From Escherichia phage vB_EcoM_ASO2A, in the sequence record MZ726793.1: DNA of 64,000 nt; one strand, written 5' to 3'. Every line of letters starts with the position of its first letter. The stretch's first letter is position 1. This document shows positions 1 through 64,000 of this stretch, in pieces. A program made the translations under genes and the position numbers. The notes under the pieces are model-generated. The model saw nothing but the letters and a program-made list of their open reading frames with translations. It searched no databases and had not been told where the DNA came from.

Positions 1-26
1 GGGCGCACCAAGCGCCCTTTCTTTTT
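1..26 (+). terminator. Rho-independent terminator, conserved GGGCGCAC-N-AAGCGCCC hairpin (copy 1 of 3)
   Basis: gggcgcaccaagcgccc followed by tttcttttt; same hairpin recurs at 3984 and 5122. Confidence 0.65.
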
Positions 27-47
27 ACATGTAGAGGATAAACAAAA

Positions 48-233
48 ATGACTTTAAACGAGCTTAAAACAGCCTATAACGCAACATTAAAAATAGCCGT
101 GCGTTACCGTGACGAATACGGTTTTATTGCGCAGGGTGTGATCCTGGGCTTTTCTGACGATGGTTTGATCTATGTTGATGCACATCACAACAAGGTTAAA
201 CCTGAAAACGTCATTAGCATAAAATATCTTTAA
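48..233 (+). CDS. hypothetical protein (61 aa)
   Basis: ATG ORF directly after terminator, purine-rich leader. Confidence 0.55.
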   Translation: MTLNELKTAYNATLKIAVRYRDEYGFIAQGVILGFSDDGLIYVDAHHNKVKPENVISIKYL

Positions 234-239
234 AAACGC

Positions 240-298
240 TTGACACCATAACCAGGTAGGATAAGATGTATCACATAGGGCGGGAATAGTTCCCGACC
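240..298 (+). promoter_or_regulatory. promoter + 5'-terminal GC hairpin cassette, copy 1
   Basis: -35 TTGACA 240-245, -10 TAAGAT 262-267, cacaTAGGGCGGGAAtagTTCCCGaCC from 276. Confidence 0.6.
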
Positions 299-318
299 AC
301 ATAAAAGAGAAAAACATT

Positions 319-531
319 ATGACCACTATCACAACAAAACAAGAAAAAATTATTACAGACATTGCCGCAGTAGCCGCTATTGCTATTATCGGTACCTACT
401 ATGACACCGCGCGTCCTTCCTCCTTGCATGAGATCGCCGCCGTTGCATCAGTTGGCGTGCTGTTTTACGTTGGTAAACGTTATTTATCACCAATGATTAA
501 CAAGCTGACACCGTGGAAAAATAAAGGTTGA
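319..531 (+). CDS. small membrane protein, two hydrophobic segments (70 aa)
   Basis: leader agagaaaaacattATG; AAVAAIAIIG and AAVASVGVLFYVG segments. Confidence 0.6.
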   Translation: MTTITTKQEKIITDIAAVAAIAIIGTYYDTARPSSLHEIAAVASVGVLFYVGKRYLSPMINKLTPWKNKG

Positions 532-587
532 TCCTGTTTTACATTGTGTTATAGTTATCGTGTAGGGCGGCAATGGTGCCGCGCCCC
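528..587 (+). promoter_or_regulatory. promoter + 5' hairpin cassette, copy 2
   Basis: -35 TTGATC 528-533, -10 TATAGT 550-555, gtgTAGGGCGGCAatggTGCCGCgCCC from 563. Confidence 0.5.
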
Positions 588-602
588 TTTGAGGATGCAA
601 TC

Positions 603-887
603 ATGAGTAAAGCTAACACCGTGCTAATGTTTTCCCTGATTAATGATCCCGCTTACTTGTCCAACATGACGCAGGAGGGTAACACATTAACGGCAACATT
701 CACCAATAAGCTTGACCGAGTGATCATCATCTCACTGAAAACAGTTAGTAAAGGCTTTTACTCGTTAGCTTATCATTGGATCACTGATACCGACGAGACA
801 AGCCAGGACTATAGCGCCCCTTTCCCTGAATCAATGGCACGGGAGATCATCGCCGCCGTTGTAAATGATGGTTTGTTTACTGCATAA
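603..887 (+). CDS. hypothetical protein (94 aa)
   Basis: start moved to ATG 603 (leader ...gcaatcATG, downstream of hairpin); track start 573 lies inside the hairpin. Confidence 0.55.
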   Translation: MSKANTVLMFSLINDPAYLSNMTQEGNTLTATFTNKLDRVIIISLKTVSKGFYSLAYHWITDTDETSQDYSAPFPESMAREIIAAVVNDGLFTA

Positions 888-904
888 ATAATTTAGAAAA
901 AGGC

Positions 905-961
905 TTGCAATCATTTTGAGATAGTGTATATTTAATTCATAGGGCGGCGGGAATAGTTCCC
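905..961 (+). promoter_or_regulatory. promoter + 5' hairpin cassette, copy 3
   Basis: -35 TTGCAA 905-910, -10 TATATT 927-932, tcaTAGGGCGGCGGGAAtagTTCCC from 940. Confidence 0.5.
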
Positions 962-984
962 AAAGCAAACGAGAGGATTACACG

Positions 985-1104
985 ATGAGCAAGTACACAG
1001 TAGAATACACGGTAGAGAATCCGGTAGTATCCGAAGGTAAAAAGATGACATTTGCCATCAGTATAATCGCTTTCGTTGTCACTATCTTATCAATCATCTT
1101 ATAA
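985..1104 (+). CDS. 39-aa peptide with C-terminal transmembrane segment
   Basis: not in track (<60 aa); gagaggattacacgATG; MSKYTVEYTVENPVVSEGKKMTFAISIIAFVVTILSIIL. Confidence 0.45.
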   Translation: MSKYTVEYTVENPVVSEGKKMTFAISIIAFVVTILSIIL

Positions 1105-1114
1105 GGTGCACACC

Positions 1115-1276
1115 ATGAAAATAACAGACATTATCAAAGAGATCGCCCTTGCCGCTGGCGTTGAAGTCGAGGAAGTGATCGCGCTCAATCTTACAGAAAA
1201 CGATCTGCGCAACTATGAAGCGGAAAGCGTGAAAGCAAGCGGCGCGGTCCTGGCATATAATCCGGCTAACAAATAG
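1115..1276 (+). CDS. hypothetical protein (53 aa)
   Basis: taaggtgcacaccATG; track ORF 1076 trimmed to this ATG. Confidence 0.5.
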   Translation: MKITDIIKEIALAAGVEVEEVIALNLTENDLRNYEAESVKASGAVLAYNPANK

Positions 1277-1277
1277 T

Positions 1278-1332
1278 TTGACAAGCTGAATCAACCTGAT
1301 AAGATGTATCACATAGGGGCGACAAGCGCCCC
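1278..1332 (+). promoter_or_regulatory. promoter + 5' hairpin cassette, copy 4
   Basis: -35 TTGACA 1278-1283, -10 TAAGAT 1300-1305, cacaTAGGGGCGacaaGCGCCCC from 1314. Confidence 0.6.
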
Positions 1333-1356
1333 GCCTAACAGAAGAGAGAAAAAATC

Positions 1357-1635
1357 ATGACCATCGTTAAATTAACAACCGAAGAAATGAAAACAATGTT
1401 AACCACTAATTTACAAAATTGGAAAATTGGTGTTGACGTTGAAACAGTGTGCAAGTTGAACGACAAACTAACACCGGACGACATTGAAACGATCATCCGT
1501 GCAGATTTCTATGATGCTTTATACGATGATTCCACAGTCCTTGAAACGATGTTGGATAACGCTTGGATCAATCCCGATTTGGCGGCTTATGGTCATCTTG
1601 CCTTTGAAGCCATCCATAATGTTTATAATCGTTAA
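1357..1635 (+). CDS. hypothetical protein (92 aa)
   Basis: leader agaagagagaaaaaatcATG. Confidence 0.6.
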   Translation: MTIVKLTTEEMKTMLTTNLQNWKIGVDVETVCKLNDKLTPDDIETIIRADFYDALYDDSTVLETMLDNAWINPDLAAYGHLAFEAIHNVYNR

Positions 1636-1645
1636 GGGGGATAAC

Positions 1646-1756
1646 ATGAATCCGAAAGATATGCAAGCATGGAAAGGGTACGACGATCTAAGCGCCTTGC
1701 GCAATAAGTCAAGCCGTAACTTTAGACGGTTGGAAGCAAAGAAAAAGAAAAAATAG
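1646..1756 (+). CDS. hypothetical basic peptide (36 aa)
   Basis: taagggggataacATG; ends in KKKKK. Confidence 0.4.
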   Translation: MNPKDMQAWKGYDDLSALRNKSSRNFRRLEAKKKKK

Positions 1757-1757
1757 T

Positions 1758-1813
1758 TTGACAAGTCCGCGTAGTCTGGTAATATGTATCTTGTAGGGCG
1801 GCAATGGTGCCGC
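1758..1813 (+). promoter_or_regulatory. promoter + 5' hairpin cassette, copy 5
   Basis: -35 TTGACA 1758-1763, -10 TAATAT 1780-1785, cttgTAGGGCGGCAatggTGCCGC from 1794. Confidence 0.6.
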
Positions 1814-1834
1814 TCACAAGAAGAGAGAAAAATC

Positions 1835-2119
1835 ATGAAAATTACAAAAAGCCTAACTAATTATGCAGCACGTCGCGGATTATGCTTAACCGTTGAAAAC
1901 TTAGGGAAAGAAGACTTTTTGTGTTTTTGGGAGCTTGAGAATGATTGCGAGTGGATGTTTTCTTATTCTATCTGCGAAGATCAAAACGGTTGTTTGTTAA
2001 CCTGGCGCGGTAATATCTATTTACCGGAAGAAATTAAAGAAGAGTTACCAGGTACGATCATGACAGAGAGACAGCTTAAAGAAGTGATCAATTTTGTAGG
2101 GCAAAACATTAAAAAATAA
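1835..2119 (+). CDS. hypothetical protein (94 aa)
   Basis: leader agaagagagaaaaatcATG; track start 1784 overlaps promoter/hairpin. Confidence 0.6.
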   Translation: MKITKSLTNYAARRGLCLTVENLGKEDFLCFWELENDCEWMFSYSICEDQNGCLLTWRGNIYLPEEIKEELPGTIMTERQLKEVINFVGQNIKK

Positions 2120-2120
2120 T

Positions 2121-2183
2121 TTGACAGTAGGCAAACAACGTAGTAAAGTTTATTACATAGAGCGGCGGAATGGTCCACCGCTC
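2121..2183 (+). promoter_or_regulatory. promoter + 5' hairpin cassette, copy 6
   Basis: -35 TTGACA 2121-2126, -10 TAAAGT 2144-2149, tacaTAGAGCGGcGGAatggTCCaCCGCTC from 2158. Confidence 0.55.
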
Positions 2184-2204
2184 ACAACAGAAGAGAAACA
2201 AATC

Positions 2205-2375
2205 ATGATCCCGACTATGTTTTATGTATCGCGCAAAGGTCACAATATTTTTTGGTCTGAAGATTTAAATGAAGCTATGACGTTTGCCCATGATCGTGTT
2301 GCTATCGGTGGCGTTAACATCACTGTAACCGATGAAAACGGCATTGAATACTATAACGGCGACGATGAAGAATAA
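2205..2375 (+). CDS. hypothetical protein (56 aa)
   Basis: leader agaagagaaacaaatcATG. Confidence 0.5.
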   Translation: MIPTMFYVSRKGHNIFWSEDLNEAMTFAHDRVAIGGVNITVTDENGIEYYNGDDEE

Positions 2376-2382
2376 TTAATGA

Positions 2383-2405
2383 GGCGGGGGGAGTATTCCC
2401 CGCCG
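2383..2405 (+). promoter_or_regulatory. GC hairpin of the same type but without an upstream promoter
   Basis: GGCGGGGggagtattCCCCGCC, no U tract, followed by aaagaggtaaatcATG. Confidence 0.4.
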
Positions 2406-2423
2406 TCAATAAAGAGGTAAATC

Positions 2424-2693
2424 ATGAAAATATCATTAGACGTTGCAATCAAGGCCATCGAATCCGGTTACATCCTGGTAAAAGATGATAAGGCTAAAAC
2501 CGTGCACCACGTTAACAAGGAAACAGGCGAAAGCATGATCACATATAAAGCCGCCTACTTTCTCCAATCAGTAGCAGATCCGCGCGTACAACGCCAGGTT
2601 ACAGCGGCTATTGCTAAAAAATTATGTGCTTTACAGGGCACAAGTTTTAACGAGATCGCCCCGTGTTTTGACTGGTCGAGCTTGAAAAAATAA
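2424..2693 (+). CDS. hypothetical protein (89 aa)
   Basis: ATG ORF with purine-rich leader. Confidence 0.6.
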   Translation: MKISLDVAIKAIESGYILVKDDKAKTVHHVNKETGESMITYKAAYFLQSVADPRVQRQVTAAIAKKLCALQGTSFNEIAPCFDWSSLKK

Positions 2694-2694
2694 T

Positions 2695-2756
2695 TTGACA
2701 ACAATTATAAATCGGGTAGAATGTATTTCGTAGGGCGGGGCAATAAGGCAACGCCC
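2695..2756 (+). promoter_or_regulatory. promoter + 5' hairpin cassette, copy 7
   Basis: -35 TTGACA 2695-2700, -10 TAGAAT 2717-2722, ttcgTAGGGCGgggcaataaggcaaCGCCC from 2731. Confidence 0.55.
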
Positions 2757-2774
2757 ATTAATGAGGGTAGAATC

Positions 2775-2879
2775 ATGTTAGAGAAAATTTTCACGGTCGT
2801 AGTAGTGGGCCTGGCGTTATCGGTTGGAGTGGTTGCAACTATGGCTAACATGATCCTATCTTCCCACGGTATTGGATAA
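2775..2879 (+). CDS. 34-aa hydrophobic (transmembrane) peptide
   Basis: not in track; gagggtagaatcATG; MLEKIFTVVVVGLALSVGVVATMANMILSSHGIG. Confidence 0.4.
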   Translation: MLEKIFTVVVVGLALSVGVVATMANMILSSHGIG

Positions 2880-2889
2880 GGTGAATCAA

Positions 2890-3105
2890 ATGATCACGAA
2901 TAAGACAGGTAAAACAGAATTTTTACGCGCCTTGCAGATCGGCAAGCCTGAGATCTGGCATTGCACTAAATCCGCGCATAATGAAATGAAAGATTTTACC
3001 GCTACTTTACAACGTGTTAAAATATCTATCACACAGAAAAAAGCCTTGTTAGTAGTAGAAAACGAGATCCCGCAAACTATTATTATTGTCGAGCGTACAG
3101 CATGA
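2890..3105 (+). CDS. hypothetical protein (71 aa)
   Basis: aaggtgaatcaaATG; track start 2872 is TTG. Confidence 0.5.
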   Translation: MITNKTGKTEFLRALQIGKPEIWHCTKSAHNEMKDFTATLQRVKISITQKKALLVVENEIPQTIIIVERTA

Positions 3106-3488
3106 AAACAGAAATCATTATTGAAATCATCAACGGTTATAAAGAAGCCTTTATTTTTGCTGAATCAGCAAGGGATCATGAAGGTAATTTTATTGATAAC
3201 TTAGACGATTATGATTTTTCTCCTAGCGCGGACGAACGGATCGCCCAGGATGTAACAGCCTTTATTAATGCTAATCTTGCCGCTATCTCTGAGGCAATGA
3301 GCGACGGCGCAACAGCCAACCAGATCGGGAATGATTTACATTTTACCCGTAACGGTCACGGCGCAGGCTTTTGGGATCGCCCTGAAATATACACCACTAA
3401 CACGGCGAACCGCCTAACCAATGCAGCTAAGTTTATGCCGAACGTGTCGGCTTACATTGGTGAAGATAATTTGATTTATATTGAATAA
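3102..3488 (+). CDS. hypothetical protein (128 aa) with TRNGHGAGFWD motif
   Basis: ATGA overlap with upstream stop; I recognise the motif but no function. Confidence 0.6.
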   Translation: MKTEIIIEIINGYKEAFIFAESARDHEGNFIDNLDDYDFSPSADERIAQDVTAFINANLAAISEAMSDGATANQIGNDLHFTRNGHGAGFWDRPEIYTTNTANRLTNAAKFMPNVSAYIGEDNLIYIE

Positions 3489-3494
3489 AAAGTA

Positions 3495-3552
3495 TTGACA
3501 CCGATCCCCAATATGGTACTATTTACCACGTAGGCGGGAAATGGTTTCCCGC
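3495..3552 (+). promoter_or_regulatory. promoter + 5' hairpin cassette, copy 8
   Basis: -35 TTGACA 3495-3500, -10 TACTAT 3517-3522, cacgTAGGCGGGAAAtggTTTCCCGCC from 3531. Confidence 0.6.
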
Positions 3553-3576
3553 CAGGTAATCAAAAAGGTAAATACT

Positions 3577-3966
3577 ATGCGCAACCTGGTTTCTGTTTCT
3601 AACGTTGAAAAATTTCAATCTTTACAGGGTATCGTTAACAACGTAGCGCCTTTTTTAGTCAACGGCTTGATTGCAAAGATGAAAAATAAACATCATGCGG
3701 CATGGTCTGCTTACTGCTTTGATAATGATGAAAAAGCGGCTGAAATGATGCTAAATATGCTGTTAGACAGTGTAGAATCATCTTTACCGGAAAACATCGC
3801 AGAAGAGATCACCTATCGTTATAATATGGCGATCACTTACCAGGAGGTTGCGCAATTTAATATGATGGACGATGACGAACAACAGGATCAGGAAATGTTT
3901 TGGGAGTATGCTGATCGTCAATCGGCTTTTGATGAAAAATTAGCGATGTATTATAACGAATATTAA
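3577..3966 (+). CDS. hypothetical protein (129 aa)
   Basis: aaaaggtaaatactATG; track start 3541 lies inside the hairpin. Confidence 0.6.
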   Translation: MRNLVSVSNVEKFQSLQGIVNNVAPFLVNGLIAKMKNKHHAAWSAYCFDNDEKAAEMMLNMLLDSVESSLPENIAEEITYRYNMAITYQEVAQFNMMDDDEQQDQEMFWEYADRQSAFDEKLAMYYNEY

Positions 3967-3983
3967 TACACGGTAAAAGAAAG

Positions 3984-4006
3984 GGGCGCACTAAGCGCCC
4001 TTTTTT
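3984..4006 (+). terminator. Rho-independent terminator, conserved hairpin copy 2
   Basis: GGGCGCACTAAGCGCCC + tttttt. Confidence 0.75.
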
Positions 4007-4071
4007 GTATTCTTTTTTCACGATGGAAACAACACGTAAAGAATAGGCGTAAAGGTGGCGTAAAACCATCT

Positions 4072-4164
4072 AAAACCGACTGTAACCGCTTAAACAAGGT
4101 AGGAATGATTAATCACCTTACCAGGATGAAAAAGCCGTTATAAAGCTATCTAGAGCGTTTAAAG
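4072..4164 (+). repeat. post-terminator non-coding module, copy 1 (related to 5180-5296)
   Basis: shares aaaaccgac ... taccagg..gccgtta.a.agc.at.tagagcg.ttaaa with copy 2, roughly 60-70 percent identical by eye. Confidence 0.45.
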
Positions 4165-4351
4165 CACATAGGAAATAATTTGCTTTTTATCTTGCCTTTT
4201 ACCCTGCTTTTGATTATTATTATGGAACGGGCGGCACCTGGAAGCAGGGGAAGATAATCACCGGAAGACCCCGCTATATATTGATAGCTAACATCTATCA
4301 AACAACAAAACATCAAAGAGATAAACTATCAAATCTTTACAATCCTACCTA

Positions 4352-4410
4352 TTGACACCGGATCACGCTTACATTATCATTTATCACGTAGGGCGGGAAT
4401 GTTTCCCGCC
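4352..4410 (+). promoter_or_regulatory. promoter + 5' hairpin cassette, copy 9
   Basis: -35 TTGACA 4352-4357, -10 TATCAT 4375-4380, cacgTAGGGCGGGAAtgTTTCCCGCC from 4389. Confidence 0.6.
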
Positions 4411-4428
4411 TGATTTAGGAGTCATATC

Positions 4429-4662
4429 ATGATCGAACAAATTAAAAGCACTAAACCAAATGTTAACGGTAATGTTTCTCACTTTATCGGGGATAATGAA
4501 AGAGGTACACCGTACGCCGCCGTAACCGTTCAACCGAACGGGGATTATTGGTTTACCGTGTACGGATCTTACTCTTTTGGACGTTCGGCACATGATAAGA
4601 TCTTGCAAGTGGTTAAGCCTACTGGGAAGAATATCACAGCAGAAAAATTTTATAAAAAATAA
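4429..4662 (+). CDS. hypothetical protein (77 aa)
   Basis: ttaggagtcatatcATG. Confidence 0.6.
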   Translation: MIEQIKSTKPNVNGNVSHFIGDNERGTPYAAVTVQPNGDYWFTVYGSYSFGRSAHDKILQVVKPTGKNITAEKFYKK

Positions 4663-4663
4663 C

Positions 4664-4723
4664 TTGCTTTATAGCTCCTGTTAACTTATAGTTATTGCGT
4701 AGGGCGAGCAATACAGCAAGCCC
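4664..4723 (+). promoter_or_regulatory. promoter + 5' hairpin cassette, copy 10
   Basis: -35 TTGCTT 4664-4669, -10 TATAGT 4687-4692, tgcgTAGGGCgagcaatacagcaaGCCC from 4700. Confidence 0.5.
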
Positions 4724-4741
4724 ACAAAGAGGAAAATAAAA

Positions 4742-5110
4742 ATGAGCAAATCAGCAATTAAAGCACTTGAAAAAGCACAAGAAGTGATCGCAACGTCAAC
4801 CACTGGCGCAAAGGTTAATCTTGTTGGTTATCTGACAGATGAAACTATCCGTAAAAATTGGCGTAATGCTGATTTACTGGCTTGCTTATTGATTAATAGT
4901 GTCGCTAATGCTTTCCAGTGCGAAACAGCCGAGAGCCTGGAGGAAAACTTGTTTGATAATATGGATCAAGCCATTGAAACCTATATACAATCAAACATGG
5001 ATAGCTGGAACAGTAAAACATGGCCCGACAATTTACGCGATACAACTGATCAACTGATCCGCCTTGCCCTGATGGTTGAACGCGATAACGTTCACAACCG
5101 CACAAAGTAA
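4742..5110 (+). CDS. hypothetical protein (122 aa)
   Basis: aaagaggaaaataaaaATG. Confidence 0.6.
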   Translation: MSKSAIKALEKAQEVIATSTTGAKVNLVGYLTDETIRKNWRNADLLACLLINSVANAFQCETAESLEENLFDNMDQAIETYIQSNMDSWNSKTWPDNLRDTTDQLIRLALMVERDNVHNRTK

Positions 5111-5121
5111 GATTATACAAG

Positions 5122-5147
5122 GGGCGCACTAAGCGCCCTTTCTTTTT
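5122..5147 (+). terminator. Rho-independent terminator, conserved hairpin copy 3
   Basis: GGGCGCACTAAGCGCCC + tttcttttt. Confidence 0.75.
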
Positions 5148-6659
5148 GCCTAAATAATGTTGATAGATTCCGCCTATGGAAAACCGACACAGAACAAAAC
5201 TGAATAAATAGCGGTATCGAGCTAATCAACCATTAAACGAATAACCATACCTCCCAGGGTAACAGGCTGTTAGAGAGCCATTTAGAGCGGTTAAAATCGA
5301 TCAACAACCAACAACAAACCATCAAAAACACCCTTTTACCTCCTTTCTAGTGCAATGATAACCATTATCATCTATCCATGTTTATCTATGCAATATAAGT
5401 GCATAACTATAATGTTGATAATAGTTCGCAACAACTAACTAACCAACAACCTAAAACAATAAGCAAACTAATCATAATCAAAGGAATAATAGCAAGATGA
5501 TTGATAACGACAAACAATCAAACTATGATGAATACTAAGCAAGATAACGATAATACGACAAAACAACCAACTAACGAACAATAACAAACGAAACCATTAA
5601 AATAATAACTATTAGCAAAATAGTGCCTGAATGAAATCATTACAAAACGAATCATTCACAGGATCATCATTAGCACGCTATGCCGGACACATAGCGAGCT
5701 AATAATAAGCCAACTACACCCCAACAATCATAACCATCGGTGATGGTTATTTCTTGTTACTGCGTAGCTTGCAATAATTGCAAGCGTAATACGCTTACAC
5801 TTATTGCGCTGGCTTATTATTAGCATTATATGTAATTACCAAGATCATAACATTAGCGCAATAACAATAATCATTGTGGTAATTACAAGATGAAATCATT
5901 AGCAAGATGAATAATTGCACGTAGCAACATGAGCGAATAGCGACAGGTTGCATAGTGTGCACATAGATGTACACGCAGTGTATAAACATACAAGAAAATA
6001 AAGGCTAATCTTTCGGGGGCGAATACTATCGCGTAGCGATATGTTGAGCATCTTCTCTTAAACGTAAATAAAATCAGAAAATTCTTGATTTATTTTAGTT
6101 TTTATGTTAATAAACGTTTAAATAATAATCATTCTCATATAAATAATAGTCTGCTTGTCATGAGCGGGATCAGTTGACAATGTTCCGTCATATGATGAAG
6201 TTGCCAAACCATTGATAAATAAGTGTTTGTGTGATTTATAATCAAGTGGCCCACCTTGTCGCTATGTTGGCATGAGCCTTGCATAAGTCCTTGAATACGA
6301 ATGATAATTATTCTCATTCTCATGATATTTGGGAATTGTCGCTGCGTGGACCTGACGGCCCGAAAATTCGCGTTAAGCACTTCTTACGTATGCGCCATGA
6401 TTTTTGCCATATGATATTGATTCTATTAGATATTCTTGCCATGATTGCCATGAAACAGGGTGTCCCGAAATAATCTCTCCCCGTAGATATTTTGGGTTAC
6501 TTTTTATACAAGAGTGGGGTGTCAAAAATAATCGGTATATATGGGATAATTGATAGGAATCCCCTATGATAATTCGATTGTAATTCCCTGAGATTGATCG
6601 TATGATGTTGGTGATTGATGATTGCCATGAAAGATGGCTAACGATGAGAGGAGATTATC
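5148..6659. other. 1.5 kb gene-free, repeat- and palindrome-rich region
   Basis: no credible ORF. Plus strand is A+C rich and G poor over about 5280-5720. AGCAAGAT(G/A)A occurs at 5491, 5538, 5901. ATCATTAGCA occurs at 5666, 5895. Palindromes at 5730-5750, 5767-5785, 5782-5796. GATTGCCATGAAA occurs at 6443 and 6620. Confidence 0.6.
5180..5296 (+). repeat. post-terminator non-coding module, copy 2
   Basis: see 4072-4164. Confidence 0.45.
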
Positions 6660-7034
6660 ATGCAAGAGAGTAAAAATGTTCCGTTGAGTAGTGCAACATT
6701 GCTTCGCTTCTATAAAGCATGGATTGCCAACTATCCTGCAATGAATCGCACAACGAGTGGCTTATGTGGTTGTCTGGTGGATTATGTAGATGATTTTGTT
6801 GGTGAGACAACTAGAGAAGAAGATAGAAAATGGCGGGATAGTTTGTTGGACCGTTTGAAATATGAAATGAGGAAACAATTTACATGTGCAGGGCTGGACT
6901 ACAATCTTCCGTTCAATGCAGATTGCATGGATTACCTTTCAGAGTGTATAAACTTGGCGTGTCATACCAACACGTTACGTCTTCAATGGGTGAAAGACAG
7001 AATTGAAGATGCAAATAATGCTTGCATTGAATAA
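6660..7034 (+). CDS. GLC/WVKD paralog family, member 1 (124 aa)
   Basis: SD gagaggag; FYKAW, GLCGC, EMRKQF, LPFN, RLQWVKDR. Confidence 0.7.
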   Translation: MQESKNVPLSSATLLRFYKAWIANYPAMNRTTSGLCGCLVDYVDDFVGETTREEDRKWRDSLLDRLKYEMRKQFTCAGLDYNLPFNADCMDYLSECINLACHTNTLRLQWVKDRIEDANNACIE

Positions 7035-7093
7035 AGATGTTTGTATAATGGTTTGCATACCGCGCATAACAGATAGCCAATGAGGAGATTGAA

Positions 7094-7303
7094 ATGTCAA
7101 ATATGAAAACTGTATCCTTGTATTTAGCTAACACTGATCGTGTGCACACCCTTGCTAACGCAAGTCGTGTACTCGTGCAGTTTCGAAACTTCGCACCGTC
7201 CGTTGTGACAGGTAGTGAAACGTGTGTTATCGATTTCATTAACGAATACTTCCGAGGGAATCCGGTTGGTCGTTATTTCATTAAGGGTCTGAAGGATGCA
7301 TAA
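7094..7303 (+). CDS. hypothetical protein (69 aa)
   Basis: SD tgaggag. Confidence 0.6.
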   Translation: MSNMKTVSLYLANTDRVHTLANASRVLVQFRNFAPSVVTGSETCVIDFINEYFRGNPVGRYFIKGLKDA

Positions 7304-7304
7304 T

Positions 7305-7526
7305 ATGAAACGCATGAAAATTCGTATTGAGAATGATGGTGGTTATAAAGGATTGGCACATGCAAAATTTCCACTTGTGCTGGAAGCTACGGTGGAATAC
7401 AGTGGGCTTGCTCATGTGCGATTCTCGAAGATGATGGAAGTGCAGGAATGGTTTTGGGACGAGATAGATGCACGAGAAGGAGAAGATTATGTTTTCTTTC
7501 CTCACGAATATGAAATTGTCTATTAA
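7305..7526 (+). CDS. MKIR/DYVFF small-protein family, copy 1
   Basis: paralog of 11243-11464 (MKIR., FP.V.EA, DYVFF); start ambiguous between 7296, 7305 and 7314. Confidence 0.55.
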   Translation: MKRMKIRIENDGGYKGLAHAKFPLVLEATVEYSGLAHVRFSKMMEVQEWFWDEIDAREGEDYVFFPHEYEIVY

Positions 7527-7538
7527 AGGTTGTGTGCA

Positions 7539-7778
7539 ATGATCACACCACAGCAAAACGAAGCAGCAATGGATCTTCTTGATAGTTTGTATTTCGATAA
7601 TTGGTATTCTGAATGTGAATGGATGAATATGCAAACTCTGAAAGAGAAGACAAAAGCGTTGATTACAGTAGATCAATTTCTTGCAGAGACGGAAAGAATG
7701 AATTATGATATGGCATCTCGCGCACGACGCGTTTCCATTTTCAATAAAATGTTAGCATTATGGGGAGGTAGAAAATGA
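7539..7778 (+). CDS. hypothetical protein (79 aa)
   Basis: ATG after taaagg; track start 7530 is TTG. Confidence 0.5.
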   Translation: MITPQQNEAAMDLLDSLYFDNWYSECEWMNMQTLKEKTKALITVDQFLAETERMNYDMASRARRVSIFNKMLALWGGRK

Positions 7779-8236
7779 GACAATTCACTATACTGGCAGC
7801 TTATGTGCAATGTGTTCACGATTATGTTAGTGCTCATACAGGTTTGCTGGAAGTTAATAGTAAAATTGAAGGCAATATGGGTACTGTCTATGTGCAACAT
7901 ACTTTATCCAATGTGCCGTTTAAAGTGTTCACTGTTGTAGCTGCCGATTACAATCGTGTAGATGTACGTTTCTTGGATCATAATTTTCGTAACGCACTAG
8001 ATAATATCGAAGATTATCTTCCCGTGAAACCTTTGTCATTTCCACCAAGTCGTGCAAATAATGTAGTGACAAACCTTAATGAAAGGAATGTGGCTATGCA
8101 CAAAAAAGTCCGTCAACTGAAAACGCTGATGGAAATGCAAGAAGAGATTGAAAAAGAACTAAAAGAAGATTTTGGTATGCTTCCAAAAGACGCTTTGAAA
8201 TGGTATGATGAACTAAGAGGAGAAAGTTATGAATAA
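7775..8236 (+). CDS. hypothetical protein (153 aa)
   Basis: SD ggggagg, ATGA overlap. Confidence 0.6.
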   Translation: MRQFTILAAYVQCVHDYVSAHTGLLEVNSKIEGNMGTVYVQHTLSNVPFKVFTVVAADYNRVDVRFLDHNFRNALDNIEDYLPVKPLSFPPSRANNVVTNLNERNVAMHKKVRQLKTLMEMQEEIEKELKEDFGMLPKDALKWYDELRGESYE

Positions 8237-8423
8237 AGGAACTACTGTATATTTAGTAACAAAGAATACCCCAGGCTGGAGCCAATGCAGCACTGTCCCT
8301 TACAAGATCTGTGCAACATTAGAACTAGCACAACGTGCAGAAGCAGAAGTGGATGCCATGCAATACAGCTATGGTGAGATCATTCCTTTTACTCTTGAAC
8401 AAGAAGGAGCATACAATGTTTAA
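8229..8423 (+). CDS. hypothetical protein (64 aa)
   Basis: SD agaggag. Confidence 0.55.
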   Translation: MNKGTTVYLVTKNTPGWSQCSTVPYKICATLELAQRAEAEVDAMQYSYGEIIPFTLEQEGAYNV

Positions 8424-8871
8424 AGTAGGGATTACTTATAAATTCAAAAGCGTTGCTGACCAAGGAGATATGGCAACACATGACAAAGCAAATATTGCTG
8501 TTTGCCAAGCGATTGGAAACGAAGTTTTCAAAGTTATGAATACAGATGATAAGTATGGTCATGTTCTTGAGTTTTATATCAATGGTACCCTCTATACAGC
8601 AGGTGTTACCCCAGGGTTTAATTCGTATACTTATTTGATTGATAACGAAGAATTTAAATATTTTGAAGAAGTAAAGGAGGAAACAATGGGTAAAGCAGAA
8701 CCACAATGGCATGTTGTGATCGTAGGATCAGAGTGTGTAGATGTTTGTTCTAGTTTTGAAAAAGCTTCTGAAGTAGCTACAAAAGCTAAGAAGGATTATC
8801 CGTCGAAGACGGTTGAGATTTACGCTCGTGTTGCAGTAGCAAACGCCACAATCACTATTGATAAGGAGTAA
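8416..8871 (+). CDS. MFK tandem paralog 1 (151 aa)
   Basis: SD aaggag then ATG 8416 (MFKVGITYKF); the C-terminal half (WHVVIVG..FEKA.E.A....P...VEIYARV) resembles the next gene. Confidence 0.6.
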   Translation: MFKVGITYKFKSVADQGDMATHDKANIAVCQAIGNEVFKVMNTDDKYGHVLEFYINGTLYTAGVTPGFNSYTYLIDNEEFKYFEEVKEETMGKAEPQWHVVIVGSECVDVCSSFEKASEVATKAKKDYPSKTVEIYARVAVANATITIDKE

Positions 8872-8876
8872 AGCCA

Positions 8877-9332
8877 ATGTTCAAAGAAGGTCATGTCTAC
8901 CGTTTCCAGGATGAAGATTATATGCGACTATATTCTACCTTTGATAACAGTATTGCGGCTATCATCGGAGAGAATTTTTTCGAGGTGTTGAGCACTGATG
9001 CAAATGGTAATATCTTGTCAATTGTTGTGATAGGGAGAGACGGTATTATCACTGCTAGTGATGGGGATCGTTACATAATCAATTCTGCTCATATAGATTA
9101 TTTTGTTGACGGTGGTATTCGTGGTGGTCGTGGAAAACCCCAAGAAGAACCTGTTGATACAACAAAAGAAGAGTGGTATGTTGTAATGACTGATGACACC
9201 TGTATTTCTGGGTTTGAAAGTTATGAAGAAGCTTTGAAAGAGGCAGCAGAGCATAAAATGTCTAATCCTACAGAAGAGGTTGAAGTTTATAAACGTTTGG
9301 TTGTTGCTACCATCGGCGTATCTTTTGTTTAA
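8877..9332 (+). CDS. MFK tandem paralog 2 (151 aa)
   Basis: SD taaggag; MFKEGHVYRF; WYVVMTD..YEEA.KEA...P..EVEVYKRL. Confidence 0.6.
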   Translation: MFKEGHVYRFQDEDYMRLYSTFDNSIAAIIGENFFEVLSTDANGNILSIVVIGRDGIITASDGDRYIINSAHIDYFVDGGIRGGRGKPQEEPVDTTKEEWYVVMTDDTCISGFESYEEALKEAAEHKMSNPTEEVEVYKRLVVATIGVSFV

Positions 9333-9344
9333 AAGGGGAATGTT

Positions 9345-9782
9345 ATGTTTAAAGTTAATGCTGTTTATTGTTTCAAAAGTAAAGCTGCCTGTGAAGCTTT
9401 CTCTATGATCTCTGATGAAAATTTCAAAATGGCAGCTTTGATTGAAGGGTCTTGTTTCCGCGTCGAGGATGTTAGTGAATCAGGGTCTGTTTGCTCATTG
9501 ATTTTATTGGACAGCGGGGATATTATTGAAGCTGGACAGTATCCGTTCAGAAGTTGGGAGATATTGTTAGCTCGCGGAGAGCGTAACTTTTTTATGTGCG
9601 TGTCTGCGGGGGAAGTTGTGAAAGAAACTAAGGATGTTTCTGTTTACAATTCTGAATTTATAAGTTATAGTGAGTATCAACATCTGGAAGGCATTGTTGG
9701 TCACTTGTTATCTCTGATTGACATTGAATGTGACCTGCCTGAATCATTGAAAGAAGAGTTGAAAGCATTAGATTTGTTATAA
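9345..9782 (+). CDS. MFK tandem paralog 3 (145 aa)
   Basis: MFKVNAVYCFKS N-terminus as in the two preceding genes. Confidence 0.6.
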   Translation: MFKVNAVYCFKSKAACEAFSMISDENFKMAALIEGSCFRVEDVSESGSVCSLILLDSGDIIEAGQYPFRSWEILLARGERNFFMCVSAGEVVKETKDVSVYNSEFISYSEYQHLEGIVGHLLSLIDIECDLPESLKEELKALDLL

Positions 9783-9809
9783 TGTTTCGCACAACGAAAG
9801 GAGAATAAG

Positions 9810-10109
9810 ATGAATCTGACCGAACAGTTACGCCGTATTGCAAAAGAAGCTTCCTTCAACTTCCCTGTTGAAGAAGTGATCGAGACATGTTTTGCTGAAG
9901 CACGAGCGGGGAATTCTTCAAGAAATTTCACACCATCTGATTTTGGTCTGGATAATTCCCCTACCCACCCAGGGGCGATCTACAATCAGGTGAAGTGGAT
10001 GGATGAAGCAGTAGCAATTCTTCGTGAGCGTGGGCTTATTGTTTATAAAGAAATGGATCTGAACGGGGCATACGAGTGGATCACTATTGATTGGTCCGAG
10101 GTGAAATGA
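9810..10109 (+). CDS. hypothetical protein (99 aa)
   Basis: SD aaaggag; C-terminal ..LRERG......I.W resembles 17732-18004. Confidence 0.6.
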   Translation: MNLTEQLRRIAKEASFNFPVEEVIETCFAEARAGNSSRNFTPSDFGLDNSPTHPGAIYNQVKWMDEAVAILRERGLIVYKEMDLNGAYEWITIDWSEVK

Positions 10110-10342
10110 TGAAAGGTAACAAGATGAAAGTTAATCAAGTGCCGAGCGCATACACTTTGTGGCTTGCGCGAGCGTTACACCAGACGATCAAAGACCCTAA
10201 GAAGCCAATGAAGAGTGGGAAGAAGTTTATGTCTAAGGGCAAAACAACCTTTGGCTTCACTCGTATGTCTGTTAAGATGAAAAGGCTGGGGTACAAGCCA
10301 AACTACGCTCGTTACCCTTCTGAATACAACTGGTTTGACTAA
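10106..10342 (+). CDS. hypothetical basic protein (78 aa)
   Basis: ATGA overlap with upstream stop. Confidence 0.5.
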   Translation: MMKGNKMKVNQVPSAYTLWLARALHQTIKDPKKPMKSGKKFMSKGKTTFGFTRMSVKMKRLGYKPNYARYPSEYNWFD

Positions 10343-10355
10343 AAGGAGAAAGACT

Positions 10356-10532
10356 ATGGCTACTTTTCAACAACTGAAAGATGTTTCACGTTTAGTAAGA
10401 AAAATCCGAGAAGCAGACGCTGCTGTGCGGAATGCATTAACGCCAGCAGAGCGTGAAGATCTTGAAGAGGAGGTGAAAACAGCCGAGAATGCTTTTGCTG
10501 TGTATCTTTCAACACTGTATACAGGAGGTTAA
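10356..10532 (+). CDS. hypothetical protein (58 aa)
   Basis: SD aaaggag then ATG 10356. Confidence 0.5.
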   Translation: MATFQQLKDVSRLVRKIREADAAVRNALTPAEREDLEEEVKTAENAFAVYLSTLYTGG

Positions 10533-10847
10533 ATGTCAGAAGAACTTAAAGAATTTTATCAAGCATATCATAACTGGCTGTTAGCTGGTGCTCCTGATAA
10601 TAATCCTTTCTGGCATGATAAAGGATTATGTAGTTGCCTCTACCTTTGGACTGGAGGTTATGATGATCTAAATTATGAAATGCAAATGCAATTCCGTGAG
10701 GCAGGATTGTCTGAAGAATACCCGTTTGATGACGGAGACTGGTTTAAATATGATTTTGCACAAAGAAACGGGCTGCTACATTTGAATGCTGCCCGTATAA
10801 AATGGGTAAAAGATCATGCTACACAGGAGGATGTGCAATGCCAATAG
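10533..10847 (+). CDS. GLC/WVKD paralog family, member 2 (104 aa)
   Basis: SD caggagg; FYQAYHNWL, GAP, GLCSC, EMQMQF, YPF, RIKWVKDH. Confidence 0.7.
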   Translation: MSEELKEFYQAYHNWLLAGAPDNNPFWHDKGLCSCLYLWTGGYDDLNYEMQMQFREAGLSEEYPFDDGDWFKYDFAQRNGLLHLNAARIKWVKDHATQEDVQCQ

Positions 10848-11038
10848 TGTTTAGTTTCTTGGTGATTGTTATGGTTGTTCTTTTCGCGGCATGGCTTTGG
10901 GATTTTGACCCAGGAGCAGCGCAGCAAAGAGCTACAGACTGGAAAGAACAATGTATTGTGCTCAAACATGAACGAAATGCGGAGAAATTTCTTGACCTGG
11001 AGTGTGATCGCCTTGTAAGATACAAGCAAGATAAATAA
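10838..11038 (+). CDS. small membrane protein (66 aa)
   Basis: SD caggagg; MPIVFSFLVIVMVVLFAAWLW. Confidence 0.55.
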   Translation: MPIVFSFLVIVMVVLFAAWLWDFDPGAAQQRATDWKEQCIVLKHERNAEKFLDLECDRLVRYKQDK

Positions 11039-11052
11039 CCTTGAGGTGCAAA

Positions 11053-11241
11053 ATGGTAATTGAGATTAAACTTGAATATGCTGGGGCTGTTGCCCTGATC
11101 GCACAAATGTTGGGAGCAAAGATTGAAGAAGTGTGTATCAATGCCTGGAGTGTAGAGATTAATGTTCCTATGGATAACATTGCTAATCGCTTGCTGGTAG
11201 CAGAGTGTGAACGCACCAACATAATCTACAAAGGAGCATAA
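11053..11241 (+). CDS. hypothetical protein (62 aa)
   Basis: SD gaggtg. Confidence 0.5.
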   Translation: MVIEIKLEYAGAVALIAQMLGAKIEEVCINAWSVEINVPMDNIANRLLVAECERTNIIYKGA

Positions 11242-11242
11242 T

Positions 11243-11464
11243 ATGAAAATTAGAGTTTGTGATGTATTGGGTTATGTTGGTTTTGAGAATGTTCAGATTC
11301 CTTTTGTTGTTGAAGCACATCTTGTTAGCGATGACATGACAACATTCTTTGTTACGATAGAAGAAATGTCCAAAGTTGAGGGATGGGAGTGGTTTGAAGA
11401 AGATGTTTGGGAAGGTTGTGATTACGTATTTTTCTCTGACGAAGTGAATATTCTTGCGGAGTAG
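11243..11464 (+). CDS. MKIR/DYVFF small-protein family, copy 2
   Basis: SD aaaggag; paralog of 7305-7526. Confidence 0.6.
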   Translation: MKIRVCDVLGYVGFENVQIPFVVEAHLVSDDMTTFFVTIEEMSKVEGWEWFEEDVWEGCDYVFFSDEVNILAE

Positions 11465-11466
11465 GT

Positions 11467-11673
11467 ATGTCTTGTTTTACAAAAGCAGTGTCCATATGTA
11501 AGAAACAATATGAAAGTGATTACGGAATATTTAATATTCCAGTAGATCATACAGAGTATTGTTCATGTGGTGGCAGAATGAAGAAAACAGTGATTTATGC
11601 GGATAATGGAGATGAACTTGTTCCGGTTGTGGTTTGCAAAGCTTGTCATTCTGTTAAAACATTAAAAGCGTAA
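11467..11673 (+). CDS. small cysteine-rich (zinc-ribbon-like) protein (68 aa)
   Basis: CSCGG ... CKACH. Confidence 0.5.
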   Translation: MSCFTKAVSICKKQYESDYGIFNIPVDHTEYCSCGGRMKKTVIYADNGDELVPVVVCKACHSVKTLKA

Positions 11674-11768
11674 GGAGTCGGGACACCCGACGATTGGAGC
11701 TAAAAATTTTGCGTACAACCCTTTCCGCCCAACAGGGGCGCGTCGGGTAAGTAAAGAGGAGAGTTTAT

Positions 11769-12167
11769 ATGAAAAAGATCATCGTAGGTTTCTTGTTACT
11801 CATTGCATCACTTGGAACAGCAAATGCGTCTCAAGTTTATGAGTGTGTGTCAGATGTGGTTGTTAAAAATCTGAAAGGTGAAGTGATTTCTGGTCCTAAG
11901 AAAATGGCTTCTGTTGTCATTAATAAAGATAACTCCTTTATCCTTAAAAATTCAGGTGGTGCTTTGATGAGTGGCATTCTGCAATACACAGGAGAAAAAA
12001 GTAAAGATGGTAGTGCTATGTATGGTTCACAACAGTTTATTGGCACTACTGAAGTTGTGATGATGCGCACAGAGTATCGAGACACTTTAGCTTGGTTTGC
12101 ATTTCTAAAAAATGATAAAACAATAACGAATGTTCTTACTCTAGAAGCTGATTGTACGCAACGATAA
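11769..12167 (+). CDS. secreted protein with N-terminal signal peptide (132 aa)
   Basis: SD agaggag; MKKIIVGFLLLIASLGTANA-SQ. Confidence 0.65.
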   Translation: MKKIIVGFLLLIASLGTANASQVYECVSDVVVKNLKGEVISGPKKMASVVINKDNSFILKNSGGALMSGILQYTGEKSKDGSAMYGSQQFIGTTEVVMMRTEYRDTLAWFAFLKNDKTITNVLTLEADCTQR

Positions 12168-12177
12168 GGGGGGATTT

Positions 12178-12633
12178 ATGACTAAAATGAGACATTACGC
12201 TGTAAACTGCAACGATGCTTGGCGTTTGTGTCCTGATGATCCGACAGAAGGCACATTTGTAAGATATGAGGATTATAAAGAGTTATCGGATGCTGTAATC
12301 GCATTGTTAACTGATATCCGTTCACGTTATCCAGGACAAGATTTCACTTGCCCTCACATCAAACTTCTTGCTTGCCTGGTAGAAGGTGAGAAAGAAGTGG
12401 AAGATGGCTTCAAGCGTGTAGAGTATCAAGGTGAAACTTTAGATGTTCCTGAATTTGTTAATTATATTGCAACAGATTCAAGTGGCGAGCGTTATGGTTA
12501 CACTCATAAACCGGAGATTCCAGATTTCGCTTATGCGTGGCGTATTCCTTATGAAGTTTTTAATGTTGCAGATTGCTGGTATTTAGGAGAAGGAAACAAC
12601 CTTAATTGGCGTGATTCCTTGTTTCAGGTTTAA
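12178..12633 (+). CDS. hypothetical protein (151 aa)
   Basis: SD aagggggg. Confidence 0.6.
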   Translation: MTKMRHYAVNCNDAWRLCPDDPTEGTFVRYEDYKELSDAVIALLTDIRSRYPGQDFTCPHIKLLACLVEGEKEVEDGFKRVEYQGETLDVPEFVNYIATDSSGERYGYTHKPEIPDFAYAWRIPYEVFNVADCWYLGEGNNLNWRDSLFQV

Positions 12634-12637
12634 CAAT

Positions 12638-12901
12638 ATGAAAGAGACATTGCCAGCAGCATACCGTTTGAATGATGAACGTATTTGGGAGTGGACCGAC
12701 GTTTCTTGTTTTTACCCTGAAATAGTTCAATATTGGCGAGCAAAAGGGTGTGTTGTAGTTATCAACCCATGTGGACCAGTCGATGAAGATTGCTTGTATC
12801 TCGATGGAAAGTGGCACAGTTATTGTCGCTGGCCTTTTGAGTGGATGTGTAAAGAAGATCTCCCAGAGGGTTGGGAGTATCCAAAAGCAAATAGGAGATA
12901 A
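12638..12901 (+). CDS. hypothetical protein (87 aa)
   Basis: ATG 12638; weak SD. Confidence 0.45.
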   Translation: MKETLPAAYRLNDERIWEWTDVSCFYPEIVQYWRAKGCVVVINPCGPVDEDCLYLDGKWHSYCRWPFEWMCKEDLPEGWEYPKANRR

Positions 12902-12902
12902 T

Positions 12903-13265
12903 ATGTCTAAAGATTTTGTTGAAATGTTTGTCAAAGATGAAGAAACTGGTTTAGGCACAGGTTTCATTTGTGAAGAAACCTTTAAACGTGAACAAGAAAA
13001 AGCTATTCTTATGCGAAACTATGATCACGCATTAGAACAATGGAAAAATGCAGAACAAAAATGCAAAAACCTTTATGCAGAAAATAGAAAACTACAAGAT
13101 CAAATGGAGTTGTTAGCTATCAGTTTACGATCTCTCATTTTGGCTGTAGAAGATGGTTTTAAAAATCCAGATGGTTTTCCTGTGAGCGATATTGAACATG
13201 ATTTGTATCTTGCTCGTGGTGCTTACTTCTATGTTAAACAGAAGTCTGTAGAAGGAGAGAAGTGA
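12903..13265 (+). CDS. hypothetical coiled-coil protein (120 aa)
   Basis: SD taggag; track ORF 12771 trimmed. Confidence 0.55.
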   Translation: MSKDFVEMFVKDEETGLGTGFICEETFKREQEKAILMRNYDHALEQWKNAEQKCKNLYAENRKLQDQMELLAISLRSLILAVEDGFKNPDGFPVSDIEHDLYLARGAYFYVKQKSVEGEK

Positions 13266-13462
13266 TGGAAGAAAAACTGGAACGTATTATCGAGTTAGCC
13301 ATGTCTATTGGCTACGACGATTGTTTTCTCCAAACTATTGGAGAAACAGAGAACGATTACGACTCTTGGGTGAAAGAGTTGGAAGAACTTAAAACTTCCT
13401 TGATTGCTGACTTTGCTAAAGCAGAGGATAAAGCAGATCGTTACAACTATCTGTGTCGATAA
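13265..13462 (+). CDS. hypothetical protein (65 aa)
   Basis: SD ggagag. Confidence 0.5.
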   Translation: MEEKLERIIELAMSIGYDDCFLQTIGETENDYDSWVKELEELKTSLIADFAKAEDKADRYNYLCR

Positions 13463-13465
13463 ACC

Positions 13466-13493
13466 TTGACATTTATTTTATGTATGGTATACA
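13466..13493 (+). promoter_or_regulatory. sigma70-type promoter
   Basis: TTGACA 13466-13471, TATACA 13488-13493, overlaps palindrome ATGTATggTATACATACAT. Confidence 0.45.
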
Positions 13494-13524
13494 TACATTA
13501 TCAACGTGAGCAAGGTGGTGTAAT

Positions 13525-13797
13525 ATGAATAAAGATCGGTTTCTTTCTTTAGTCGCGGAAGCTCCTTTTGATGTTCTTGGGGTGAGATTATGGAAAGACA
13601 GAAACTATGGGTTAGATGTTCAAACATACTCTCTTTGGTTGGTTGGGGAGCACAGCTTAGATGAAAGCTTGTGCATGGGTAGGGATTCTCGTTCCCTCTG
13701 TTTAAAGTTCAGAAGCTTAGAACGCGCAAACAAAGAGCAAGAAAAACTAACGAGGTGGCTAAATGAAAACAAGCGCAAGGTTGATGGAGTTTTATAA
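13525..13797 (+). CDS. hypothetical protein (90 aa)
   Basis: SD aaggtgg. Confidence 0.55.
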   Translation: MNKDRFLSLVAEAPFDVLGVRLWKDRNYGLDVQTYSLWLVGEHSLDESLCMGRDSRSLCLKFRSLERANKEQEKLTRWLNENKRKVDGVL

Positions 13798-14089
13798 AAT
13801 TTATCTAGCATGGATTGATGTTGGTGCTCCTGATGGTAAACCTTTTCGGCGGGATTGCGGTTTGTGTGCCAACTTATTCGACTATGTGCACGCGGATGGC
13901 TACAATCCCCTTATAACAACCTTGTCAGATGAAATGCACGCACAGTTTTACCACAAAGGGTTAAGTCAAGAATTACCCTTCAATGAGAACTACGATGCAT
14001 ATGTCTTAGAATCAGATGCAGAGGTATGTCACCTGAATGTGGACAGGATTAATTGGGTAAGAGATCGTATTGCAGAGGAGGATGAATAA
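13763..14089 (+). CDS. GLC/WVKD paralog family, member 3 (108 aa)
   Basis: SD gaggtgg; FYKIYLAWI, GAP, GLCAN, EMHAQF, LPFN, CHLNVDRINWVRDR. Confidence 0.7.
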   Translation: MKTSARLMEFYKIYLAWIDVGAPDGKPFRRDCGLCANLFDYVHADGYNPLITTLSDEMHAQFYHKGLSQELPFNENYDAYVLESDAEVCHLNVDRINWVRDRIAEEDE

Positions 14090-14316
14090 TGTCGGATTAT
14101 AACTGGTATGAACTTGAGGCTGTTTGTCAGTTTTATGACTCAATAGTTCTGCGTGATCCAATCTGTCAAGAATTGAGTCGCCGTGCAAGTGCATTGGCAA
14201 TCCGTGTTAAAATAAACGGTTGGAACGCAGATTTGGAAAAAGAGTTGGAATTTCTCTTAGAAAACACGCGGGTCTTCCGCAAAGTGTTCCCTGAATGGTT
14301 TGAGATGGAAGAATGA
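14089..14316 (+). CDS. hypothetical protein (75 aa)
   Basis: SD gaggagg. Confidence 0.55.
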   Translation: MSDYNWYELEAVCQFYDSIVLRDPICQELSRRASALAIRVKINGWNADLEKELEFLLENTRVFRKVFPEWFEMEE

Positions 14317-14531
14317 TCATGTGGATTGTGCGTCTTAAGTATGATGGCAAGTTTCCGTGGGAGAAAGATGTTTGTGCTTGTGATTCGGCAGCACATGCCA
14401 AAGCAGCGGGTCAGGCAGTAGTTGACATGTATAACAACACTTCCGTTGATCCAGAAATGGCAGGTGTTACAATGAGCATGTTCACTTACTATTCTTTTGA
14501 GGTTTACTATCATGAAGGAGAGTGGAAATGA
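14313..14531 (+). CDS. hypothetical protein (72 aa)
   Basis: ATGA overlap. Confidence 0.5.
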   Translation: MIMWIVRLKYDGKFPWEKDVCACDSAAHAKAAGQAVVDMYNNTSVDPEMAGVTMSMFTYYSFEVYYHEGEWK

Positions 14532-14848
14532 GCGAAGAACTATTAACATTTTACCGCACGTATTTGGCATGGTTGGAAGCTGGTGCTCCTGAAGGCGAAC
14601 CGTTCACCCGTTGCACAGGTTTGTGCTCGAACCTCTATGATTTTTACGATATGGGTGAAAGCGAACGATACGAACCCGTACTGGATGAAATGCATGAGCA
14701 GTTCTACCGCAAAGGTTTGGTTATGGTGTTGCCTTTCAACAGTAATTTTGGAAAGTACACCTTAGAAGCGGAAAAAAGCCGCTGTCACTTGAATGTGGAT
14801 CGTGTGAACTGGGTAAAAGAACGTGTAGCAGAAGAAATAATTGGTTGA
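14528..14848 (+). CDS. GLC/WVKD paralog family, member 4 (106 aa)
   Basis: SD aaggagag; MSEELLTFYRTYLAWL, GAP, GLCSN, EMHEQF, LPFN, CHLNVDRVNWVKER. Confidence 0.7.
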   Translation: MSEELLTFYRTYLAWLEAGAPEGEPFTRCTGLCSNLYDFYDMGESERYEPVLDEMHEQFYRKGLVMVLPFNSNFGKYTLEAEKSRCHLNVDRVNWVKERVAEEIIG

Positions 14849-14873
14849 CAGAGGGATCTATCTTTGTCATAAT
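14845..14873 (+). promoter_or_regulatory. sigma70-type promoter
   Basis: TTGACA 14845-14850, 17 nt, CATAAT 14868-14873. Confidence 0.5.
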
Positions 14874-14902
14874 CATCTCATCGAAACAGAGAGGAGAGAA
14901 TC

Positions 14903-15316
14903 ATGAAAAAGTTTATTTGCACCCGTTCCACTAACAGTGATATCCTTGTAGGTAAGGTTATCAAAGGAGAACTCTTCCATGCAAACGGTAAGAAATATAT
15001 TCTGCTGAAAGATTCTTTCAACGGGGAATATCCGCGCTGCACTTTCTTCAATTACAACACTCCATTTGCTTTAGAAGGAGATGCTTGGGATTGGGCTGAA
15101 CTCAATCCTTGTTGTGAGGAAGAAGAATCTATGTTCTTAGGTTTAAACGTTTACCGTGTAGATTACACCATGTGCGGAGCGGAACATTCTGTTCGCGTAG
15201 AAGCCGAATCCAAGCTACAAGCACCTTTCAAGGCGGGATTGACTTTGGGTCATTGTTTGGCAAACATTGAAGATGTTGTGATCCAAAGAGTTGTTTTAGA
15301 GAAAGAGGCTATTTGA
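14903..15316 (+). CDS. hypothetical protein (137 aa)
   Basis: SD agaggagag. Confidence 0.6.
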   Translation: MKKFICTRSTNSDILVGKVIKGELFHANGKKYILLKDSFNGEYPRCTFFNYNTPFALEGDAWDWAELNPCCEEEESMFLGLNVYRVDYTMCGAEHSVRVEAESKLQAPFKAGLTLGHCLANIEDVVIQRVVLEKEAI

Positions 15317-15341
15317 CAGAAAACGGTGCAATATTTAAAAT
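15313..15341 (+). promoter_or_regulatory. sigma70-type promoter
   Basis: TTGACA 15313-15318, 17 nt, TAAAAT 15336-15341. Confidence 0.5.
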
Positions 15342-15369
15342 ATAAAGATTAACCACAAAAGGAGAGAAA

Positions 15370-15669
15370 ATGCAAGTTGAAGACCTGATCCAGATTCTAA
15401 ATAAAGCCAAAGAGAAGGGTGCTATCAAAGACTGGAAACGTGAAACGAGTGAAGACCTATCTCACTGTTGCCGAGAATTTTACATCGAAGGTATTGCTGA
15501 CGATCATTATATTATCGAATGGTATATCAACTTAATGACTCTTAAGCACGGTTCGTTTGAGGTTTGGTTTGATGACATTGATGTAAATGGTTTTCATCCT
15601 GGCTATAAAATCGCTATGCAGTTATCTTATCGTAGAGAAGTTGTAGCACATTTGGGTTTACATAACTAA
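15370..15669 (+). CDS. hypothetical protein (99 aa)
   Basis: SD aaaggagag. Confidence 0.6.
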   Translation: MQVEDLIQILNKAKEKGAIKDWKRETSEDLSHCCREFYIEGIADDHYIIEWYINLMTLKHGSFEVWFDDIDVNGFHPGYKIAMQLSYRREVVAHLGLHN

Positions 15670-15679
15670 GGAGAAAAGA

Positions 15680-16003
15680 ATGCAAGCAGTTGTTAACGAA
15701 GCTATTATGAACTTATCCTTCTTGTTAGCTGGTTTAGGAGGTGTTCTCATAGGTTTGGCTCTTATCTGGTGTATTCGTCGATTAGTCGGGTACCGACAAA
15801 AAGGTGTTTCATGTTTTGTATCTTACAATTTTACAACTGCTTACAGCAATGAGGTTGGATCTGGCAATGCTCAAGCATTTTTACCAACATATCCTCCTAC
15901 GGTGGAAGATATTCGAAACTTGGAAGTAGAACTTATGGGACTAAGTGATAACTATACATCTCTAGTTATTCAAAATATTTTTCGACTAAAACAGGGGGCG
16001 TGA
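15680..16003 (+). CDS. membrane-anchored protein (107 aa)
   Basis: SD taaggag; LSFLLAGLGGVLIGLALIWCI segment. Confidence 0.6.
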   Translation: MQAVVNEAIMNLSFLLAGLGGVLIGLALIWCIRRLVGYRQKGVSCFVSYNFTTAYSNEVGSGNAQAFLPTYPPTVEDIRNLEVELMGLSDNYTSLVIQNIFRLKQGA

Positions 16004-16216
16004 ATGAAGGTACATTACCCTCATCCGTTTGATCCTAAAAACAAAGCCGTAATTCTTCGTCAGTGGCAACGGGTTTGTCGTACTAAATGTCCAATCAATA
16101 GCCCACACAATGTAGACAAGGACTATCTTGGGACATTTGTTGAATACACTTACATAGACAAAAACAAGCGTAAACAACATGTCGAGGAATACTGCTTAAG
16201 AGTAGAATGGCTGTAA
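16004..16216 (+). CDS. hypothetical protein (70 aa)
   Basis: SD aggggg. Confidence 0.5.
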   Translation: MKVHYPHPFDPKNKAVILRQWQRVCRTKCPINSPHNVDKDYLGTFVEYTYIDKNKRKQHVEEYCLRVEWL

Positions 16217-16228
16217 ATAATAAATACC

Positions 16229-16257
16229 TTGACAAATGTTTATTCGTTTTGTAAAGT
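16229..16257 (+). promoter_or_regulatory. sigma70-type promoter upstream of the recombinase
   Basis: TTGACA 16229-16234, 17 nt, TAAAGT 16252-16257. Confidence 0.5.
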
Positions 16258-16286
16258 GAGAATACAGCAATGGTTTAGGAGTGGTT

Positions 16287-16958
16287 ATGAAAAAGTTTGT
16301 TGTTTACAGTCGTCTTTCTAAACAGAAAAAAGGTGAGGCACAATATGGTATGGAGAGCCAAGAGAACGATATCCGTTACTTCTTAGACTCTGTACCTGAT
16401 GCGGAAGTTATTGGTCAATTTTCTGAATACTATTCGGGTAAGGGCGATTGGAAGCAACGTAAGGAACTGGTTAAAGCGGTTGAAATGTGTAAAGCTACCG
16501 GAGCAACTTTATTGGTAGCTAAAGTTGACCGCTTGGGTCGTAACAACGCCTCCGTAGCAACTCTTCTAGAAATGATCGATGTTAAGATAGCCATCATGCC
16601 AGACGCAGATAAAATGGTTATACAGCTTCTGTCTGTTCTGGCTGAACAAGAAGTTAGAGGTATTGCTGATCGTATTAAAAAGGGTCTTGCTGTAGCAAAA
16701 AGCAAAGGTGTTTTATTAGGCAGTGCTAATCCTAAAACTGCCGCTGCACGTAGAAAAGGAAAAATGGAATACAACTCTGTTAAAGCAGACGCTTTTGCAG
16801 AGACATTCCGTGAACGTTTGGAGATCCTTAGAGATTTAAATACACCTTACAAAACTATTGCTGAAAAATTCAATAGTAAGAAAATAGCAACAGCACGTGG
16901 TGGTAAATGGGATGCTAAAACTGTTTCTCGTTTGTGTGCCAGACTGAACATTAAATAG
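16287..16958 (+). CDS. small serine recombinase (resolvase/invertase family, 223 aa)
   Basis: SD aggag then ATG 16287. VYSRLSKQ (catalytic Ser region), LLVAKVDRLGRN, EQEVRGIADRIKKGL; C-terminal HTH-like TIAEKFN...GGKWDAKTVSRL. Confidence 0.85.
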   Translation: MKKFVVYSRLSKQKKGEAQYGMESQENDIRYFLDSVPDAEVIGQFSEYYSGKGDWKQRKELVKAVEMCKATGATLLVAKVDRLGRNNASVATLLEMIDVKIAIMPDADKMVIQLLSVLAEQEVRGIADRIKKGLAVAKSKGVLLGSANPKTAAARRKGKMEYNSVKADAFAETFRERLEILRDLNTPYKTIAEKFNSKKIATARGGKWDAKTVSRLCARLNIK

Positions 16959-16966
16959 GAGAGGAT

Positions 16967-17389
16967 ATGAAACAAGAAAATGAATCTGTAGATCACTTAA
17001 TCATGCTGTCAGCCCTTTTTGCCGGATGGGACGTATTTTTTGAAAATTTGTTCAATTCTGCTACAGATGGTTCCGATTTTATGCGCCAGTTTAAACGACG
17101 AACTGTTGAGGACTATGCTTTCTATTCAGGTCGGATTGAAAAAGGTTACGAAGATACAAATACAACACTCACCATTAAAGTTTTAGATGTGATGTTTAGT
17201 GTTATAGATGCTATCGACGAAAGTCTTCCGATCCTAGATAATTGTAATACGAAAGTCTATGTTTACAAAATAGCTCGTGCTTATGTGTCTGCAAACAGTT
17301 GTCTTCTTTCCACCCAGATTGCCGTGAACAATCTTGCCAACTTGTTTGATGAAGGAGAAACTTTTTATGACAATCGATTTGAAGTGTAA
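16967..17389 (+). CDS. hypothetical protein (140 aa)
   Basis: SD taggagagg. Confidence 0.6.
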   Translation: MKQENESVDHLIMLSALFAGWDVFFENLFNSATDGSDFMRQFKRRTVEDYAFYSGRIEKGYEDTNTTLTIKVLDVMFSVIDAIDESLPILDNCNTKVYVYKIARAYVSANSCLLSTQIAVNNLANLFDEGETFYDNRFEV

Positions 17390-17732
17390 GAGGATTCTTT
17401 TAGATTTCTATAATAATTGGTTAGAACACCTCCGGCTCTTTCCAAGAGAAAGTGGTTACGCTGATGTTGGCTTATGCCGAGGTCTACGTATGTATATAAG
17501 TGATGAATTTCGGGCCGAGCATTCTTTAGCATATTCTGTTTATGGTATGCAATTAGCCAGTTTTGAAAACGCTGGCTTAGATACAACTTTCCCATTTAAC
17601 ACAGCAAAATCTTTTGAGCAAGAGTGTAAGGAAAAACGTTGCATGTTTAATGAAAAACGTGTACAGTGGGTTAAGGATCGAGTTAAACAACTGGAACAAG
17701 AGTTGGATTTCTTCTATGATGAGGCAGAATAA
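17367..17732 (+). CDS. GLC/WVKD paralog family, member 5 (121 aa)
   Basis: SD aaggag then ATG 17367; FYNNWL, GLCRG, FPFN, RVQWVKDR. Confidence 0.65.
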   Translation: MTIDLKCKRILLDFYNNWLEHLRLFPRESGYADVGLCRGLRMYISDEFRAEHSLAYSVYGMQLASFENAGLDTTFPFNTAKSFEQECKEKRCMFNEKRVQWVKDRVKQLEQELDFFYDEAE

Positions 17733-18004
17733 TGGATAGACAAACCTTAAAAACAATGGCAGATGCCACTAATTCCCCGTACTTTGAAAAAGTAAGTAAA
17801 TTGGTAGCTCAAGCCGCAGAGGAAGGATATTATAACATAAACATCCACAACCCAAGTCTTATACTAGAAATGCCAAGTGATAAGAAGATACAAGAGAGTA
17901 TCTGTGAAGGTATTGTTAGTTACTGGCGCGAGCGTGGGTGTGGTGCAAACATGGCTTTAGACAGTGCAAACATTGTAAGATATATAAATATTTCTTGGGG
18001 GTGA
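17732..18004 (+). CDS. hypothetical protein (90 aa)
   Basis: TAATG overlap; C-terminal WRERG......I.W as in 9810-10109. Confidence 0.55.
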   Translation: MDRQTLKTMADATNSPYFEKVSKLVAQAAEEGYYNINIHNPSLILEMPSDKKIQESICEGIVSYWRERGCGANMALDSANIVRYINISWG

Positions 18005-18008
18005 TTTT

Positions 18009-18620
18009 ATGATTCAATGCACTCATATCCAAATTACTTGGAGAGATGAACTTTACCATTTGGGACAATTTACTGTAGGGGAAACATACCCTGTCATTAA
18101 ACATAATCCTAACATCGCAAACTTTGATAGGATGGTTCTTGTTGAGGACGATCTGGGTCAAACTTATTCTTTAGATCTAAAATATCCGTTTTCTTACGGC
18201 TACGATTGGATCGTTACTTTTGAAGACGTGGAGGAAAATAAAACAATGAACGAAAAAAATTCTTGGTATTATCGTTGTGAACTGCCGCCAGTAGGTGAAA
18301 AGGTTATCTTTGTTCCTGATTTGGAAAGATATTCTTGGGACAGTTCTTATTCTGTTCCTAAAGAAGGCACCGAAGTTGAAGTTATTGCACATCGCACGAC
18401 TTCGCATGGTAACGATGTAGCAGTTGTTTTCTGGGATGATGAAGGCGCTGCTTGTGCAGGTGGCTTTGTTGCAGGTAACTTTGAACCCCTGCCAGATCCT
18501 TTGAAGGAGGCAATTTTAGGCGTAGCTTCTTTTGGACTCTCTTACACGTCTGCACAGGAGATCGTAGAAGGTATTTTAAACGGTACTGTTCCAAACGAAA
18601 TTTTCAAACAGATTAAGTAA
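18009..18620 (+). CDS. hypothetical protein (203 aa)
   Basis: SD gggggtg. Confidence 0.6.
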   Translation: MIQCTHIQITWRDELYHLGQFTVGETYPVIKHNPNIANFDRMVLVEDDLGQTYSLDLKYPFSYGYDWIVTFEDVEENKTMNEKNSWYYRCELPPVGEKVIFVPDLERYSWDSSYSVPKEGTEVEVIAHRTTSHGNDVAVVFWDDEGAACAGGFVAGNFEPLPDPLKEAILGVASFGLSYTSAQEIVEGILNGTVPNEIFKQIK

Positions 18621-18626
18621 CAGTTG

Positions 18627-18650
18627 CACCCCGTTCTGCGGGGTGTTATT
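18627..18650 (+). terminator. hairpin / weak terminator
   Basis: CACCCCGttctgCGGGGTG + ttatt. Confidence 0.45.
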
Positions 18651-18671
18651 GTATATGTAAAGGAGGCGCTA

Positions 18672-19010
18672 ATGTATTACACTGAAGACTACATATTGTA
18701 TAACTTTTTTAAAGGTTGGTTGAAATGGGCGGAACAAGCTCCTGTCGGAGATTGTGTTTTTCCTTGGGATTCTCGTCAAGGCTTGTGTCGTTGTTTGGAA
18801 GATTGGCTTATAACCACAAACTACAATTCAGAAACTAAGAAATCTACATCAAACAGATTAAAAATGTTGTTTGAAGAAGATGGTTTAGATCCAATTTATC
18901 CTTTCGGTGAGGAAAGTTTCCACAATGGTCTTTTCCTTGGCACTCAACATTATGATAAAGATCGTGTAGATTGGGTAAAAGAAAAGGTAGCACAGTATGA
19001 ATGGGGTTAA
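18672..19010 (+). CDS. GLC/WVKD paralog family, member 6 (112 aa)
   Basis: SD aaaggagg then ATG 18672; FFKGWLKW, GLCRC, YPF, RVDWVKEK. Confidence 0.65.
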   Translation: MYYTEDYILYNFFKGWLKWAEQAPVGDCVFPWDSRQGLCRCLEDWLITTNYNSETKKSTSNRLKMLFEEDGLDPIYPFGEESFHNGLFLGTQHYDKDRVDWVKEKVAQYEWG

Positions 19011-19200
19011 GAATTATCACCGCTGGTTAGAAAGCTATCTTAAGAAATGTGAACTTGGTGTTCCAGGTTATACTTACGACACGGACGAGATTCTTGATGA
19101 AATGGAAGTTTGGTTTAAAGAGCCTCGTGAACTATTGGAAAACATTCTAATGGCTTGGGATGGTACGGCACAAAGCATTGAAGGAGGTAGAAATGAGTAA
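18997..19200 (+). CDS. hypothetical protein (67 aa)
   Basis: ATG ORF overlapping the upstream gene end. Confidence 0.5.
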   Translation: MNGVKNYHRWLESYLKKCELGVPGYTYDTDEILDEMEVWFKEPRELLENILMAWDGTAQSIEGGRNE

Positions 19201-19327
19201 GAAATTGTTTAATATTCGTGAGAACCGTGATGGATCGTTCTCTGTAGTCAATGAGTTTAACGTTTCGGTTGGGACTTTTATTACTAAACGTCAAGCAGAA
19301 CAAGTAAGAGATACTTTAAACAAGTAA
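19193..19327 (+). CDS. hypothetical protein (44 aa)
   Basis: not in track; SD aaggagg; MSKKLFNIRENRDGSFSVVNEF... Confidence 0.45.
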   Translation: MSKKLFNIRENRDGSFSVVNEFNVSVGTFITKRQAEQVRDTLNK

Positions 19328-19345
19328 ATTTTTAAGGGGGGACTT

Positions 19346-19765
19346 ATGTTAGGTAAGATCAAAGCTTTTTTCAAACGTATTGTTGAAGGAAGTCCAACAG
19401 AAGGTGCATTAGGAAGATCTCTAACAGGAGAACCACTTGCCATAATTTCTATCAGTCGGTATGGTGGATATTCAATTAAACAAACACCTTTAGGTATAAA
19501 AGGTAGTATGCTTTCTTGGACAATATCTCAAGTTGGTGATAACAGACTTGCAGCTATAGCATTGCTTCGTGGGGAGTATGACTATTGTTTATCAGCATCT
19601 TGTAAAAAGCACCTCATAGAGCACATTAGAGACAGAGTAGAAAGAGAAGGCGGATACTTCTTCGAAACTAAGAGAAACGAACAAGGAACTCTTGACTTCA
19701 CTAAGGTTTACTGGGACAATCATACTCGTCAAACTGTTGAACAACTTCTGGAGGAAAGATGTTAA
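19346..19765 (+). CDS. hypothetical protein (139 aa)
   Basis: SD aagggggg. Confidence 0.6.
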   Translation: MLGKIKAFFKRIVEGSPTEGALGRSLTGEPLAIISISRYGGYSIKQTPLGIKGSMLSWTISQVGDNRLAAIALLRGEYDYCLSASCKKHLIEHIRDRVEREGGYFFETKRNEQGTLDFTKVYWDNHTRQTVEQLLEERC

Positions 19766-19968
19766 AAGCTTTTGCTGTATACTCTACTGTAGGATTCTTT
19801 TATTGGATTATAGTTGTTGTTGGATGTTGGTTGGGTTCTTCTGTTGTGATGGGAGAATGGTTAACATACAATGTATTTGAATGGGATGTAGTTTGTAGAT
19901 CATTACTTGTTATATGGACTGCTATTGTTTGTTGGATAACTGTTAGTCTAACATTAGATCTATATTGA
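19759..19968 (+). CDS. polytopic small membrane protein (69 aa)
   Basis: SD ggagg; FFYWIIVVVGCWLG and LLVIWTAIVCWITVSL segments. Confidence 0.6.
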   Translation: MLKAFAVYSTVGFFYWIIVVVGCWLGSSVVMGEWLTYNVFEWDVVCRSLLVIWTAIVCWITVSLTLDLY

Positions 19969-20261
19969 TTAATAGATGGTAGATAGATGATCATAGTTTA
20001 TCTACCTTCACTTACGTTTCATACCTCACTATCGTGAGTAACATGAAACATTATTATATAGAAATCTACTACTCGCTATCGCTCGTAAACATATGTTTAG
20101 GGTACCATATTTTTTTGAAAAAGTCAATGTTGATTCACCTATCAATTATCTGTTTAAGATAAATCTTACCTATCAATCTAACTCTTAACTAGTATTGCAC
20201 CTATAGTAAGACTATTCCTATAGTTATTAACCCTCTTCTTCTGTAGAATGTAATTAGATCC

Positions 20262-20291
20262 TTGACAAACTCACAAAGCTTGTGTTACATT
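20262..20291 (+). promoter_or_regulatory. sigma70-type promoter
   Basis: TTGACA 20262-20267, TACATT 20286-20291. Confidence 0.5.
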
Positions 20292-20328
20292 GTGTCTCAC
20301 AAGTGAATAATACCGAACAGGAGGAAGA

Positions 20329-20544
20329 ATGAGTTCCAATTTTCTATACAAAGCAAAAGATTCACGAGATGGAGAGAACCATTGGTGGTTGATCACAGAA
20401 GATGGTGTTATCATCCTACCGTGGGACGGAGAGACGAAAGTTCAAATACTAGAGAAAGTAAAAGGTGTTAGTTTTAATGTTAGTCATGATATAACAACTT
20501 TCAAAGCTTTTGCTATGAATCCTAGTCTTGTTGCTGAATGGTAA
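20329..20544 (+). CDS. hypothetical protein (71 aa), ..VAEW family copy 1
   Basis: SD caggagg; same C-terminus (AEW) as the next gene. Confidence 0.6.
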   Translation: MSSNFLYKAKDSRDGENHWWLITEDGVIILPWDGETKVQILEKVKGVSFNVSHDITTFKAFAMNPSLVAEW

Positions 20545-20557
20545 TCCAGGAGAAGAT

Positions 20558-20776
20558 ATGACTAAAATGTATGCAGCCGTTGATAAGCTGGATGGGTCTG
20601 ATTCTGTTTTTATTTTGAATAAAATGGGTGTCTTAGTTTATGCCCGAACTTCTCAAAACATAGAGCACCAAGTGGAAGCAGCACAAATTTTAGAGCAAAT
20701 AACCCCTCCATACCTATACTCAAATGTTGAGCGTTTTAACGATGCACTTGGTTTGACGTTAATAGCGGAATGGTAA
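20558..20776 (+). CDS. hypothetical protein (72 aa), ..IAEW family copy 2
   Basis: SD aggag then ATG 20558. Confidence 0.55.
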   Translation: MTKMYAAVDKLDGSDSVFILNKMGVLVYARTSQNIEHQVEAAQILEQITPPYLYSNVERFNDALGLTLIAEW

Positions 20777-20778
20777 TA

Positions 20779-20976
20779 ATGGCGAAAATGTTGAAAATTG
20801 ATAATGTCGTAACAATCACTACGTCCATACCTTGTCCTCCTATGCCTTGCCCCTATTGTGGTGGTGCAGGATATGTTATGGCGGATGTAGGTCAAATTTA
20901 CGAGTGTAACCCGTGCAAAACCACAGGTTATATCCAAATAGAATCAGAGGAGAAACACTATGAGCCAAAACGCTAA
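20779..20976 (+). CDS. stand-alone DnaJ-type zinc-finger mini-protein (65 aa)
   Basis: CPYCGGAG ... CNPCKTTG (CxxCxGxG twice). Confidence 0.55.
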   Translation: MAKMLKIDNVVTITTSIPCPPMPCPYCGGAGYVMADVGQIYECNPCKTTGYIQIESEEKHYEPKR

Positions 20977-21409
20977 AGAAAAAGAAGTAATCACGGTAAT
21001 CCGTCAGATGGAAGGTGCCGAAAACAATGCTTTTGTTACTAAGATTCTTCTTAATATTTTTGAAGATGTTATTTTAAACAATCCTGGTCATAAAGATTAT
21101 CAGTATGATGTTATGATGGGTGCTTTGCTTGAGATTAACAAAAACACTTTTGCTGAATATGAGCAACACATGCTTTTACCAGAGGAAGATCAGGATTATT
21201 TGTTATCTGGTGCTTTAAGTGCACAAGAAAATTTCTACCACGTTCTTAATATGGCTTATGCAGATGAACTTGCTGTCTCCCTTGAAGAGCGGATTCAAAT
21301 GGTTCGTGACGTAATGAATGAACAAATCCAAGAAGTTGAAGATCTGGTAGCAGAGCCTTTAGCAGAAATTCGTGCAGCTATTGAAAAACAAAAAGGAACT
21401 CAATCATGA
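20960..21409 (+). CDS. hypothetical protein (149 aa)
   Basis: SD agaggag. Confidence 0.6.
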   Translation: MSQNAKEKEVITVIRQMEGAENNAFVTKILLNIFEDVILNNPGHKDYQYDVMMGALLEINKNTFAEYEQHMLLPEEDQDYLLSGALSAQENFYHVLNMAYADELAVSLEERIQMVRDVMNEQIQEVEDLVAEPLAEIRAAIEKQKGTQS

Positions 21410-21573
21410 TGCAAGTAGGTGATGTGGTTTGTCTTAAAGGTGCAAACAAACAAATGACAGTAATAGAAAGTTATGGTGAATCTTGTAAAGTAACTTGGTT
21501 TGATGAAAACGGGGATTTGCAACACGCTATATTCGATCAAAAAGCTTTGAGGAAGGTTGAAGAAAAAGAATGA
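21406..21573 (+). CDS. small protein resembling the YodC/DUF2158 pattern (55 aa)
   Basis: not in track; MMQVGDVVCLKGANKQMTVIE...CKVTWFDENG. Confidence 0.45.
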   Translation: MMQVGDVVCLKGANKQMTVIESYGESCKVTWFDENGDLQHAIFDQKALRKVEEKE

Positions 21574-21833
21574 GCCATCCGTCAATATTTTTCTGTTTTG
21601 TAGATCTTGAAAACGAGTCTTTAATCGTTGATAGTGAGGGTTACTTCACTTATTGGGAATCCGAGCACGAAACTATAAGTGTAGTGAAAGAAATTATGCA
21701 AACCAATCCAAACCTACCAGCGCATAAGTACGGTATTGCAAAAGTGTTTGTTACTAAAACAGAGTACACAAAAGAGCGAAGCACTTTGTACCATAATATT
21801 GAAGTGATTCACTATTTCAAAGATGTTATTTAG
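21570..21833 (+). CDS. hypothetical protein (87 aa)
   Basis: ATGA overlap. Confidence 0.55.
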   Translation: MSHPSIFFCFVDLENESLIVDSEGYFTYWESEHETISVVKEIMQTNPNLPAHKYGIAKVFVTKTEYTKERSTLYHNIEVIHYFKDVI

Positions 21834-21841
21834 GAGGTTAT

Positions 21842-22450
21842 ATGGAAGAGAAGATTTGGGATGGTAAAGATCCTTTAGAAGTTGGACACGTAGCACGTGT
21901 CAAAAAATCTACTACAGGTCCTGGTTTTTCTGGTTTGTATCATATACCAGAAGAAGGTCAGCACGTTACAATTTTGGCTCGTGACAAACAAAACGGAGCA
22001 ACGCCTGTGTGGATTGTTCGTTGGTATGACAAAGATCTTAACATTTGCTTGTCACCTATTATGGCTCATTTGCTGGAAGCCCCTTGCTCTGAAGAAGCTC
22101 TAATTTTTGTTTCGGCTTTTCAGAAAGCCACAGGTTTAACATTAGATGCAAAAGATGTGCAAAAAGCATTTGACATTATTCAGGAAGACAACGATACTAC
22201 ATCTAACGACGAACTGGTTGAAGTTACAATCTTATCTTCAGCAGATATCCGAGAGATTGATAATTGTGATTTTCCAATCACATTTAAAATGTCGCAGAAA
22301 GACATGCAGTCATCTGGAAGTTGTTTTGGTATACCTCGTTGGTTTTTTGATTCTATCAAAAATTCTACTACAGAGGGATCAGACTATGATCAAGATGACA
22401 TGCTTTGGTTCTTAAAAAACCGAGAGATTGTTCTCTCACCACTTAAATAA
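21842..22450 (+). CDS. hypothetical protein (202 aa)
   Basis: SD taggagg. Confidence 0.65.
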   Translation: MEEKIWDGKDPLEVGHVARVKKSTTGPGFSGLYHIPEEGQHVTILARDKQNGATPVWIVRWYDKDLNICLSPIMAHLLEAPCSEEALIFVSAFQKATGLTLDAKDVQKAFDIIQEDNDTTSNDELVEVTILSSADIREIDNCDFPITFKMSQKDMQSSGSCFGIPRWFFDSIKNSTTEGSDYDQDDMLWFLKNREIVLSPLK

Positions 22451-22459
22451 GGAGAAATA

Positions 22460-22561
22460 ATGGTTTCATTTATCGTAGGTGTAGTTGTAGGCTATCTTAT
22501 TAACAAATATCAAGACGTTATCACGGCAAAAGTAAAAGACATTTTAGACTCATCTAAATAA
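22460..22561 (+). CDS. 33-aa membrane peptide
   Basis: not in track; SD taaggag; MVSFIVGVVVGYLINKY... Confidence 0.4.
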   Translation: MVSFIVGVVVGYLINKYQDVITAKVKDILDSSK

Positions 22562-22613
22562 TCTATCAAAGCTGCATCTTCAATAGGTGCAGCCTTTTAA
22601 AAGGAGATATGGC

Positions 22614-22784
22614 ATGACTAAACGCACTGATTTTAAATGTATGCATTGTGGGAAATCTTTTGGGGATCATCAAGCTCGCACATTCAACTGTCCACGTAAA
22701 GGTCGCGGAAATTTTAAAGGTTTTAATCCCGCACATGTTTATTCTCCAGATTACGATAAGCCAGAAGAAAAATTTGTTATTTAA
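22614..22784 (+). CDS. small cysteine/histidine-containing protein (56 aa)
   Basis: SD aaaggag; CMHCG ... H ... C. Confidence 0.5.
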   Translation: MTKRTDFKCMHCGKSFGDHQARTFNCPRKGRGNFKGFNPAHVYSPDYDKPEEKFVI

Positions 22785-22796
22785 TAAGGAGGTCAT

Positions 22797-23078
22797 ATGG
22801 AACTCGTTCAAGAATTGTATAATGCTTTAGGAGCAAAAGGAAAAGATTGGCCCGAACATGCGCTTATTGCTATAAGAGACTCCGATGGTGAGATTAAGTT
22901 TTCAAGCGTAAGTAAAGAGCACATCGTAGAAACAAAACTGGGTATTTACATGCGTGGAACTTATTGCTTATTCAACACTAGAATGGTAGAAGCCCCTGTT
23001 ATCGAGGATGGAACAAAAGGTTGCCCCACAATCGTAACAAAATCTGAATATGAGAAGTTTTTCTACGCTAAGGCTTGA
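22797..23078 (+). CDS. hypothetical protein (93 aa)
   Basis: SD taaggagg. Confidence 0.6.
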   Translation: MELVQELYNALGAKGKDWPEHALIAIRDSDGEIKFSSVSKEHIVETKLGIYMRGTYCLFNTRMVEAPVIEDGTKGCPTIVTKSEYEKFFYAKA

Positions 23079-23123
23079 CACAGAAACAATACTATAGGAT
23101 AGTGATCCTATCGTAGCAATAGA

Positions 23124-23145
23124 ACCCGCTTCGGCGGGTTTTTTC
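23124..23145 (+). terminator. Rho-independent terminator
   Basis: ACCCGCttcgGCGGGT + tttttt. Confidence 0.75.
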
Positions 23146-23169
23146 ATATCTGTAGCAATAGGAGGTCGT

Positions 23170-23400
23170 GTGTTAAATAAAATCGAAGAAGGTTGTATGG
23201 CATTTTTGGTAGATAACCCGTTTCCCTTTATGGTTAAGGTCCATGTAGGAGAGTATTTAGGTTATGACGAATGGGATTGTAGTATCAATAGTGAAATGCA
23301 CCACTACCAACCAACAATACTTAAGACGGATCAAATGGCGCGTATTACAGTAGAGGATGAATTGATCATCGAGTTATACGAGAGAGCACTGCACAAGTAA
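23170..23400 (+). CDS. hypothetical protein (76 aa)
   Basis: SD aggagg then GTG. Confidence 0.5.
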   Translation: MLNKIEEGCMAFLVDNPFPFMVKVHVGEYLGYDEWDCSINSEMHHYQPTILKTDQMARITVEDELIIELYERALHK

Positions 23401-23442
23401 GCTAGAACCCACCTAAATCGAACAGAGACGCTCTAAAATAGA

Positions 23443-23470
23443 AAAGGCACCCACTTGGGTGCCTTTGTTT
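23443..23470. terminator. bidirectional terminator at the convergence of the plus and minus blocks
   Basis: aaaAGGCACCCacttGGGTGCCTttgtttt. Confidence 0.7.
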
Positions 23471-23742
23471 TATTCTTCGTTAGATTGCGTCTCAGACGCG
23501 TTAAATTCGGTTTCAGTACAACTTGCTAGGTAACTTATATTTTGCATCACTACAACTACAGGTGTTTGAAGTTTATCTTCTAGCCCCGCAGCCACTTGAG
23601 CCAAGGCATTATCAATATTTGATTTCCTAACGCCTGTTCCATGTCCTGTTGCCAAGTAAAGATTACCTTCCCCTTTTTGTGTAGCATTAGCAAAGTAGTA
23701 AACGTAATGTGCAAGGTAGTAATCACGGATTTCTTCAGTCAT
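23470..23742 (-). CDS. hypothetical protein (90 aa)
   Basis: SD aggag. Confidence 0.6.
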   Translation of the reverse strand: MTEEIRDYYLAHYVYYFANATQKGEGNLYLATGHGTGVRKSNIDNALAQVAAGLEDKLQTPVVVVMQNISYLASCTETEFNASETQSNEE

Positions 23743-23751
23743 TTTATTCTC

Positions 23752-23778
23752 CTAATAAGAAAGGGGCCGAAGCCCCTT
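23752..23778 (-). terminator. hairpin terminator (GGGGCttcgGCCCC type)
   Basis: minus strand aaGGGGCttcgGCCCCtttcttatt. Confidence 0.6.
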
Positions 23779-23785
23779 GAGTGGT

Positions 23786-24586
23786 TTATTTGTTTAAGTG
23801 GTCTTCGACCATTTTAATGAAACCTTCATTGCTGAAGGCTGTTGCAGCTTTTTCTCGGTAAACAAAAACTCCACGATCTTCATAGAGAAGTGTTTCTTCG
23901 TAATTAACTCCAGGGTTAACTACAACCATTTTTGTCCCGATATTAAGAGCAGGAAAAAGCTCCCAGTTAAAATTGATAACTTGATTAGAGCAACCCACTA
24001 CAATCACCATATCTTGAGCCGTCAAGCCGTCTAAGATGTGGTACATATCGTTATACAATGGGGCAGTCTCCCCAAAGAACACTACATTGGGCTTCACATA
24101 CTTGTAATCATCCACATCGATAGCAGCATAGCCAACATCTTTGATGATTCTATTGTCTACGATCACTTCAGGCAGGAAGCCGTGAACATGTAGAACATCT
24201 TCATGAACAACACCCGCTTGTTCCAGAAGATCATCTACGTTTGTCGTGATGTTGATAACACGATCACAGCCGTACTCTTGAAACCATTCCGCGATCTGGT
24301 AATGCGCAGCGTTAGGAGACACACTATCCATCTCTACGCGACGTTTATTGTAGAAGTCATGAGTTTTACGGTAGAGGTTGTATCCCTCTGCATCTAATCC
24401 ACCAACAGCGCCAGGAACACACTGTTCTTGCTGGTAGCCAGCACGGAAATTGAAAATGTCACACACTTCAGAAAGGTCGTATTCATCCCACAAAGCTTTA
24501 CCACTTTCTGTGTCAGTGCGGAAAGTACGAATACCGCTATCGGCGCTTAAGCCAGCGCCGCTAATCACTATTAATCGTCTTGGCAT
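23786..24586 (-). CDS. SIR2-family NAD-dependent protein (deacetylase/NADase-like), no zinc ribbon (266 aa)
   Basis: SD gaggagg. ISGAGLSADSGIRTFR, TTNVDDL, LHVHG, KPNVVFFGE. No CxxC pairs between the HG and FGE motifs. Confidence 0.8.
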   Translation of the reverse strand: MPRRLIVISGAGLSADSGIRTFRTDTESGKALWDEYDLSEVCDIFNFRAGYQQEQCVPGAVGGLDAEGYNLYRKTHDFYNKRRVEMDSVSPNAAHYQIAEWFQEYGCDRVINITTNVDDLLEQAGVVHEDVLHVHGFLPEVIVDNRIIKDVGYAAIDVDDYKYVKPNVVFFGETAPLYNDMYHILDGLTAQDMVIVVGCSNQVINFNWELFPALNIGTKMVVVNPGVNYEETLLYEDRGVFVYREKAATAFSNEGFIKMVEDHLNK

Positions 24587-25056
24587 TCTTCCTCCTCAAA
24601 TGGATCATAAGAATCGTACTCGTAAGTATCATCTTCTGAAAATTCTACTTCGAAATAAATATCAAACTCTGCAAACAGACGTAGGATGTTAGACATGCTG
24701 TAATAATTATCGTAGGCAGATTCAGCTTCATAGTAAACATAAAGCAAATGGTTAGCCTTATCATCTTCCAAATATTTCCCGTCTGCATACGCATAGTCTG
24801 CATATGCTTTACCTGCATCTTCCACAAGAGAACGATCAAGCAGAGTAGGAAATGGTTTCTCTTTTTCTTTTAGTTTGCTCACCAACCAATGTGCAATATC
24901 ATTCCATTCTGCATCCATACCACTAAAGCAACTTGCTTCTTCTCCAAAAGAAGCTTCTCCTAAATCGCCACTAATACGAACAACATTAGATGAACTATAG
25001 CCACACGTTTCACAATCAGAGTAACTATTATGCACATTGACATTTACTTGAAACAT
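24571..25056 (-). CDS. hypothetical acidic protein (161 aa)
   Basis: SD taggaggg. Confidence 0.6.
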   Translation of the reverse strand: MFQVNVNVHNSYSDCETCGYSSSNVVRISGDLGEASFGEEASCFSGMDAEWNDIAHWLVSKLKEKEKPFPTLLDRSLVEDAGKAYADYAYADGKYLEDDKANHLLYVYYEAESAYDNYYSMSNILRLFAEFDIYFEVEFSEDDTYEYDSYDPFEEEECQDD

Positions 25057-25072
25057 ATTCCCTCCTATAAAA

Positions 25073-25097
25073 GAAAAGCCCCCTGAAACAGGAGGCT
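25073..25097 (-). terminator. Rho-independent terminator
   Basis: minus strand AGCCTCCTgtttcAGGGGGCT + tttctttt. Confidence 0.55.
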
Positions 25098-25114
25098 TTG
25101 TTCAGATATCGGCA

Positions 25115-25768
25115 CTATACCAGACTTTGAAGGTATTTGTCAAGTGCTTCTTGATCACCTTGACAAACATAGCAACGGAAGTCTTGAGCAGAAGGTTCTT
25201 TGTCCTCGTCCCAATCCCAATAGACAGTACCTTTATAGCGTGAGCCTGGGAACTCGAAGTATGCCACATGAGTAATATGGTGTGGGCCACCCCAAAACTC
25301 TGTAAAAGTAAATTGAGGATACGCTGCTTTAACTGTATTTTCAAACCAAGTTTTACGATCTAATGCTTCGTTTATAAAATAAGCATGGCGTTCCATTTCA
25401 TCCCACGTTTTCCAGACACTTCTCTCATCAGGAGAAAAGACAAGCCATTCTGGAAGGTAGAGAGTGTCATAGTAATCATCATATTCGATCTCGGAGACGC
25501 ACGAAGCTGACTCCTCCAGTTTTGAGTAATCAAAAGCAGAATATACCCACCAACCATCTTCCAGTAACGCTTTGATAGGGACGAAGCCTTTATCAGCATA
25601 TTGATCGAATTGTTTGACACGGTGGCTTGTGCAGTCTTCAAACTCACATTCTAAACGATATGCACCTTTTCGACGAGCCTCAAGACCGTGTGCACTGAAA
25701 ATAACAACACTTCCTTCACCATCATTACGATCTACTTGATAAGCAACTACTTGTTTTGAATTTGACAT
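25115..25768 (-). CDS. hypothetical protein (217 aa)
   Basis: SD taaggag, TAATG overlap. Confidence 0.65.
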   Translation of the reverse strand: MSNSKQVVAYQVDRNDGEGSVVIFSAHGLEARRKGAYRLECEFEDCTSHRVKQFDQYADKGFVPIKALLEDGWWVYSAFDYSKLEESASCVSEIEYDDYYDTLYLPEWLVFSPDERSVWKTWDEMERHAYFINEALDRKTWFENTVKAAYPQFTFTEFWGGPHHITHVAYFEFPGSRYKGTVYWDWDEDKEPSAQDFRCYVCQGDQEALDKYLQSLV

Positions 25769-26451
25769 TATTTCTCCTTATCTAGAAGATTGTTAGACAA
25801 AAACACTGCACGAGCAAAACCACGTGCGGTTAAGGATCTAAGTTGTTTTGTTTTTGCACTAGCTCCACCTAAGCTTTTCCAACCCCAGAAGCAGCCTATA
25901 TGATCTACTGGTTTCTTCACTGGTTGAACAAAACCATTGCCGTGCCAAATACAAGTTTTCTTTGTATACCCATCACGGGTAGGCATTTTAGGATGAAAGC
26001 TTCCTTCCTCTTCAAACAAATACCCACCATACTCATAAGGATCAAAGTAAAAATCGGGTTTACGCCATAAGGTTGAAAGTTTACCTACTGGGTTCTCAAT
26101 CATCCAAGGAACATTATATTTGTTACCCAAAGCTTCCACTACACGAATATTAGCTAAAGCTTCATCTAGTTCCTCTGTGCTACGTTCGTGTTTGCTACCA
26201 CTACCTGCTAACATAGTGCAAGGTGGAAATCCAAAAATAATATCGGGTTTAGGTATCCCATGATCTTCAGGGTTGAATGTAGAATCTATCCAGGCATTCA
26301 CATAGGTTATGTTTGGGTGCTCCATCCTAACCTCGTATTTACCGTGATCCCCTTCATCAGCGTTTACACAAAAACACTTGTGACCTGCTTCGGCATAACG
26401 TAACACCATAATCCCAGATCCGTCAAACATAGACAAAACTGTTTTACTCAT
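25768..26451 (-). CDS. cytosine-C5 methyltransferase-like protein (227 aa)
   Basis: SD ggagggg then ATG 26451. SMFDGSG (motif I-like), GFPPCT (PC motif), IENPVG (ENV-like). Shorter than canonical Dcm enzymes. Confidence 0.5.
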   Translation of the reverse strand: MSKTVLSMFDGSGIMVLRYAEAGHKCFCVNADEGDHGKYEVRMEHPNITYVNAWIDSTFNPEDHGIPKPDIIFGFPPCTMLAGSGSKHERSTEELDEALANIRVVEALGNKYNVPWMIENPVGKLSTLWRKPDFYFDPYEYGGYLFEEEGSFHPKMPTRDGYTKKTCIWHGNGFVQPVKKPVDHIGCFWGWKSLGGASAKTKQLRSLTARGFARAVFLSNNLLDKEK

Positions 26452-26839
26452 TACCCCTCCATTCAAGACAAGCCATAACTTTACGCCAATCACTTTCTGT
26501 AAGAAAAATCTCGTTTGCTTTCTTCCACAAATCTAAATCGTGAAGGGTTGGAATACGATATGTTAGTTCACAGAATCTATGCTCTTCTTCTGTAATATAA
26601 CCAAAATGCAGAGCCACATCGTGAAACCAACACCAACCATGCATCTCTCGAACAACATGGTCATGCTGAGACATTGTTTTATGCCGTAAACCTAACCAAC
26701 AAGGAACAGATACTTTAGTAGTCTTTAATCTGTGATCAACAGTATTAGAGTATTCAATAATAGCTGTCAGTTTCAATCGTGCTTTTTCTAAATCCTCATG
26801 GGTCACTTTGAAATAACTTTCTGAAAGATATCCACACAT
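26444..26839 (-). CDS. hypothetical protein (131 aa)
   Basis: SD aaggagg then ATG 26839 (track start is TTG 26857). Confidence 0.6.
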   Translation of the reverse strand: MCGYLSESYFKVTHEDLEKARLKLTAIIEYSNTVDHRLKTTKVSVPCWLGLRHKTMSQHDHVVREMHGWCWFHDVALHFGYITEEEHRFCELTYRIPTLHDLDLWKKANEIFLTESDWRKVMACLEWRGNE

Positions 26840-26840
26840 A

Positions 26841-27782
26841 TTAATAACCTCCTTCAAAAGGCTTAACTACATGTTGATTAGCTTTAAAACGTTCAACATA
26901 GTCGTTTTCGCCCATGTTTTCATATAGCTTAGTAACAACATAAAAGTTTTCCCAAGCATATTCCCTAAACCAACCACTAGTGATGGATGTGCAGACTTTA
27001 GATAAAGCCATTATAAAACTTTGCTTAGGGGTTGGACCTCCGATCTCTTCACCGAAAGGAATTTGTGAACGTTCCAAAGCCAAAACACACGCTTCTTCAT
27101 AAACACCTAACAGGCGCACATGTTTTGGTTGAGCAAAAAACTTTTCTTTGCTGGTCATAACTTCACTTCCATCTTTCATATAAGATTTATATGCTGGAGC
27201 ATCCATTAACGCGATTGCTTCATGGATAGAATCATGATCATAAACATAGGGAACCTCGTCACCTTTAAAGAAGTCTTTACTTTTTACGTTTAAGTTCGGA
27301 TGAGAGTAAGTGTATGTTTCTTTCTCACGTAACTCATAAATACTCTTAAGATTTTCTGGGATCTTTGCGCCCAGTGACCGCATGAAATGAATATCTTTCA
27401 TAGTTTTAAAGAAGTGAGGACTATCCTTTTTAAAACGATGACTCATTTTAAGAAGGTAGAGCACATCTAAAGGAGCAACAACATGTCCAGCGTAAGTTCG
27501 ACGAACATCATCAGAATCTTCACAATAACTAATCAAAGCTTCTGTGCTATCTCCTTGAGAAGCAATATCATATTCCAAATGTGCACCAGCTATCATTTTG
27601 ACGTGGCCTTTGTTCCTTTTACGTTCTACAAGTTCAACAAACTCGTCTTGAGAGAACATTTTTGATAATTCTTCCCACTCTTGTTCTGTACACAGGTAAT
27701 CTAAATCTACACAAGGGCGATACAAGTCTTTTCCCATGTCCATAGCATGAATTTGTAATGCACGGCTACCAATTAACACCAT
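26841..27782 (-). CDS. hypothetical protein (313 aa)
   Basis: SD agaggag; the N-terminal IGSRAL...DLDY faintly resembles a Pol-beta nucleotidyltransferase signature (weak). Confidence 0.65.
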   Translation of the reverse strand: MVLIGSRALQIHAMDMGKDLYRPCVDLDYLCTEQEWEELSKMFSQDEFVELVERKRNKGHVKMIAGAHLEYDIASQGDSTEALISYCEDSDDVRRTYAGHVVAPLDVLYLLKMSHRFKKDSPHFFKTMKDIHFMRSLGAKIPENLKSIYELREKETYTYSHPNLNVKSKDFFKGDEVPYVYDHDSIHEAIALMDAPAYKSYMKDGSEVMTSKEKFFAQPKHVRLLGVYEEACVLALERSQIPFGEEIGGPTPKQSFIMALSKVCTSITSGWFREYAWENFYVVTKLYENMGENDYVERFKANQHVVKPFEGGY

Positions 27783-27812
27783 AATATTTCTCCTCTATTG
27801 GTTGATAGGTTA

Positions 27813-27841
27813 AGTTTATCAAGCTTCCAGATTCCTGTCAA
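27813..27841 (-). promoter_or_regulatory. sigma70-type promoter
   Basis: minus strand TTGACA (27841-27836), 17 nt, TAAACT (27818-27813). Confidence 0.5.
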
Positions 27842-27864
27842 TAAAAAACCCGCCGAAGCGGGTT
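27842..27864 (-). terminator. Rho-independent terminator
   Basis: minus strand ACCCGCttcgGCGGGT + tttttt. Confidence 0.7.
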
Positions 27865-27872
27865 ATTATTTA

Positions 27873-28145
27873 CTAACACATTGAGGAAGAAGAGATCCAA
27901 ACACCTCTTGTGGTTAAACCATTTTCATCCAACTCTACACCATAATCTTCACAAATGAAATCAATATAGTGATCTGCGGCTGGCGTTCCTGTAGGGTAAT
28001 AAGTTTCTCCGTTACCGTAGTCACCTATCCAAGCTTGTTCCTGAAACTGTTCACAGAGTTCTTCAATTTCCTTACGAAACTTTCTTTGTGCTTGTTCCAT
28101 CTCTTTAACTTTCTTTTTTATCAGCAGTTCGCCTTCAGACTCCAC
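27873..28145 (-). CDS. small acidic protein ending ..GVWISSSSMC (W-x-S-S-x-C family, copy 1)
   Basis: SD aaggagag then GTG. Confidence 0.55.
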   Translation of the reverse strand: MESEGELLIKKKVKEMEQAQRKFRKEIEELCEQFQEQAWIGDYGNGETYYPTGTPAADHYIDFICEDYGVELDENGLTTRGVWISSSSMC

Positions 28146-28154
28146 AATCTCTCC

Positions 28155-28373
28155 TTAACAGCTACTACTGTGCCAAACGCCTTGAGAATTAACGACGAAA
28201 CCATCATCACCTTCACCATAACAAGAAGAGGATTGCCAATCTTCAAAACAGATTGCGTCATCTTCTAAGCTAAGACCAAAACCAGCATCTTCGGCTTCTT
28301 TTGTAAGTTCGTCCACTAAAGCCATAATAGCTTGGGCTTTTTCAGTTAATTCTTCAATGTTACGATAACTCAT
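28155..28373 (-). CDS. small acidic protein ending ..GVWHSSSC with internal DWQSSSC (family copy 2)
   Basis: SD agaggag then ATG 28373. Confidence 0.55.
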   Translation of the reverse strand: MSYRNIEELTEKAQAIMALVDELTKEAEDAGFGLSLEDDAICFEDWQSSSCYGEGDDGFVVNSQGVWHSSSC

Positions 28374-28642
28374 TAGTATTTCTCCTCTGGTTGGAAAACG
28401 GAACGACAGGCCCACATAGAAGCTTCTTTCAACTTAGTCTTTGCTATTGAAATTTGGTCAAGGCGGGTGGATATATTGGTAGACTCTTCCAAATCTTCAC
28501 AATCATCCAGTTCAGCCCACAATTCAGACATTAGAGCATCAAAGATTAATCCTAATCGAACTTCAGCATCTTTAATAGCATTCACTTTACCAATTTTGTC
28601 ATCGGTATGCGGTTTATAACCTTTGATATCTTCGATTCCCAC
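28373..28642 (-). CDS. hypothetical protein (89 aa)
   Basis: SD taggagg then GTG 28642. Confidence 0.5.
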   Translation of the reverse strand: MGIEDIKGYKPHTDDKIGKVNAIKDAEVRLGLIFDALMSELWAELDDCEDLEESTNISTRLDQISIAKTKLKEASMWACRSVFQPEEKY

Positions 28643-28653
28643 TTTACCTCCTA

Positions 28654-28851
28654 TTAACAACTTAAAGAAGATGGATGCCAATTTGTTCCAGTATTCTCAT
28701 TTTCATCTTCTGGATCATAATAACCACCCATCCCATATTCAGGAGAGAAACTGAAACCTTCACCAGTCTCGTCTGCTAACTGTTCTGCTTCCGCTAAAGC
28801 CTCATAAGCTGCTTTTACGGCTTCTTCTACTGTTTTAAACTTGGTCGTCAT
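28654..28851 (-). CDS. small acidic protein ending ..NWHPSSLSC (family copy 3)
   Basis: SD agaggag. Confidence 0.55.
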   Translation of the reverse strand: MTTKFKTVEEAVKAAYEALAEAEQLADETGEGFSFSPEYGMGGYYDPEDENENTGTNWHPSSLSC

Positions 28852-29125
28852 AAAATTTCTCCTCTCCTAAAGACATGTTGACATGAAATGCGCGGTATGT
28901 AAATTCGTTGTCCGTTGTGTTAGAATAAAACTCAAATTGAACAACACCGTCTTGAGAAGACAAATACATGCCAATTTGAACTGTTCCTTCTGGTACCAGG
29001 TAAGCATACTCTGGACGTAGTGTTACATTGTAAAAATAAAGTTCCCCAACACCCATTTCATCCCAAGCTTCCCAAGCGGTAACGAAGTTACTTTCAAAAC
29101 TTGTTACTGATCCGAACTCTGCCAT
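28835..29125 (-). CDS. hypothetical protein (96 aa)
   Basis: SD tgaggagg. Confidence 0.6.
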   Translation of the reverse strand: MAEFGSVTSFESNFVTAWEAWDEMGVGELYFYNVTLRPEYAYLVPEGTVQIGMYLSSQDGVVQFEFYSNTTDNEFTYRAFHVNMSLGEEKFYDDQV

Positions 29126-29616
29126 AAAACCTCCTCAATCTTGTAGTTTGACTCCATCTCCAACACATTTCCACGAACATCTCTCCGAAGAAAGGCATAA
29201 GCTTTATTAGGTATTGTAGACTCATATTTAACCATATCTGGCACAGCAAAAGATACTACTACTCCTGCTGGGCTTCTGTCAAGAGCCTTATTAATATTTC
29301 TAAGGATATCGTTAGCCAAGATTTCTGCCAATTCTCCAAGAACAGTTTCGGTTATATCTTTATATCCCATTAAATATTTGTTGATATCTTTCATCTCTGT
29401 ATTGTTCAGAGTATAGTCTAAAGGATAAAAATTCAAAGAGGAGTCACTTTTATGTGTCCACATGAAATGCACCCGATCCGAGCAGAATCGTAACCCTCTA
29501 CGAAGAATATCTTCTACAACAGGGAGAATTTCTTTTGTCACATCATTAACCATGTTGTAATCTAAGATTTCTGCCAAGTTTGTTCTTTGTTCACCACGTT
29601 TACGTCTAGGAATCAC
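29104..29616 (-). CDS. hypothetical protein (170 aa)
   Basis: GTG start after gaggg; start uncertain. Confidence 0.5.
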   Translation of the reverse strand: MIPRRKRGEQRTNLAEILDYNMVNDVTKEILPVVEDILRRGLRFCSDRVHFMWTHKSDSSLNFYPLDYTLNNTEMKDINKYLMGYKDITETVLGELAEILANDILRNINKALDRSPAGVVVSFAVPDMVKYESTIPNKAYAFLRRDVRGNVLEMESNYKIEEVLWQSSDQ

Positions 29617-30187
29617 TTGTTATTGCCCTCATTACCAAAGGTCGTAGAAAATCGTAAATCTCTTGTTTTGTTTTCCCACGAATGTTTAAACAAGGAACAT
29701 TATTGGCTTTAGCTATCTTCCAAGCCGTAGCTGTTCCACCTTTTGCATCTCCATGTTTATCAGTATTAGTACAAGCCAACAAGAAACATGATGGAGCAGG
29801 ATTCTCCAAATCTCTGCCTAACACTTGATGCACATTACGTTGGTGCAATTTTCTAGCACCCTGCTTAAGCTTTTCATAAGCTGGGTGAACATCTTTGATC
29901 CATTGCACAGAGATAGCATAGTTCATTGTATCTGGTTTTGCAAGAACAATAACATCACCTGGAATCTGATTACCTTTGAAATTTTCCCAAGGAACATAAA
30001 TTTCCTTGTTAGTAGGATTTTCAGACTCTTGGACACCTGTTTCAAAAGCAGAATCACTACCCTCTGCCTTACCAGACCGTAATTTAAACCCAAGGTTTGA
30101 AAGCCATTTCCCTATGCCTACCATCAAAGCCCACTCTTCTTCAGATATGTCCCTACTTCCAACTCCCGTATAGAACAGTTCTGCCAT
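29606..30187 (-). CDS. Rossmann-fold SLOG/DprA-like nucleotide-binding protein (193 aa)
   Basis: SD gaggtg then ATG 30187; FYTGVGSR ... SGKAEGSDSAF pattern. Confidence 0.4.
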   Translation of the reverse strand: MAELFYTGVGSRDISEEEWALMVGIGKWLSNLGFKLRSGKAEGSDSAFETGVQESENPTNKEIYVPWENFKGNQIPGDVIVLAKPDTMNYAISVQWIKDVHPAYEKLKQGARKLHQRNVHQVLGRDLENPAPSCFLLACTNTDKHGDAKGGTATAWKIAKANNVPCLNIRGKTKQEIYDFLRPLVMRAITSDS

Positions 30188-30194
30188 AATCACC

Positions 30195-30503
30195 TCAACA
30201 AGTAATTTCAAAAGGTGTATAGGGTTCCGTATTTCTCATAATCCAAGGACTGCTAGGATTGCTCGGATCATAAGGACCAAAAGGTTTTATGGTAGGTTGT
30301 GTTTCTTTCTTCTGAATCTCTTCAAAAATACGACGAAGTTCAGAATATTCTTGATCCACCATAAGATTCGGTGCATCTGATTCTACAGTTTGCAGGTTAT
30401 CTTCCTTAAGAACAATCTCACGAACAAGATTAACATCTTCTGTTTCTAAGATAACTTCTTTACGGATATTACCTACACTTTGAATAATTGTAATTTTATA
30501 CAT
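30195..30503 (-). CDS. hypothetical protein (102 aa)
   Basis: SD tgaggagg, TAATG overlap. Confidence 0.6.
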   Translation of the reverse strand: MYKITIIQSVGNIRKEVILETEDVNLVREIVLKEDNLQTVESDAPNLMVDQEYSELRRIFEEIQKKETQPTIKPFGPYDPSNPSSPWIMRNTEPYTPFEITC

Positions 30504-31246
30504 TAATCCTCCTCAAGAGTTGAATAAAATTGAAGACCACCATCCATATCGAAATAAGCAAATGTTAAGTTATTATTGAACACAGATCCAGTATCCATAT
30601 AAACACGATTCGCATTGATAATAGGTGTTTTTACATAAGAGTGTCCATGAAACACATAATCCACACCCATCACAACAGGAAGTTTCATTCCCTCTTTAGC
30701 ACAGTCTACCATATCTCTGTCCCACATAAGTGCTTCAGCAAAACGGTTTTCCTGTGTTTTTGTCATCTTCGAAATGTATTCTGGAAGATCTGTTACAGGG
30801 AGATATTCCAAAGAAGATGGATACCCACCATGAATAAACGCAAGTTTCATGCCTCTGTAGTTAACAATGAGAACAACAGGTAAATCTTCTGTCATCATTG
30901 CTAAGGCTGTAGCTCCTTCTTCACCACATTCTTCAAATACCGTATATCCTCCATTTTGATACCAACACTCGTAGTAGCTACGATCTCCTTCCAGCATACC
31001 TTTAATCATCATGTCTTCATGATTGCCACGAATAGCGTAGCGATTGTGTTTACGAGTAAATTCTAAAACACAACGAAAGTTTTGCTTTCCACGATCAGTA
31101 AGATCTCCTAAAGATACAACTACATCTGTATCTCGGATACCTAACTTTGCCTTTCCTTTTTCATACAGATTATAACAACCATGTAGATCTCCAATTATAA
31201 AAAGGTCTTGATCGCTTTTAACAGTAATTTCTCTATGTATGATCAC
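30503..31246 (-). CDS. Ser/Thr protein phosphatase (lambda PPase-type metallophosphoesterase)
   Basis: GDLHGC, GDLTDRG, RGNHE, HGG, GH motifs; SD gaggagg then GTG. Confidence 0.9.
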   Translation of the reverse strand: MIIHREITVKSDQDLFIIGDLHGCYNLYEKGKAKLGIRDTDVVVSLGDLTDRGKQNFRCVLEFTRKHNRYAIRGNHEDMMIKGMLEGDRSYYECWYQNGGYTVFEECGEEGATALAMMTEDLPVVLIVNYRGMKLAFIHGGYPSSLEYLPVTDLPEYISKMTKTQENRFAEALMWDRDMVDCAKEGMKLPVVMGVDYVFHGHSYVKTPIINANRVYMDTGSVFNNNLTFAYFDMDGGLQFYSTLEED

Positions 31247-31572
31247 TTATCCTCCTCAAAATCTAAGAAAATAAAAATATTCACCTTTCCTTCAATCTCT
31301 TGTTCTAAAACAAGATCGGCAAATTCTGCATAAGCTTTCTCTTCAACTTTTTCAATATGCTCTGCGGCATCTTTAAAAGGCGTATCCCCATCCACCTTTA
31401 CTAATAAGAAAAGAGATCGCATTTCTACGCTTTTACTGTTACGAGGAAGGAAATCTACAGCTTCAACAATTCTCCAACCCAAATAGCCAGGGGTTTTATG
31501 AATCTCTCCTAAATACTTTTCTAAGATTTTACGACCCTCGTCGATAAGGGCTTGTTCTGTAGTAATTTCCAT
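31243..31572 (-). CDS. hypothetical protein (109 aa)
   Basis: SD tgaggagg. Confidence 0.6.
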   Translation of the reverse strand: MEITTEQALIDEGRKILEKYLGEIHKTPGYLGWRIVEAVDFLPRNSKSVEMRSLFLLVKVDGDTPFKDAAEHIEKVEEKAYAEFADLVLEQEIEGKVNIFIFLDFEEDK

Positions 31573-31582
31573 TCCTTCCTCC

Positions 31583-32155
31583 TCAAATTATTAACGAAAC
31601 CGCATGACTAAATCTTGGTTCAGATATAACCTCTGCTACAGTAACATATGTATCGTGCAGCCAAAAAGATTCTACTCTACAAACACAAATACCGTTGATA
31701 ATGAAATCTACACAGGCTTTATTATTTTCGCACACTTGTTGACTATAAACAACCCCTAAAGAGTCATAAAGTGATCTCACTGTTGCTACCATTTCATCTG
31801 TTTCGTCTTCCTGTGAAACAAAGAAAACGAATACAGACAAGTTATTAGCGAAAGTATTGCTATTCTCTACTTCAACCGACTTACAAGGTAAAAAGGAGTA
31901 ATATTTACCATTAGGTATCAATTTCGCCTCAACCTGGTTAAGTATGCTTTGAGATGGTTTTGTTACATAAAAAAGATTTTCTGTTGGGTTTTCAACATTA
32001 CTCCTTACTATGCAACGAGTGGGGTTCGAAGGATCAAAAACATGATCGAAATCGACACACACAGGTAAGTTAACAACTTTAAACTTTTTGCTAAGAATGC
32101 TTACTGCTGTAAAAATCAAACCAGCATTTATTTTGCCAGTGAAAGTTGAACGCAT
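31583..32155 (-). CDS. hypothetical protein (190 aa)
   Basis: SD gaggag then ATG 32155; alternative ATGA-coupled start at 32173. Confidence 0.55.
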   Translation of the reverse strand: MRSTFTGKINAGLIFTAVSILSKKFKVVNLPVCVDFDHVFDPSNPTRCIVRSNVENPTENLFYVTKPSQSILNQVEAKLIPNGKYYSFLPCKSVEVENSNTFANNLSVFVFFVSQEDETDEMVATVRSLYDSLGVVYSQQVCENNKACVDFIINGICVCRVESFWLHDTYVTVAEVISEPRFSHAVSLII

Positions 32156-32169
32156 AACTACTCCTCGGA

Positions 32170-32364
32170 TCATTCTACCAAAGAGAATTCCGCCTCTTCC
32201 AGGTAGATTACAGACCTTGTTGCATGATATTTAACGCTCCAGAAATTACCTTCGCGCCGTAAAAGTATCTCATTCACATCAAGATTGCTTAGAAAAACCA
32301 TATAACTTAAAGCTTGTTGACGCGTTGAGAATTGTTTCTCTAAAAGTTCTTCTCCGCTCTGCAT
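32170..32364 (-). CDS. hypothetical protein (64 aa)
   Basis: SD taaggaggg. Confidence 0.55.
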   Translation of the reverse strand: MQSGEELLEKQFSTRQQALSYMVFLSNLDVNEILLRREGNFWSVKYHATRSVIYLEEAEFSLVE

Positions 32365-32375
32365 AATCCCTCCTT

Positions 32376-32402
32376 AAAATACTCCCTCCGAAAAGGGAGT
32401 AT
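32376..32402 (-). terminator. hairpin terminator
   Basis: minus strand TACTCCCTtttcggAGGGAGTA + tttt. Confidence 0.5.
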
Positions 32403-32409
32403 AAGTATA

Positions 32410-32613
32410 TCACGTAGTTGTTATGTTGTCTTCTTGGATTCTAGAATCCACTTCTGCAAACATATCTTCTGCACTGTAATTATTTCCAGTCCAGCGTGAT
32501 AAAAGGATAGCACCAATCTCTTTTGCATGAGATTCGGACTCCGCATAAACGTTAGTCCCAGTGTCACCTTTTTTCTTTTCATGTGCATAAATGCAGTAAT
32601 AATTGTAAGCCAT
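32410..32613 (-). CDS. hypothetical protein (67 aa)
   Basis: TAATG overlap. Confidence 0.5.
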   Translation of the reverse strand: MAYNYYCIYAHEKKKGDTGTNVYAESESHAKEIGAILLSRWTGNNYSAEDMFAEVDSRIQEDNITTT

Positions 32614-32849
32614 TAGTCTTCCCAGTCATTGCCCTCGGTAGAGTGAACCAAAGCTCGCACGATACCGCCGTAATCTACTGCCTGATTTGCAGCATGTTCG
32701 GCATAAACTTCAATGGCTTTTTTGAAGAAAAGAGCAGTAGCTGCTTCAATATTATCCATTTCGCCATCTACGTCAGTAGAAAGTGAAAGGTTGAGGCTTT
32801 CATCTACTTCATCAAAATCAATAGCCACTGTCATAATTAGTTTACCCAT
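32613..32849 (-). CDS. hypothetical acidic protein (78 aa)
   Basis: SD taaggag. Confidence 0.55.
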   Translation of the reverse strand: MGKLIMTVAIDFDEVDESLNLSLSTDVDGEMDNIEAATALFFKKAIEVYAEHAANQAVDYGGIVRALVHSTEGNDWED

Positions 32850-32861
32850 AGTTCACACTCC

Positions 32862-33371
32862 TTAAACAAAATAAAATGGTTGAGAGAGGCCCAAACGATT
32901 CTTTGGGTCGTATACATACCAAGCGTATGCTGTCTTATCTGTTCCACCTGCAACAAACGAAGGCCGTTCTGAAAGGACTATAAGGTTTGTTGGTGGATTC
33001 TTTTGATGGAACTCTCGTCGTTTCTTTGACTCCAAGAAGCCCAACCGAAGAAGATAAATACAAACATCCGCCTCTTTTAAGCTCTTTTCCAAGAACTCCA
33101 TTGCTAACTTAAATGGAGGATTTGTGATTATAATATCGGGACGATTTTCCCATTTATGACTAAAATAATCTTTACCTTCTTCAAGTTCGCAATATTCTGA
33201 ACCTTCAGGAAAATGGCGATAAATCGCTTCAGCTTCACCTCTACAAGGTTCTGCAAAAACCCAACCTTCTTCCTTTAGATTTTTGAAATCTATAACACTA
33301 AACAAACTATTGATTGCTTTTTGCGGTGTCGGATAATAATCGCTCGTTGGGCGATCATAATCTAATGCCAT
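32862..33371 (-). CDS. small DNA N6-adenine (or N4-cytosine) methyltransferase (169 aa)
   Basis: DYYPTP, EPCRG (SAM pocket-like), IITNPPF catalytic motif. Confidence 0.65.
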   Translation of the reverse strand: MALDYDRPTSDYYPTPQKAINSLFSVIDFKNLKEEGWVFAEPCRGEAEAIYRHFPEGSEYCELEEGKDYFSHKWENRPDIIITNPPFKLAMEFLEKSLKEADVCIYLLRLGFLESKKRREFHQKNPPTNLIVLSERPSFVAGGTDKTAYAWYVYDPKNRLGLSQPFYFV

Positions 33372-33789
33372 CTAAAATCTCCTCTTTTGTAATATTATCC
33401 AACTCTTTAAAGGATGAAATCTCGTTTAATAATCCTATTTGATCAGCCTCTAGAGGATAAGTGTTTTTATCTGTTTTTCTAGACAGAATATCTTCAACAA
33501 ACTTATCAATAGCCAAAGAAGAATCATAAAATTTTAAAAGTTGGTAATCCATAGGAGATATTTTGTCATCTCTTAGAAATATTTCTAACATGTTTTCAGT
33601 AGTATCGTGGTTTAGTGTATGTTCACCAAAAATATTAACTTCGTAAACATCTTTGCCAAACCAACGTTTCTTCTTTTCAACAGTATAGGTTTTTGCCACC
33701 AGACCATCTAAACAGTTTCTTGCCCTCTTACATGTTTGACGGTAAGAGTGGATAGCGCCTTCAACAAACTTAGCAGGAACTTGTAACAT
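33355..33789 (-). CDS. hypothetical protein (144 aa)
   Basis: SD taggag. Confidence 0.6.
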   Translation of the reverse strand: MLQVPAKFVEGAIHSYRQTCKRARNCLDGLVAKTYTVEKKKRWFGKDVYEVNIFGEHTLNHDTTENMLEIFLRDDKISPMDYQLLKFYDSSLAIDKFVEDILSRKTDKNTYPLEADQIGLLNEISSFKELDNITKEEILDGIRL

Positions 33790-33815
33790 TATTAATCTCC
33801 TATGTTTAAGAAATG

Positions 33816-33833
33816 CCCCCGAAGGGGCAGTTT
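33816..33833 (-). terminator. hairpin terminator
   Basis: minus strand TGCCCCttcgGGGGCA + tttctt. Confidence 0.55.
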
Positions 33834-33834
33834 G

Positions 33835-34527
33835 TTAAATAGCGGTTCCTTCGAAATCCGCCACATTTACGAGATTAATATTTTCAGATTTAGAAGTCAA
33901 GTTGTTTTCTGCAACAGATTTTTCTTCAGTATCCGCCTCGTTACCTGCCACGTTACGAGGTTCTTCTTCACCGTAGGGATTACCGAATTTCAAAAGATTG
34001 ATCAATTCTTCTTTGGAGAAGTTTTCTAAATCATCGTCTGTTAATTCAATAATCTCGTCTTGTTCTTCAATAAATGTTTCACCACCAGAAAAAGCATCTC
34101 GCTTTTTAGCTACTTCCATAGCTTGTTCTGGTGTTGCCCCTGCGTCAAGAGCAGCTAAAGCAAAGTCTGACCCACTTCCTACTGCATAATATTCTTCATC
34201 AATCGGATATGCACGTGTTGGGTTGTTACCTTCGTGCAAGAAAATACGTCCGTCTGGATGAACAACAAGTGCAATAAACTCTTCATCTTCTTTATCTGGA
34301 TCAGAGTGAATCATCAAACCAGGGACAGCATCACGTGCTGCTTCGCACTGTAGATTTTGTTCAAACCATTGAAAGAAAGAAAGCACGGAGGTCAGACGAC
34401 CAGCACCACCTACAAGGTAATCTCCAATTTTTCGGACCTTTTTGAAATTAATAGAATCTACACGTCCACCAAAAGTTACCTTACCGTCACTCAAAATCTT
34501 ATTTTTGGTTGCAATAATTGTCGTCAC
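33835..34527 (-). CDS. HslV-like / proteasome beta-type Ntn-hydrolase peptidase with acidic C-terminal extension (230 aa)
   Basis: N-terminus M-TTIIATKN (Thr nucleophile after Met removal, cf. HslV MTTIVSV), KVRKIGDYLVGGAG, YAVGSGSDFALAALDAG; SD gaggagg then GTG. Confidence 0.65.
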   Translation of the reverse strand: MTTIIATKNKILSDGKVTFGGRVDSINFKKVRKIGDYLVGGAGRLTSVLSFFQWFEQNLQCEAARDAVPGLMIHSDPDKEDEEFIALVVHPDGRIFLHEGNNPTRAYPIDEEYYAVGSGSDFALAALDAGATPEQAMEVAKKRDAFSGGETFIEEQDEIIELTDDDLENFSKEELINLLKFGNPYGEEEPRNVAGNEADTEEKSVAENNLTSKSENINLVNVADFEGTAI

Positions 34528-35027
34528 TATTCTTCCTCCTCTGTTAATGTTTTAAGAACCGCTTTCCCGCCATTCACATATTTGCAGATGTATTCTATCG
34601 CACGTAGTGTCTCTTTGTCAACAAAAATTTGATCAGACGTTGCGAGCGGGTTATTAAGAAGATCACTGCAATCACGAACAAGCAGTGCTTTCTTATTAAA
34701 CAAATTACTTAAGAACAGTAACTTCGCCTCTTCTTCTGTTATGTGCAGAAGGCTAGGATCGGAGCCAGCTATTCCTATTATACAATCAAACAAGCTTTCT
34801 TTACTATCAGAAAGTTCTTGAAAATGGTTTAAAAGCCAATCTTCTCCTAGACACCAACATTTAAACATTTCCAGTTTATCTCGGAGGGTCATATTCTCTA
34901 AAGTAAGAGCAATCTCTTTTTCAATATGGTTTACACAAATTTGACGAAATTCGTTAGGTTTTACGAGTCCCGTTTGATAGCACTCATCTATACCGCTTCT
35001 TCCGATAGCTATTGTTGCTACACCCAT
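34527..35027 (-). CDS. hypothetical protein (166 aa)
   Basis: SD aaggagg. Confidence 0.6.
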   Translation of the reverse strand: MGVATIAIGRSGIDECYQTGLVKPNEFRQICVNHIEKEIALTLENMTLRDKLEMFKCWCLGEDWLLNHFQELSDSKESLFDCIIGIAGSDPSLLHITEEEAKLLFLSNLFNKKALLVRDCSDLLNNPLATSDQIFVDKETLRAIEYICKYVNGGKAVLKTLTEEEE

Positions 35028-35062
35028 CAATCCTCCTTATAAATGGCTTCCCTGCCATGTCA

Positions 35063-35821
35063 TTAAATAAACACTTCAGTAATCAGTTTAGACAAACGTC
35101 CACGTTTATTATCGTCCGTTGTCAGTTCAACGTATCCAATAAAATCTACAATTGGCTCACGAACACCTTCTTCATTTTCTGGATATAAAAGTTCCAAAAT
35201 TTGATGCAGACCATTGCTACGTTTTTTAATTGCATATGTCTGGCGAACATCGCCTAATACAATAACATGCGTATTAATACCTGCACGTTCAATAAGAAGT
35301 TTAAGTGTTTCTGTTGACATAAGTTGTGCTTCGTCAATAATGACGATTGTATTATCCAGGGTGGCCCCCAACAAATAGTTAGGAATATTCAATTCGATCT
35401 TACCTGATCCAATATCGTTTTCCAATTTGTTGGCTGTCATGAATTGCTGGAAAATACGTTTTGTAGATTCATAGTGTGCTGCTAGTTTATCTGTTTTATC
35501 TCCAGACAAGAAACCAATCTGGTCATCTCCGACTTCAGTAGGGTTCTTGATAAAAAGTAGTTTACGGAAGTCTCCTGAACGAAGCATCTGCAAAGCTTTC
35601 CATAAAGCAACAGAGGTTTTACCAGTCCCTGCCGGAGCATTTACAACAGTCAGATCATTCCAAATCATGCTTTGAACAATCTTATTTTGGTCCCCTTCAG
35701 GCATAAATTCATCTAAACGGTAATCGTCATTACCTACCGCTTTTGCTGCATAACGGCTTTCAATCTTTGCTGAATTAGCCAGTTTCTGCCGTTGTGTTTT
35801 AGCTGCGGTTTTATTTCCCAT
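35063..35821 (-). CDS. phoH: PhoH-like ATPase
   Basis: SD aaggag then ATG 35821. NAPAGTGKTSVAL (Walker A), VIIDEAQ (Walker B). The track start 35872 would run through a hairpin. Confidence 0.9.
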   Translation of the reverse strand: MGNKTAAKTQRQKLANSAKIESRYAAKAVGNDDYRLDEFMPEGDQNKIVQSMIWNDLTVVNAPAGTGKTSVALWKALQMLRSGDFRKLLFIKNPTEVGDDQIGFLSGDKTDKLAAHYESTKRIFQQFMTANKLENDIGSGKIELNIPNYLLGATLDNTIVIIDEAQLMSTETLKLLIERAGINTHVIVLGDVRQTYAIKKRSNGLHQILELLYPENEEGVREPIVDFIGYVELTTDDNKRGRLSKLITEVFI

Positions 35822-35858
35822 AGTAGCACTCCTTTTAGAAGGGGCCGAAGCCCCTTTA

Positions 35859-36359
35859 TTAGTTGTAAGCATCTAAAGTTCCAGAAGTCAGAACTTTAAT
35901 TACTCGTTCAGCACGGTTTGGCGTCTGGCTATACCATCGGCTTTTACGCATGTTTTTACCTGCTTGAGTATAATATGCATTGCTGATTAAAGTCAAGCTA
36001 TTTTGAAACCCTTCAGCACCTTTTAACCCCAACTGGAAAACCATGTTGATTATTCCCAATTTACGAGTATCACTAACCTTATCATAGATTGGTGATAAGA
36101 TAGCACTGTTTTTTATGTCTCTCTTCACTTTTGCAACATCGTCAGCAAAGATTTGACGGGCTTCTTTTTCTGTGATAACTCCATTAGTCTTACGACCAAG
36201 AAGATTATCTAAGATTTGAATAGCCTTTGCTTTATCTTTTATTTTAGTCAGAAGGTGTCCTATGCCGACTGTCCAATAACCAAGATGGTCTTGATAAACA
36301 GTAAGCTTCAGTCCTTCATCGACTCGTAGCATATCAAACTCATCTACTACTTTAGCCAT
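35859..36359 (-). CDS. T4-type lysozyme (GH24 endolysin)
   Basis: FDMLRVDEGLKLTVYQDHLGYWTVGIGHLLTK ... SRWYSQTPNRAERV aligns by eye with T4 gp e. Confidence 0.95.
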   Translation of the reverse strand: MAKVVDEFDMLRVDEGLKLTVYQDHLGYWTVGIGHLLTKIKDKAKAIQILDNLLGRKTNGVITEKEARQIFADDVAKVKRDIKNSAILSPIYDKVSDTRKLGIINMVFQLGLKGAEGFQNSLTLISNAYYTQAGKNMRKSRWYSQTPNRAERVIKVLTSGTLDAYN

Positions 36360-36366
36360 TTACTTC

Positions 36367-36516
36367 CTATTCGTCGTCTCCTACTCCGTGATCCAACTCG
36401 TTAAACAACAGATGTTCTGGAGAAGTTTCACGTTTTGGTTTCGTTTTCTTTATGTTGGACTTCAGCTCATTTGCCAAAGCACGAGAAAAGATCTTACGTT
36501 TCTGTTTACTTTTCAT
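36367..36516 (-). CDS. 49-aa basic peptide
   Basis: not in track; SD ggag 8 nt upstream; MKSKQKRKIFSRALANELKSNIKKTKPKRE... Confidence 0.4.
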   Translation of the reverse strand: MKSKQKRKIFSRALANELKSNIKKTKPKRETSPEHLLFNELDHGVGDDE

Positions 36517-36521
36517 AATTG

Positions 36522-36782
36522 TTACTCCGCAATTTGAGCCATGAGATCACGCAGTTCGGTAAAACCGCCTACGTATGTTACCTCCCCGTTCACTTCGGAC
36601 AGAATTTGTGGAAATGTGCGTGGAGGAACTCCGGTAAGATCAACAACTGTTTTAGTCATTGATTCTAAATCATAGTCTTGATCAAGACTTAAATATTCAA
36701 ACTGTTTATTGCGCATGGTTAATAGTTGTTTTGACATTTCACAAAATTGACAGTTAGGTTTACCAAAAATTACAAATTCCAT
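36522..36782 (-). CDS. glutaredoxin / NrdC-like thiol-disulfide oxidoreductase (86 aa)
   Basis: FGKPNCQFCEMSKQLL (CxxC), ..TFPQI..., GGF..L; TAATG coupling to rmlD. Confidence 0.8.
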   Translation of the reverse strand: MEFVIFGKPNCQFCEMSKQLLTMRNKQFEYLSLDQDYDLESMTKTVVDLTGVPPRTFPQILSEVNGEVTYVGGFTELRDLMAQIAE

Positions 36783-37624
36783 TACCTCTCCTTATTAAGT
36801 AATACTGCTAAAGACTGTTCAATACCTTTATTTAAATCTGATTTTGTAAGATAGTGACTGGTTACTAGTTGTGACTTCACCGGACGTGCTGCTGGAGCAT
36901 TATAGGTTGAAGCTGATACCGCCGATATCTTAACAGGTTCTGGCATCTGTGTCAAGATCTTTTCCGCAAACTCCGCCCAAGAAATAAGATGGCTTCCTGC
37001 AAAATGGTAAGTCTTAACAGACCTTGACCAACCTGTTTTTAATACTTCAAAAATAGCTTCTGCTAAATCTGGAGCATATGTTGGACAAGAGAACTGATCA
37101 GCAACAATAATAAAATCACGTTGTCCATCATTATAGCGAGACAACATGGTTTTTAGAAAGTTATTTCCAAATTCGCTATATACCGAGGCTGTTCGAATAA
37201 TATATGCATTTGGGTTAACTCCTCGCACCATTTTTTCACCAAGTTCTTTCGTATACCCATAATTGTTTATTGGGTTAGGTGTAGTATCTTCAAAAATAGG
37301 ATGAGAATAATTAAAAATATAGTCTGTAGAAATATGCACAAAATCAATTTTAAGTTTGCTGCACACTGCCGCAATATTTGCAGGTCCATACGCATTAACA
37401 GCCAAAGCAGTAGCAAAATCATGTTCTGCTTTATCTACAGCCGTATAAGCGGCGCAATTAATAACACCATCTACATAATCTTCAATAATAGCGTTTCGCA
37501 CAGCTTCAAAATTTGTAATATCTACACGTTCTTTAGGATAAATTAAAGATACATTTGAAGGAGCCACTTTACGTAAAGCTTGTCCCAGTTGTCCATTACC
37601 GCCCAATACCAGATATGTTAGCAT
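36782..37624 (-). CDS. rmlD: dTDP-4-dehydrorhamnose reductase
   Basis: LVLGGNGQLGQAL Rossmann N-terminus, 280 aa, position after rmlC, overlapping start. Confidence 0.9.
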   Translation of the reverse strand: MLTYLVLGGNGQLGQALRKVAPSNVSLIYPKERVDITNFEAVRNAIIEDYVDGVINCAAYTAVDKAEHDFATALAVNAYGPANIAAVCSKLKIDFVHISTDYIFNYSHPIFEDTTPNPINNYGYTKELGEKMVRGVNPNAYIIRTASVYSEFGNNFLKTMLSRYNDGQRDFIIVADQFSCPTYAPDLAEAIFEVLKTGWSRSVKTYHFAGSHLISWAEFAEKILTQMPEPVKISAVSASTYNAPAARPVKSQLVTSHYLTKSDLNKGIEQSLAVLLNKER

Positions 37625-38184
37625 ACACCCTCGCTACGTAACTGTTGAAAAGATTTAGCCATTGCATCTTTTGTTGATAGAATAGGTTTAAAACCTTCGT
37701 CAAAAATCATATCGAAGCCCCAATCGATCCCTATATCAGGATCATCCCAACGTAAACTTTGTTCACTAGAAGGGTCGTATGGAGTTGTGCATTTGTATTC
37801 AAAGATAGCATCCATACTCAAAACTATAAAACCATGAGCCAAACCAGGCGGAAGCCAAAACTGCGTATGGTGTCGTGCACGAAGAACAACACCGTCCCAA
37901 GCACCGTAAGTTGGACTATCTTTACGTAAATCTACAGCGAAATCCAATACTTCCCCACTTACACAACGAACTAGCTTACCTTGCGGGTTATTTGTTTGAA
38001 AGTGCATTCCTCGCAAAACACCGAAGTTTGATTTAGACATGTTATCTTGAACGAAAGTTTGTCTACCAATAATATCTTCGTATTTTTGTTCATTATATGT
38101 TTCTAGAAAGAAACCACGATCATCTTTATAAACGTCTGGTTTGATAATTACCGCACCTTCAATTTTTGTTTTTTCTACTTTCAT
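37618..38184 (-). CDS. rmlC: dTDP-4-dehydrorhamnose 3,5-epimerase
   Basis: start ATG 38184 (ATGA overlap with the rmlA stop); [50 protein letters not shown]. Confidence 0.9.
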
Positions 38185-39059
38185 TTTCTCTCCGCTAATT
38201 TGAGTAGGTATTGCCCGTACTCTGTTTTCTTCAGTGAGTTTCCATGATACACCAAAGTCTCTAAAGAAATCCACCCTTTTTTGAAAGCAATTTCTTCCAG
38301 GCACGCAATCTTCAATCCTTGACAGTTCTCAATAGTCTGCACGAATTGACCAGCTTCCATCAGACTGGCGTGTGTTCCTGTGTCAAGCCAAGTAAATCCT
38401 CGTCCGAGAACTTCCACTTGTAACTTCCTGTCTTCTAGGTAGCTGCGATTGATATCAGTGATCTCCAGTTCTCCACGCGCGGAAGGGGTTACTTCTAATG
38501 CACGTTGAATAACAGAGTTATCATAGAAATACAAACCTGTGACAGCATAATCTGATTTAGGATTTTCAGGTTTCTCTTCAATAGAAATAGCTTGACGATT
38601 ACTCCCAAATTCAACCACACCGAATCGTTCAGGATCTTTCACCAAATACCCGAAAATACAAGCTCCGCCCCAAACATCTACCATCTCACTGGCGTTAATC
38701 AGTAGTTTACCAAAGCTTTGTCCGAAGAATAGGTTGTCACCTAAAATAAGAGCAACAGAGTCTTCTCCGATAAAATCTTTACCTATGATGAAAGCTTCCG
38801 CAAGACCTCGTGGCTCGGATTGGATTGCGTAAGTGAGTTTTATCCCAAACATAGACCCATCTCCGAGAAGATACTCAAAGTCTTCCTGATCACCTGGTGT
38901 GGTGATGATTAAAATATCCTTAATGTCAGCCAACATCAATACCGATAAAGGGTAGTAGATCATGGGTTTGTCATACACAGGGAGCAATTGCTTGCTCACA
39001 CTGCGTGTTACCGGATGAAGGCGGGTTCCGCTTCCTCCCGCCAAAATAATACCTTTCAT
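38181..39059 (-). CDS. rmlA: glucose-1-phosphate thymidylyltransferase
   Basis: [37 protein letters not shown]. Confidence 0.95.
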
Positions 39060-39067
39060 AACCCTCC

Positions 39068-40060
39068 TTAAATTTTCTCACTCCACCATTGAGGGTTGTT
39101 TAAGTACCATTCAATCGTTGAGTAGAGATCTTGTTCAAATGTAGAGTTTGCACTCCAGCCCAGTTCAGACTCTATCTTAGAAGGATTGATTTCATAACGC
39201 AAGTCATGTCCTTTACGATCTTCAACAAAAGTTATCAAGTTGGAAGAAGGGTAGGTTACTGCTTCTGGATGTACAGTATCCATATAGTCACAAACCATAT
39301 AGATGATCTCCATATTGGTTTTGGGATTACGTGTTCCAACATTATACGTTTGACCTGGTTCTCCACCTGTTGCCACTTGAAGAATAGCTCGCGCATGATC
39401 CTCAACAAAAAGCCAGTCTCGCACCTGGTCGCCTTTACCATACACCGGAATCTCTTTATTCGTCAAGATACTTGTGATGATTTTTGGGATCAGCTTTTCT
39501 GGATGTTGATAAGGCCCAAAGTTATTGGAGCAGTTGGTTATCACAACAGGCAAATCGTAGGTGCGGTGCCAAGCTTTCACAAGATGGTCAGATGCCGCCT
39601 TAGACGCACTGTATGGGCTTGAAGGGGCATAAGCTGTCTCTTCGGTAAAAGGAACGCCAGAGTCTGCCATATCGCCGTACACTTCGTCTGTGGAGACGTG
39701 TACGAACATCTTCAGTTTATTTTTTGGGAGGAGCCTTGCAGCTTCCAATAAATTGTATGTACCAATAATATTGGAGTCAATGAAAACTCGTGGATTCTTG
39801 ATAGAATTATCCACATGACTCTCTGCCGCTAAGTGAATGATGAAATCGGGATTGCACTCTACTACTAAACTTTTGACCTGGGTTTCGTTTGCCAAATCTG
39901 TCATGCTTAGTTTAATGTGAGTGATATCGCCTACATTCTCAATATCTGCTGCATAGCCCATCTTATCAACGACAAAAACTTCGTTATTAGGATCTTGACA
40001 AAGAGAGCGCACCACGGCACTCCCAATAAAACCAAGACCACCTGTTACCAGATAGCGCAT
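39068..40060 (-). CDS. rmlB: dTDP-glucose 4,6-dehydratase
   Basis: [30 protein letters not shown]. Confidence 0.95.
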
Positions 40061-40069
40061 CAGTTCTCC

Positions 40070-40396
40070 TTACCAGACATGTTGAGAAATAATAGTTTCC
40101 GTTTTAATGTTATATTTTTCAAGTAGTTTTGCATAGGCTTCTTTTGCATTCTCATTCAATTGCTCAAGATCTACAGCTATGCTTCCCTCTCCGCCTTCTA
40201 AATCAAGGCCATATATGCAATAAGACTCATCCGCATCGTAGAAAGGAGAGATGCGGCTTAAGTCCAGACCTTCTTGTAAGAACCAGTTAAAATCTCCATC
40301 AAATTCTTCTTCAATTCTAGGATCTTCTCCTACAGCCTCTTCCCATTTATTAAAAGGTGCACCCTGTAACATACGCCATGCAATATCAACTCCCAC
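40070..40396 (-). CDS. hypothetical acidic protein (108 aa)
   Basis: GTG start; overlaps the end of the upstream mini-ORF. Confidence 0.5.
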   Translation of the reverse strand: MGVDIAWRMLQGAPFNKWEEAVGEDPRIEEEFDGDFNWFLQEGLDLSRISPFYDADESYCIYGLDLEGGEGSIAVDLEQLNENAKEAYAKLLEKYNIKTETIISQHVW

Positions 40397-40532
40397 TATC
40401 TTCCTCCTCTTCTTTTTCTTCTGTATGAACGAAACCTAAGCCGTTACAATTCCAACAAGGAATAAATTGTTCCATACTAACAATAAAATTCCCAGTGCCG
40501 CCGCAGATAGGACAAATACTTACATCATCCAT
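40386..40532 (-). CDS. stand-alone DnaJ-type zinc-finger mini-protein (48 aa)
   Basis: not in track; SD gaggag; MDDVSICPICGGTGNFIV...CWNCNGLGFV. Confidence 0.5.
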   Translation of the reverse strand: MDDVSICPICGGTGNFIVSMEQFIPCWNCNGLGFVHTEEKEEEEDSGS

Positions 40533-40534
40533 TA

Positions 40535-40717
40535 TTAAAGCTCCTCAATCTTTTCTAACATCTGTTTTAACTCATTCTCTGTTAACAGAATTTCTGTGAT
40601 ACCATCATAAGTTTCTACCATCAGAGTAAAACATTTTTCCCCATCTGAACACACAAAAGCGCCACCTTCATCTTCTGTTAAGTCAGAATTAATATCTACA
40701 TCACCAAAATCAATCAT
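40535..40717 (-). CDS. hypothetical acidic protein (60 aa)
   Basis: SD aaggag then ATG 40717. Confidence 0.5.
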   Translation of the reverse strand: MIDFGDVDINSDLTEDEGGAFVCSDGEKCFTLMVETYDGITEILLTENELKQMLEKIEEL

Positions 40718-40928
40718 CTTTTTCTCCTTTGATAATTTCAAACTTGGCTACACCATTAACTATAATGTGACCACAAGACATAACTCCTAGCCAAGGATCG
40801 CCGTTTTTCTTCAGGCGTTTACCGAATACATCACAAAAACCATTCTTCATTTCGGAGGCTTCATAAGAAGCCCCTTTATCAAAAACGTCTTTGAATGTGT
40901 CGATTATACCAACACATCTCAAAATCAT
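40710..40928 (-). CDS. hypothetical protein (72 aa)
   Basis: TAATG overlap with the nrdB stop. Confidence 0.5.
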   Translation of the reverse strand: MILRCVGIIDTFKDVFDKGASYEASEMKNGFCDVFGKRLKKNGDPWLGVMSCGHIIVNGVAKFEIIKGEKDD

Positions 40929-42013
40929 TAGAAGTCAAGCTCCTCATCATCAGAGAGATCTTTGTTAGCTGAATTCAATTTGTAATTAGTTAACTGAATC
41001 TCTTGGGCTGCTGACTGAATCAAATCAGGATTCAACCATTTTTCCATCCAAGCTAAAGGACTATGTTTAGGTGCTTTAAACTTGGCTTTCATTTTCAATC
41101 GACGATAAATAGGAGCAGCATTGAAATAAACCCACTGTTTAGACAATTCGGCGTTAAGACCTACAATAAAACGACCTTCACTAAACAGGTAGTCACACCA
41201 CTGTTCCTCTTGTTCAACAACAGTGTCGAGGATCAAAGTCAACTCTTCAATATTGTCTTCGTAAATTTTACGCCAAATTGGGTCATGCATCAATGCATCA
41301 ATTACAGCATAATCCATCTTAACATGCAAGATTTCATCTAGCATAATTTTCTGGATCAGTTTACAAGCCCCAACAAACAGTTGTTGTTCTGCCATAGCAA
41401 AAGTAGCAGAGAAGGAAGATATAAACTGAATACCTTCTAATCCAATCAGGGCTACCATCCCTTTAAGAATCAGCAGTCGAAGTTCATCGTTAGCTTCAAT
41501 CAATCCTAGAGCATACTTATGACCAGCTTCTTCCAACTGACCCATGATATCAGCAATGATACCCATACGATTGAAAATTTTATCATTAATCATAATCTGA
41601 TTGATGACTTCAATTGGATCTGGAGTACATTGACGGATTATTTCAGAATACGTTAACGCATGGAGAACTTCCATTTCACTCTGCTTCATCATCATAGCAC
41701 AGGCTTCATTGTTACTCAAGAATGGAGAGAACAAAGTGATGATTGATTTTGCAAGAGAATCATTTTCCCATTGGAACGATAAGTTTTTAATCATAACATC
41801 ATAGTTGTTTTTAGAACAAGCTACGAAATCTTTACGTGTCTGATCCAGATTAACTTCGTTTTCATCCCAATCTTGTGCTTTTTGAAGTTTGTAGAGTTTG
41901 TGCATTTCAGGGTAAGTCACGTTGATAGAATCAAAAATCCCCAACTGTTCCCCCATGAAAACTGGATATTTACCTGTTTTGTAAGTCTCGTTATGTAAAT
42001 TAATTGCTGCCAT
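40928..42013 (-). CDS. nrdB: ribonucleotide reductase class Ia beta subunit
   Basis: 361 aa; EVLHALTYSEII, EGIQFISSFSATFA, DEILHV iron-site helices; acidic C-terminal tail. Confidence 0.95.
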   Translation of the reverse strand: MAAINLHNETYKTGKYPVFMGEQLGIFDSINVTYPEMHKLYKLQKAQDWDENEVNLDQTRKDFVACSKNNYDVMIKNLSFQWENDSLAKSIITLFSPFLSNNEACAMMMKQSEMEVLHALTYSEIIRQCTPDPIEVINQIMINDKIFNRMGIIADIMGQLEEAGHKYALGLIEANDELRLLILKGMVALIGLEGIQFISSFSATFAMAEQQLFVGACKLIQKIMLDEILHVKMDYAVIDALMHDPIWRKIYEDNIEELTLILDTVVEQEEQWCDYLFSEGRFIVGLNAELSKQWVYFNAAPIYRRLKMKAKFKAPKHSPLAWMEKWLNPDLIQSAAQEIQLTNYKLNSANKDLSDDEELDF

Positions 42014-42338
42014 TTAAATCCTCCACTATTTCACAAAAACCTCTTAAGCTTAAAATATCTTCTTCCTCAAAATCATTGCTCCGGTAGAAAGCTTCCAGTG
42101 CTTCCCATACGCTTCTACCAAGTATAACAGTCACTGTTTCTTCACTTCTTGCCCTTGTTATTGCGTAAGCCGTGGCTTCTGGATAAAAAGATTCCCAAAT
42201 CTGCATGTTAGCTATTTCAAGACCGCCAAGATAATGGTGACACCAAGTAGGGGTAAAATCTTCAGGGCGAATCAACAGAGGCTTAAACCCAGGTCGGTAG
42301 ATTGGGGTTACTCCAGGTAAAACTATAATTGTGCTCAT
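42000..42338 (-). CDS. hypothetical protein between nrdA and nrdB (112 aa)
   Basis: SD gaggagg then ATG 42338. Confidence 0.55.
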   Translation of the reverse strand: MSTIIVLPGVTPIYRPGFKPLLIRPEDFTPTWCHHYLGGLEIANMQIWESFYPEATAYAITRARSEETVTVILGRSVWEALEAFYRSNDFEEEDILSLRGFCEIVEDLNGSN

Positions 42339-42349
42339 AATCCTCCTCA

Positions 42350-42371
42350 ATAAAAAGGGGCTGAAGCCCCT
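42350..42371 (-). terminator. hairpin / attenuator after nrdA
   Basis: minus strand AGGGGCttcaGCCCCT + tttta. Confidence 0.5.
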
Positions 42372-42378
42372 AGTTTCA

Positions 42379-44619
42379 TCACATTTTGCAAGCTTCACAA
42401 CCACCATCAGAATCTTCTTGTGCTAAAGAGTCTGCTGATTTTGTTCTACTGTTAAGGTAATACAATGACTTGCCACCCAGTCTAGCAAAATTCAGAATAA
42501 ACTGCATCTCAGCTTTCACTGATAAACGTCCACCTACCAATTTAGAATAATCTAGCCAAGAATCACAAGAAATTCCTTGGTCCGTAAACTTGGTAAAGAT
42601 ACCATACATTTCTGCAAGATCTTTAGCCGGAGTGTCCCAGGCAGACTGGTAGAACATTTTCAGTTTTTCATAGTCTGGAACAATAAATAATACACTACCT
42701 TTCTGACTTTGTTTATACATAATAGTATCACGAACAGGATACAGAGAGTTAGTAGTATTGCTTACCAAACTGCTGGACTCATTAGGTGCAATAGCAGCCA
42801 AGACACTGTTACGGATACCACCTTGTTCAATGATTTCAGCACGTAAGCCTTCCCAGTCCATTTTAAGATCAAAATTACCGATACTATCTACTGTTTTAGC
42901 ATAAGTGTCAATTGGTAGCCAACCTTGAGGCCATTTGGTCTTATCGATCCATTCTGCATTACCTTTTTCCTTAGCCAGACGCAGAGAGGCTTTTGCCAAC
43001 CAAAAGTAATGACGTTCTGCAAGTTCATGCATTAATTTTTTAGCATAAGCGTCTGAATAATTTACAAAATTACTTGCCAAATAATGCGCTAAGTTTGTAA
43101 TGCCTACACCAATAGATCTACGTGCTTTAGCAGTTATTTCGTTATGTTTAAATGGATAATCCATTGTTTCAATAACGTTGTCAATTGTCAATACAGTGTA
43201 GTATGCAACATCCTCATATTCTTCAGGTAAGACACGACCAGCAACAATAGAAGATAAGAAGCATAAAGCCAATTCTTGATTTTCTGTATTCTCACCAGTA
43301 AAGAGATCCGGCATACTGTGGAAAGCTTTAGTTGGTAAGAAGATCTCTTGACACAGGTTTGATTGATACACCGTATCCAGGAAAGGTGTATGGTTGTTAA
43401 CGTTGTCAGCAAAGAACATGTAAATACGTCCTGTTTCTGCACGTTGAACAATAATCTCTGTCAGAAGATCACGAGCCTTAACAAATTTTTTCTTAATGCG
43501 ACGACGGCTTACTTTGTCATAAACTGCATCAAACTCTTCTTCACTTTTATACAAAGCTTCATAAAGTTCAGGAGCATCATCACAACTAACTAACATCCAA
43601 TCTTCGTTTTTTGCTGCTCGACGCAAGAACGAACGGTTAACAACAATAGAATAATCCAGTTTGTCTACTCGTTTATCTATAGGTGTTGTTGGATTCTTCA
43701 GTCGAATCAGATCGTCGAAGTCTGGTTCAAGTATGGTAAAGGTAACTGTAGCACTACCTCCACGGCTTGCTTGCTTCGAAGCTCCAACACTATCTTCCAT
43801 CCATTTCAGATACGGAAGAAGACCACCATGAATAATACGATTATTCTTAACACCTTGACCTGTGGCACGAGTTTGAAGATTAACACCAATACCTGCGTTA
43901 TTCAACGTATACTCATGAGCTAAGTAATTAGCAATGGCTAAAGACTCTGCCGTATCGTCTGCACGGAACAAACAACAAGACGCACTTCCTTTGATTGGAG
44001 TTCGTAGAGTTGTCAGATACGGCGATGGCAGATTAATCTTAAGATCGCTAACATAAGTATAAAGTTTTTTAATATCTTCTATACGGCGTTCTTTTGGTTG
44101 GATCTCCATAACCTTCATTGCGATACCAATGAAAAGAAACTGTGGAGACTCATGCACCACATCGTTTACTGCATCTCGAATAAGATATTTATCTACCATC
44201 TGACGTAAAACAGAATAACCATAAGTTAGATTTTTATTATGCTTTACAATCTTACCGATTTCTTTGATCTCTTCATCAGTATAATCCATTTTAGCCCAAT
44301 GTCCACGTTCTACCATATCATGATAAAAGGTATTCAGTGAAGGGATACTGTGGTATCCCCCATGAGCCTGTTTGTAAATCATACCCAGAAGAAGTCTTCC
44401 TGCCATATCACTGTAAGCTTGTGTTTTCTTGTCAATACACGCTGCAATCATTGCTTTATGCAGATCACGTGTAGACACACCGTCATAACACCGCTTCACA
44501 GCTTCTAATTCAATTTCAGACCAGTTTAGTTTACCTGCTGCAAATTCAGACCACTTGCGAAGTTTTTCTGGATTAAACTCCTCTGTCTTACCGTTAGATT
44601 TAGTTACAAAACGAATCAA
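42379..44619 (-). CDS. nrdA: ribonucleotide reductase class Ia alpha subunit
   Basis: 746 aa; N-terminal ATP-cone-like VTKSNGKTEEFNPEKL, ..SCCL.., NLCQEI, C-terminal CEAC pair; TTG start after gggaggag. Confidence 0.95.
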   Translation of the reverse strand: MIRFVTKSNGKTEEFNPEKLRKWSEFAAGKLNWSEIELEAVKRCYDGVSTRDLHKAMIAACIDKKTQAYSDMAGRLLLGMIYKQAHGGYHSIPSLNTFYHDMVERGHWAKMDYTDEEIKEIGKIVKHNKNLTYGYSVLRQMVDKYLIRDAVNDVVHESPQFLFIGIAMKVMEIQPKERRIEDIKKLYTYVSDLKINLPSPYLTTLRTPIKGSASCCLFRADDTAESLAIANYLAHEYTLNNAGIGVNLQTRATGQGVKNNRIIHGGLLPYLKWMEDSVGASKQASRGGSATVTFTILEPDFDDLIRLKNPTTPIDKRVDKLDYSIVVNRSFLRRAAKNEDWMLVSCDDAPELYEALYKSEEEFDAVYDKVSRRRIKKKFVKARDLLTEIIVQRAETGRIYMFFADNVNNHTPFLDTVYQSNLCQEIFLPTKAFHSMPDLFTGENTENQELALCFLSSIVAGRVLPEEYEDVAYYTVLTIDNVIETMDYPFKHNEITAKARRSIGVGITNLAHYLASNFVNYSDAYAKKLMHELAERHYFWLAKASLRLAKEKGNAEWIDKTKWPQGWLPIDTYAKTVDSIGNFDLKMDWEGLRAEIIEQGGIRNSVLAAIAPNESSSLVSNTTNSLYPVRDTIMYKQSQKGSVLFIVPDYEKLKMFYQSAWDTPAKDLAEMYGIFTKFTDQGISCDSWLDYSKLVGGRLSVKAEMQFILNFARLGGKSLYYLNSRTKSADSLAQEDSDGGCEACKM

Positions 44620-44635
44620 CTTCTCCTCCCTATTA

Positions 44636-44878
44636 TTAATGCATATTCAAAACATCTACATCATAACCGAACTTCATTTCATTAAAAAGTCCATTAGCAT
44701 ATAGAAAACCTTCAAAATGAGTTATGTCATCAAACCCTTTTGCTTTTGCTCGACGGTCTGCTTCTTGTCTTTTAGGAGATAAACGTTTTGAAGTGTCTAG
44801 AATTACAGTTACATTACAACCAACAGTTTCATCAAAATAGACTTCGATTTCACAGCCTTCATATTTATTATCAGTCAT
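44636..44878 (-). CDS. hypothetical protein (80 aa)
   Basis: ATG 44878 after gagaggg; alternative start at 44890. Confidence 0.5.
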   Translation of the reverse strand: MTDNKYEGCEIEVYFDETVGCNVTVILDTSKRLSPKRQEADRRAKAKGFDDITHFEGFLYANGLFNEMKFGYDVDVLNMH

Positions 44879-44886
44879 TGTCCCTC

Positions 44887-45297
44887 TCATTGATTAGTAT
44901 CATCTGCTTTCGCAGGATCATAAGAGTTACCGAAATCATCCATCTTAATATGTGACGCACCCCAACCTGTAAATTCTTCATCACCAAAATGAAAAATATC
45001 ATTTTCTTGATAGATTCGTTTAAAACCACAATTAGGTGAAACAGGGAAAGTGAAAAGCGTTGTATTTGAAAACACTACTCGCTTATCGTTATTGCTTCGG
45101 ATATTCACATTACGCTCAACAGAATAGTGTGAATCTTCAGCCATACCCAGCATTACAAGCGACGCTCTAATAACAGCATTTTGTTTCTCGTGTGGGATAT
45201 TGCCATTGTGTTTATTTGATTCTAGTTTCCAGATAGGGGTAGACATTACAGTAGACATGCTTACGGTAGCCCAAGTTGTAGTATTTACTAATGACAT
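44887..45297 (-). CDS. hypothetical protein (136 aa)
   Basis: SD aaggag then ATG 45297. Confidence 0.55.
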   Translation of the reverse strand: MSLVNTTTWATVSMSTVMSTPIWKLESNKHNGNIPHEKQNAVIRASLVMLGMAEDSHYSVERNVNIRSNNDKRVVFSNTTLFTFPVSPNCGFKRIYQENDIFHFGDEEFTGWGASHIKMDDFGNSYDPAKADDTNQ

Positions 45298-45351
45298 ATT
45301 TTCTCCTTCATTTTGAATGGGAGGACTCACCTCCTCCCAGTATTGTGCTAT

Positions 45352-45379
45352 ATTATACTAAAACTAATACTAAAGTCAA
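45352..45379 (-). promoter_or_regulatory. sigma70-type promoter followed by a GGAGG-containing leader hairpin
   Basis: minus strand TTGACT (45379-45374), TATAAT (45357-45352); leader hairpin GGGAGGAggtgagTCCTCCC at 45338-45319. Confidence 0.6.
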
Positions 45380-45395
45380 TAACTATTTAAACAGA

Positions 45396-46394
45396 TCACC
45401 ATTTAGTATGATTTGTTAAAAGTTGACGATGTTGAATCCAGCCTTTGAAATTGCCAGACCAAAACTTACCATTACGATCTACATGGGTAATACCTGGTTC
45501 CCAAGAGTTAAAATCCCAAGGAGCATTGATAAACAAATCTTCAAAACAGTTCTCTCCATATTGTTCGCATGTTTCTTGAATTGGAGTGGCTTGATGTTCA
45601 AACGGAGAAGCATGAACCTTGCGCCCAGTCAGCAAACGACCATAGATATCTAAAGCTTTATCTTTAGTTGCATTTAAACGACGATAGCTAACCTGTGCAC
45701 AACATGAAGCTGAAATAGCTTTGGCTTCTTCCAAGGTAAGCACAACAACTTCTCCAGATTCATCTTGAACGTAGTATCCACCAAAAACAAAATGATCGTC
45801 ACCTTCTGTGCCAATATTATCGTAGAAATGGTCTACATAAGGTGTGTGCCATTGCCCTGGTTTCAGCACTTCTGGTGTAGATCCTTCATACTCTTTGTGC
45901 ATCTCTTTAGCCAAAGCTTCGATAGTAGGATCGGCTTCTTTGTCATCACGTAGCCACCAGAAATTTTCATATTCTGTTGCTGTCAGAACTGTTTTAATTC
46001 GTTGGAAAGGTTCCAGAAGACGGTTTGCAACTTGTTTGTGGTACCCTGCCAAAGAGAATTCTTCTGCAAAACGTGCTGCACTAAGCGCGGCAAGATCCCA
46101 CCACTCTTGAGCAGTATAACCTGCATCAATAAGAGCGTCATGATCAACACCTTTATCCTGCATACCAGGTTGGTTAGCCCCAAAACGATAAGGACGAGCA
46201 GGTTGATTTCGCACCATTTCAATCAGTGTTTTAACAGGTATAGCACGGCTAGAAGCAGCATTACGACTGAACAGGCGGTGAGTCATCAATTCTGAATGAA
46301 TAATACGTGGATATTCTAGTTCAAAAGTTACAATCTCTTTTCCGTCTTCAGTGATGGAATGCGCAATAATACTAGCCGAAATCTGTTTTGTCAT
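45396..46394 (-). CDS. thyX: flavin-dependent thymidylate synthase
   Basis: THRLFSRNAASSRA matches the ThyX RHRxxSxxxxSxR motif; SD taaggag; 332 aa, longer than typical. Confidence 0.85.
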   Translation of the reverse strand: MTKQISASIIAHSITEDGKEIVTFELEYPRIIHSELMTHRLFSRNAASSRAIPVKTLIEMVRNQPARPYRFGANQPGMQDKGVDHDALIDAGYTAQEWWDLAALSAARFAEEFSLAGYHKQVANRLLEPFQRIKTVLTATEYENFWWLRDDKEADPTIEALAKEMHKEYEGSTPEVLKPGQWHTPYVDHFYDNIGTEGDDHFVFGGYYVQDESGEVVVLTLEEAKAISASCCAQVSYRRLNATKDKALDIYGRLLTGRKVHASPFEHQATPIQETCEQYGENCFEDLFINAPWDFNSWEPGITHVDRNGKFWSGNFKGWIQHRQLLTNHTKW

Positions 46395-46403
46395 TTTTTC
46401 TCC

Positions 46404-47012
46404 TTAGTTTTTAAAATTGTTCAAAGTGTTAAAAACATCCAAACATGTTAGCCACTGATCTTCTAAACCTGTGATCACAACATTTGGTTTTTTCTTTAGT
46501 TCTTCTAGATGGTTATCTTTATAAGGCGTATTAAAATATATTTTAACCACTTCATCTGGAAAATATAGTAGGTTATCAGCCCTGTCATCTATTGCTATAT
46601 CACAAGGCAATAAGTATTTTTCTTTCGTAGCAAAAAAGCCGTTACCAGATCCTTTGCTAAAATCAATCGTATCTAACGTTCTTAAAACATGCTTATGTTT
46701 AGAACTTAAGTGACCACCTTTTGTCACACTTGCGATCAAAAGATTGCTACCTTTCCTTGAAACATACTTTAAGAAATCTGGCATACCTGGAACAAAACCC
46801 ATTGTATCATAGAGATGAGGATTATCCAGAAATCCGTAAGGATCTATATTGAACTCCTCCCTGAAACCAGGAAAGTAGTTGGTAAGATCATAGTCTGCAT
46901 TTTTTGTGAATGTGTCTATCTTAACACCAAGTCCACTAATCTTATTCAACCATTCTAACCAAGCAACATCTAATGGAGCCACAACTAAATCCCAATCACA
47001 TACTATCTGCAT
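46404..47012 (-). CDS. HAD-superfamily phosphatase, 5'(3')-deoxyribonucleotidase-like
   Basis: VCDWDLVV (DxDxV motif I), LLIASV, SKHKH, IAIDDRADN. Confidence 0.55.
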   Translation of the reverse strand: MQIVCDWDLVVAPLDVAWLEWLNKISGLGVKIDTFTKNADYDLTNYFPGFREEFNIDPYGFLDNPHLYDTMGFVPGMPDFLKYVSRKGSNLLIASVTKGGHLSSKHKHVLRTLDTIDFSKGSGNGFFATKEKYLLPCDIAIDDRADNLLYFPDEVVKIYFNTPYKDNHLEELKKKPNVVITGLEDQWLTCLDVFNTLNNFKN

Positions 47013-47030
47013 AAAACCTCCTCTCTCTTT

Positions 47031-47059
47031 TAGTATAGTTATCTTATACTAACTTTCAA
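47031..47059 (-). promoter_or_regulatory. possible promoter
   Basis: minus strand TTGCAG (47059-47054), 17 nt, TAAGAT (47036-47031). Confidence 0.35.
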
Positions 47060-47624
47060 TTTCCTGCAATAGGATTTTGACTATTTGTTTGCGGCGTTTC
47101 GCTACTGTGCTTTCAGGTTCTATTTTACGCTTCTTCAACCAAGCTTTATCTTTCTTAGCTCTACACAAAGCTATTGCTTCTTTTTCAGCTTTCGCTTCTT
47201 CAAAAGATATACCTTGTTTATCTGCATAAGCAAGAATAGAGTTGCACAATTTACAAACCATTCGCAAATCTTCTTCTTTCACATAGATCAAACGGAAAAC
47301 AAAAAGGGGAATATCCTCAAAACATTGAAGTTGTTTTGCTGCGTGAATATGATCCACTTGGAAGTCTTTCATTCCTCCTCTGTGTCCACATATTTCGCAC
47401 TCACAATTCCAAACTTGTTTTGGTTTTCCAGTTTTCTTGTCTATCATCACATTGCCGTCTTTATCTACACGATCAACTTTAAAACGCCTTGCATTGATAA
47501 CCTTAATTTTATTAGGGTGTCTCATCCATGCTTTTCTAAAACATCCCCTAAGATAAGTATAAAATTCAGCTTGTGTTTTCCAGGGTGTTCCTTCACCCCA
47601 CATTATTTTTGGTTCACCTGCCAA
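47049..47624 (-). CDS. HNH-type homing endonuclease-like protein (191 aa)
   Basis: CECEICGH...FQVDHIH...CKLCNS (CxxC..DH..H..CxxCN); TTG start after aaggtgag. Confidence 0.6.
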   Translation of the reverse strand: MAGEPKIMWGEGTPWKTQAEFYTYLRGCFRKAWMRHPNKIKVINARRFKVDRVDKDGNVMIDKKTGKPKQVWNCECEICGHRGGMKDFQVDHIHAAKQLQCFEDIPLFVFRLIYVKEEDLRMVCKLCNSILAYADKQGISFEEAKAEKEAIALCRAKKDKAWLKKRKIEPESTVAKRRKQIVKILLQEIES

Positions 47625-47808
47625 TATTGCTCACCTTTTTAGCTGTATATTCCCCTGGTGGGATATTGTGTTTAAAAAACAAAAGGCGGTCTAACCCCGC
47701 CTTGCACATTGTTTCTGGAATAGTCAAAGTTAGTAAAAGTTTATCACCTTTTCGGTTGAATATTTTATAAACTTCTCCTGCTCCATATTGTTTAGTATTG
47801 CTCGCCAC
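47614..47808 (-). CDS. small protein, possibly AbrB/SpoVT-like fold (64 aa)
   Basis: GTG 47808 after aaggaa; KGDKLLLTLTIPETMCKAGL; start uncertain. Confidence 0.35.
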   Translation of the reverse strand: MASNTKQYGAGEVYKIFNRKGDKLLLTLTIPETMCKAGLDRLLFFKHNIPPGEYTAKKVSNIGR

Positions 47809-48193
47809 TAATACGTTCCTTAAGTTGTTTAATAGCTTCGATTGCATCTAAATAAGAAGAGTTATACATGTGTTTCAGTGCTACTCGTACTAAAGGATCT
47901 TTTGTGAAGAAATCAATAAGAAGCATAGCTTGATCATGTTTAGCTGCATTTGTCATAGATGGATAATTTTCACGAACCATATACGTGCTATTTTGCATAA
48001 GGGTTCTTTCTAGTTCAATACAATGAATAGCTTTATCTAGGTTAATCTGACGTTCACCTTTAATACGTGTTGCGTATTTTGCCAATTTGCAAAAACAAGG
48101 TGTGCCACCAACCAAATAAGCTAGTTCAATAGGTTGCATTGCCATTTTTGTGTAGTGATCACCGTCAACCTGATTATCAAAAGCATTAGACAT
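47792..48193 (-). CDS. DUF3310-type protein (T7 gp1.7 nucleotide-kinase-like family)
   Basis: QVDGDHYTKMAMQPIELAY...FCKLAKYATR.KGE...DLDKAIHC pattern. Confidence 0.55.
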   Translation of the reverse strand: MSNAFDNQVDGDHYTKMAMQPIELAYLVGGTPCFCKLAKYATRIKGERQINLDKAIHCIELERTLMQNSTYMVRENYPSMTNAAKHDQAMLLIDFFTKDPLVRVALKHMYNSSYLDAIEAIKQLKERISGEQY

Positions 48194-48413
48194 AATTTTC
48201 CTCCTGAATTCCTACTGCACCTTCTTCTGGGTAGTCTGCATAATAAGCTACCCTACCTTGATAGATAACATCACCATCATTATTGTAGATTGCTGTATCT
48301 TCTTGAATTGTTATTTCAACATCAAGTAAATCTGGGTCTTTCTCGATGGTATAGTTCAAACCTAACATTTCAAACAGTTCGAAAATTTCGTTACCTGTTA
48401 ATGTAATGCTCAT
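48186..48413 (-). CDS. hypothetical protein (75 aa)
   Basis: SD aaaggagg then ATG 48413. Confidence 0.55.
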   Translation of the reverse strand: MSITLTGNEIFELFEMLGLNYTIEKDPDLLDVEITIQEDTAIYNNDGDVIYQGRVAYYADYPEEGAVGIQEENYV

Positions 48414-48440
48414 ATTTCCTCCTTTTATTGTGGTTAGCAG

Positions 48441-48469
48441 AGTATACACTAATATAAAATTTTTGTCAA
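48441..48469 (-). promoter_or_regulatory. sigma70-type promoter
   Basis: minus strand TTGACA (48469-48464), 17 nt, TATACT (48446-48441). Confidence 0.6.
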
Positions 48470-48472
48470 TAA

Positions 48473-48495
48473 AAAAGGGAGCAATAAGCTCCCTG
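48473..48495 (-). terminator. Rho-independent terminator
   Basis: minus strand GGGAGCttattGCTCCC + tttttt. Confidence 0.65.
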
Positions 48496-48499
48496 ATTA

Positions 48500-49459
48500 T
48501 TAGATTCCAATAATAGTTGCTGCTCGTTTATCCTTGGATCTGGTGTTTGCTCTACTACGTGACAAACCGCCGCAAGATTCACAACGAATGATATCGAAAG
48601 AACTTACCGCAGTGTGGTATTGTTTACCAGTAACAACGTGAACGTGATCACTGCCACAACGAGAACAACGGACCTTCTCATCTGGGTAATAAGCGGATAA
48701 GTTAGGATGCTGTGGAATCCACGGAAGGATTTTCATATACAAATCACGGAGTGAAACAACATCACCATCATTGTAAATCTGCATACGTTCAAAAGCATCA
48801 CGATCACCTTCACAACATGCTTTCCATAAAGGGAATCCCTCGTTATCCAGTTTTTCACTTTCTGTTTCGAAATATGCTCCCATTTCTTTAAGGGAGTTGG
48901 AAGGAAGTGCAAATTGTTTCTTAGCTGCCTTCAATGTATCAACAACTACATAATTAGAAGGAGGAGCCATATCGTGATATGCAAATCGTTGGTTAATGTA
49001 TGCACGGTCAAACTTATACCCGTTGTGTGCCACAACTACATCTGCCTCATTCAGAAGGTTCCAAAGATCTTGGCAAAGCTCCCAATCATCTGTATGATCA
49101 ATATCAAAAAGAGGATAAGAAGACAAGTTCTTACCTTCCACTTCACCAGTATACAGGTCAGCAGAAGAGTAAGATAACAAATAACCCCTACGAATTACTT
49201 GATCTGGAGAAATGAAGGCTTTGAATCGACGGAAAGTATATGCAATCTCTGGTGCAGTTTCAACATCAATAATTTTAATAACGGGTTGTTTCTTTTTAAC
49301 TGGCTCTTGTTTACTTGCTCCAAATCGTGCAAGGAAATCGTTCACTGTGCTTTTTCTTGTTGGACTACCTAAAACAATTGCTGCAATATTACGAGAAGAC
49401 ATACCCTCTGCACTCATACTAAGGATATCTGCTTTCTGCTCTTCTGTTAATCTGCTCAC
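48500..49459 (-). CDS. DEDDy-type 3'-5' exonuclease (RNase H-like fold) with N-terminal HTH and C-terminal zinc ribbon
   Basis: IIDVETAP (Exo I), VVAHNGYKFD (Exo II), YNDGDV (Exo III), CSRCGS...CESCGG. Confidence 0.65.
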   Translation of the reverse strand: MSRLTEEQKADILSMSAEGMSSRNIAAIVLGSPTRKSTVNDFLARFGASKQEPVKKKQPVIKIIDVETAPEIAYTFRRFKAFISPDQVIRRGYLLSYSSADLYTGEVEGKNLSSYPLFDIDHTDDWELCQDLWNLLNEADVVVAHNGYKFDRAYINQRFAYHDMAPPSNYVVVDTLKAAKKQFALPSNSLKEMGAYFETESEKLDNEGFPLWKACCEGDRDAFERMQIYNDGDVVSLRDLYMKILPWIPQHPNLSAYYPDEKVRCSRCGSDHVHVVTGKQYHTAVSSFDIIRCESCGGLSRSRANTRSKDKRAATIIGI

Positions 49460-50574
49460 TCTGCCTCCTGTTGTGAGATGTATGACTGAAGCATACTCTC
49501 AAATGTTGTATCGTCATTATCCCAGCGTTTCATGTATACCAACTGGAAAATTGTTTCTATCCATTCATCTGTTGTCATATGGACTTCTTCTCCATCCCAA
49601 GAAGTAAAATTAACACCATCTGGGAACCATGAGTAGTAAGTATCTTTAACTGTTTGGAAAAGTTCTGCTTGAGTTTTACAAGCTGAAAGAAGATTAAAAC
49701 AAGTAATATCTCCGAACTTAATATCAAAATCTTGATAAGGTCGGATACTATCTGTTTTATCTCCCATTAGCATCTGATATGCTAACCAGTAACTGCCCCA
49801 ACCTTTAACTTCTTTCTTTTTACCTTTATCTACGATCCATATATCGCCAATAGACTCGTCAATAAGAATTATATCTGGATTTTTAAATACTCCATCCTCT
49901 TTGTAGAAATTAAAAAGGATACTAGGAGTATGTAAACTATCTTTATCTATAGATACTACGATATAAGAAAATTTACCCGTCCTTTTATAATCTTTATAAC
50001 CTTGGAAACCATACTTCTCTAACTCATCATCAGCTTCTATTACAGTAACAACATCACCATTGTGGAACTCCACAAGATAATCTTTGGTTTCTGAAAGCTG
50101 AAGTGGTTTGATATCTAATCGTTCAGATTTATATTCTACAGGCATTTTGAAGGCGTGTCTGAAAGTTTTTCCTACGCCAATAACTCCGCAATATTTTTCT
50201 AAACGTAGATGTTTTAGAATACCTAAGACTTTTGTTTTAGCTGCTTGGAAGGTGTGTCCGATATCTTCTGGCGGGTATTGCTTATCAATGATTTCGAACT
50301 CTTCCTTTGTGAAGGGACGTTTGTTTTTGGAGGATCTTTCTGCATTTGTATCTCCTAGCCAACCTCCAATTTTAGTCTTGCTTTTACCCCAAAACTCTGT
50401 CTTATTTTTAAATTCCTTTTGAGCACCTGAAGGGATGTGCTTCGCAATGATTGTTCTTTTCTCTAATGCAGACGCTGCTTGGAAAGCGATCTGATCATAA
50501 TCAATTGCAGCTATTGTTTCTTCATTGACATATAAATGAAGATCTTCAGGTTTAATTAAAATATAACCGCTAAT
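49456..50574 (-). CDS. T7 gp6-like 5'-3' exonuclease (FEN family); no canonical start codon, AUU 50574 proposed
   Basis: The frame is open from 50586 to 49456. The N-terminal AIDYDQIAFQAASA resembles T7 gp6 VMDGDWLVFQAMSA. SIDKD and LMGDKTDSI motifs are present. The first ATG/GTG/TTG is codon 148 (50145). Confidence 0.6.
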   Translation of the reverse strand: MSGYILIKPEDLHLYVNEETIAAIDYDQIAFQAASALEKRTIIAKHIPSGAQKEFKNKTEFWGKSKTKIGGWLGDTNAERSSKNKRPFTKEEFEIIDKQYPPEDIGHTFQAAKTKVLGILKHLRLEKYCGVIGVGKTFRHAFKMPVEYKSERLDIKPLQLSETKDYLVEFHNGDVVTVIEADDELEKYGFQGYKDYKRTGKFSYIVVSIDKDSLHTPSILFNFYKEDGVFKNPDIILIDESIGDIWIVDKGKKKEVKGWGSYWLAYQMLMGDKTDSIRPYQDFDIKFGDITCFNLLSACKTQAELFQTVKDTYYSWFPDGVNFTSWDGEEVHMTTDEWIETIFQLVYMKRWDNDDTTFESMLQSYISQQEAE

Positions 50575-50586
50575 ATTTCCCCCTAG

Positions 50587-50796
50587 TTATTCATCGTCAT
50601 CCTCTGTTGAGAATGTTTTAGTATACGGACATTGACGACTTTTCGGGATTGCTATAACTTCATCTTGGTTAGCGTTAGAATAGTAGCAATATTTTGTATT
50701 GCCATTAACTTCAGAATCAGACAAGATTAAAGTAATTTGACCTGCTGCTACTGTGAAACTAAAAGCTAAAAGAACGACTGTCAGAATCTTTTTCAT
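50587..50796 (-). CDS. small secreted protein with signal peptide (69 aa)
   Basis: SD taggagg; MKKILTVVLLAFSFTVAAG-Q; two Cys. Confidence 0.6.
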   Translation of the reverse strand: MKKILTVVLLAFSFTVAAGQITLILSDSEVNGNTKYCYYSNANQDEVIAIPKSRQCPYTKTFSTEDDDE

Positions 50797-50805
50797 AACG
50801 CCTCC

Positions 50806-50831
50806 TAAAAAGCCTACCTCATTAAGTAGGT
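50806..50831 (-). terminator. Rho-independent terminator
   Basis: minus strand GCCTACCTacttaatgAGGTAGGC + ttttt. Confidence 0.65.
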
Positions 50832-50868
50832 AGGCATAATATCATAACTAATCCCGCAAGTCAAGAAC

Positions 50869-51747
50869 TTATTTAAGGATTGTTGCTTTGGTTAAATCTT
50901 CCATCAGACCTCGAATCTCATTGAAGCACAGAAGGACTGAAGCTTCAATACTGCCTTCTTCGTCTGCAAAATATTTCGGAAAACGTAGTTTAGAAAGTTT
51001 AAACTCTTTATCCACTACGAAATCTACAACACCGTCATATTCAAGACCGATTGCAACAACATCTTTACCATCTTCTTTTAGTTCGACAGCTTTAGACTCG
51101 TATAGGGATTCTTTACTCCAAACAACAACGCCCTCGCTATCCTCCATTTTGATATAATTTCCGAGAGTAATACGATCTGCTTCGTGATTCTCCAGCAATT
51201 CACCAAAACCTTTTACAATAGCTTCTTCATGCACACTAAAACCTACCGAAGGGAAAGTCCCCAGAACGGAACGGAGGAAAGAAGTAATCTCTTCTGCAAC
51301 CTTTTTACTTCCATTAAGAACATAAAGAAGATTCGTAGTTTTATCCAAGACAACATAGTTAAAGAAATCTTCAGGTTCTGTTTCAGGCAATAGTGCAAAT
51401 TCAATATCTTCCTTCATTGCTTTTACTACTTCTTTATCGACATAAAACTCTTTACCTTCGCTCTCCATGTCCTGACGCATTTCTTCTAGACGTTCATTCA
51501 GAATACGTTTAACTTTCTTTTTATCTACCTTCTTCACAGATTGACCTACATTAAGCAGTTCAAGATCTGAAAACTCTTTTACAAATTTAGAGTCATCTTC
51601 GAAACGAACAAGACCGATAGTGTGTGACTGGGAGCCTTCTGCTGTTACAAATTCCAGAGGAATATCTGTAATGTTGTTAAGGGATGCTACAGAAGCATTG
51701 TCACCAACAACCATAGGCAGAGCGGATTTAAAAGATTTTACAAACAT
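50869..51747 (-). CDS. RdgC-like recombination-associated protein (292 aa)
   Basis: size and MF.K N-terminus; VLDKTTNLLYVLNGSKKVAEEITSFLRSVLGTFPSV resembles RdgC [36 protein letters not shown]. Confidence 0.45.
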   Translation of the reverse strand: MFVKSFKSALPMVVGDNASVASLNNITDIPLEFVTAEGSQSHTIGLVRFEDDSKFVKEFSDLELLNVGQSVKKVDKKKVKRILNERLEEMRQDMESEGKEFYVDKEVVKAMKEDIEFALLPETEPEDFFNYVVLDKTTNLLYVLNGSKKVAEEITSFLRSVLGTFPSVGFSVHEEAIVKGFGELLENHEADRITLGNYIKMEDSEGVVVWSKESLYESKAVELKEDGKDVVAIGLEYDGVVDFVVDKEFKLSKLRFPKYFADEEGSIEASVLLCFNEIRGLMEDLTKATILK

Positions 51748-51803
51748 GTTTCCTCCTATTTAATACATCTCACATTACCGCCCGTAAAGGGCGGCTTACA
51801 ACA

Positions 51804-52529
51804 TTACTTGTTAATAATACCTGCAATATTAGGTTTGACAAAGGTCGATGGTTTCATGATCTTACCTTTATCATCAAAGAACACATACACTTTCTGTTTT
51901 TCATTATAAACAGCATGAACACCAGTGTATGCCCCTTCTGGACGATTGGCATTTCGTTCTTCAATTGCAGCGCATTCTTGTGCAATGGCTGAATCGATAT
52001 CCGAAGTTTTCCAAGTTTTCAGCAACTGTTGTTTAGTTGGATACTTGGAATCATTACTTTTCAATACCTCTTTAATAACTTTCTTTTCTGGATATTTTGA
52101 ACGGATTAGAGTGTCACGAGACATACGCATAATACCAGCAGCCATTAGTGCCATTTGAACTGGCTCTGTAAATGTTTGTTCCAAAGCATCAAAATCAGTA
52201 TACACAGTTGGAGTAAAAACATCGCCTACAGCATAGTCCAAGAAATTCATCGTATGTTCTTCACCAAAGAACATGTAAGTCAGATAACTGGATACTACAA
52301 AAATATCCGCTGCTGCATCCAAGAGTTCTACATGATCGTTTACTTTCGCGGCTGTTTCATACTCTTTAAGCTCTTCACGAACGAACCCGATTTGGGACAT
52401 AAATAACTCTTGAGTGAATTCAGGTTGTTCACCACCTCGTGCTTTGGCATTCCAATCAATTACGTGCTTTGCTGCATTTTTGAAAAATTCAGTATCGAAT
52501 TTAATATCTTTAAAAAAATTCTCGATCAT
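51804..52529 (-). CDS. MazG-like all-alpha NTP pyrophosphohydrolase (241 aa)
   Basis: REELKEYETAAKVNDHVELLDAAADI fits an ExxE...ExxD signature. Confidence 0.45.
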   Translation of the reverse strand: MIENFFKDIKFDTEFFKNAAKHVIDWNAKARGGEQPEFTQELFMSQIGFVREELKEYETAAKVNDHVELLDAAADIFVVSSYLTYMFFGEEHTMNFLDYAVGDVFTPTVYTDFDALEQTFTEPVQMALMAAGIMRMSRDTLIRSKYPEKKVIKEVLKSNDSKYPTKQQLLKTWKTSDIDSAIAQECAAIEERNANRPEGAYTGVHAVYNEKQKVYVFFDDKGKIMKPSTFVKPNIAGIINK

Positions 52530-52538
52530 TATAACTCC

Positions 52539-52721
52539 TTATTTAAAATAGCTTTCTAGAAAGTTGCTAATATTTACTACAGACTCACCCATGTAAATCC
52601 CTGCGAAACCGAAAACAAGCATACGTGGAATATTGAAATACCATTTATCTGCCGGAAAAGATGCCAGAATTACAATAGCAATTGCTATCAACATCATAAG
52701 AATTGTTGCTAAAATTATCAT
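52539..52721 (-). CDS. small membrane protein (60 aa)
   Basis: SD tggagg; two hydrophobic helices. Confidence 0.55.
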   Translation of the reverse strand: MIILATILMMLIAIAIVILASFPADKWYFNIPRMLVFGFAGIYMGESVVNISNFLESYFK

Positions 52722-52774
52722 AAAAATGCCTCCAGGTATTTTTCACAATGATAAGCTAAGAACATTTTTCCTCC

Positions 52775-53890
52775 TTATTCTGCTGGTTCCCAAGTGCCTG
52801 GGATCATTTCTCGAATACGAACACCAACAGGTTTTGTTGGAATACCTTCATCTGAAAATTCTTCATACTCTATTTCAACGAACTGATTAATCAAGGTAGA
52901 AGCATTCTCTGCTTTACGATAATTGATAGTCTCATGAGCATCTTTACGCATTAAGAATTCGACTACTTTACCATTTTCCATCTCGCCTGTCAACACTCCA
53001 TCACCATTTTTATCACTTTTTGAATTTATTACTTTAACTTCAAGCGTATGACGAGGCTTACGTTTAATAACATCATAAGAACGTTTATCAAATTCGTAAA
53101 CTCCGTGAGCATTACGATATACTACACCTTCAGCTTTCTCAAGTAAAGCTTTTTCATAGAAAGCATCAAACTGTTCTTGGTTTTCAATATACTCTGTATG
53201 AACTACACAAATAAGCTCATCAAGACCATAATCCTCCACTACTGCCTTAAGAGCAGTAAGAACATCAACACGTTTTTCAAACGGTAGATCTGGAACTGGA
53301 ATATCGTATACGTAATAGTTCAGCAAAGGTGTATTTGCATTATGCTTCTTCCAGGCACTGTTAATTTGTTGTAGACTAAGGACACCTAACCCAGCAAACA
53401 CTTCACCATCAAGAGGATGACCAACAACTTCACTAATAAAGTTTGGAATACCTTTCCAATGAGGTGGCAGGTTATACACTTCCCCAGCTTTTGATAAACA
53501 CTCCCCTTTCATGTTAATCATAGAACGTAACCCGTTCAGTTTGTATTGTGCATAACCAGGGAACACAACCCTTTCAGGATAATCTTTATAATCCTGGCAT
53601 TTCATTGGTGTGGAAGGAACATGGTTTTCAGCTTCTTCTTTTGTTTTATAATAGCCATTCTTTAACTGTTTTGTCCATTTGGCAAAAGCTTCAAGTTCAG
53701 CTTGTTCTTCCGGTGTTGTTTCATTGGAACGACCAATGTTTTTTGCTTCTGCTGTATAAGATTTTTCTGTGATTTTTCCACCTACCCTTCCATGAGCTAC
53801 AGTAACAACTGCACCATCTGTATACACTGTCCACTGTTTAAGTTTTCCTTTTGAATCTTTACCATACAGCGTTTGATTTGTTTGTTGCAT
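52775..53890 (-). CDS. ATP-dependent DNA ligase (371 aa)
   Basis: start ATG 53890 (TAATG overlap, GGAGGA upstream). QYKLNGLR (motif I with N for D), LDGEVF (III), YYVYD, AEGVVYR (IV), VIKRKP (V). Confidence 0.8.
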   Translation of the reverse strand: MQQTNQTLYGKDSKGKLKQWTVYTDGAVVTVAHGRVGGKITEKSYTAEAKNIGRSNETTPEEQAELEAFAKWTKQLKNGYYKTKEEAENHVPSTPMKCQDYKDYPERVVFPGYAQYKLNGLRSMINMKGECLSKAGEVYNLPPHWKGIPNFISEVVGHPLDGEVFAGLGVLSLQQINSAWKKHNANTPLLNYYVYDIPVPDLPFEKRVDVLTALKAVVEDYGLDELICVVHTEYIENQEQFDAFYEKALLEKAEGVVYRNAHGVYEFDKRSYDVIKRKPRHTLEVKVINSKSDKNGDGVLTGEMENGKVVEFLMRKDAHETINYRKAENASTLINQFVEIEYEEFSDEGIPTKPVGVRIREMIPGTWEPAE

Positions 53891-54111
53891 TAGTCCTCCC
53901 ATTTAAAAACTGAAATTTTCAATCTGTTACACACTTCATCCAAATCTGCGTCGAGTAACGTTGTAGATGTTGCCAACATATAATCAATGCTTGTGAAACC
54001 TTGCCCTTTGGCATAGTCAAACATATCTTCATACATATCTTCAAGATCACCGTCATCAAAAGTAGCTAGAAAATCCTCGTCCCCACTACGAACATAAAAT
54101 GCAGTACTCAT
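53890..54111 (-). CDS. hypothetical acidic protein (73 aa)
   Basis: ATGA overlap. Confidence 0.5.
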   Translation of the reverse strand: MSTAFYVRSGDEDFLATFDDGDLEDMYEDMFDYAKGQGFTSIDYMLATSTTLLDADLDEVCNRLKISVFKWED

Positions 54112-54296
54112 TCATCTTCATCCCAAGATTCAAAAACGCAGCAATCATCGGTTTCTATAATACCAACACGTCCGCAGGTATTGCAAGTGATTTTATCACC
54201 GTAGAATAAATAATTTTTATCACCCTCTGTGTTTACAGAGATTTCATGACTGCCACAAGGACAAGTCAGCCAATCAACAACGATATCTTTTTTCAT
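54108..54296 (-). CDS. zinc-ribbon protein (62 aa)
   Basis: SD taaggaggg; CPCG ... CNTCG. Confidence 0.55.
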   Translation of the reverse strand: MKKDIVVDWLTCPCGSHEISVNTEGDKNYLFYGDKITCNTCGRVGIIETDDCCVFESWDEDE

Positions 54297-54305
54297 AATC
54301 CCTCC

Positions 54306-54632
54306 TTAAGCGTTCAGTTCGTTGTTGAGTTCGTAAATCTCTTCTTGAAGAGCATCAATCTCTTCCTCCAAACGGGAGATCTCTTCTTTTAGATATACCA
54401 TTTCTGATTCTTTCTCTTCTAACTCATTTTCAAATTTTACTTTATTCGCCTCATTTTCATAATGGAGTTCAGCGTAATCATCGCGCATTTGTTCAATAAG
54501 ATGAATCAGAGACAAGATGTAATTATCTCCCGTTTCATCACGCCATTCTTCACCGTGGCGGAGAACGGTAATTCGTCCAGTATCTTCATCTAAAATTGTC
54601 TCATATTTACGATCATCTGTATAAATCTGCAT
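54306..54632 (-). CDS. hypothetical coiled-coil protein (108 aa)
   Basis: SD taaggag. Confidence 0.55.
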   Translation of the reverse strand: MQIYTDDRKYETILDEDTGRITVLRHGEEWRDETGDNYILSLIHLIEQMRDDYAELHYENEANKVKFENELEEKESEMVYLKEEISRLEEEIDALQEEIYELNNELNA

Positions 54633-54641
54633 TATTACTCC

Positions 54642-55046
54642 TTATTGAAGTTTAAGTGAACCACGAAGACGTTTCTCTTGCTGATCACGAATATATTGTG
54701 GAACCTCGTGAATTGAATCATTACCGTGCCTATTTTCAACAACTAAAGAGATAACTTGATAACCAAACTCTTCAGCAAGAGTTAGATAAGGTTTAAGTTC
54801 TTTCTCTGTGGTTGAAGTGTTAGAAACAATAATCTTGTTAAGATTAGATGCCATAGCATCACGAACAATACTCTGACACCATGCGTGTGCTTTACCTACG
54901 TTTTCTGGCTTCCAATCGTAAACACCACTTTCTGTGTAATGATATTGATCTGCCTCACAGATAGGCCAATAACCTTCAGAAATAATTTCTGCTACTGTAG
55001 ATTTACCAGCACCTGAAACGCCACGTAAAATGATAAGTTGTTTCAT
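54642..55046 (-). CDS. P-loop polynucleotide 5'-kinase-like protein (T4 Pnk kinase-domain-like, 134 aa)
   Basis: LILRGVSGAGKST, EADQYH, IIVSNTSTTEKELKPYLTLAEEFGYQV parallels T4 Pnk [45 protein letters not shown]. Confidence 0.6.
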   Translation of the reverse strand: MKQLIILRGVSGAGKSTVAEIISEGYWPICEADQYHYTESGVYDWKPENVGKAHAWCQSIVRDAMASNLNKIIVSNTSTTEKELKPYLTLAEEFGYQVISLVVENRHGNDSIHEVPQYIRDQQEKRLRGSLKLQ

Positions 55047-55979
55047 TTATCCTCCAAAGAAGTTTTCGATTTTTTCACGTCGCTCCTGCTGATTTAAAGC
55101 AGCCCATTGAGTCTTCGTAAAATTATTTCGAATCCATTCTAACAAAGCGTAATATTCTTCGTCAACAATTTGTTTGGCATTTTTTGGATTATCCCAAATC
55201 AGATCCCACTTTTTATCTCCACCACGCATAAGAAACTTCTTAGTAAGATAGTGTGGTGATTTAATTTTTAAAAGTAAGTTGAACGGATAGTTTGTTTCAC
55301 GAACTACAAATCCTTCGTGTTTACAATGTTTAGACATTTCAACAACATCTGAAAACTTAACCATTGGATGAACTTCAGGACGCTTAAATTTGGTGACAGA
55401 AGCAATTCCATCAAGAGCACCTTCAGGTAACATAAAACTTGTCCCATCAGGATTTTGAATTCTGGCACCAATTAAGTATGCACCTGGTTCTTCTTCGACA
55501 ATATGCGGATCAGAAGGATCACAGATTTCAAAAAGGAAAGTTGCTTTTGCACTCTCTATCCATTTGATGAAATGTTCTATGTCATCACACTCTGAAATAA
55601 TATGATTCTTTGCAATACTTGCAAAATCTGATTCAAGGCTTCCTGTTGTCGATACAATAAGTTGACCTTTATATACACCTACAGAGGCCATAAAACCATT
55701 TACTTTACGAACCACATCTACAAATTCATCCGCTGGTAGATCTGTGCCATTCTCAAAACGATTAAAAATCTTAGTGAAAGGCCAAATAACAACATTGTCA
55801 TCATCGTCAACAACGATTCCGCGACATTCTAGAAGACGAGAATCAATGTTCCACAGGTTATCCCAGAAAACTTTGTTCTTATACTTAAGAACAGATAGAC
55901 CAGAATACTCTCCTTCTTTATATGTTTTCTTATGAACTAAACCTTTTTCAACCAAATCGTCGCAATTAAATTTAGCCAC
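55047..55979 (-). CDS. Rnl1-type RNA ligase (310 aa)
   Basis: LECRGIVV and PFTKIFNRFE parallel T4 Rnl1 LECRGIMF/PMEKFFNLNE; RKVNGFM as the nucleotidyl-lysine motif; GTG start after aaggagag. Confidence 0.7.
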   Translation of the reverse strand: MAKFNCDDLVEKGLVHKKTYKEGEYSGLSVLKYKNKVFWDNLWNIDSRLLECRGIVVDDDDNVVIWPFTKIFNRFENGTDLPADEFVDVVRKVNGFMASVGVYKGQLIVSTTGSLESDFASIAKNHIISECDDIEHFIKWIESAKATFLFEICDPSDPHIVEEEPGAYLIGARIQNPDGTSFMLPEGALDGIASVTKFKRPEVHPMVKFSDVVEMSKHCKHEGFVVRETNYPFNLLLKIKSPHYLTKKFLMRGGDKKWDLIWDNPKNAKQIVDEEYYALLEWIRNNFTKTQWAALNQQERREKIENFFGG

Positions 55980-55980
55980 A

Positions 55981-56532
55981 TTACTCTCCTTTGATTATTT
56001 TGTGATGGTCTACAGTTACGATATCTCGTTTACTCATCATAGAAATTATCTCATCAAAATGTAAGATTTTTCCGTGTGCATCCCAACCCACATCTAACAT
56101 TTTACCATAAGCTTCATCAGGGAAAGATCCGTGGGAATGCCCGTGTAGCATGATTGATCCACGACCTTGCTTATTCCAGGAGGCCATAGGGTAATGGCTT
56201 AAGACGAAGAACAGCTTCTGATATTTCACTTCGTCATAATACACCACTTCTCCATACTCTGCAAGCACTTCTCGGTGTTTGCTGTAATCATGGTTCCCAA
56301 CACAATAAGTGATATCCCCTTGGAGGCGGGAAGCAATCTTACGGGTATCTTCTTCAGTCCCGAAACAGAAGTCACCCAAATGCCACATCTTGACACCTGG
56401 ACTCGTAGCGCATTTATTCCATGCTTCGATCAGTGCTTCTGTCATGTGGTCCATATCTTCCCACGGTCGATATTCAGGAGCAAACTCTCGTATACGTTTG
56501 TGCATAAAATGCAAATCACTTGTAATAAACAT
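55981..56532 (-). CDS. calcineurin-type metallophosphoesterase (183 aa)
   Basis: SDLHFMH, LGDF, VGNHD, LHGHSHG. Confidence 0.8.
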   Translation of the reverse strand: MFITSDLHFMHKRIREFAPEYRPWEDMDHMTEALIEAWNKCATSPGVKMWHLGDFCFGTEEDTRKIASRLQGDITYCVGNHDYSKHREVLAEYGEVVYYDEVKYQKLFFVLSHYPMASWNKQGRGSIMLHGHSHGSFPDEAYGKMLDVGWDAHGKILHFDEIISMMSKRDIVTVDHHKIIKGE

Positions 56533-56888
56533 TAGTATAATCCCTCGCTAAATAGGTCACGATCATGACCATTACGTTCGTAGTCAATCTGGTCTGCGTG
56601 TTTTGCAATAATGTATGCATCTTCACGACTCCACCAATTGTAGTATTGATCAATAAAACCTTGATTGTTTGGAAGACAATGCACTTTATCAAGCACACCT
56701 GCTTCTTTCAATACATTCAATTGTGCTGATAATATAGGATTTGCATGTCGAACACAAGGAATAATTAACTCTTCACCATTTTTCAGAATATATTTATTCG
56801 CAGCACAGACGATAACACGTTGCGCATAATGACCCTCACCAATCCAGGTAAGAGGTTGGTAACAAATATTGTTTTCAATACCACTCAT
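56532..56888 (-). CDS. hypothetical protein (118 aa)
   Basis: coupled to the downstream gene (TAATG). Confidence 0.55.
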   Translation of the reverse strand: MSGIENNICYQPLTWIGEGHYAQRVIVCAANKYILKNGEELIIPCVRHANPILSAQLNVLKEAGVLDKVHCLPNNQGFIDQYYNWWSREDAYIIAKHADQIDYERNGHDRDLFSEGLY

Positions 56889-56894
56889 TGTTTC

Positions 56895-57038
56895 CTAATC
56901 CTCCTCTCTTAAGTTATCCTCGATAAAACTAGTATCTGGAAGTAAAAGATCATTACTTGTGTCGGGCCAATCCTCTTCTTCTCGGTAGATAAAATAACCT
57001 TCGTCCTCTTCTTGTTCCGACCAAACCGAATGATGCAT
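56895..57038 (-). CDS. 47-aa acidic peptide
   Basis: not in track; SD aaggagag; MHHSVWSEQEEDEGYFIYREEEDW... Confidence 0.4.
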   Translation of the reverse strand: MHHSVWSEQEEDEGYFIYREEEDWPDTSNDLLLPDTSFIEDNLREED

Positions 57039-57047
57039 GTTCTCTCC

Positions 57048-57404
57048 TTAATAGTGCACACGAATCATTTTAATACCATAACGCAGCATGGATTCTTTTG
57101 CAAGCATGAATTTATCCCCAGCGGCTGGATTAGAAGTATGCACGAAAATGGTAGGTGAACCAAAGCAAGGTTTACCAAACGCCAGAAGTTCTTCCAGGCA
57201 CAGGAAAACATCATACCCATCTTGGTCAGAATCTTCACCCAAATCGTTGTCAAAATGCCACTCGTCTACAAAACGATAACCCTTCTGCACCTCATTCATG
57301 TAGCGAGAGGCAAGAAGTTCCTGTGATGTTTTAAACCAGATTGCATCTGGACAACCATAATCTTTTGGATCACGTAAATCATCAAGCCAAATAATAGTAC
57401 CCAT
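57048..57404 (-). CDS. receiver-like domain protein, possibly the cyclic-phosphate-processing REC family seen in RNA-repair loci (118 aa)
   Basis: IIWLDDLRDP, WHFDNDLGE, VHTSNPAAG; assignment from memory of the motif pattern only. Confidence 0.3.
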   Translation of the reverse strand: MGTIIWLDDLRDPKDYGCPDAIWFKTSQELLASRYMNEVQKGYRFVDEWHFDNDLGEDSDQDGYDVFLCLEELLAFGKPCFGSPTIFVHTSNPAAGDKFMLAKESMLRYGIKMIRVHY

Positions 57405-57414
57405 ATAACCTCCT

Positions 57415-57885
57415 CTAAGCTGGCATGATTAAAAAAGAACTCTCCACTTCAAAATGCCAATCATCTACAAGCCCTGATTCCCAATCCTTCTCTTCATGGA
57501 AAGAGCAAATCCAACGGTACATACCTGGCGGTGTATTCTCAACATCTTCTGGCAACCCGTAATCCAAAGCTGTCAAACCGTTCTCTGTAAAACTAGAATG
57601 GAGATTAGGAGCTTTCAATACAGAAACCCTGCCTCCAACATCTACAGCCACAATCCACTCTGTCATGTATGGGCTGTCATATTGAGGCTCATCAGAACCT
57701 ACCTCAACAGCCTCTGTGCGTAAGATGATAAGAGGCTGCTCTGTGATTGGGGCTTTGACAATATACCCGTGATCCTCAAAAAGATCGATAACCTCGAACT
57801 CATCGCCGTTTTCGACACCATAACTCTTATTCAAAGAGATAAACTTCGGGTTATCATCGTAAGCTTTAGTTACTTTAATTCTCAT
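57415..57885 (-). CDS. hypothetical protein (156 aa)
   Basis: SD gaaggagg. Confidence 0.6.
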   Translation of the reverse strand: MRIKVTKAYDDNPKFISLNKSYGVENGDEFEVIDLFEDHGYIVKAPITEQPLIILRTEAVEVGSDEPQYDSPYMTEWIVAVDVGGRVSVLKAPNLHSSFTENGLTALDYGLPEDVENTPPGMYRWICSFHEEKDWESGLVDDWHFEVESSFLIMPA

Positions 57886-58088
57886 TTTTCCTCCTTCACT
57901 TTAACCTCAAATTCTACAGGCTTACCCTCAATGTAAAAACACTGATACTCTGCCTTATCATCCTCATCACGAGGCCAAGTTACCAAGGAGTTATAGCAAT
58001 CTTCTGGTGTTTTGAAGATGTTTTTAGTCTCCACAGTAACATTCCCATTAAGTGTTGCCAATACCACCCACCCAGCTACAGGGATCAT
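57882..58088 (-). CDS. hypothetical protein (68 aa)
   Basis: ATGA overlap, ggagg upstream. Confidence 0.5.
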   Translation of the reverse strand: MIPVAGWVVLATLNGNVTVETKNIFKTPEDCYNSLVTWPRDEDDKAEYQCFYIEGKPVEFEVKVKEEK

Positions 58089-58267
58089 AGTGCCTCCACT
58101 TTCCACGTTTTACCCTTATCAACCAAGGTCTTTGCTACAGCATACTCCTTCCCATTAACAAGGAAATAATAAACGATAAAAGATTTCCCGATTGTTACTG
58201 TCTTAGTAACCTCTACACGTTTAACACCTTGCATGTATTTTGCCTTACCGGAATAGAGTAAAATCAT
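58085..58267 (-). CDS. hypothetical protein (60 aa)
   Basis: ATGA overlap. Confidence 0.5.
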   Translation of the reverse strand: MILLYSGKAKYMQGVKRVEVTKTVTIGKSFIVYYFLVNGKEYAVAKTLVDKGKTWKVEAL

Positions 58268-58545
58268 TTTGCATTCCTCTTGTTGTTGATAACATCCATA
58301 GCAGTATATGGTTTATTAGTGCCATGATACTCCAGAATCATTGGAGAGCCTTCTTGCACTACTTCAAAGATACCATAAACAGAACTTTCAGCAAATACCA
58401 TTTGCTTCGTGCCTTCATCGTTTACAACGAGAGAAAACTTCTTGCCTGTCCCGTTGAGGATCTCGTATTTCTTGCCAGCAGTGAATAATCCAGAGTACCA
58501 CTCATTATCTGTTGCTTTTACACACTTCAGGAAAGTCTTGATCAT
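58264..58545 (-). CDS. hypothetical protein (93 aa)
   Basis: ATGA overlap. Confidence 0.55.
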   Translation of the reverse strand: MIKTFLKCVKATDNEWYSGLFTAGKKYEILNGTGKKFSLVVNDEGTKQMVFAESSVYGIFEVVQEGSPMILEYHGTNKPYTAMDVINNKRNAK

Positions 58546-58895
58546 TTCTTTTTGCTCCTCTTTTTAGATTTCTCATACAAACCTAACACAGCCGCTTCTT
58601 TTGCACAAGTAGGAACTGAAGTCATCCCTCTTCTTTTTGCTTCTGGTAGTTGCAAAGTCCATATTCCCCACCAATAAATTTGGTCTGCCGTGAGTGGTTC
58701 AGCCATTGGATCTGCCTCCTGCTCCTCAAGACGTTGCAACGCTTCTTCAATCTTCTCGATTGGTGTGTCAAAGACGAATGCCTCCGTATCAAATTTATCT
58801 TTCTTAGGAACTGATTTGGCTACTTTGAGAACCTCGTTTTTCGGTTTCTTAGTAACGTTCTTTGGCTTTGATAACTTCTTCGGTGTTTTCGCCAC
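58542..58895 (-). CDS. lysine-rich basic protein (117 aa)
   Basis: SD ggagg then GTG; MAKTPKKLSKPKNVTKKPKN... Confidence 0.55.
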   Translation of the reverse strand: MAKTPKKLSKPKNVTKKPKNEVLKVAKSVPKKDKFDTEAFVFDTPIEKIEEALQRLEEQEADPMAEPLTADQIYWWGIWTLQLPEAKRRGMTSVPTCAKEAAVLGLYEKSKKRSKKK

Positions 58896-59088
58896 TTACT
58901 ACCTCCATACGATCTAAAAAGTCATTCACAAATCTCCAGTAACGTTGACCTGTTCTAAGATCTTCATAGATAACCACAGGATCAAACACTTTAGATATTC
59001 CGGCAGGTTTTGGAAATTCCACTACTGTATATAAACCACCTTTTGCTACACAAGAATAGGTTACGCCTGTAATTGGATAGTTGCTCAT
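58849..59088 (-). CDS. hypothetical protein (79 aa)
   Basis: ATGA overlap; 47-nt overlap with the next gene. Confidence 0.5.
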   Translation of the reverse strand: MSNYPITGVTYSCVAKGGLYTVVEFPKPAGISKVFDPVVIYEDLRTGQRYWRFVNDFLDRMEVVSGENTEEVIKAKERY

Positions 59089-59279
59089 TTCTTTACGTAC
59101 TCCATGATTGGGGTATGGTCGCCAGTAAGCGTAACACGGCTGTAGGACACATCTTGTGTCTTCAACGTATCAATCCACTCTAAGAAGTGTTCTTTAGCTT
59201 CTGTGTAGTTCTGTGTGCCTTTAACAACGTGTATACCATCTAGCGTTACACGGAATACCATTTGAATAACGTCTTTCAT
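59085..59279 (-). CDS. hypothetical protein (64 aa)
   Basis: SD aaaggagg. Confidence 0.55.
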   Translation of the reverse strand: MKDVIQMVFRVTLDGIHVVKGTQNYTEAKEHFLEWIDTLKTQDVSYSRVTLTGDHTPIMEYVKK

Positions 59280-59391
59280 TTCTTACCTCCTTTGTTGTCA
59301 AAGTAGCTTACCAGAACATCGTGAACCACACACATGGCAAAAATCAGAACAATTGTTGCCAGGATTGGGTTCTCACTAATTAGTGCTATCA
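59275..59391 (-). CDS. 38-aa membrane peptide
   Basis: not in track; SD ggaggtgg; MIALISENPILATIVLIFAMCVVHDVLV... Confidence 0.45.
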
Positions 59392-59699
59392 TCTTTAACC
59401 ACCTCCAATTGCCTTTCTAGTTTGACTCTGTTTGAGAACTGATAATGACACAACTTACATTGCATGTCAACAATCTGATCGTGATTTAACCCTACAATTT
59501 TAACTTCCTTTGCACCATCCCACTCCAAATACTCAAAGCCATCCAAATGATTACTCTTGTACAACAGGAATGCTATCTGCTTCCATTCAATCTGAATATC
59601 ATTTAAATGATATGCTGCACAGAAGATATCCTCATAGTAAAAGACGATCATTGTCATTGCTTCGTCAAGTACAACTACCTCTTGTCTTGTAAATCTCAT
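59376..59699 (-). CDS. hypothetical protein (107 aa), first gene of the minus-strand block
   Basis: SD taggagg; leader hairpin GCGTCagaGACGC. Confidence 0.6.
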   Translation of the reverse strand: MRFTRQEVVVLDEAMTMIVFYYEDIFCAAYHLNDIQIEWKQIAFLLYKSNHLDGFEYLEWDGAKEVKIVGLNHDQIVDMQCKLCHYQFSNRVKLERQLEVVKDDSTN

Positions 59700-60178
59700 T
59701 CTAGCCTCCTAAACGCGTCTCTGACGCACTTTTATATATAAGATGATAAATCACCTTACCTAGTAAGTAAACTTGCTCTACAGCCTCTTATGAAGCTTAT
59801 GTTATAGGCTATACTATTGCTACCTGTTTAAGCAAGGTTTTTGCACACAGAAAATAATTTTTAATAAAACTCTTGACTTTTGTGTTCGAAGTATGCTACC
59901 CTAGAAATCTATTAACGAGCGCAGCGAGTTAAGGTTTTAGGTTGGTGATGTAGTACTCTGTACTCAAGTACTGTACTCCGTACTAGATTAATAATTATTA
60001 AATATTAATAATAAATAATTATTAGATCTAACAAACAGGTACAGTGTATCAGAACTGGTACGTACAGATCAACTTCTATCAATTAAAAATAAAATAATAA
60101 ATTATTATAAATAATACTTGATCTATAGATTAGTATGAAGTACAGTACGAAACATCTTAACAAGAATGGAGGTGTGCA
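59700..60178. other. divergent intergenic region with a GTAC(T) array and two pure A/T tracts
   Basis: GTACT at 59953, 59960, 59968, 59973, 59980. GTAC at 60039, 60058, 60062, 60140, 60145. A/T-only runs at 59987-60024 and 60081-60116. Three GATC sites. Confidence 0.6.
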
Positions 60179-60364
60179 ATGATTAGTGAGAATCCGTGCA
60201 AATGGCATCATGTGCCTATTAAAGATTGTATGTCTTGTAATCCACGTTCTATTTATAACATTGCATCTTATGATGATGACAATGTGTTAGACGATGATGA
60301 AGGCTGGGAGGATTTAGATTGGACTGGTTATGAAACCAAAAAGGATAAAATTATTCCTAGTTGA
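60179..60364 (+). CDS. hypothetical acidic protein (61 aa)
   Basis: SD ggaggtg. Confidence 0.55.
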   Translation: MISENPCKWHHVPIKDCMSCNPRSIYNIASYDDDNVLDDDEGWEDLDWTGYETKKDKIIPS

Positions 60365-60389
60365 CTTAAGATATCCTTCGTGCTAAACT
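60361..60389 (+). promoter_or_regulatory. extended -10 promoter
   Basis: TTGACT 60361-60366, 17 nt, TGcTAAACT ending at 60389. Confidence 0.5.
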
Positions 60390-60401
60390 AGAAGTGAGGA
60401 G

Positions 60402-60653
60402 ATGCCGATCACTCCCCATTTGGGGTTCGAAGGATATATGCAAAATAGCTTTTATTTTAGGTGCCGTGCTTGTAATAGGCATTTGACAAACCACTCCAGA
60501 CGTGATAAAAATGGAGTCATCAAGGAATCAGACCTCTGTTCTATTTGCACAGGTTTGGCTTTTGATGATAGTCCCGAAAGGGTTTATCAGCATCAATGTA
60601 TAACAGACGTTCTCGTGTCAAACTTGGTAGAGGACGAACAACTAACAGATTAG
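60402..60653 (+). CDS. zinc-ribbon protein (83 aa)
   Basis: CRACNRH ... CSIC; start may instead be ATG 60438. Confidence 0.5.
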   Translation: MPITPHLGFEGYMQNSFYFRCRACNRHLTNHSRRDKNGVIKESDLCSICTGLAFDDSPERVYQHQCITDVLVSNLVEDEQLTD

Positions 60654-60661
60654 GAGGAACA

Positions 60662-60910
60662 ATGTCTCTATTAGAAAAACACGTGTTTGAAGATGGTAAC
60701 GGCAATGCAGTTTTTCTTTTCCATCCAGAAAAATACACATCTGAAAACAATGGTACAACTTCTATTGTAATCACTAAAGATGTTAAAGTTATTGATTTCT
60801 TGGCTCTGATGCGAGAGATGGATCTTGAAATTAATACTTTTAACGCAGAAGCTTTGGTTGTTGCTCTTCTGGAAAAGAAAGATAGTGAAGAAGTAGCAGA
60901 ATATGCTTAA
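60662..60910 (+). CDS. hypothetical protein (82 aa)
   Basis: SD taggagg then ATG 60662. Confidence 0.6.
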   Translation: MSLLEKHVFEDGNGNAVFLFHPEKYTSENNGTTSIVITKDVKVIDFLALMREMDLEINTFNAEALVVALLEKKDSEEVAEYA

Positions 60911-60917
60911 ATAACTA

Positions 60918-60947
60918 TTGACAAACGTATCCTTCATATGTTAGGAT
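60918..60947 (+). promoter_or_regulatory. tRNA-operon promoter P1 (CTATTGACAA type, extended -10)
   Basis: TTGACA 60918-60923, 18 nt, TGtTAGGAT ending at 60947; 9-bp inverted repeat ACGTATCCT/AGGATACGT at 60925-60951. Confidence 0.6.
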
Positions 60948-60960
60948 ACGTTCATCAAGT

Positions 60961-61150
60961 GTGGTAACAGGGTCGTTGACTTTTGTTAAGAGGGGCTTGC
61001 ACTGCGGTAGTGTTAGAGACTACTTCTTCAGAGGTTAGCTACCAAAGAGGAAAAGGAATAGTCTCGGCTCAAGAACTTTTACGCTGAAAGTTGGGCTTGG
61101 TCTTAGAGAATGTAGCGGTTCTCTACAATCGTCAGCGTCTCTGTTACCAC
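60961..61150 (+). ncRNA. about 190-nt structured non-tRNA RNA, first transcript element of the tRNA operon
   Basis: 10-bp closing stem GTGGTAACAG (60961-60970) / CTGTTACCAC (61141-61150), extendable by cgttgac/gtcagcg; no ORF; ends 6 nt before tRNA-Met. Confidence 0.4.
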
Positions 61151-61156
61151 ATTTAT

Positions 61157-61231
61157 GGCCCTGTAGCTCAATGGGAGAGCTGTCGGCTCATAACCGATAG
61201 GTAGCTGGATCGAAACCAGCCAGGGCCACCA
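61157..61231 (+). tRNA. tRNA-Met (CAT), CCA encoded
   Basis: acceptor GGCCCTG/CAGGGCC, anticodon loop CTCATAA, T arm GCTGG-ATCGAAA-CCAGC. Confidence 0.85.
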
Positions 61232-61233
61232 AC

Positions 61234-61308
61234 GTCTTTATGGTGTAATGGATAGCACAGGAGTCTTCTAAACTCTTAGTCAAGGTTCGATTCCTTGTAA
61301 AGACACCA
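61234..61308 (+). tRNA. tRNA-Arg (TCT), CCA encoded
   Basis: acceptor GTCTTTA/TAAAGAC, loop CTTCTAA, T arm CAAGG-TTCGATT-CCTTG. Confidence 0.85.
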
Positions 61309-61309
61309 G

Positions 61310-61492
61310 AACATTTTAACATGAATTAGCTCAAGTGATTTGAACCCACTACTGATCATGGTGGCAGAGAATGAGGCAAGTATGTCAGACATTATAAACA
61401 AAGGCCACGGTTATATTAGAAGACATAAATGCTCGAAGAGCACCGTTCGTGGAGAACGGGGTTGGTGGAGTCACCATTCATGGTAAAATGTT
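61310..61492 (+). ncRNA. about 180-nt structured non-tRNA RNA
   Basis: 17-nt closing stem AACATTTTAACATGAAT (61310-61326) / ATTCATGGTAAAATGTT (61476-61492), 16 of 17 paired; internal hairpin CCGTTCgtggaGAACGG. Confidence 0.45.
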
Positions 61493-61503
61493 TTAAAAAA
61501 CTA

Positions 61504-61533
61504 TTGACAACTAACATTATTTTATGTTAGATT
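61504..61533 (+). promoter_or_regulatory. tRNA-operon promoter P2
   Basis: aaaaCTATTGACAA, 18 nt, TGtTAGATT; inverted repeat CTAACAT/ATGTTAG at 61511-61530. Confidence 0.6.
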
Positions 61534-61541
61534 ATAAGTAT

Positions 61542-61632
61542 GGAAGGGCAAATCGACGTGGCGACGAAAACGGTCTTGAAAACCGCCGAGCTTGAAAGAG
61601 CCTTGGGAGTTCGACTCTCCCTCCTTCCGCCA
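61542..61632 (+). tRNA. tRNA-Ser (TGA), type II
   Basis: acceptor GGAAGGG/TCCTTCC, G73, loop CTTGAAA, long variable arm GCTTgaaaGAGC, T arm GGGAG-TTCGACT-CTCCC; D arm atypical in my hand fold. Confidence 0.75.
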
Positions 61633-61637
61633 GATTA

Positions 61638-61723
61638 GGTAGATTGGTGAAATGGTAGCCACGACAGTTTGCTAAACTGTAGTCGGAAACGGCGTGTAGG
61701 TTCGAGTCCTACATCTACCGCCA
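61638..61723 (+). tRNA. tRNA-Ser (GCT), type II
   Basis: acceptor GGTAGAT/ATCTACC, G73, loop TTGCTAA, variable arm GTCGgaaaCGGC. Confidence 0.85.
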
Positions 61724-61853
61724 AGTTCTTTTTAATATAGCTTACTTTAGCAGAGTAAATCTTCGGCAAGTGGCGGTAACCACTTTACCGATAACTCATA
61801 GTTAGTGGTGTGAACACTGGCTATTTTAAAAAGAATTTAAATATTAGTATTTA

Positions 61854-61941
61854 GGTGAGTTAATTCCGTAGGGGTAGCGGGGCAGACTGTAAATCTGTTA
61901 TCATTGCGATTCGGGTGGTTCGACTCCATCACTCACCACCA
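61854..61941 (+). tRNA. tRNA-Tyr (GTA), type II
   Basis: acceptor GGTGAGT/ACTCACC, A73, GCAGA-CTGTAAA-TCTGT as in E. coli tRNA-Tyr; D-arm junction atypical. Confidence 0.8.
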
Positions 61942-61947
61942 AATTAA

Positions 61948-62033
61948 GATGAGTTGGCTGAATGGTTTAAGCGGCGGACTGTTAATCCGTGTTCGAAAGA
62001 ACGATATAGGTTCAAATCCTATACTCATCGCCA
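61948..62033 (+). tRNA. type II (long variable arm) tRNA with GTT (Asn) anticodon and G73
   Basis: acceptor GATGAGT/ACTCATC, D stem GCT/AGC, GCGGA-CTGTTAA-TCCGT, variable arm GTTCgaaaGAAC+gat, T arm ATAGG-TTCAAAT-CCTAT. Confidence 0.6.
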
Positions 62034-62040
62034 GAATTAT

Positions 62041-62117
62041 GGACTTGTAGAGTTAAGGTAAACCCCCAGTCGCCAAGAGGCTTCTGGAATTGCAGGTATC
62101 GAATCCTGCCGAGTCCC
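62041..62117 (+). ncRNA. tRNA-like element without an anticodon loop
   Basis: acceptor GGACTTG/CGAGTCC, D arm with GG, T arm GCAGG..CCTGC (8-nt loop). The anticodon arm is replaced by CCAGtcGCCaagaGGCttCTGG. No CCA. Confidence 0.35.
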
Positions 62118-62123
62118 AGCTTT

Positions 62124-62198
62124 GCTCCTATAGTATAATGGCTATTACAACGGTTTTGTAATCCGTGGATCTCTGTTCGATTCAGAGTGGGAGCACCA
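62124..62198 (+). tRNA. tRNA-Thr (TGT)
   Basis: acceptor GCTCCTA/TGGGAGC, loop TTTGTAA, T arm CTCTG-TTCGATT-CAGAG. Confidence 0.8.
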
Positions 62199-62473
62199 AC
62201 ACAACATTAAGGGCACTGTGATTGATCGTCGTATCCTGTGCACAAGGTCTGTTCGAAAGACAGTGTTCTTAGTATTGTGTTGATCACACAAAAAGAGTTA
62301 CCTGAAACTTGACCGGAGTAGGGTTGGATGGGGCAAAAGAAGAAGCGGCTCTCCCATCGACAGCAACGAAGAATAATATTTGACTTTGGTTTTGTATTAT
62401 TTTAAGTTAGCTTACCGAACGTAGGGCTAGTCACCCAACGGGATACTCGTCACTGTCCCACTCAATAAAACTA

Positions 62474-62503
62474 TTGACAACCAATAGTAAAATGTAGTAT
62501 AGT
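62474..62503 (+). promoter_or_regulatory. tRNA-operon promoter P3
   Basis: aaaaCTATTGACAA, 18 nt, TATAGT 62498-62503. Confidence 0.6.
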
Positions 62504-62524
62504 AAAGATGTAGGGCGTTCTTGG

Positions 62525-62598
62525 TGTAGCGGTAGCATTCCGTCCTTCCAAGTCGGCGGCACGAGTTCGATCCTCGTAGAACGCTCCAAATTATTTAA
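62525..62598 (+). tRNA. tRNA-Gly (TCC)
   Basis: acceptor GCGTTCT/AGAACGC, loop CTTCCAA, T arm ACGAG-TTCGATC-CTCGT. Confidence 0.8.
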
Positions 62599-62678
62599 TA
62601 AAGGGTTGCCAGAAAACTTTCTCTTTTACTCATGGTTTTCTCCTTCTCTCACACCTCTTCTGGTTGCCCTTCATTAAA
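62594..62678 (+). ncRNA. long hairpin RNA with a 43-nt pyrimidine-rich loop
   Basis: arms TTTAATAAAGGGTTGCCAGAA / TTCTGGTTGCCCTTCATTAAA (about 18 of 21 paired); the loop contains TCTCCTTCTCTCACACCTC. Confidence 0.45.
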
Positions 62679-62686
62679 TGATTTAT

Positions 62687-62762
62687 TGGTTTGTAGTGTA
62701 GTCCGGTAGCACACGACACTTTGACTGTCGTAGGTTTGGTTCAAATCCAGACAGACCAGCCA
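62687..62762 (+). tRNA. tRNA-Gln (TTG)
   Basis: U1-A72 acceptor TGGTTTG/CAGACCA, G73, loop CTTTGAC. Confidence 0.8.
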
Positions 62763-62855
62763 TATAACAAAGGTGAGTCACTACCTCAAGTGTGAAGTTA
62801 AAAACGAGGAGCCGCCGAACACTTTCTTTTGCGGTGTACCTTTAGAATGTTATGA

Positions 62856-62932
62856 CGGAATTTAGCTCAGTTTGGTAGAGTGTACGCTTTGGGAGCGTAT
62901 TGTCGCAGGTTCGAATCCTGCAATTCCGACCA
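62856..62932 (+). tRNA. tRNA-Pro (TGG)
   Basis: acceptor CGGAATT/AATTCCG, loop TTTGGGA, T arm GCAGG-TTCGAAT-CCTGC. Confidence 0.85.
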
Positions 62933-62938
62933 ATTAAA

Positions 62939-63012
62939 TGTTTCGTAGTTCAATGGTAGAACCCACGACTGATAATCGTGAGATACAAGTTCGATTCTTG
63001 TCGAAACAACCA
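62939..63012 (+). tRNA. tRNA-Ile (GAT)
   Basis: acceptor TGTTTCG/CGAAACA, loop CTGATAA, T arm ACAAG-TTCGATT-CTTGT. Confidence 0.8.
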
Positions 63013-63014
63013 GT

Positions 63015-63084
63015 TTCCCGTTAGACTTACAGGATAAGAGTTCCACAATTTATTGTGACGCTGGTTCGAATCCAGCACGGGATA
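63015..63084 (+). ncRNA. tRNA-like element without an anticodon loop
   Basis: acceptor tTCCCGT/ACGGGAt and T arm GCTGG-TTCGAAT-CCAGC are intact. The anticodon arm is CACAA-ttta-TTGTG (4-nt loop). No CCA. Confidence 0.35.
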
Positions 63085-63090
63085 CATAAT

Positions 63091-63169
63091 AGCGGGATAG
63101 AGGAGTCTGGTCGTCCTCGCCAGTTTCATATGCTGGAGATCATTGGTTCAAATCCAATTCCCGCCTCCA
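63091..63169 (+). tRNA. tRNA with CAT anticodon (Met, or Ile2 if lysidine-modified), 1:72 mismatch
   Basis: acceptor aGCGGGA/TCCCGCc, loop TTCATAT, T arm ATTGG-TTCAAAT-CCAAT, CCA encoded. Confidence 0.75.
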
Positions 63170-63284
63170 AATATCGCTTGCCAGCGGTATCTTTGAAGAC
63201 CTTGCCTGGTTCCTTCTAAGATGGAGGGGTGCGACTCCTTAACGCACAATTATAATAAAGCATTTCAAATTAACAGTATTTATT

Positions 63285-63307
63285 AGCCTCCTTATTGGAG
63301 GCTTTTT
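63285..63307 (+). terminator. Rho-independent terminator closing the tRNA operon
   Basis: AGCCTCCttatTGGAGGCT + ttttt. Confidence 0.75.
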
Positions 63308-63326
63308 GCTATCTATTGAATAAAAC

Positions 63327-63355
63327 TTGACTTATTATTTTTTATATGTTAAGAT
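63327..63355 (+). promoter_or_regulatory. extended -10 promoter
   Basis: TTGACT 63327-63332, 17 nt, TGtTAAGAT ending at 63355. Confidence 0.55.
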
Positions 63356-63376
63356 AAAGTTTAGGAGGATTTTATT

Positions 63377-63673
63377 ATGCCTAAACTAAAACGTGGTCGT
63401 GGAAGACCAACAGCCGAAATGCAACAGATTTACGCAATGGATGCGGCGCAAGCAAGTGTAAAAGAATTATTTGCAGAGCATTATTTAGAAGCTATGCGGT
63501 ATATTGTTGAACTTGTTAATGATAAGGATGCAGCAAAACCTCTCCGCTTCCAAGCAGCTAAAGCTATTAAAGAGCAAGTAGAAGAATGGTTAGAAGAACA
63601 TTATGAAGCTATGGAAGAAGAAACCCCTGCCGTGCAGAATACAGATGACGTTCCTAAAAAGATCGTAATCTAA
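63377..63673 (+). CDS. small protein with N-terminal AT-hook-like motif (98 aa)
   Basis: SD taggagg; KRGRGRPT; acidic C-terminus. Confidence 0.6.
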   Translation: MPKLKRGRGRPTAEMQQIYAMDAAQASVKELFAEHYLEAMRYIVELVNDKDAAKPLRFQAAKAIKEQVEEWLEEHYEAMEEETPAVQNTDDVPKKIVI

Positions 63674-63722
63674 TCCCTCTCCTCTCTTGGGGCTTTGCCC
63701 CTCCTCCTTGTTATTTTTAACA

Positions 63723-63752
63723 CCCCTCTCCGAAAGGTTAGGGGCTTTTTTA
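63723..63752 (+). terminator. Rho-independent terminator
   Basis: CCCCTctCCgaaaGGttAGGGG + ctttttta. Confidence 0.55.
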
Positions 63753-63762
63753 TTTTTAATGC

Positions 63763-63792
63763 TTGCAATTATATATCATTTTGTGATAAGAT
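63763..63792 (+). promoter_or_regulatory. extended -10 promoter
   Basis: TTGCAA 63763-63768, 18 nt, TGaTAAGAT ending at 63792. Confidence 0.5.
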
Positions 63793-63813
63793 CAGATATG
63801 AGGAGGATAAAAT

Positions 63814-63984
63814 ATGCGCAATTTTGTAGTTAAAAATGATTTTAACCGTTCTTCTTATCATAAAGATAAAAAGAATGATTACACACGGGCTTGGAACTTG
63901 GAGGAAGAACTTTATGATGACAGAGAAGACTTGGGAAGAGATCCTAGCGGAGGCTCAACCAATGGAAGTGAAGAAGATAGTTAA
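63814..63984 (+). CDS. hypothetical protein (56 aa)
   Basis: not in track; SD gaggagg; MRNFVVKNDFNRSSYHKDKKNDYTRAW... Confidence 0.5.
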   Translation: MRNFVVKNDFNRSSYHKDKKNDYTRAWNLEEELYDDREDLGRDPSGGSTNGSEEDS

Positions 63985-64000
63985 CAACGCCCCTTCTCTT

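What the first reader, a model, noticed from the sequence alone, without database searches (positions are those of the whole stretch)
62041..63084. Two tRNA-like elements with intact acceptor and T arms but a closed hairpin in place of the anticodon loop
- Element 62041-62117 has an acceptor stem, a D arm with GG and a T arm. Its central arm is a 22-nt hairpin, CCAG-tc-GCC-aaga-GGC-tt-CTGG.
- Element 63015-63084 has acceptor and T arms but a central CACAA-ttta-TTGTG hairpin.
- Neither element encodes CCA, whereas the 12 cloverleaf tRNAs do.
- They may be decayed pseudogenes.
- Two independent anticodon-less tRNA mimics inside an expressed operon could also act as decoys for tRNA-binding enzymes (anticodon nucleases, modification enzymes, RNase P, CCA-adding enzyme) or as processing punctuation.
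Basis: partly seen in the sequence, partly recalled or inferred. Interest (0 to 1): 0.5.

Follow-up and report, generated by a model that had tools for sequence, protein, structure and literature searches.

The report
Conserved anticodon-less tRNA-like genes in phage
Two unannotated tRNA-shaped genes in a coliphage tRNA cluster have a closed hairpin instead of an anticodon loop, yet related phages keep their fold through compensating mutations, so they look like non-decoding tRNA mimics of unknown role, not simple junk.

Summary
The window is a Phapecoctavirus (phAPEC8-like) coliphage. Both elements fold as acceptor stem, D-like arm, closed central hairpin and T arm. Neither encodes CCA, although all 12 neighbouring tRNAs do. 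Neither matches Rfam tRNA even at E<=10.

- The el1 T loop has 8 nt, not 7.
- The el2 acceptor stem has 6 pairs plus a 1:72 mismatch.
- Relaxed ARAGORN proposes 7-nt loops, but for el1 that fold is 9.4 kcal/mol worse, and it is not conserved.

Neither element looks like freely decaying sequence:
- **el1** is present in both Stephanstirmvirinae coliphage genera, in two forms that differ by four compensatory pair changes. It is as diverged as the true tRNAs (66%).
- **el2** belongs to a family found in at least six phage lineages. In that family 10 of 20 pairs covary, while the central loop ranges from 3 to 9 nt with no shared anticodon.

Best reading: these are tRNA-derived, non-decoding tRNA-like RNAs that are co-transcribed with the tRNAs, probably excised like them, and selected for the tRNA body. 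Whether they act as a decoy or as a processing module is inferred, not shown. Slow pseudogene decay remains a real rival. Neither expression nor processing could be tested here.

The parts
62041..62117 (+). el1: 77-nt tRNA-like element between tRNA-Asn and tRNA-Thr, with 7-nt and 6-nt linkers. It has no anticodon loop and no CCA.
   Evidence: Sequence. MFE fold z = -3.6. No Rfam tRNA hit at E<=10. Present at >=95% identity in 87 phage records. A second form is present in about 39 Justusliebigvirus records.
62041..62047 (+). el1 acceptor stem, 5' strand GGACTTG. It pairs with 62110-62116 (CGAGTCC). Position 62117 is the discriminator-like C, which is A in some relatives.
   Evidence: Pairs 2:71 (GC to UA) and 3:70 (AU to GC) are compensated in the Justusliebigvirus form.
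62052..62063 (+). el1 D-like arm GTT-AAGGTA-AAC: a 3-bp stem with GG in the loop. The GG is lost in the Justusliebigvirus form (AATAGA).
62066..62087 (+). el1 closed central hairpin CCAG-TC-GCC-AAGA-GGC-TT-CTGG, standing in place of the anticodon arm.
   Evidence: Pair probability 0.99, and 9.4 kcal/mol better than the 7-nt-loop alternative. The Justusliebigvirus form is TCTAGA-ATTT-TCTAGA, with a CG to UA compensation at the base. Variation in relatives falls in the tetraloop and the internal loop.
62092..62109 (+). el1 T arm: stem GCAGG/CCTGC with a non-canonical 8-nt loop TATCGAAT (62097-62104).
   Evidence: The 8-nt loop is shared by both forms (TATCAAAT in Justusliebigvirus), and the stem carries a CG to UA compensation.
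63015..63084 (+). el2: 70-nt tRNA-like element between tRNA-Ile and the second tRNA-Met. It has no anticodon loop and no CCA.
   Evidence: Sequence. MFE fold z = -3.2. No Rfam tRNA hit at E<=10. Found in 77 phage records. Family relatives found by covariance model.
63016..63021 (+). el2 acceptor stem, 5' strand TCCCGT. It pairs with 63077-63082 (ACGGGA). 63015 and 63083 form a T.T mismatch.
   Evidence: Five of the 6 acceptor pairs show changes on both sides across the family.
63026..63038 (+). el2 D arm CTTA-CAGGA-TAAG, with GG in the loop.
   Evidence: RNAalifold consensus. The stem is nearly invariant across the family.
63044..63057 (+). el2 closed central hairpin CACAA-TTTA-TTGTG, standing in place of the anticodon arm.
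   Evidence: Pair probabilities 0.92-0.97 for four pairs and 0.57 for the closing A-U. Loop variants in close relatives are CTTA and CTA. The stem variant CACAG keeps a G.U pair.
63060..63076 (+). el2 T arm GCTGG-TTCGAAT-CCAGC, with a canonical 7-nt loop.
61504..61533 (+). Promoter-like site (TTGACA, 18 nt, TAGATT, with extended -10 TG) that would drive the unit containing Ser, Ser, Tyr, Asn, el1 and Thr.
   Evidence: This is a consensus match only. The upstream context AACTATTGACAA recurs at 60918 and 62474.
62474..62503 (+). Promoter-like site (11 of 12 matches) that would drive Gly, Gln, Pro, Ile, el2 and Met.
63285..63303 (+). Intrinsic-terminator-like hairpin followed by a T run, downstream of the last tRNA.
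54642..57404 (-). Context only, not part of the elements: an RNA-repair gene set. It comprises a P-loop kinase (54642-55046), a T4 Rnl1-type RNA ligase (55047-55979), a metallophosphoesterase (55981-56532) and a cyclic-phosphate-processing REC domain protein (57048-57404).
   Evidence: Pfam matches. Orthologues are annotated as polynucleotide kinase, RNA ligase and phosphoesterase in phage PaulScherrer.

Best explanation
el1 and el2 are tRNA-derived genes for small tRNA-shaped RNAs that no longer decode.

Proposed mechanism:
1. They sit inside two sigma-70-type tRNA operons, spaced from their neighbours by the same 2-7 nt linkers as real tRNAs.
2. They are therefore most likely transcribed with the tRNAs.
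3. Their 5' ends are most likely cut by RNase P, whose main determinants are the acceptor stem and the T arm, which are the best-kept parts of both elements.
4. Their 3' ends are most likely trimmed back to the acceptor stem.
5. What selection keeps is the body: the acceptor stem, the T arm and a closed, stable central hairpin. The anticodon, the discriminator base and the CCA end are not kept, so the RNAs are not expected to be aminoacylated or used on the ribosome.

Most likely role, by inference: they act through their tRNA shape. One option is a competitor or decoy for a host factor that recognises the tRNA body, such as a tRNA-directed defence enzyme or a processing or modification enzyme. 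The other is a structural module that keeps RNase P processing of the tightly packed array orderly.

Shown here: the fold, the lack of an anticodon loop and of CCA, conservation, compensatory changes, family membership and the operon setting.

Inferred, not shown: transcription, RNase P processing, RNA stability and the cellular target.
For: **Fold and missing features**
- Both elements fold as described, with z = -3.6 and -3.2.
- For el1 the closed hairpin is 9.4 kcal/mol better than the 7-nt-loop alternative.
- All 12 true tRNAs encode CCA; the two elements do not.

**el1 conservation**
- It is in 87 records at >=95% identity.
- A second form is in about 39 Justusliebigvirus records.
- The two forms differ at four pairs by changes on both sides, with 98.9% of cells paired. 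Controls with slid partners give 0-1 such pairs.
- Both forms share the odd 8-nt T loop, the closed hairpin and the lack of CCA. The compensations therefore most likely arose after decoding was lost.
- Between the window and a Justusliebigvirus, el1 is 66% identical. True tRNAs are mostly 60-76% identical, and one spacer is 53%.
- Among 11 close clusters, el1 has 6.5% variable sites and el2 9.9%, against 18% for spacers.
- el1 differs by only 1-2 bases in two clusters where the flanking Asn and Thr genes are replaced or strongly diverged.
- Variation falls in loops, junctions and the discriminator.

**el2 family**
- A covariance model built from el2 and its closest relatives finds untrained members in SonariX, Klebsiella phages 05F01 and NDO71, and three Gamaleyavirus phages at 40-65 bits. 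Ordinary tRNAs score 26 bits or less, with one at 35.9.
- In the 15-sequence alignment, 95.7% of cells pair and 10 of 20 pairs have changes on both sides. The covariation score is 0.408 against 0.158 +/- 0.020 in shuffles and at most 0.09 with slid partners.
- The central loop ranges from 3 to 9 nt with no common triplet.

**Setting**
- Promoter-like sites at 61504 and 62474, and a terminator-like site at 63285.
- An RNA-repair module lies 5-8 kb upstream.
- M. smegmatis YrlA, a tRNA-like RNA with a 7-bp acceptor stem, is cleaved by RNase P and receives CCA (PMC4201824, read).
Against: - There are no expression, processing or binding data for these phages. No small-RNA study was found.
- The compensatory events are few: four for el1, all from a single lineage split, and two or three between the two CCA-less el2 lineages.
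- Most of the covariation in the el2 family comes from members that still encode CCA and may be working tRNAs of some kind. The Rfam tRNA score falls stepwise from those members (40-43 bits) to none for the window copy. That gradient is also what a decay series would look like.
- The window's el2 has a 1:72 mismatch and a weak D stem.
- Two stem-breaking single changes exist among close relatives: el1 CTGG to CTGA, and an el2 T-stem G to A.
- The clusters hold other obvious tRNA remnants, for example in phage 05F01, so decay does happen here.
- The 'phages' collection is dominated by near-identical isolates, so record counts overstate independent evidence.
Confidence: 0.55

Rival explanations
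1. Both elements are plain pseudogenes: former tRNA genes that lost the anticodon loop and CCA and are decaying slowly. On this reading they look conserved only because the phages are closely related, or because a misfolded remnant would harm processing of its neighbours until a clean deletion removes it.
For: - Several defining tRNA features are lost together: the anticodon loop, CCA, the 7-nt T loop in el1, and the 1:72 pair in el2.
- Rfam tRNA scores fall stepwise across the el2 family, from 43 bits to none.
- Other remnants sit in related clusters.
- Some stem-breaking variants exist.
- Annotators and tRNA finders ignore both elements.
Against: - Four compensated pairs separate the two el1 forms, which already share the non-canonical features.
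- el1 has diverged at the same rate as the true tRNAs while keeping its stems.
- Every cluster examined in the two genera holds el1, although other modules are deleted, replaced or interrupted by ORFs in the same clusters.
- The elements have about half the fraction of variable sites seen in spacers.
Confidence: 0.25
2. The elements are pure processing modules. Their only role is to offer RNase P a cleavage site, so that the upstream tRNA (Asn or Ile) gets a short 3' trailer and the array is cut into units. The released RNA itself does nothing.
For: - The best-kept parts are the acceptor stem and the T arm, which are what RNase P needs. The seven-pair acceptor stem is described as a major determinant in PMC4201824.
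- The 2-7 nt linkers match those between real tRNAs.
- CCA and the discriminator are free to vary.
- The D-loop GG is lost in one el1 form.
Against: - Deleting the whole module would bring two real tRNAs together and give the same result, yet no such deletion is seen.
- el1 is kept where the upstream tRNA-Asn has been replaced by a small ORF.
- The central hairpin stems are not needed by RNase P, but they are kept by compensation or wobble changes.
Confidence: 0.12
3. They are working tRNAs with unusual anticodon arms, for example el1 as tRNA-Leu(CAA), that decode after CCA addition.
For: - ARAGORN at a relaxed threshold gives Leu(CAA) for el1 and Asn(ATT) for el2.
- E. coli can add CCA after transcription (established knowledge).
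Against: - The 7-nt-loop fold of el1 is 9.4 kcal/mol worse than the closed hairpin and has ensemble probability about 2e-5.
- That loop would have C33, and in relatives T37 or a broken closing pair.
- The Justusliebigvirus form has a 4-6 nt loop.
- el2 loops are 3-4 nt.
- The discriminator base varies.
- There is no Rfam tRNA hit at E<=10.
Confidence: 0.02

Closest known systems
Canonical phage-encoded tRNAs and the marginal 'tRNA-OTHER' genes of Gamaleyavirus, SonariX, 05F01, NDO71 and phiEB49
   Same: - Cloverleaf body, position inside tRNA arrays, and short linkers.
- el2 is a sequence-and-structure relative of these marginal genes at 40-75 bits with model R1.
   Different: - The window elements have a closed 3-4 nt or structured loop instead of an anticodon loop.
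- They have no CCA and no Rfam tRNA hit.
- The relatives keep CCA and open loops of 7-9 nt, and they score 25-43 bits on the Rfam tRNA model.
Bacterial Y RNA YrlA tRNA-like module (Rfam RF02553; Chen et al. 2014, PMC4201824)
   Same: - A non-decoding RNA that copies the tRNA acceptor, D and T arms.
- One member is cut by RNase P and receives CCA.
- It is encoded near RNA-repair genes (plus my own knowledge for the rsr-rtcBA linkage).
   Different: - YrlA carries a Ro60-binding stem and is encoded next to rsr.
- Neither element matches RF02553.
- No TROVE/Ro60 protein was found among the window ORFs scanned.
- el1 and el2 are free-standing units of tRNA size.
Eukaryotic and eukaryotic-virus tRNA-like small RNAs: mascRNA from MALAT1, and murine gammaherpesvirus 68 vtRNAs (my own knowledge)
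   Same: - tRNA-shaped RNAs with poorly conserved or non-functional anticodon arms.
- Excised by tRNA-processing enzymes and not used for decoding.
   Different: - Different domain of life and different processing enzymes.
- No sequence relation. The mascRNA model hits only a real tRNA here, at 20 bits.
Phage T4 small stable RNAs C and D encoded in its tRNA cluster (my own knowledge; the T4 genome review was not available)
   Same: Non-tRNA stable RNAs of unknown function that are co-transcribed and co-processed with phage tRNAs.
   Different: - The T4 RNAs are longer and are not cloverleaves of tRNA size.
- No T4-like phage appeared among the sequence matches to el1 or el2.
Phage tRNAs that counter tRNA-cleaving defences. 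Three titles and abstracts were seen: anticodon-loop mutations evading anticodon nucleases (PMC10264068), a T5 tRNA neutralising PARIS (PMC11464382), and tRNAs evading retron effectors (PMC11555353).
   Same: - Same genomic niche: phage tRNA arrays, here beside an RNA-repair module.
- A plausible selective setting for a tRNA-shaped RNA that cannot be cut in the anticodon loop.
   Different: - Those are working tRNAs that replace cleaved host tRNAs.
- el1 and el2 cannot decode, so any role would be as a decoy, which has not been shown for any phage tRNA-like RNA as far as my searches reach.

Membership tests
tRNA (Rfam RF00005) | Score at or above the curated threshold (29 bits) on the tRNA covariance model | tested here: not met
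   Neither element is hit, even at E<=10 on a 4-kb search. All 11 tRNAs that pass the threshold score 39-72 bits.
tRNA (Rfam RF00005) | Five-pair anticodon stem closing a 7-nt loop with U33 and a purine at 37 | tested here: not met
   - el1 has a 22-nt closed hairpin. The only 7-nt-loop fold has C33 and is 9.4 kcal/mol worse.
- el2 has a 4-nt loop, and 3-4 nt in close relatives.
tRNA (Rfam RF00005) | Seven-pair acceptor stem and a T arm with a 7-nt T loop | tested here: inconclusive
   - el1: 7 acceptor pairs, but an 8-nt T loop.
- el2: a canonical T arm, but 6 acceptor pairs plus a 1:72 mismatch.
tRNA (Rfam RF00005) | 3' CCA encoded in the gene, as in all E. coli tRNA genes and all other tRNA genes of this cluster | tested here: not met
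   All 12 tRNAs end in CCA. el1 is followed by agc and el2 by cat.
tRNA pseudogene (neutral relic) | Descent from a tRNA gene | tested here: met
   - el2: the model R1 links it to CCA-bearing marginal tRNA genes at 40-75 bits, against 26 bits or less for most tRNAs.
- el1: only a cloverleaf shape and a weak link, 25-29 bits against 23 or less.
tRNA pseudogene (neutral relic) | Evolution without constraint on structure | tested here: not met
   - Compensated pairs: four in el1 and ten across the el2 family.
- Fewer variable sites than spacers.
- The number of independent events is small within the CCA-less lineages.
YrlA / bacterial Y RNA (RF02553) | Match to the family model, a Ro60-binding stem, and a neighbouring rsr (TROVE) gene | tested here: not met
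   - Neither element is hit. The only YrlA-model hit is 21 bits (threshold 69) across the Pro-Ile junction.
- No TROVE domain was found in the 29 window ORFs scanned.
tmRNA tRNA-like domain | tmRNA gene with a tag reading frame | tested here: not met
   ARAGORN reports no tmRNA in the window. Rfam reports none either.
el2 family (defined here; model R1, alignment A6) | Acceptor stem, CTTA/TAAG D stem with GG loop, variable central hairpin, GGTTCGAATCC T arm; model score well above that of ordinary tRNAs | tested here: met
   The window's el2 scores 98 bits, but it was in the training set. Untrained members score 40-65 bits, and 10 of 20 pairs covary.
RNase P substrate / stable processed small RNA | Cleavage at the 5' end of the acceptor stem and accumulation of a discrete RNA | not testable with these tools
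   Only the structural prerequisites are present: an acceptor stem stacked on a T arm, and tRNA-like linkers.

The most novel reading that the evidence does not exclude
Enterobacterial phages carry a family of tRNA-shaped RNAs that have given up decoding. The extreme members, el1 and el2, have sealed anticodon arms and serve as decoys. They would soak up a host factor that recognises the tRNA body, for example a tRNA-directed immune nuclease or a toxin that modifies tRNA ends. This would add an RNA-decoy arm to the phage's tRNA-supply and RNA-repair counter-defence.
Probability: 0.15. Interest if true: 0.8.

Novelty: new variant of a known kind. Interest (0 to 1): 0.55.

Why it matters
- **Current interest in phage tRNA arrays.** These arrays are under close study because several bacterial immune systems kill by cutting tRNAs, and phage tRNAs can rescue infection (abstracts). 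Conserved units of tRNA size that cannot decode fit neither the codon-supply idea nor the replacement-tRNA idea. They suggest a third use of the tRNA shape.
- **Annotation gap.** tRNA finders and Rfam do not see these elements. They are unannotated in well over a hundred deposited genomes, so the class may be larger than it appears.
- **Tractability.** The phages are lytic coliphages that grow on K-12, some of them in the BASEL collection. The question can be settled with Northern blots, RNase P assays and deletions.
- **If they are relics.** They would still give a clear example of how neighbours in a tightly packed tRNA operon constrain the decay of a dead gene.

Tried and rejected
- **Canonical tRNA reading.** Rejected on energy, loop content and non-conservation.
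- **Known RNA families.** No Rfam family fits, either on the 4-kb region at E<=10 or on the whole window at gathering thresholds.
- **Host origin.** el2 has no match in 5,426 complete E. coli genomes with sensitive blastn. I did not run el1.
- **el1 and el2 as paralogues.**
  - Pairwise scores and a manual comparison with the SonariX and 05F01 elements looked suggestive.
  - The el2 model does not hit el1 at E<=10.
  - The el1 model's best foreign hits exceed ordinary tRNAs by only a few bits.
  - I treat kinship as unproven.
- **Wider sampling.**
  - Pattern scans of IMG/VR gave 5 and 2 loci.
  - The single metagenome scan gave 3.
  - All were near-identical to known forms, so little new diversity came from there.
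  - A more distant relative (L014) has only a hairpin-closed spacer at the el1 position.
- **Ro60, CCA-adding enzyme or other tRNA-binding proteins nearby.** None was found among 29 ORFs. Only the RNA-repair set turned up.
- **Literature.** Seven full-text searches found no description of these elements and no small-RNA data for these phages. The T4 genome review was not available.
- **Minus-strand terminator-like hit at 62079-62063.** This is simply the reverse complement of the el1 hairpin.
Full report
**Where this is.** The window matches Escherichia phage MRostami-2023b at 100% and many phAPEC8-like phages at 97-99% (genus Phapecoctavirus, subfamily Stephanstirmvirinae). The finding lies in a plus-strand tRNA array at 61157-63169.
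- Default ARAGORN finds 10 tRNAs.
- Rfam adds a Tyr, plus a Ser(TGA) that scores only as Sec-like.
- Relaxed ARAGORN confirms both additions.
- Promoter-like sites with a shared AACTATTGACAA context sit at 60918, 61504 and 62474. A terminator-like hairpin sits at 63285-63303.
- On that basis el1 lies in the second transcription unit and el2 in the third. Transcription is inferred from these consensus matches only.

**The observation.** Both elements are real and are as described.
- RNAfold gives el1 a 7-bp acceptor stem, the 22-nt hairpin CCAG-UC-GCC-AAGA-GGC-UU-CUGG and a 5-bp T stem (-27.6 kcal/mol, z = -3.6).
- It gives el2 a 6-bp acceptor stem, a D arm, CACAA-UUUA-UUGUG and a canonical T arm (-20.8 kcal/mol, z = -3.2). 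In each case 0 of 200 shuffles fold as well.
- All 12 true tRNAs end in CCA. The two elements do not, and they sit 2-7 nt from their neighbours, like the real tRNAs.
- Neither element is hit by the Rfam tRNA model, even at E<=10.
- Neither is annotated in related GenBank records.

Three corrections apply:
1. The el1 T loop has 8 nt (TATCGAAT).
2. el2 has a T.T mismatch at 1:72.
3. ARAGORN at a lowered threshold does propose 7-nt loops.
   - The el1 call is Leu-CAA with loop GCCAAGA, which has C33. That fold is 9.4 kcal/mol worse than the closed hairpin, and its pairs have ensemble probability about 2e-5.
   - Relatives change its position 37 to T or break its closing pair.
   - The el2 call, Asn-ATT, has three non-standard pairs among the five of its stem.

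**el1 in relatives.**
- Sensitive blastn finds el1 only in Stephanstirmvirinae coliphages, in 87 records at >=95% identity.
- Justusliebigvirus (phi92, VEcB, BASEL phage PaulScherrer and others, about 39 records) has a second form in the same slot between Asn and Thr. It reads GTGCTTG-TA-GAGTTAATAGAAAC-C-TCTAGA-ATTT-TCTAGA-ATT-GTAGG-TATCAAAT-CCTAC-CAAGCA.
- Some Justusliebigvirus genomes carry the first form instead.
- The two forms share the 8-nt T loop, a closed central hairpin and the absence of CCA.
- They differ by changes on both sides at four pairs: two in the acceptor stem, one in the T stem and one at the hairpin base. Overall 98.9% of cells are paired, while partner-slid controls give 0-1 such pairs.
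- Because the odd features are shared, the compensations most likely arose after decoding was lost. This is an inference.
- Between the window and a Justusliebigvirus cluster, el1 is 66% identical. The true tRNAs are mostly 60-76% identical, and one spacer is 53%.
- Among 11 close clusters the array is a mosaic: Asn, Tyr, Thr, Pro and Ser alleles are swapped or replaced, and an 88-nt spacer comes and goes. Even so, el1 differs by at most 2 bases, including in two genomes where tRNA-Asn is replaced by a small ORF.
- Its variants fall in the tetraloop, the internal loop, a C-run junction and the discriminator. Of the single stem changes, two keep a wobble pair and one breaks a pair.

**el2 in relatives.**
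- Blastn finds el2 in 77 records. It also finds more distant copies in a few Vequintavirinae (A7_1, A73, W70, UPEC06, LTH01) and a gene in the siphovirus phiEB49 annotated as tRNA-Val.
- The central arm is different in each lineage:
  - CACAA-TTTA/CTTA/CTA-TTGTG in Phapecoctavirus
  - CACAACG-TAT-CGTTGTG in A7_1
  - CGCAACG-TCT-CGTTGTG in UPEC06
  - an open TTAACAA loop in phiEB49
- A covariance model built from these nine sequences (R1) finds further untrained members:
  - the SonariX/SABI phages at 64.8 bits
  - Klebsiella phages NDO71 at 54.5 bits and 05F01 at 51.7 bits
  - three N4-like Gamaleyavirus phages at 40-43 bits
  - ordinary tRNAs at 26 bits or less, with one exception at 35.9
- In the 15-sequence model alignment, 95.7% of cells pair and 10 of 20 pairs show changes on both sides. 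The covariation score is 0.408, against 0.158 +/- 0.020 in shuffles and at most 0.09 with slid partners. This alignment was fitted to the model, so it leans towards the structure. RNAalifold on the independent MAFFT alignment gives the same cloverleaf.
- Across the family the central loop is 3, 4, 7, 8 or 9 nt with no shared triplet. Only phiEB49 has U33 and a purine at 37.
- All members encode CCA except the Phapecoctavirus and A7_1 types.
- The Rfam tRNA score falls stepwise:
  - 40-43 bits in Gamaleyavirus
  - 33 bits in SonariX
  - 28 bits in 05F01
  - 25 bits in phiEB49
  - no hit for the A7_1 copy at E<=1
  - no hit for the window copy at E<=10
- el2 is thus the most derived member of a family of marginal tRNA genes.
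- el2 has no match in complete E. coli genomes.

**Are el1 and el2 related?** This is not shown. R1 does not hit el1. A model of el1 (R2) has its best foreign hits on el2-family members at 25-29 bits, against 23 or less for ordinary tRNAs. That is only a hint.

**Surroundings.**
- Five to eight kb upstream, on the other strand, the window encodes a P-loop kinase, a T4 Rnl1-type RNA ligase, a metallophosphoesterase and a cyclic-phosphate-processing REC domain protein. Orthologues are annotated as polynucleotide kinase, RNA ligase and phosphoesterase in PaulScherrer, next to NAD-salvage genes.
- From established knowledge of T4 Pnk and Rnl1, this is the kind of set that repairs tRNAs cut by anticodon nucleases.
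- No Ro60, CCA-adding enzyme or other tRNA-binding protein was found among the 29 ORFs scanned.

**Interpretation.**
- The data fit best with tRNA-derived RNAs that have lost decoding but are kept for their tRNA body.
- The best-kept parts, the acceptor stem and the T arm, are what RNase P needs. A tRNA-like Y RNA with a seven-pair acceptor stem is cut by RNase P and receives CCA (PMC4201824).
- The variable discriminator and the missing CCA argue against aminoacylation. This is an inference from general tRNA identity rules.
- I cannot tell whether the RNA acts as a decoy for a factor that binds the tRNA body or as a module that keeps array processing orderly.
- A decoy for anticodon nucleases as such is unlikely, since the loop they read is missing.
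- Against a pure processing role: deleting the module would serve equally well, yet none of the clusters examined lacks el1. In addition, the central hairpin is not needed by RNase P but is kept.
- The pseudogene reading stays alive for four reasons:
  - The independent compensatory events within the CCA-less lineages are few.
  - The family shows a decay-like gradient.
  - Related clusters hold clear remnants.
  - Nothing is known about expression.

**Comparison and novelty.**
- The closest known things are tRNA-like non-decoding RNAs: the YrlA module, mascRNA, herpesvirus vtRNAs and the T4 stable RNAs. Marginal or pseudo tRNA genes of phages are also close. The last three RNA examples rest on my own knowledge.
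- The elements fail the membership tests for tRNA and for YrlA.
- My searches found no description of conserved, anticodon-less units of tRNA size in phage tRNA arrays.
- I rate the finding as a new variant of a known kind. Interest is moderate because function is open, and would be high if a decoy role were shown.

Noticed in passing
window 61724-61853; also 62199-62290 and 60950-61156; L013, L014, L015 spacers: The longer spacers between tRNAs are closed by long terminal stems that covary among relatives. Examples: agttctttttaatatagc...gctattttaaaaagaatt here, agttgtttttaatgtagc...gctactttaaaaacaatt in L013, and agttttctttatgatag...ctatcataaagaaaatt in L014. They may be processing sites, perhaps for RNase III, or structured small RNAs.
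   Followed up: partly
window 62589-62686 (between tRNA-Gly and tRNA-Gln): This 98-nt spacer is almost invariant in 11 mosaic clusters, with 0-1 mismatches. Its core, TTTCTCTTTTnnCTCATGGTTTTCTCCTTC, is kept in Justusliebigvirus and in more distant contigs. The minus strand reads GAAGGAGAAAACC-ATG, opening a 12-codon ORF. On the plus strand this gives a CUCCUUC stretch.
   Followed up: partly
window 61948-62033: tRNA-Asn(GTT) is 86 nt long, with a 12-nt insertion forming a long variable arm. That is the shape of Ser, Leu and Tyr tRNAs, not of Asn (alignment). The same architecture is kept in Justusliebigvirus and in phage 05F01.
   Followed up: no
window 61542-61631 and 63091-63169: Two further tRNAs are atypical. 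Ser(TGA) is missed by default ARAGORN and scores only 37 bits, as Sec-like, in Rfam. The second Met (79 nt, enlarged D loop) is flagged as a pseudogene by the annotators of MT496970 and as tRNA-fMet in the BASEL record.
   Followed up: no
L030:1504-1581 (SonariX) and L034:1503-1580 (Klebsiella phage 05F01): These el2-family members have a conserved 9-nt central loop, AACTTAAGA or GACTTAAGA, on stems that covary (CCCAG/CTGGG against CCCAA/TTGGG). The loop is a 6-nt palindrome (CUUAAG) flanked by purines. From memory, that is the layout of the HIV-1 dimerisation kissing loop, so it might allow loop-loop dimers.
   Followed up: no
L034:1289-1356 and L034:1452-1500 (Klebsiella phage 05F01): The same array holds two more odd units. 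One is a 68-nt tRNA-like gene with a reduced D arm, an 8-nt central loop and CCA. The other is a unit of about 50 nt with only an acceptor stem and a T arm (ggtgact...cgggttcgattccc...agtcacc). Non-canonical tRNA-like units seem common in these arrays.
   Followed up: partly
L020:1990-2085 (phage MirsaeidiM_Esher1): Here el1 has a rearranged 5' end: GGAATTG instead of GGACTTG, preceded by aggcttctggaatt, which is a copy of the 3' half of the el1 hairpin. This suggests a local duplication or an assembly artefact.
   Followed up: no
window 54642-57404 (- strand): An RNA-repair gene set: a kinase, a T4 Rnl1-type RNA ligase, a metallophosphoesterase and a cyclic-phosphate-processing REC domain protein.
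   Followed up: partly
window 23786-24586 and 36782-40060 (- strand): A Sir2-family protein, and a complete dTDP-rhamnose pathway (RmlA, B, C and D homologues), are encoded in the phage genome.
   Followed up: no

Follow-up and report, generated by a model that had tools for sequence, protein, structure and literature searches.

The spacer between the genes for tRNA-Gly and tRNA-Gln in a phage tRNA operon folds into one long hairpin, and this hairpin is a conserved structured RNA of the + strand, not random spacer. The DNA concerned, referred to below as the window, is the whole stretch of 64,000 nucleotides of Escherichia phage vB_EcoM_ASO2A that was analysed. That the hairpin is a functional element made of + strand RNA is very probable, the comparative support for a function being strong; the more demanding proposal, in which the processed tRNA-spacer RNA would act through its loop as an antisense, anti-RBS regulator, is offered tentatively, with a likelihood somewhat short of even. 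On the basis of sequence comparison, the element is filed as a candidate new family of base-pairing small RNA derived from a tRNA-operon spacer, and it presents a concrete case, having a defined covarying structure, a loop that exceeds the neighbouring tRNAs in conservation, and an exact predicted target in one genus. To our knowledge, very few regulatory RNAs have been described from virulent phages, and we know of no function assigned, over decades, to the T4 band C/D RNAs or to PAK_P3 sRNA2, which are found in phage tRNA clusters. If the proposal were confirmed, phage tRNA operons would also have to be regarded as delivery vehicles for antisense regulators, and a new RNA family could be annotated in about 130 sequenced genomes of coliphages and Klebsiella phages that serve in phage therapy work.

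The tRNA region of the window is 100% identical to that of Escherichia phage PNJ1809-36 and 99.9% identical to that of phAPEC8 (Phapecoctavirus, Stephanstirmvirinae; host E. coli). The flanking genes named in an earlier reading of the letters alone (hereafter, the sequence-only reading) are confirmed as tRNA-Gly(UCC) at 62515-62588 (ARAGORN; Rfam tRNA, 56 bits) and tRNA-Gln(UUG) at 62687-62762 (ARAGORN, Rfam), both on the + strand. A strong sigma-70-type promoter is predicted upstream of tRNA-Gly at 62474-62503 on the + strand (TTGACA, 18 nt, TATAGT; 11 of 12 consensus positions) as one among three repeated AAAACTATTGACAA modules, and an equivalent TTGACA promoter precedes tRNA-Gly in the relatives. 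On the far side, an intrinsic-terminator-like hairpin followed by a T run is predicted at 63285-63303 on the + strand, where the tRNA operon likely ends. Between 60800 and 63500, all predicted promoters lie on the + strand, with none predicted on the - strand, and the only terminator predicted is on the + strand as well; the hairpin region itself stands within a long block of + strand genes. Since the promoters and the terminator of these consensus scans are all on the + strand, the hairpin is expected on the + transcript, inside a tRNA precursor of about 800 nt that would run from promoter to terminator. The terminal A of tRNA-Gly (62588) doubles as the first base of the stem, and the stem stops 2 nt before tRNA-Gln, so that the whole inter-tRNA spacer amounts to one closed hairpin. 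The element has the arrangement that defines a tRNA-operon spacer-encoded element, namely a position between tRNAs of the same strand in one predicted promoter-to-terminator unit, and the same layout is present in the relatives.

Folding and alignment place the two arms of the stem at 62588-62614 and 62658-62684 on the + strand (27 columns), giving a hairpin of 97 bases in total. In the window, the helix consists of 25 standard pairs (22 Watson-Crick and three G.U) and two mismatches, A.C at 62600/62672 and U.U at 62607/62665; in general terms, the stem has 26 pairs and one conserved central mismatch, the 5' base of which is 62600. The hairpin described in the sequence-only reading is therefore present with a longer helix than the 21-nt stem of about 18 pairs given there, and the 43-nt CU-rich open loop (62615-62657) is exactly as quoted. 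Folded as RNA, 62589-62686 reaches -24.2 kcal/mol, compared with -10.7 +/- 2.4 kcal/mol for 200 dinucleotide shuffles (z = -5.7), none of which was as stable. The predicted fold is one unbranched hairpin, and in its centroid structure the entire loop, in which two of the 43 nt are G and the tracts UUUCUCUUUU and UUUUCUCCUU resemble each other, is single-stranded. The lower stem is AT-rich, and no U/T run lies 3' of the stem.

Several known classes were considered for this structure and rejected. A search of 60500-64000 against Rfam 15 (cmscan, permissive filters, E <= 1) returned only tRNAs and weak chance matches, with nothing over 62588-62686, and a tRNA or tRNA-like element was discarded in view of the unbranched hairpin and the lack of an ARAGORN or RF00005 match. 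The 43-nt loop, the AT-rich lower stem and the missing U tract speak against an intrinsic terminator; similarly, a classical Hfq-dependent sRNA was dismissed because the stem is not followed by a T run and the scans predict no terminator at 62684. A miniature inverted-repeat mobile element was rejected on the grounds that there is one copy per genome (BLAST, covariance model) and that the arms covary rather than keep their sequence.

The structure was compared among 13 distinct variants from five Stephanstirmvirinae lineages, which were aligned by hand with N padding to keep the register. The same fold is found in all 13 variants, standard pairs fill 98.5% of the alignment cells, and compensatory changes on both sides occur in 11 of the 26 pairs. 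On this alignment, which was fitted to the structure and is made up of 13 related sequences, the covariation score is 0.428, compared with 0.260 +/- 0.016 in shuffles (0 of 500 reach 0.428) and with no more than 0.156 in slid controls, in which the partners were shifted by 1-3 columns; the count of 11 compensatory pairs was reached in one of the 500 shuffles, and the slid controls fell far lower. The hand-made alignment accordingly displays what characterizes a structured RNA, i.e., pairs kept by compensatory substitutions. The central column (column 13) reads A.C, U.U, C.U, U.C or C.C and is paired in none of the 13 variants; because it stays unpaired whatever its bases, the imperfection in mid-helix is itself conserved. 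Moreover, G.U juxtapositions outnumber A.C by 50 to 5, with four of the five A.C in the always-mismatched column. A G.U pair on the + strand corresponds to an A.C mismatch on the - strand, and this asymmetry thus identifies + strand RNA as the folded molecule, not - strand RNA or a DNA cruciform.

Across the sequences compared, the loop is conserved more strongly than the stem or the neighbouring tRNAs. Its first 32 bases (62615-62646, + strand; AACUUUCUCUUUUACUCAUGGUUUUCUCCUUC) are 88-94% identical among the four main lineages, against 50-69% for the inner stem arms and 62-69% for the adjacent tRNA-Gly genes, although the apparent invariance is inflated by relatives that were retrieved by the loop sequence itself: the metagenomic variants have their loop identity by construction, having been retrieved in this way, and the versions of phi92, phi1_175008 and Tr1 came from BLAST searches with the element in full. 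The differences within this core are a 1-nt indel (A vs CG) and changes at the 5' edge. The remaining 3' part of the loop (62647-62657, + strand; UCUCACACCUC) is lineage-specific, reading AAA, AAG, AAC or ACCCC in the other lineages. Of the two anti-SD motifs pointed out earlier, UCUCCUUC lies within the conserved core, but CACCUC lies in the 3' part and is not conserved: the ESCO5/REC/ukendt/nepoznato group of this genus has CACUUC in its place, and the other lineages lack it. The resemblance to the 16S rRNA 3' end that had been suggested along with these motifs rests mainly on CACCUC and is not supported; likewise, a mimic of the 16S rRNA 3' end (anti-SD), for which a conserved CACCUCCUU-like sequence was sought, was rejected, the conserved part being only UCUCCUUC, inside a longer context that is antisense to a translation start region (TIR).

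This context is apparent from the reverse complement of the core, GAAGGAGAAAACC-AUG-AGUAAAAGAGAAAGUU, which reads as an SD, a 6-nt spacer, a start codon and codons 2-7, the A-rich codons being AGU, AAA, AGA, GAA and AGU followed by a U. Scored with a position matrix built from the phage's own starts, the loop complement ranks at the 61st-73rd percentile among real TIRs; it resembles a normal start region, and the idea of a 'super-consensus' start region was rejected for this reason. More than 100 unrelated viral contigs have the 17-mer AAGGAGAAAACCATGAG at a genuine gene start, and when viral contigs were scanned for the loop 17-mer or for GGAG...ATGAGCGAAAAGAG, the matches were mostly unrelated gene starts. 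In phiWec188/190 the loop reads CUUAUGG, by which the ATG of the - strand becomes ATA, and a G.U pair with a target would stay.

An exact target is predicted in phi92, where the loop is perfectly antisense over 20 nt (AAGGAGAAAACCATGAGCGA) to the start region of gp047, which codes for a DprA-like recombination-mediator protein. The predicted duplex of -35.8 kcal/mol ranks first of 423, no other exact match exceeds 11 nt, and a position-specific model of the phi92 start regions sets the chance expectation of such a 20-nt match at about 1e-6. In the DNA, the 20-nt block forms a 20-bp direct repeat, and the phi92 tRNA cluster shares no longer repeat with the remaining genome. A second match besides the hairpin is present in 20 of the 20 phi92-like (Justusliebigvirus) records listed and in none of the Phapecoctavirus and Klebsiella-phage records listed; in phi92 and two IMG/VR relatives, the second site was confirmed as the DprA-like TIR. 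The complementarity is perfect in the phi92-like phages, partial in Citrobacter Tr1, whose gp047 orthologue keeps the SD and the first codons and differs in the spacer (-23.9 kcal/mol), and absent from Klebsiella phi1_175008, whose orthologue has an unrelated start region (-13.7 kcal/mol), and from the window's phage. Here the DprA-like orthologue (start at 30187, - strand) has an unrelated TIR at -13.8 kcal/mol, and a stronger pairing is predicted for 182 of 299 TIRs; the sequences on either side of the gp047 TIR can be aligned between phi92 and the window's phage, and only the 20-nt block differs. Judged from these orthologues, the perfect target is much less conserved than the loop, and a loop so far ahead of its one perfect target in conservation points to several targets, to a conserved host target, or to an additional partner, e.g., a protein.

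For the window's phage, the genome searched was a hybrid of the window and the parts of the PNJ1809-36 record that flank it. Apart from the element itself, no site in the window lies within three mismatches of the 18-mer, and the best non-self duplex, at -29 to -33 kcal/mol, is inside the shuffled-loop range, the self duplex being at -51 kcal/mol. Against 202 phage start regions, the loop pairs with a mean of -16.5 kcal/mol, compared with -13.8 +/- 0.9 kcal/mol for composition-matched shuffles, and 67 of these 202 reach -18 kcal/mol or lower, compared with 31 +/- 11 in shuffles (maximum of 57); the single best duplex among them, at -33.2 kcal/mol, is again inside the shuffle range. The longest exact TIR match in the phAPEC8-type phage is 11 nt. 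The start region of phAPEC8_00235, in which 20 of 22 bases match, was considered as a target and dropped because the gene is found only in Phapecoctavirus. A comparison of orthologues between the phAPEC8-type phage and phi92 yielded no common conserved target, with only gp047 standing out, in phi92 alone.

Searches for a target in the host did not single one out. BLAST against 5,426 E. coli genomes gave no match, and a 20-base degenerate target-site pattern gave 0 Enterobacteriaceae matches in 185,579 species genomes, only near-perfect matches being detectable in either search. The complementarity of the rRNA operon (rrnH) to the loop is no greater than that of shuffles, and no selectivity between phage and host was seen, the loop pairing equally well with phage TIRs (-15.3 kcal/mol) and with 70 sampled E. 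coli TIRs (-14.6 kcal/mol; p = 0.12). In the literature, no small RNAs or transcriptomes were found for phAPEC8- or phi92-like phages. The small RNA sequestering SD sites that the sequence-only reading had envisaged is consequently upheld in part: the conserved loop is antisense to a TIR and has a perfect 20-nt target in the phi92-like relatives, but no specific target was found in the window's phage.

In the antisense mechanism proposed here, maturation of tRNA-Gly and the RNase P cut at the 5' end of tRNA-Gln would release a spacer of about 98 nt, the latter cut leaving a 3' overhang of 2-3 nt on the hairpin. The ends of the spacer would come together in a 26-bp helix interrupted by a fixed central mismatch; this helix may shield the RNA against exonucleases or, alternatively, be trimmed by RNase III at the conserved imperfection, freeing the upper stem and the loop. 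The helix would display the 43-nt pyrimidine-rich loop as a single strand, with its 32-nt core antisense to an SD, spacer, AUG and codons, and the loop would most likely pair with one or more mRNA start regions, as a result of which ribosome binding would be blocked and/or the mRNA cleaved. Because gp047 is 36 kb distant from the hairpin in phi92 and nothing opposite the hairpin is predicted to be transcribed, the pairing would have to act in trans, and would otherwise resemble that of IS10 RNA-OUT or plasmid Sok/CopA. A wider form of this mechanism, judged very unlikely, is a general TIR trap, in which the anti-SD element and an initiator anticodon triplet (CAU) at ribosome-like spacing would compete with the 30S subunit for many mRNAs; were this true, the phage could reset or time translation globally. 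Its equally improbable variant is a weapon in mixed infections that would silence the DprA-like gene of phi92-type competitors, a thought prompted by the fact that phAPEC8-type phages carry the antisense loop while their own gene is without a matching start region.

Among the other explanations, a processing or insulating cassette deserves the closest attention, although it is rather unlikely: the hairpin would be a site for RNase III (or another endonuclease) that detaches tRNA-Gly from the tRNAs that follow and prevents the spacer from disturbing tRNA folding, with no function in trans. The helix begins at the last base of tRNA-Gly and stops 2-3 nt before tRNA-Gln, and since it abuts the end of tRNA-Gly, an endonuclease cut seems to be needed for 3' maturation of this tRNA; the fixed mismatch in the middle of a 26-bp helix resembles single-cut RNase III sites, and other spacers in this cluster likewise have a closing terminal stem or a cloverleaf-like form. 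Such a cassette leaves unexplained why 32 loop bases stay 88-94% identical as the stem arms and tRNAs diverge, and why the phi92 loop matches a TIR perfectly in antisense over 20 nt; moreover, close outgroups manage without the element, as in L181 and L183 (large terminase only 69% identical), where the tRNA order is the same, the hairpin is absent and tRNA-Glu lies 6 nt past tRNA-Gly. A protein decoy or sponge, in which the pyrimidine-rich loop would bind ribosomal protein S1, Hfq, Rho, a cold-shock protein or a phage factor in order to titrate or recruit it, is unlikely to a greater degree. It would suit the scarcity of G and the two similar tracts of the loop, the invariance of the loop in phages of Escherichia, Klebsiella and Citrobacter, which would fit a conserved host partner, and the outcome of the searches, in which no conserved RNA target was found; however, the sites of such proteins are usually degenerate and fit poorly with a near-invariant 32 nt, and the register of SD, 6-nt spacer and AUG would have to be a coincidence, as would the 20-nt match in phi92.

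An element at the DNA level, or a relic, has only a slim chance of being the right explanation, whether as an inverted gene start that has persisted by accident, a recognition site of a homing endonuclease or a small mobile inverted repeat. Lineages have either the whole element or none of it, HNH endonuclease genes stand immediately beside it as insertions in Citrobacter Tr1 and phage nepoznato, and the phi92 match is a direct repeat; yet the compensatory changes and the 50-to-5 ratio of G.U to A.C show selection for pairing of + strand RNA, the element occurs in one copy per genome except in one apparently scrambled assembly, unlike a multicopy mobile element, and a relic would not retain its loop while its stem arms diverge by 31-50%. 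It is scarcely credible, finally, that the signal read on the - strand is real, that is, an RBS and ATG that open the tiny ORF MSKRESFLATLY. The - strand does read GAAGGAGAAAACC ATG AGT... with ideal SD spacing, and the same 17-mer starts genuine genes in unrelated viral contigs, as mentioned above; nevertheless, no promoter on the - strand is predicted in this block of + strand genes, the 1-nt indel behind codon 2 puts the lineages in different frames, the peptides have 8-14 aa, are unrelated past their first residues and stop at varied positions of the stem, the ATG is lost in phiWec188/190, and the G.U/A.C asymmetry favours the + strand. As the - strand gene reading fails, the meaningful reading is that of a + strand loop antisense to a start region. 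A cis-encoded antisense RNA of the RNA-OUT/Sok type was discarded on similar grounds, i.e., no - strand promoter, and a - strand ORF of 8-14 aa that is frame-shifted and has lost its ATG in two isolates.

The proposed antisense RNA shares features with several known systems. The T4 band C/D RNAs are small non-tRNA RNAs from phage tRNA transcripts, and PAK_P3 sRNA2, an abundant RNA of about 100 nt located between two phage tRNAs, has a proposed role in translation (PMC4933390). By location, these are the closest to the hairpin, being likewise non-tRNA small RNAs in or between the tRNA genes of virulent phages and on the same transcripts; they have no known anti-RBS loop, however, and the likeness is positional, the hairpin being known from sequence comparison. 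In E. coli, 3'ETS-leuZ, which derives from the glyW-cysT-leuZ precursor and is likewise close to the hairpin in location, carries the terminator of its operon and, bound to Hfq, acts as a sponge for the sRNAs RyhB and RybB. The proposed hairpin RNA would similarly be a by-product of tRNA-precursor processing that acts by base pairing, but it is an internal spacer, long and closed, without a terminator, and with a loop antisense to an mRNA start.

By architecture, the closest are IS10 RNA-OUT and the Sok and CopA RNAs of plasmid R1, which combine a long imperfect stem with an exposed loop complementary to SD/AUG and need no Hfq-type terminator. These are cis-antisense RNAs encoded opposite their targets, whereas the hairpin is embedded in a tRNA operon and has its only perfect target, phi92 gp047, at a distance of 36 kb. 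By loop chemistry, the hairpin comes nearest to the Staphylococcus RNAIII hairpins and RsaE/RoxS, in which pyrimidine-rich unpaired loops on stable hairpins pair with the G-rich SD in several mRNAs; in those RNAs of Gram-positive bacteria, the pairing elements are short UCCC motifs, while the complementarity of the hairpin, in an enterobacterial phage, spans the SD, spacer, AUG and six codons. RNase III processing stems, such as the stems of rRNA operons and the R1.1-type stems of phage T7, are comparable in that a helix of about 26 bp, interrupted by an internal mismatch, forms part of a polycistronic precursor of stable RNAs and lies where a cut would separate the mature RNAs; a conserved 32-nt loop is not needed in such stems.

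BLAST retrieves the element from 133 phage records, in one copy per genome; about 70 Phapecoctavirus records match at 98-100%, and in about 60 Justusliebigvirus (phi92-like) records the match covers the 5' arm and the loop at 81%. Citrobacter phage Tr1 and the Klebsiella phages phi1_175008, KP13-26 and KP2025 have the element as well. One more clade (L132, L165, L167, L169 and L170) emerged when IMG/VR and metagenome contigs were scanned with sequence patterns. A covariance model of the element found no other copy in the L181/L183 contigs, in the window, or in the rest of the phAPEC8-type genome. In every lineage read, tRNA-Gly(UCC) lies upstream of the element, either directly or past a short spacer or an HNH insertion; for instance, a 30-nt spacer separates tRNA-Gly from the hairpin in phi1_175008, and an HNH gene lies between the two in Citrobacter Tr1. 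Phage WPEC1 shows four apparent copies of the element, in a seemingly scrambled assembly.

The tRNA cluster of the window carries a promoter module, AAAACTATTGACAA..., in three + strand copies (60907-60924, 61493-61519 and 62463-62489), each with TTGACA, 18 nt and TAnnnT, and these modules would be expected to split the cluster into separate transcription units. Within it, the spacers between the tRNA genes are cassettes that get shuffled. The spacer between tRNA-Gln and tRNA-Pro (window 62769-62850) is lacking in phage DE16 and probably also in the remaining records whose alignment covers 93% of the query as two separate segments. A homologous piece directly follows the hairpin in phi92 (Justusliebigvirus), where it is fused to a truncated 5' end of tRNA-Gln. 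Inverted repeats of 17–35 nt also flank other non-tRNA spacers on the + strand (window 60957-61154, 61310-61492 and 61724-61853), the last of which folds with a closing stem of 11 bp (z = -3.9), and the cluster as a whole seems to be an assembly of end-paired RNA modules.

Further tRNA genes and tRNA-like folds lie on the + strand of the window. A tRNA gene with a long variable arm at 61542-61628, uncalled by ARAGORN, reaches 37.4 bits with the tRNA-Sec model, which is under that model's gathering score, and by its position looks like the counterpart of tRNA-Ser(UGA), a pseudogene in the phi92 annotation. Likewise uncalled by ARAGORN is tRNA-Tyr (61854-61938; 39 bits), which is annotated in phAPEC8. 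Two inter-tRNA spacers, 62034-62123 (z = -2.0) and 63013-63090 (z = -3.9), adopt cloverleaf-like folds with good T-arms and received no tRNA call from ARAGORN or Rfam; they may be unusual or decayed tRNAs. In several relatives (L005 1590-1678; L132 of the hairpin-bearing clade, 3667-3754; the hairpin-less L181, 2190-2277), either tRNA-Gly or the hairpin is followed by an 88-nt "tRNA-Glu(UUC)" whose variable arm is long, which is unusual for a tRNA-Glu; the phage of the window lacks this gene.

Insertions were also observed near the hairpin in relatives. In Klebsiella phage ZCKP1 (L002 1764-2467), about 700 bp coding for an XRE/HigA-like "antidote" protein are inserted just upstream of the tRNA-Gly promoter (window about 62455-62465). 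HNH homing-endonuclease genes are inserted in two phages. In Citrobacter phage Tr1 (L127 1156-1502), the gene directly precedes the hairpin, and this hairpin variant is the only one whose loop core is altered within its pyrimidine tract. In phage nepoznato (L192 280-403), the insertion stands in place of tRNA-Gln, about 25 nt from the 3' side of the hairpin. The deposited genome of phage WPEC1 (L188, PV659873.1), in which structural genes, early genes and tRNA fragments are mixed in order and orientation and the hairpin occurs in four partial copies, is most likely a misassembly.

The DprA-like gene (window 29605-30187, - strand; phi92 16707-17285) has a start region in which the genera differ by a single block with sharp borders, about 20 nt long (GAGGTGATT-ATGGCAGA versus AAGGAGAAAACCATGAGCGA); both flanks are alignable, and it looks as though this region had been exchanged. 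According to the phi92 annotation, the right-end block of small + strand genes at 138–146 kb (L196 38000-46000) has almost only the weak ribosome-binding motifs GGA, GAG and AGG, whereas most genes outside that block have AGGAG or GGAGG; an anti-Shine-Dalgarno RNA would therefore not act alike on these two groups of genes.
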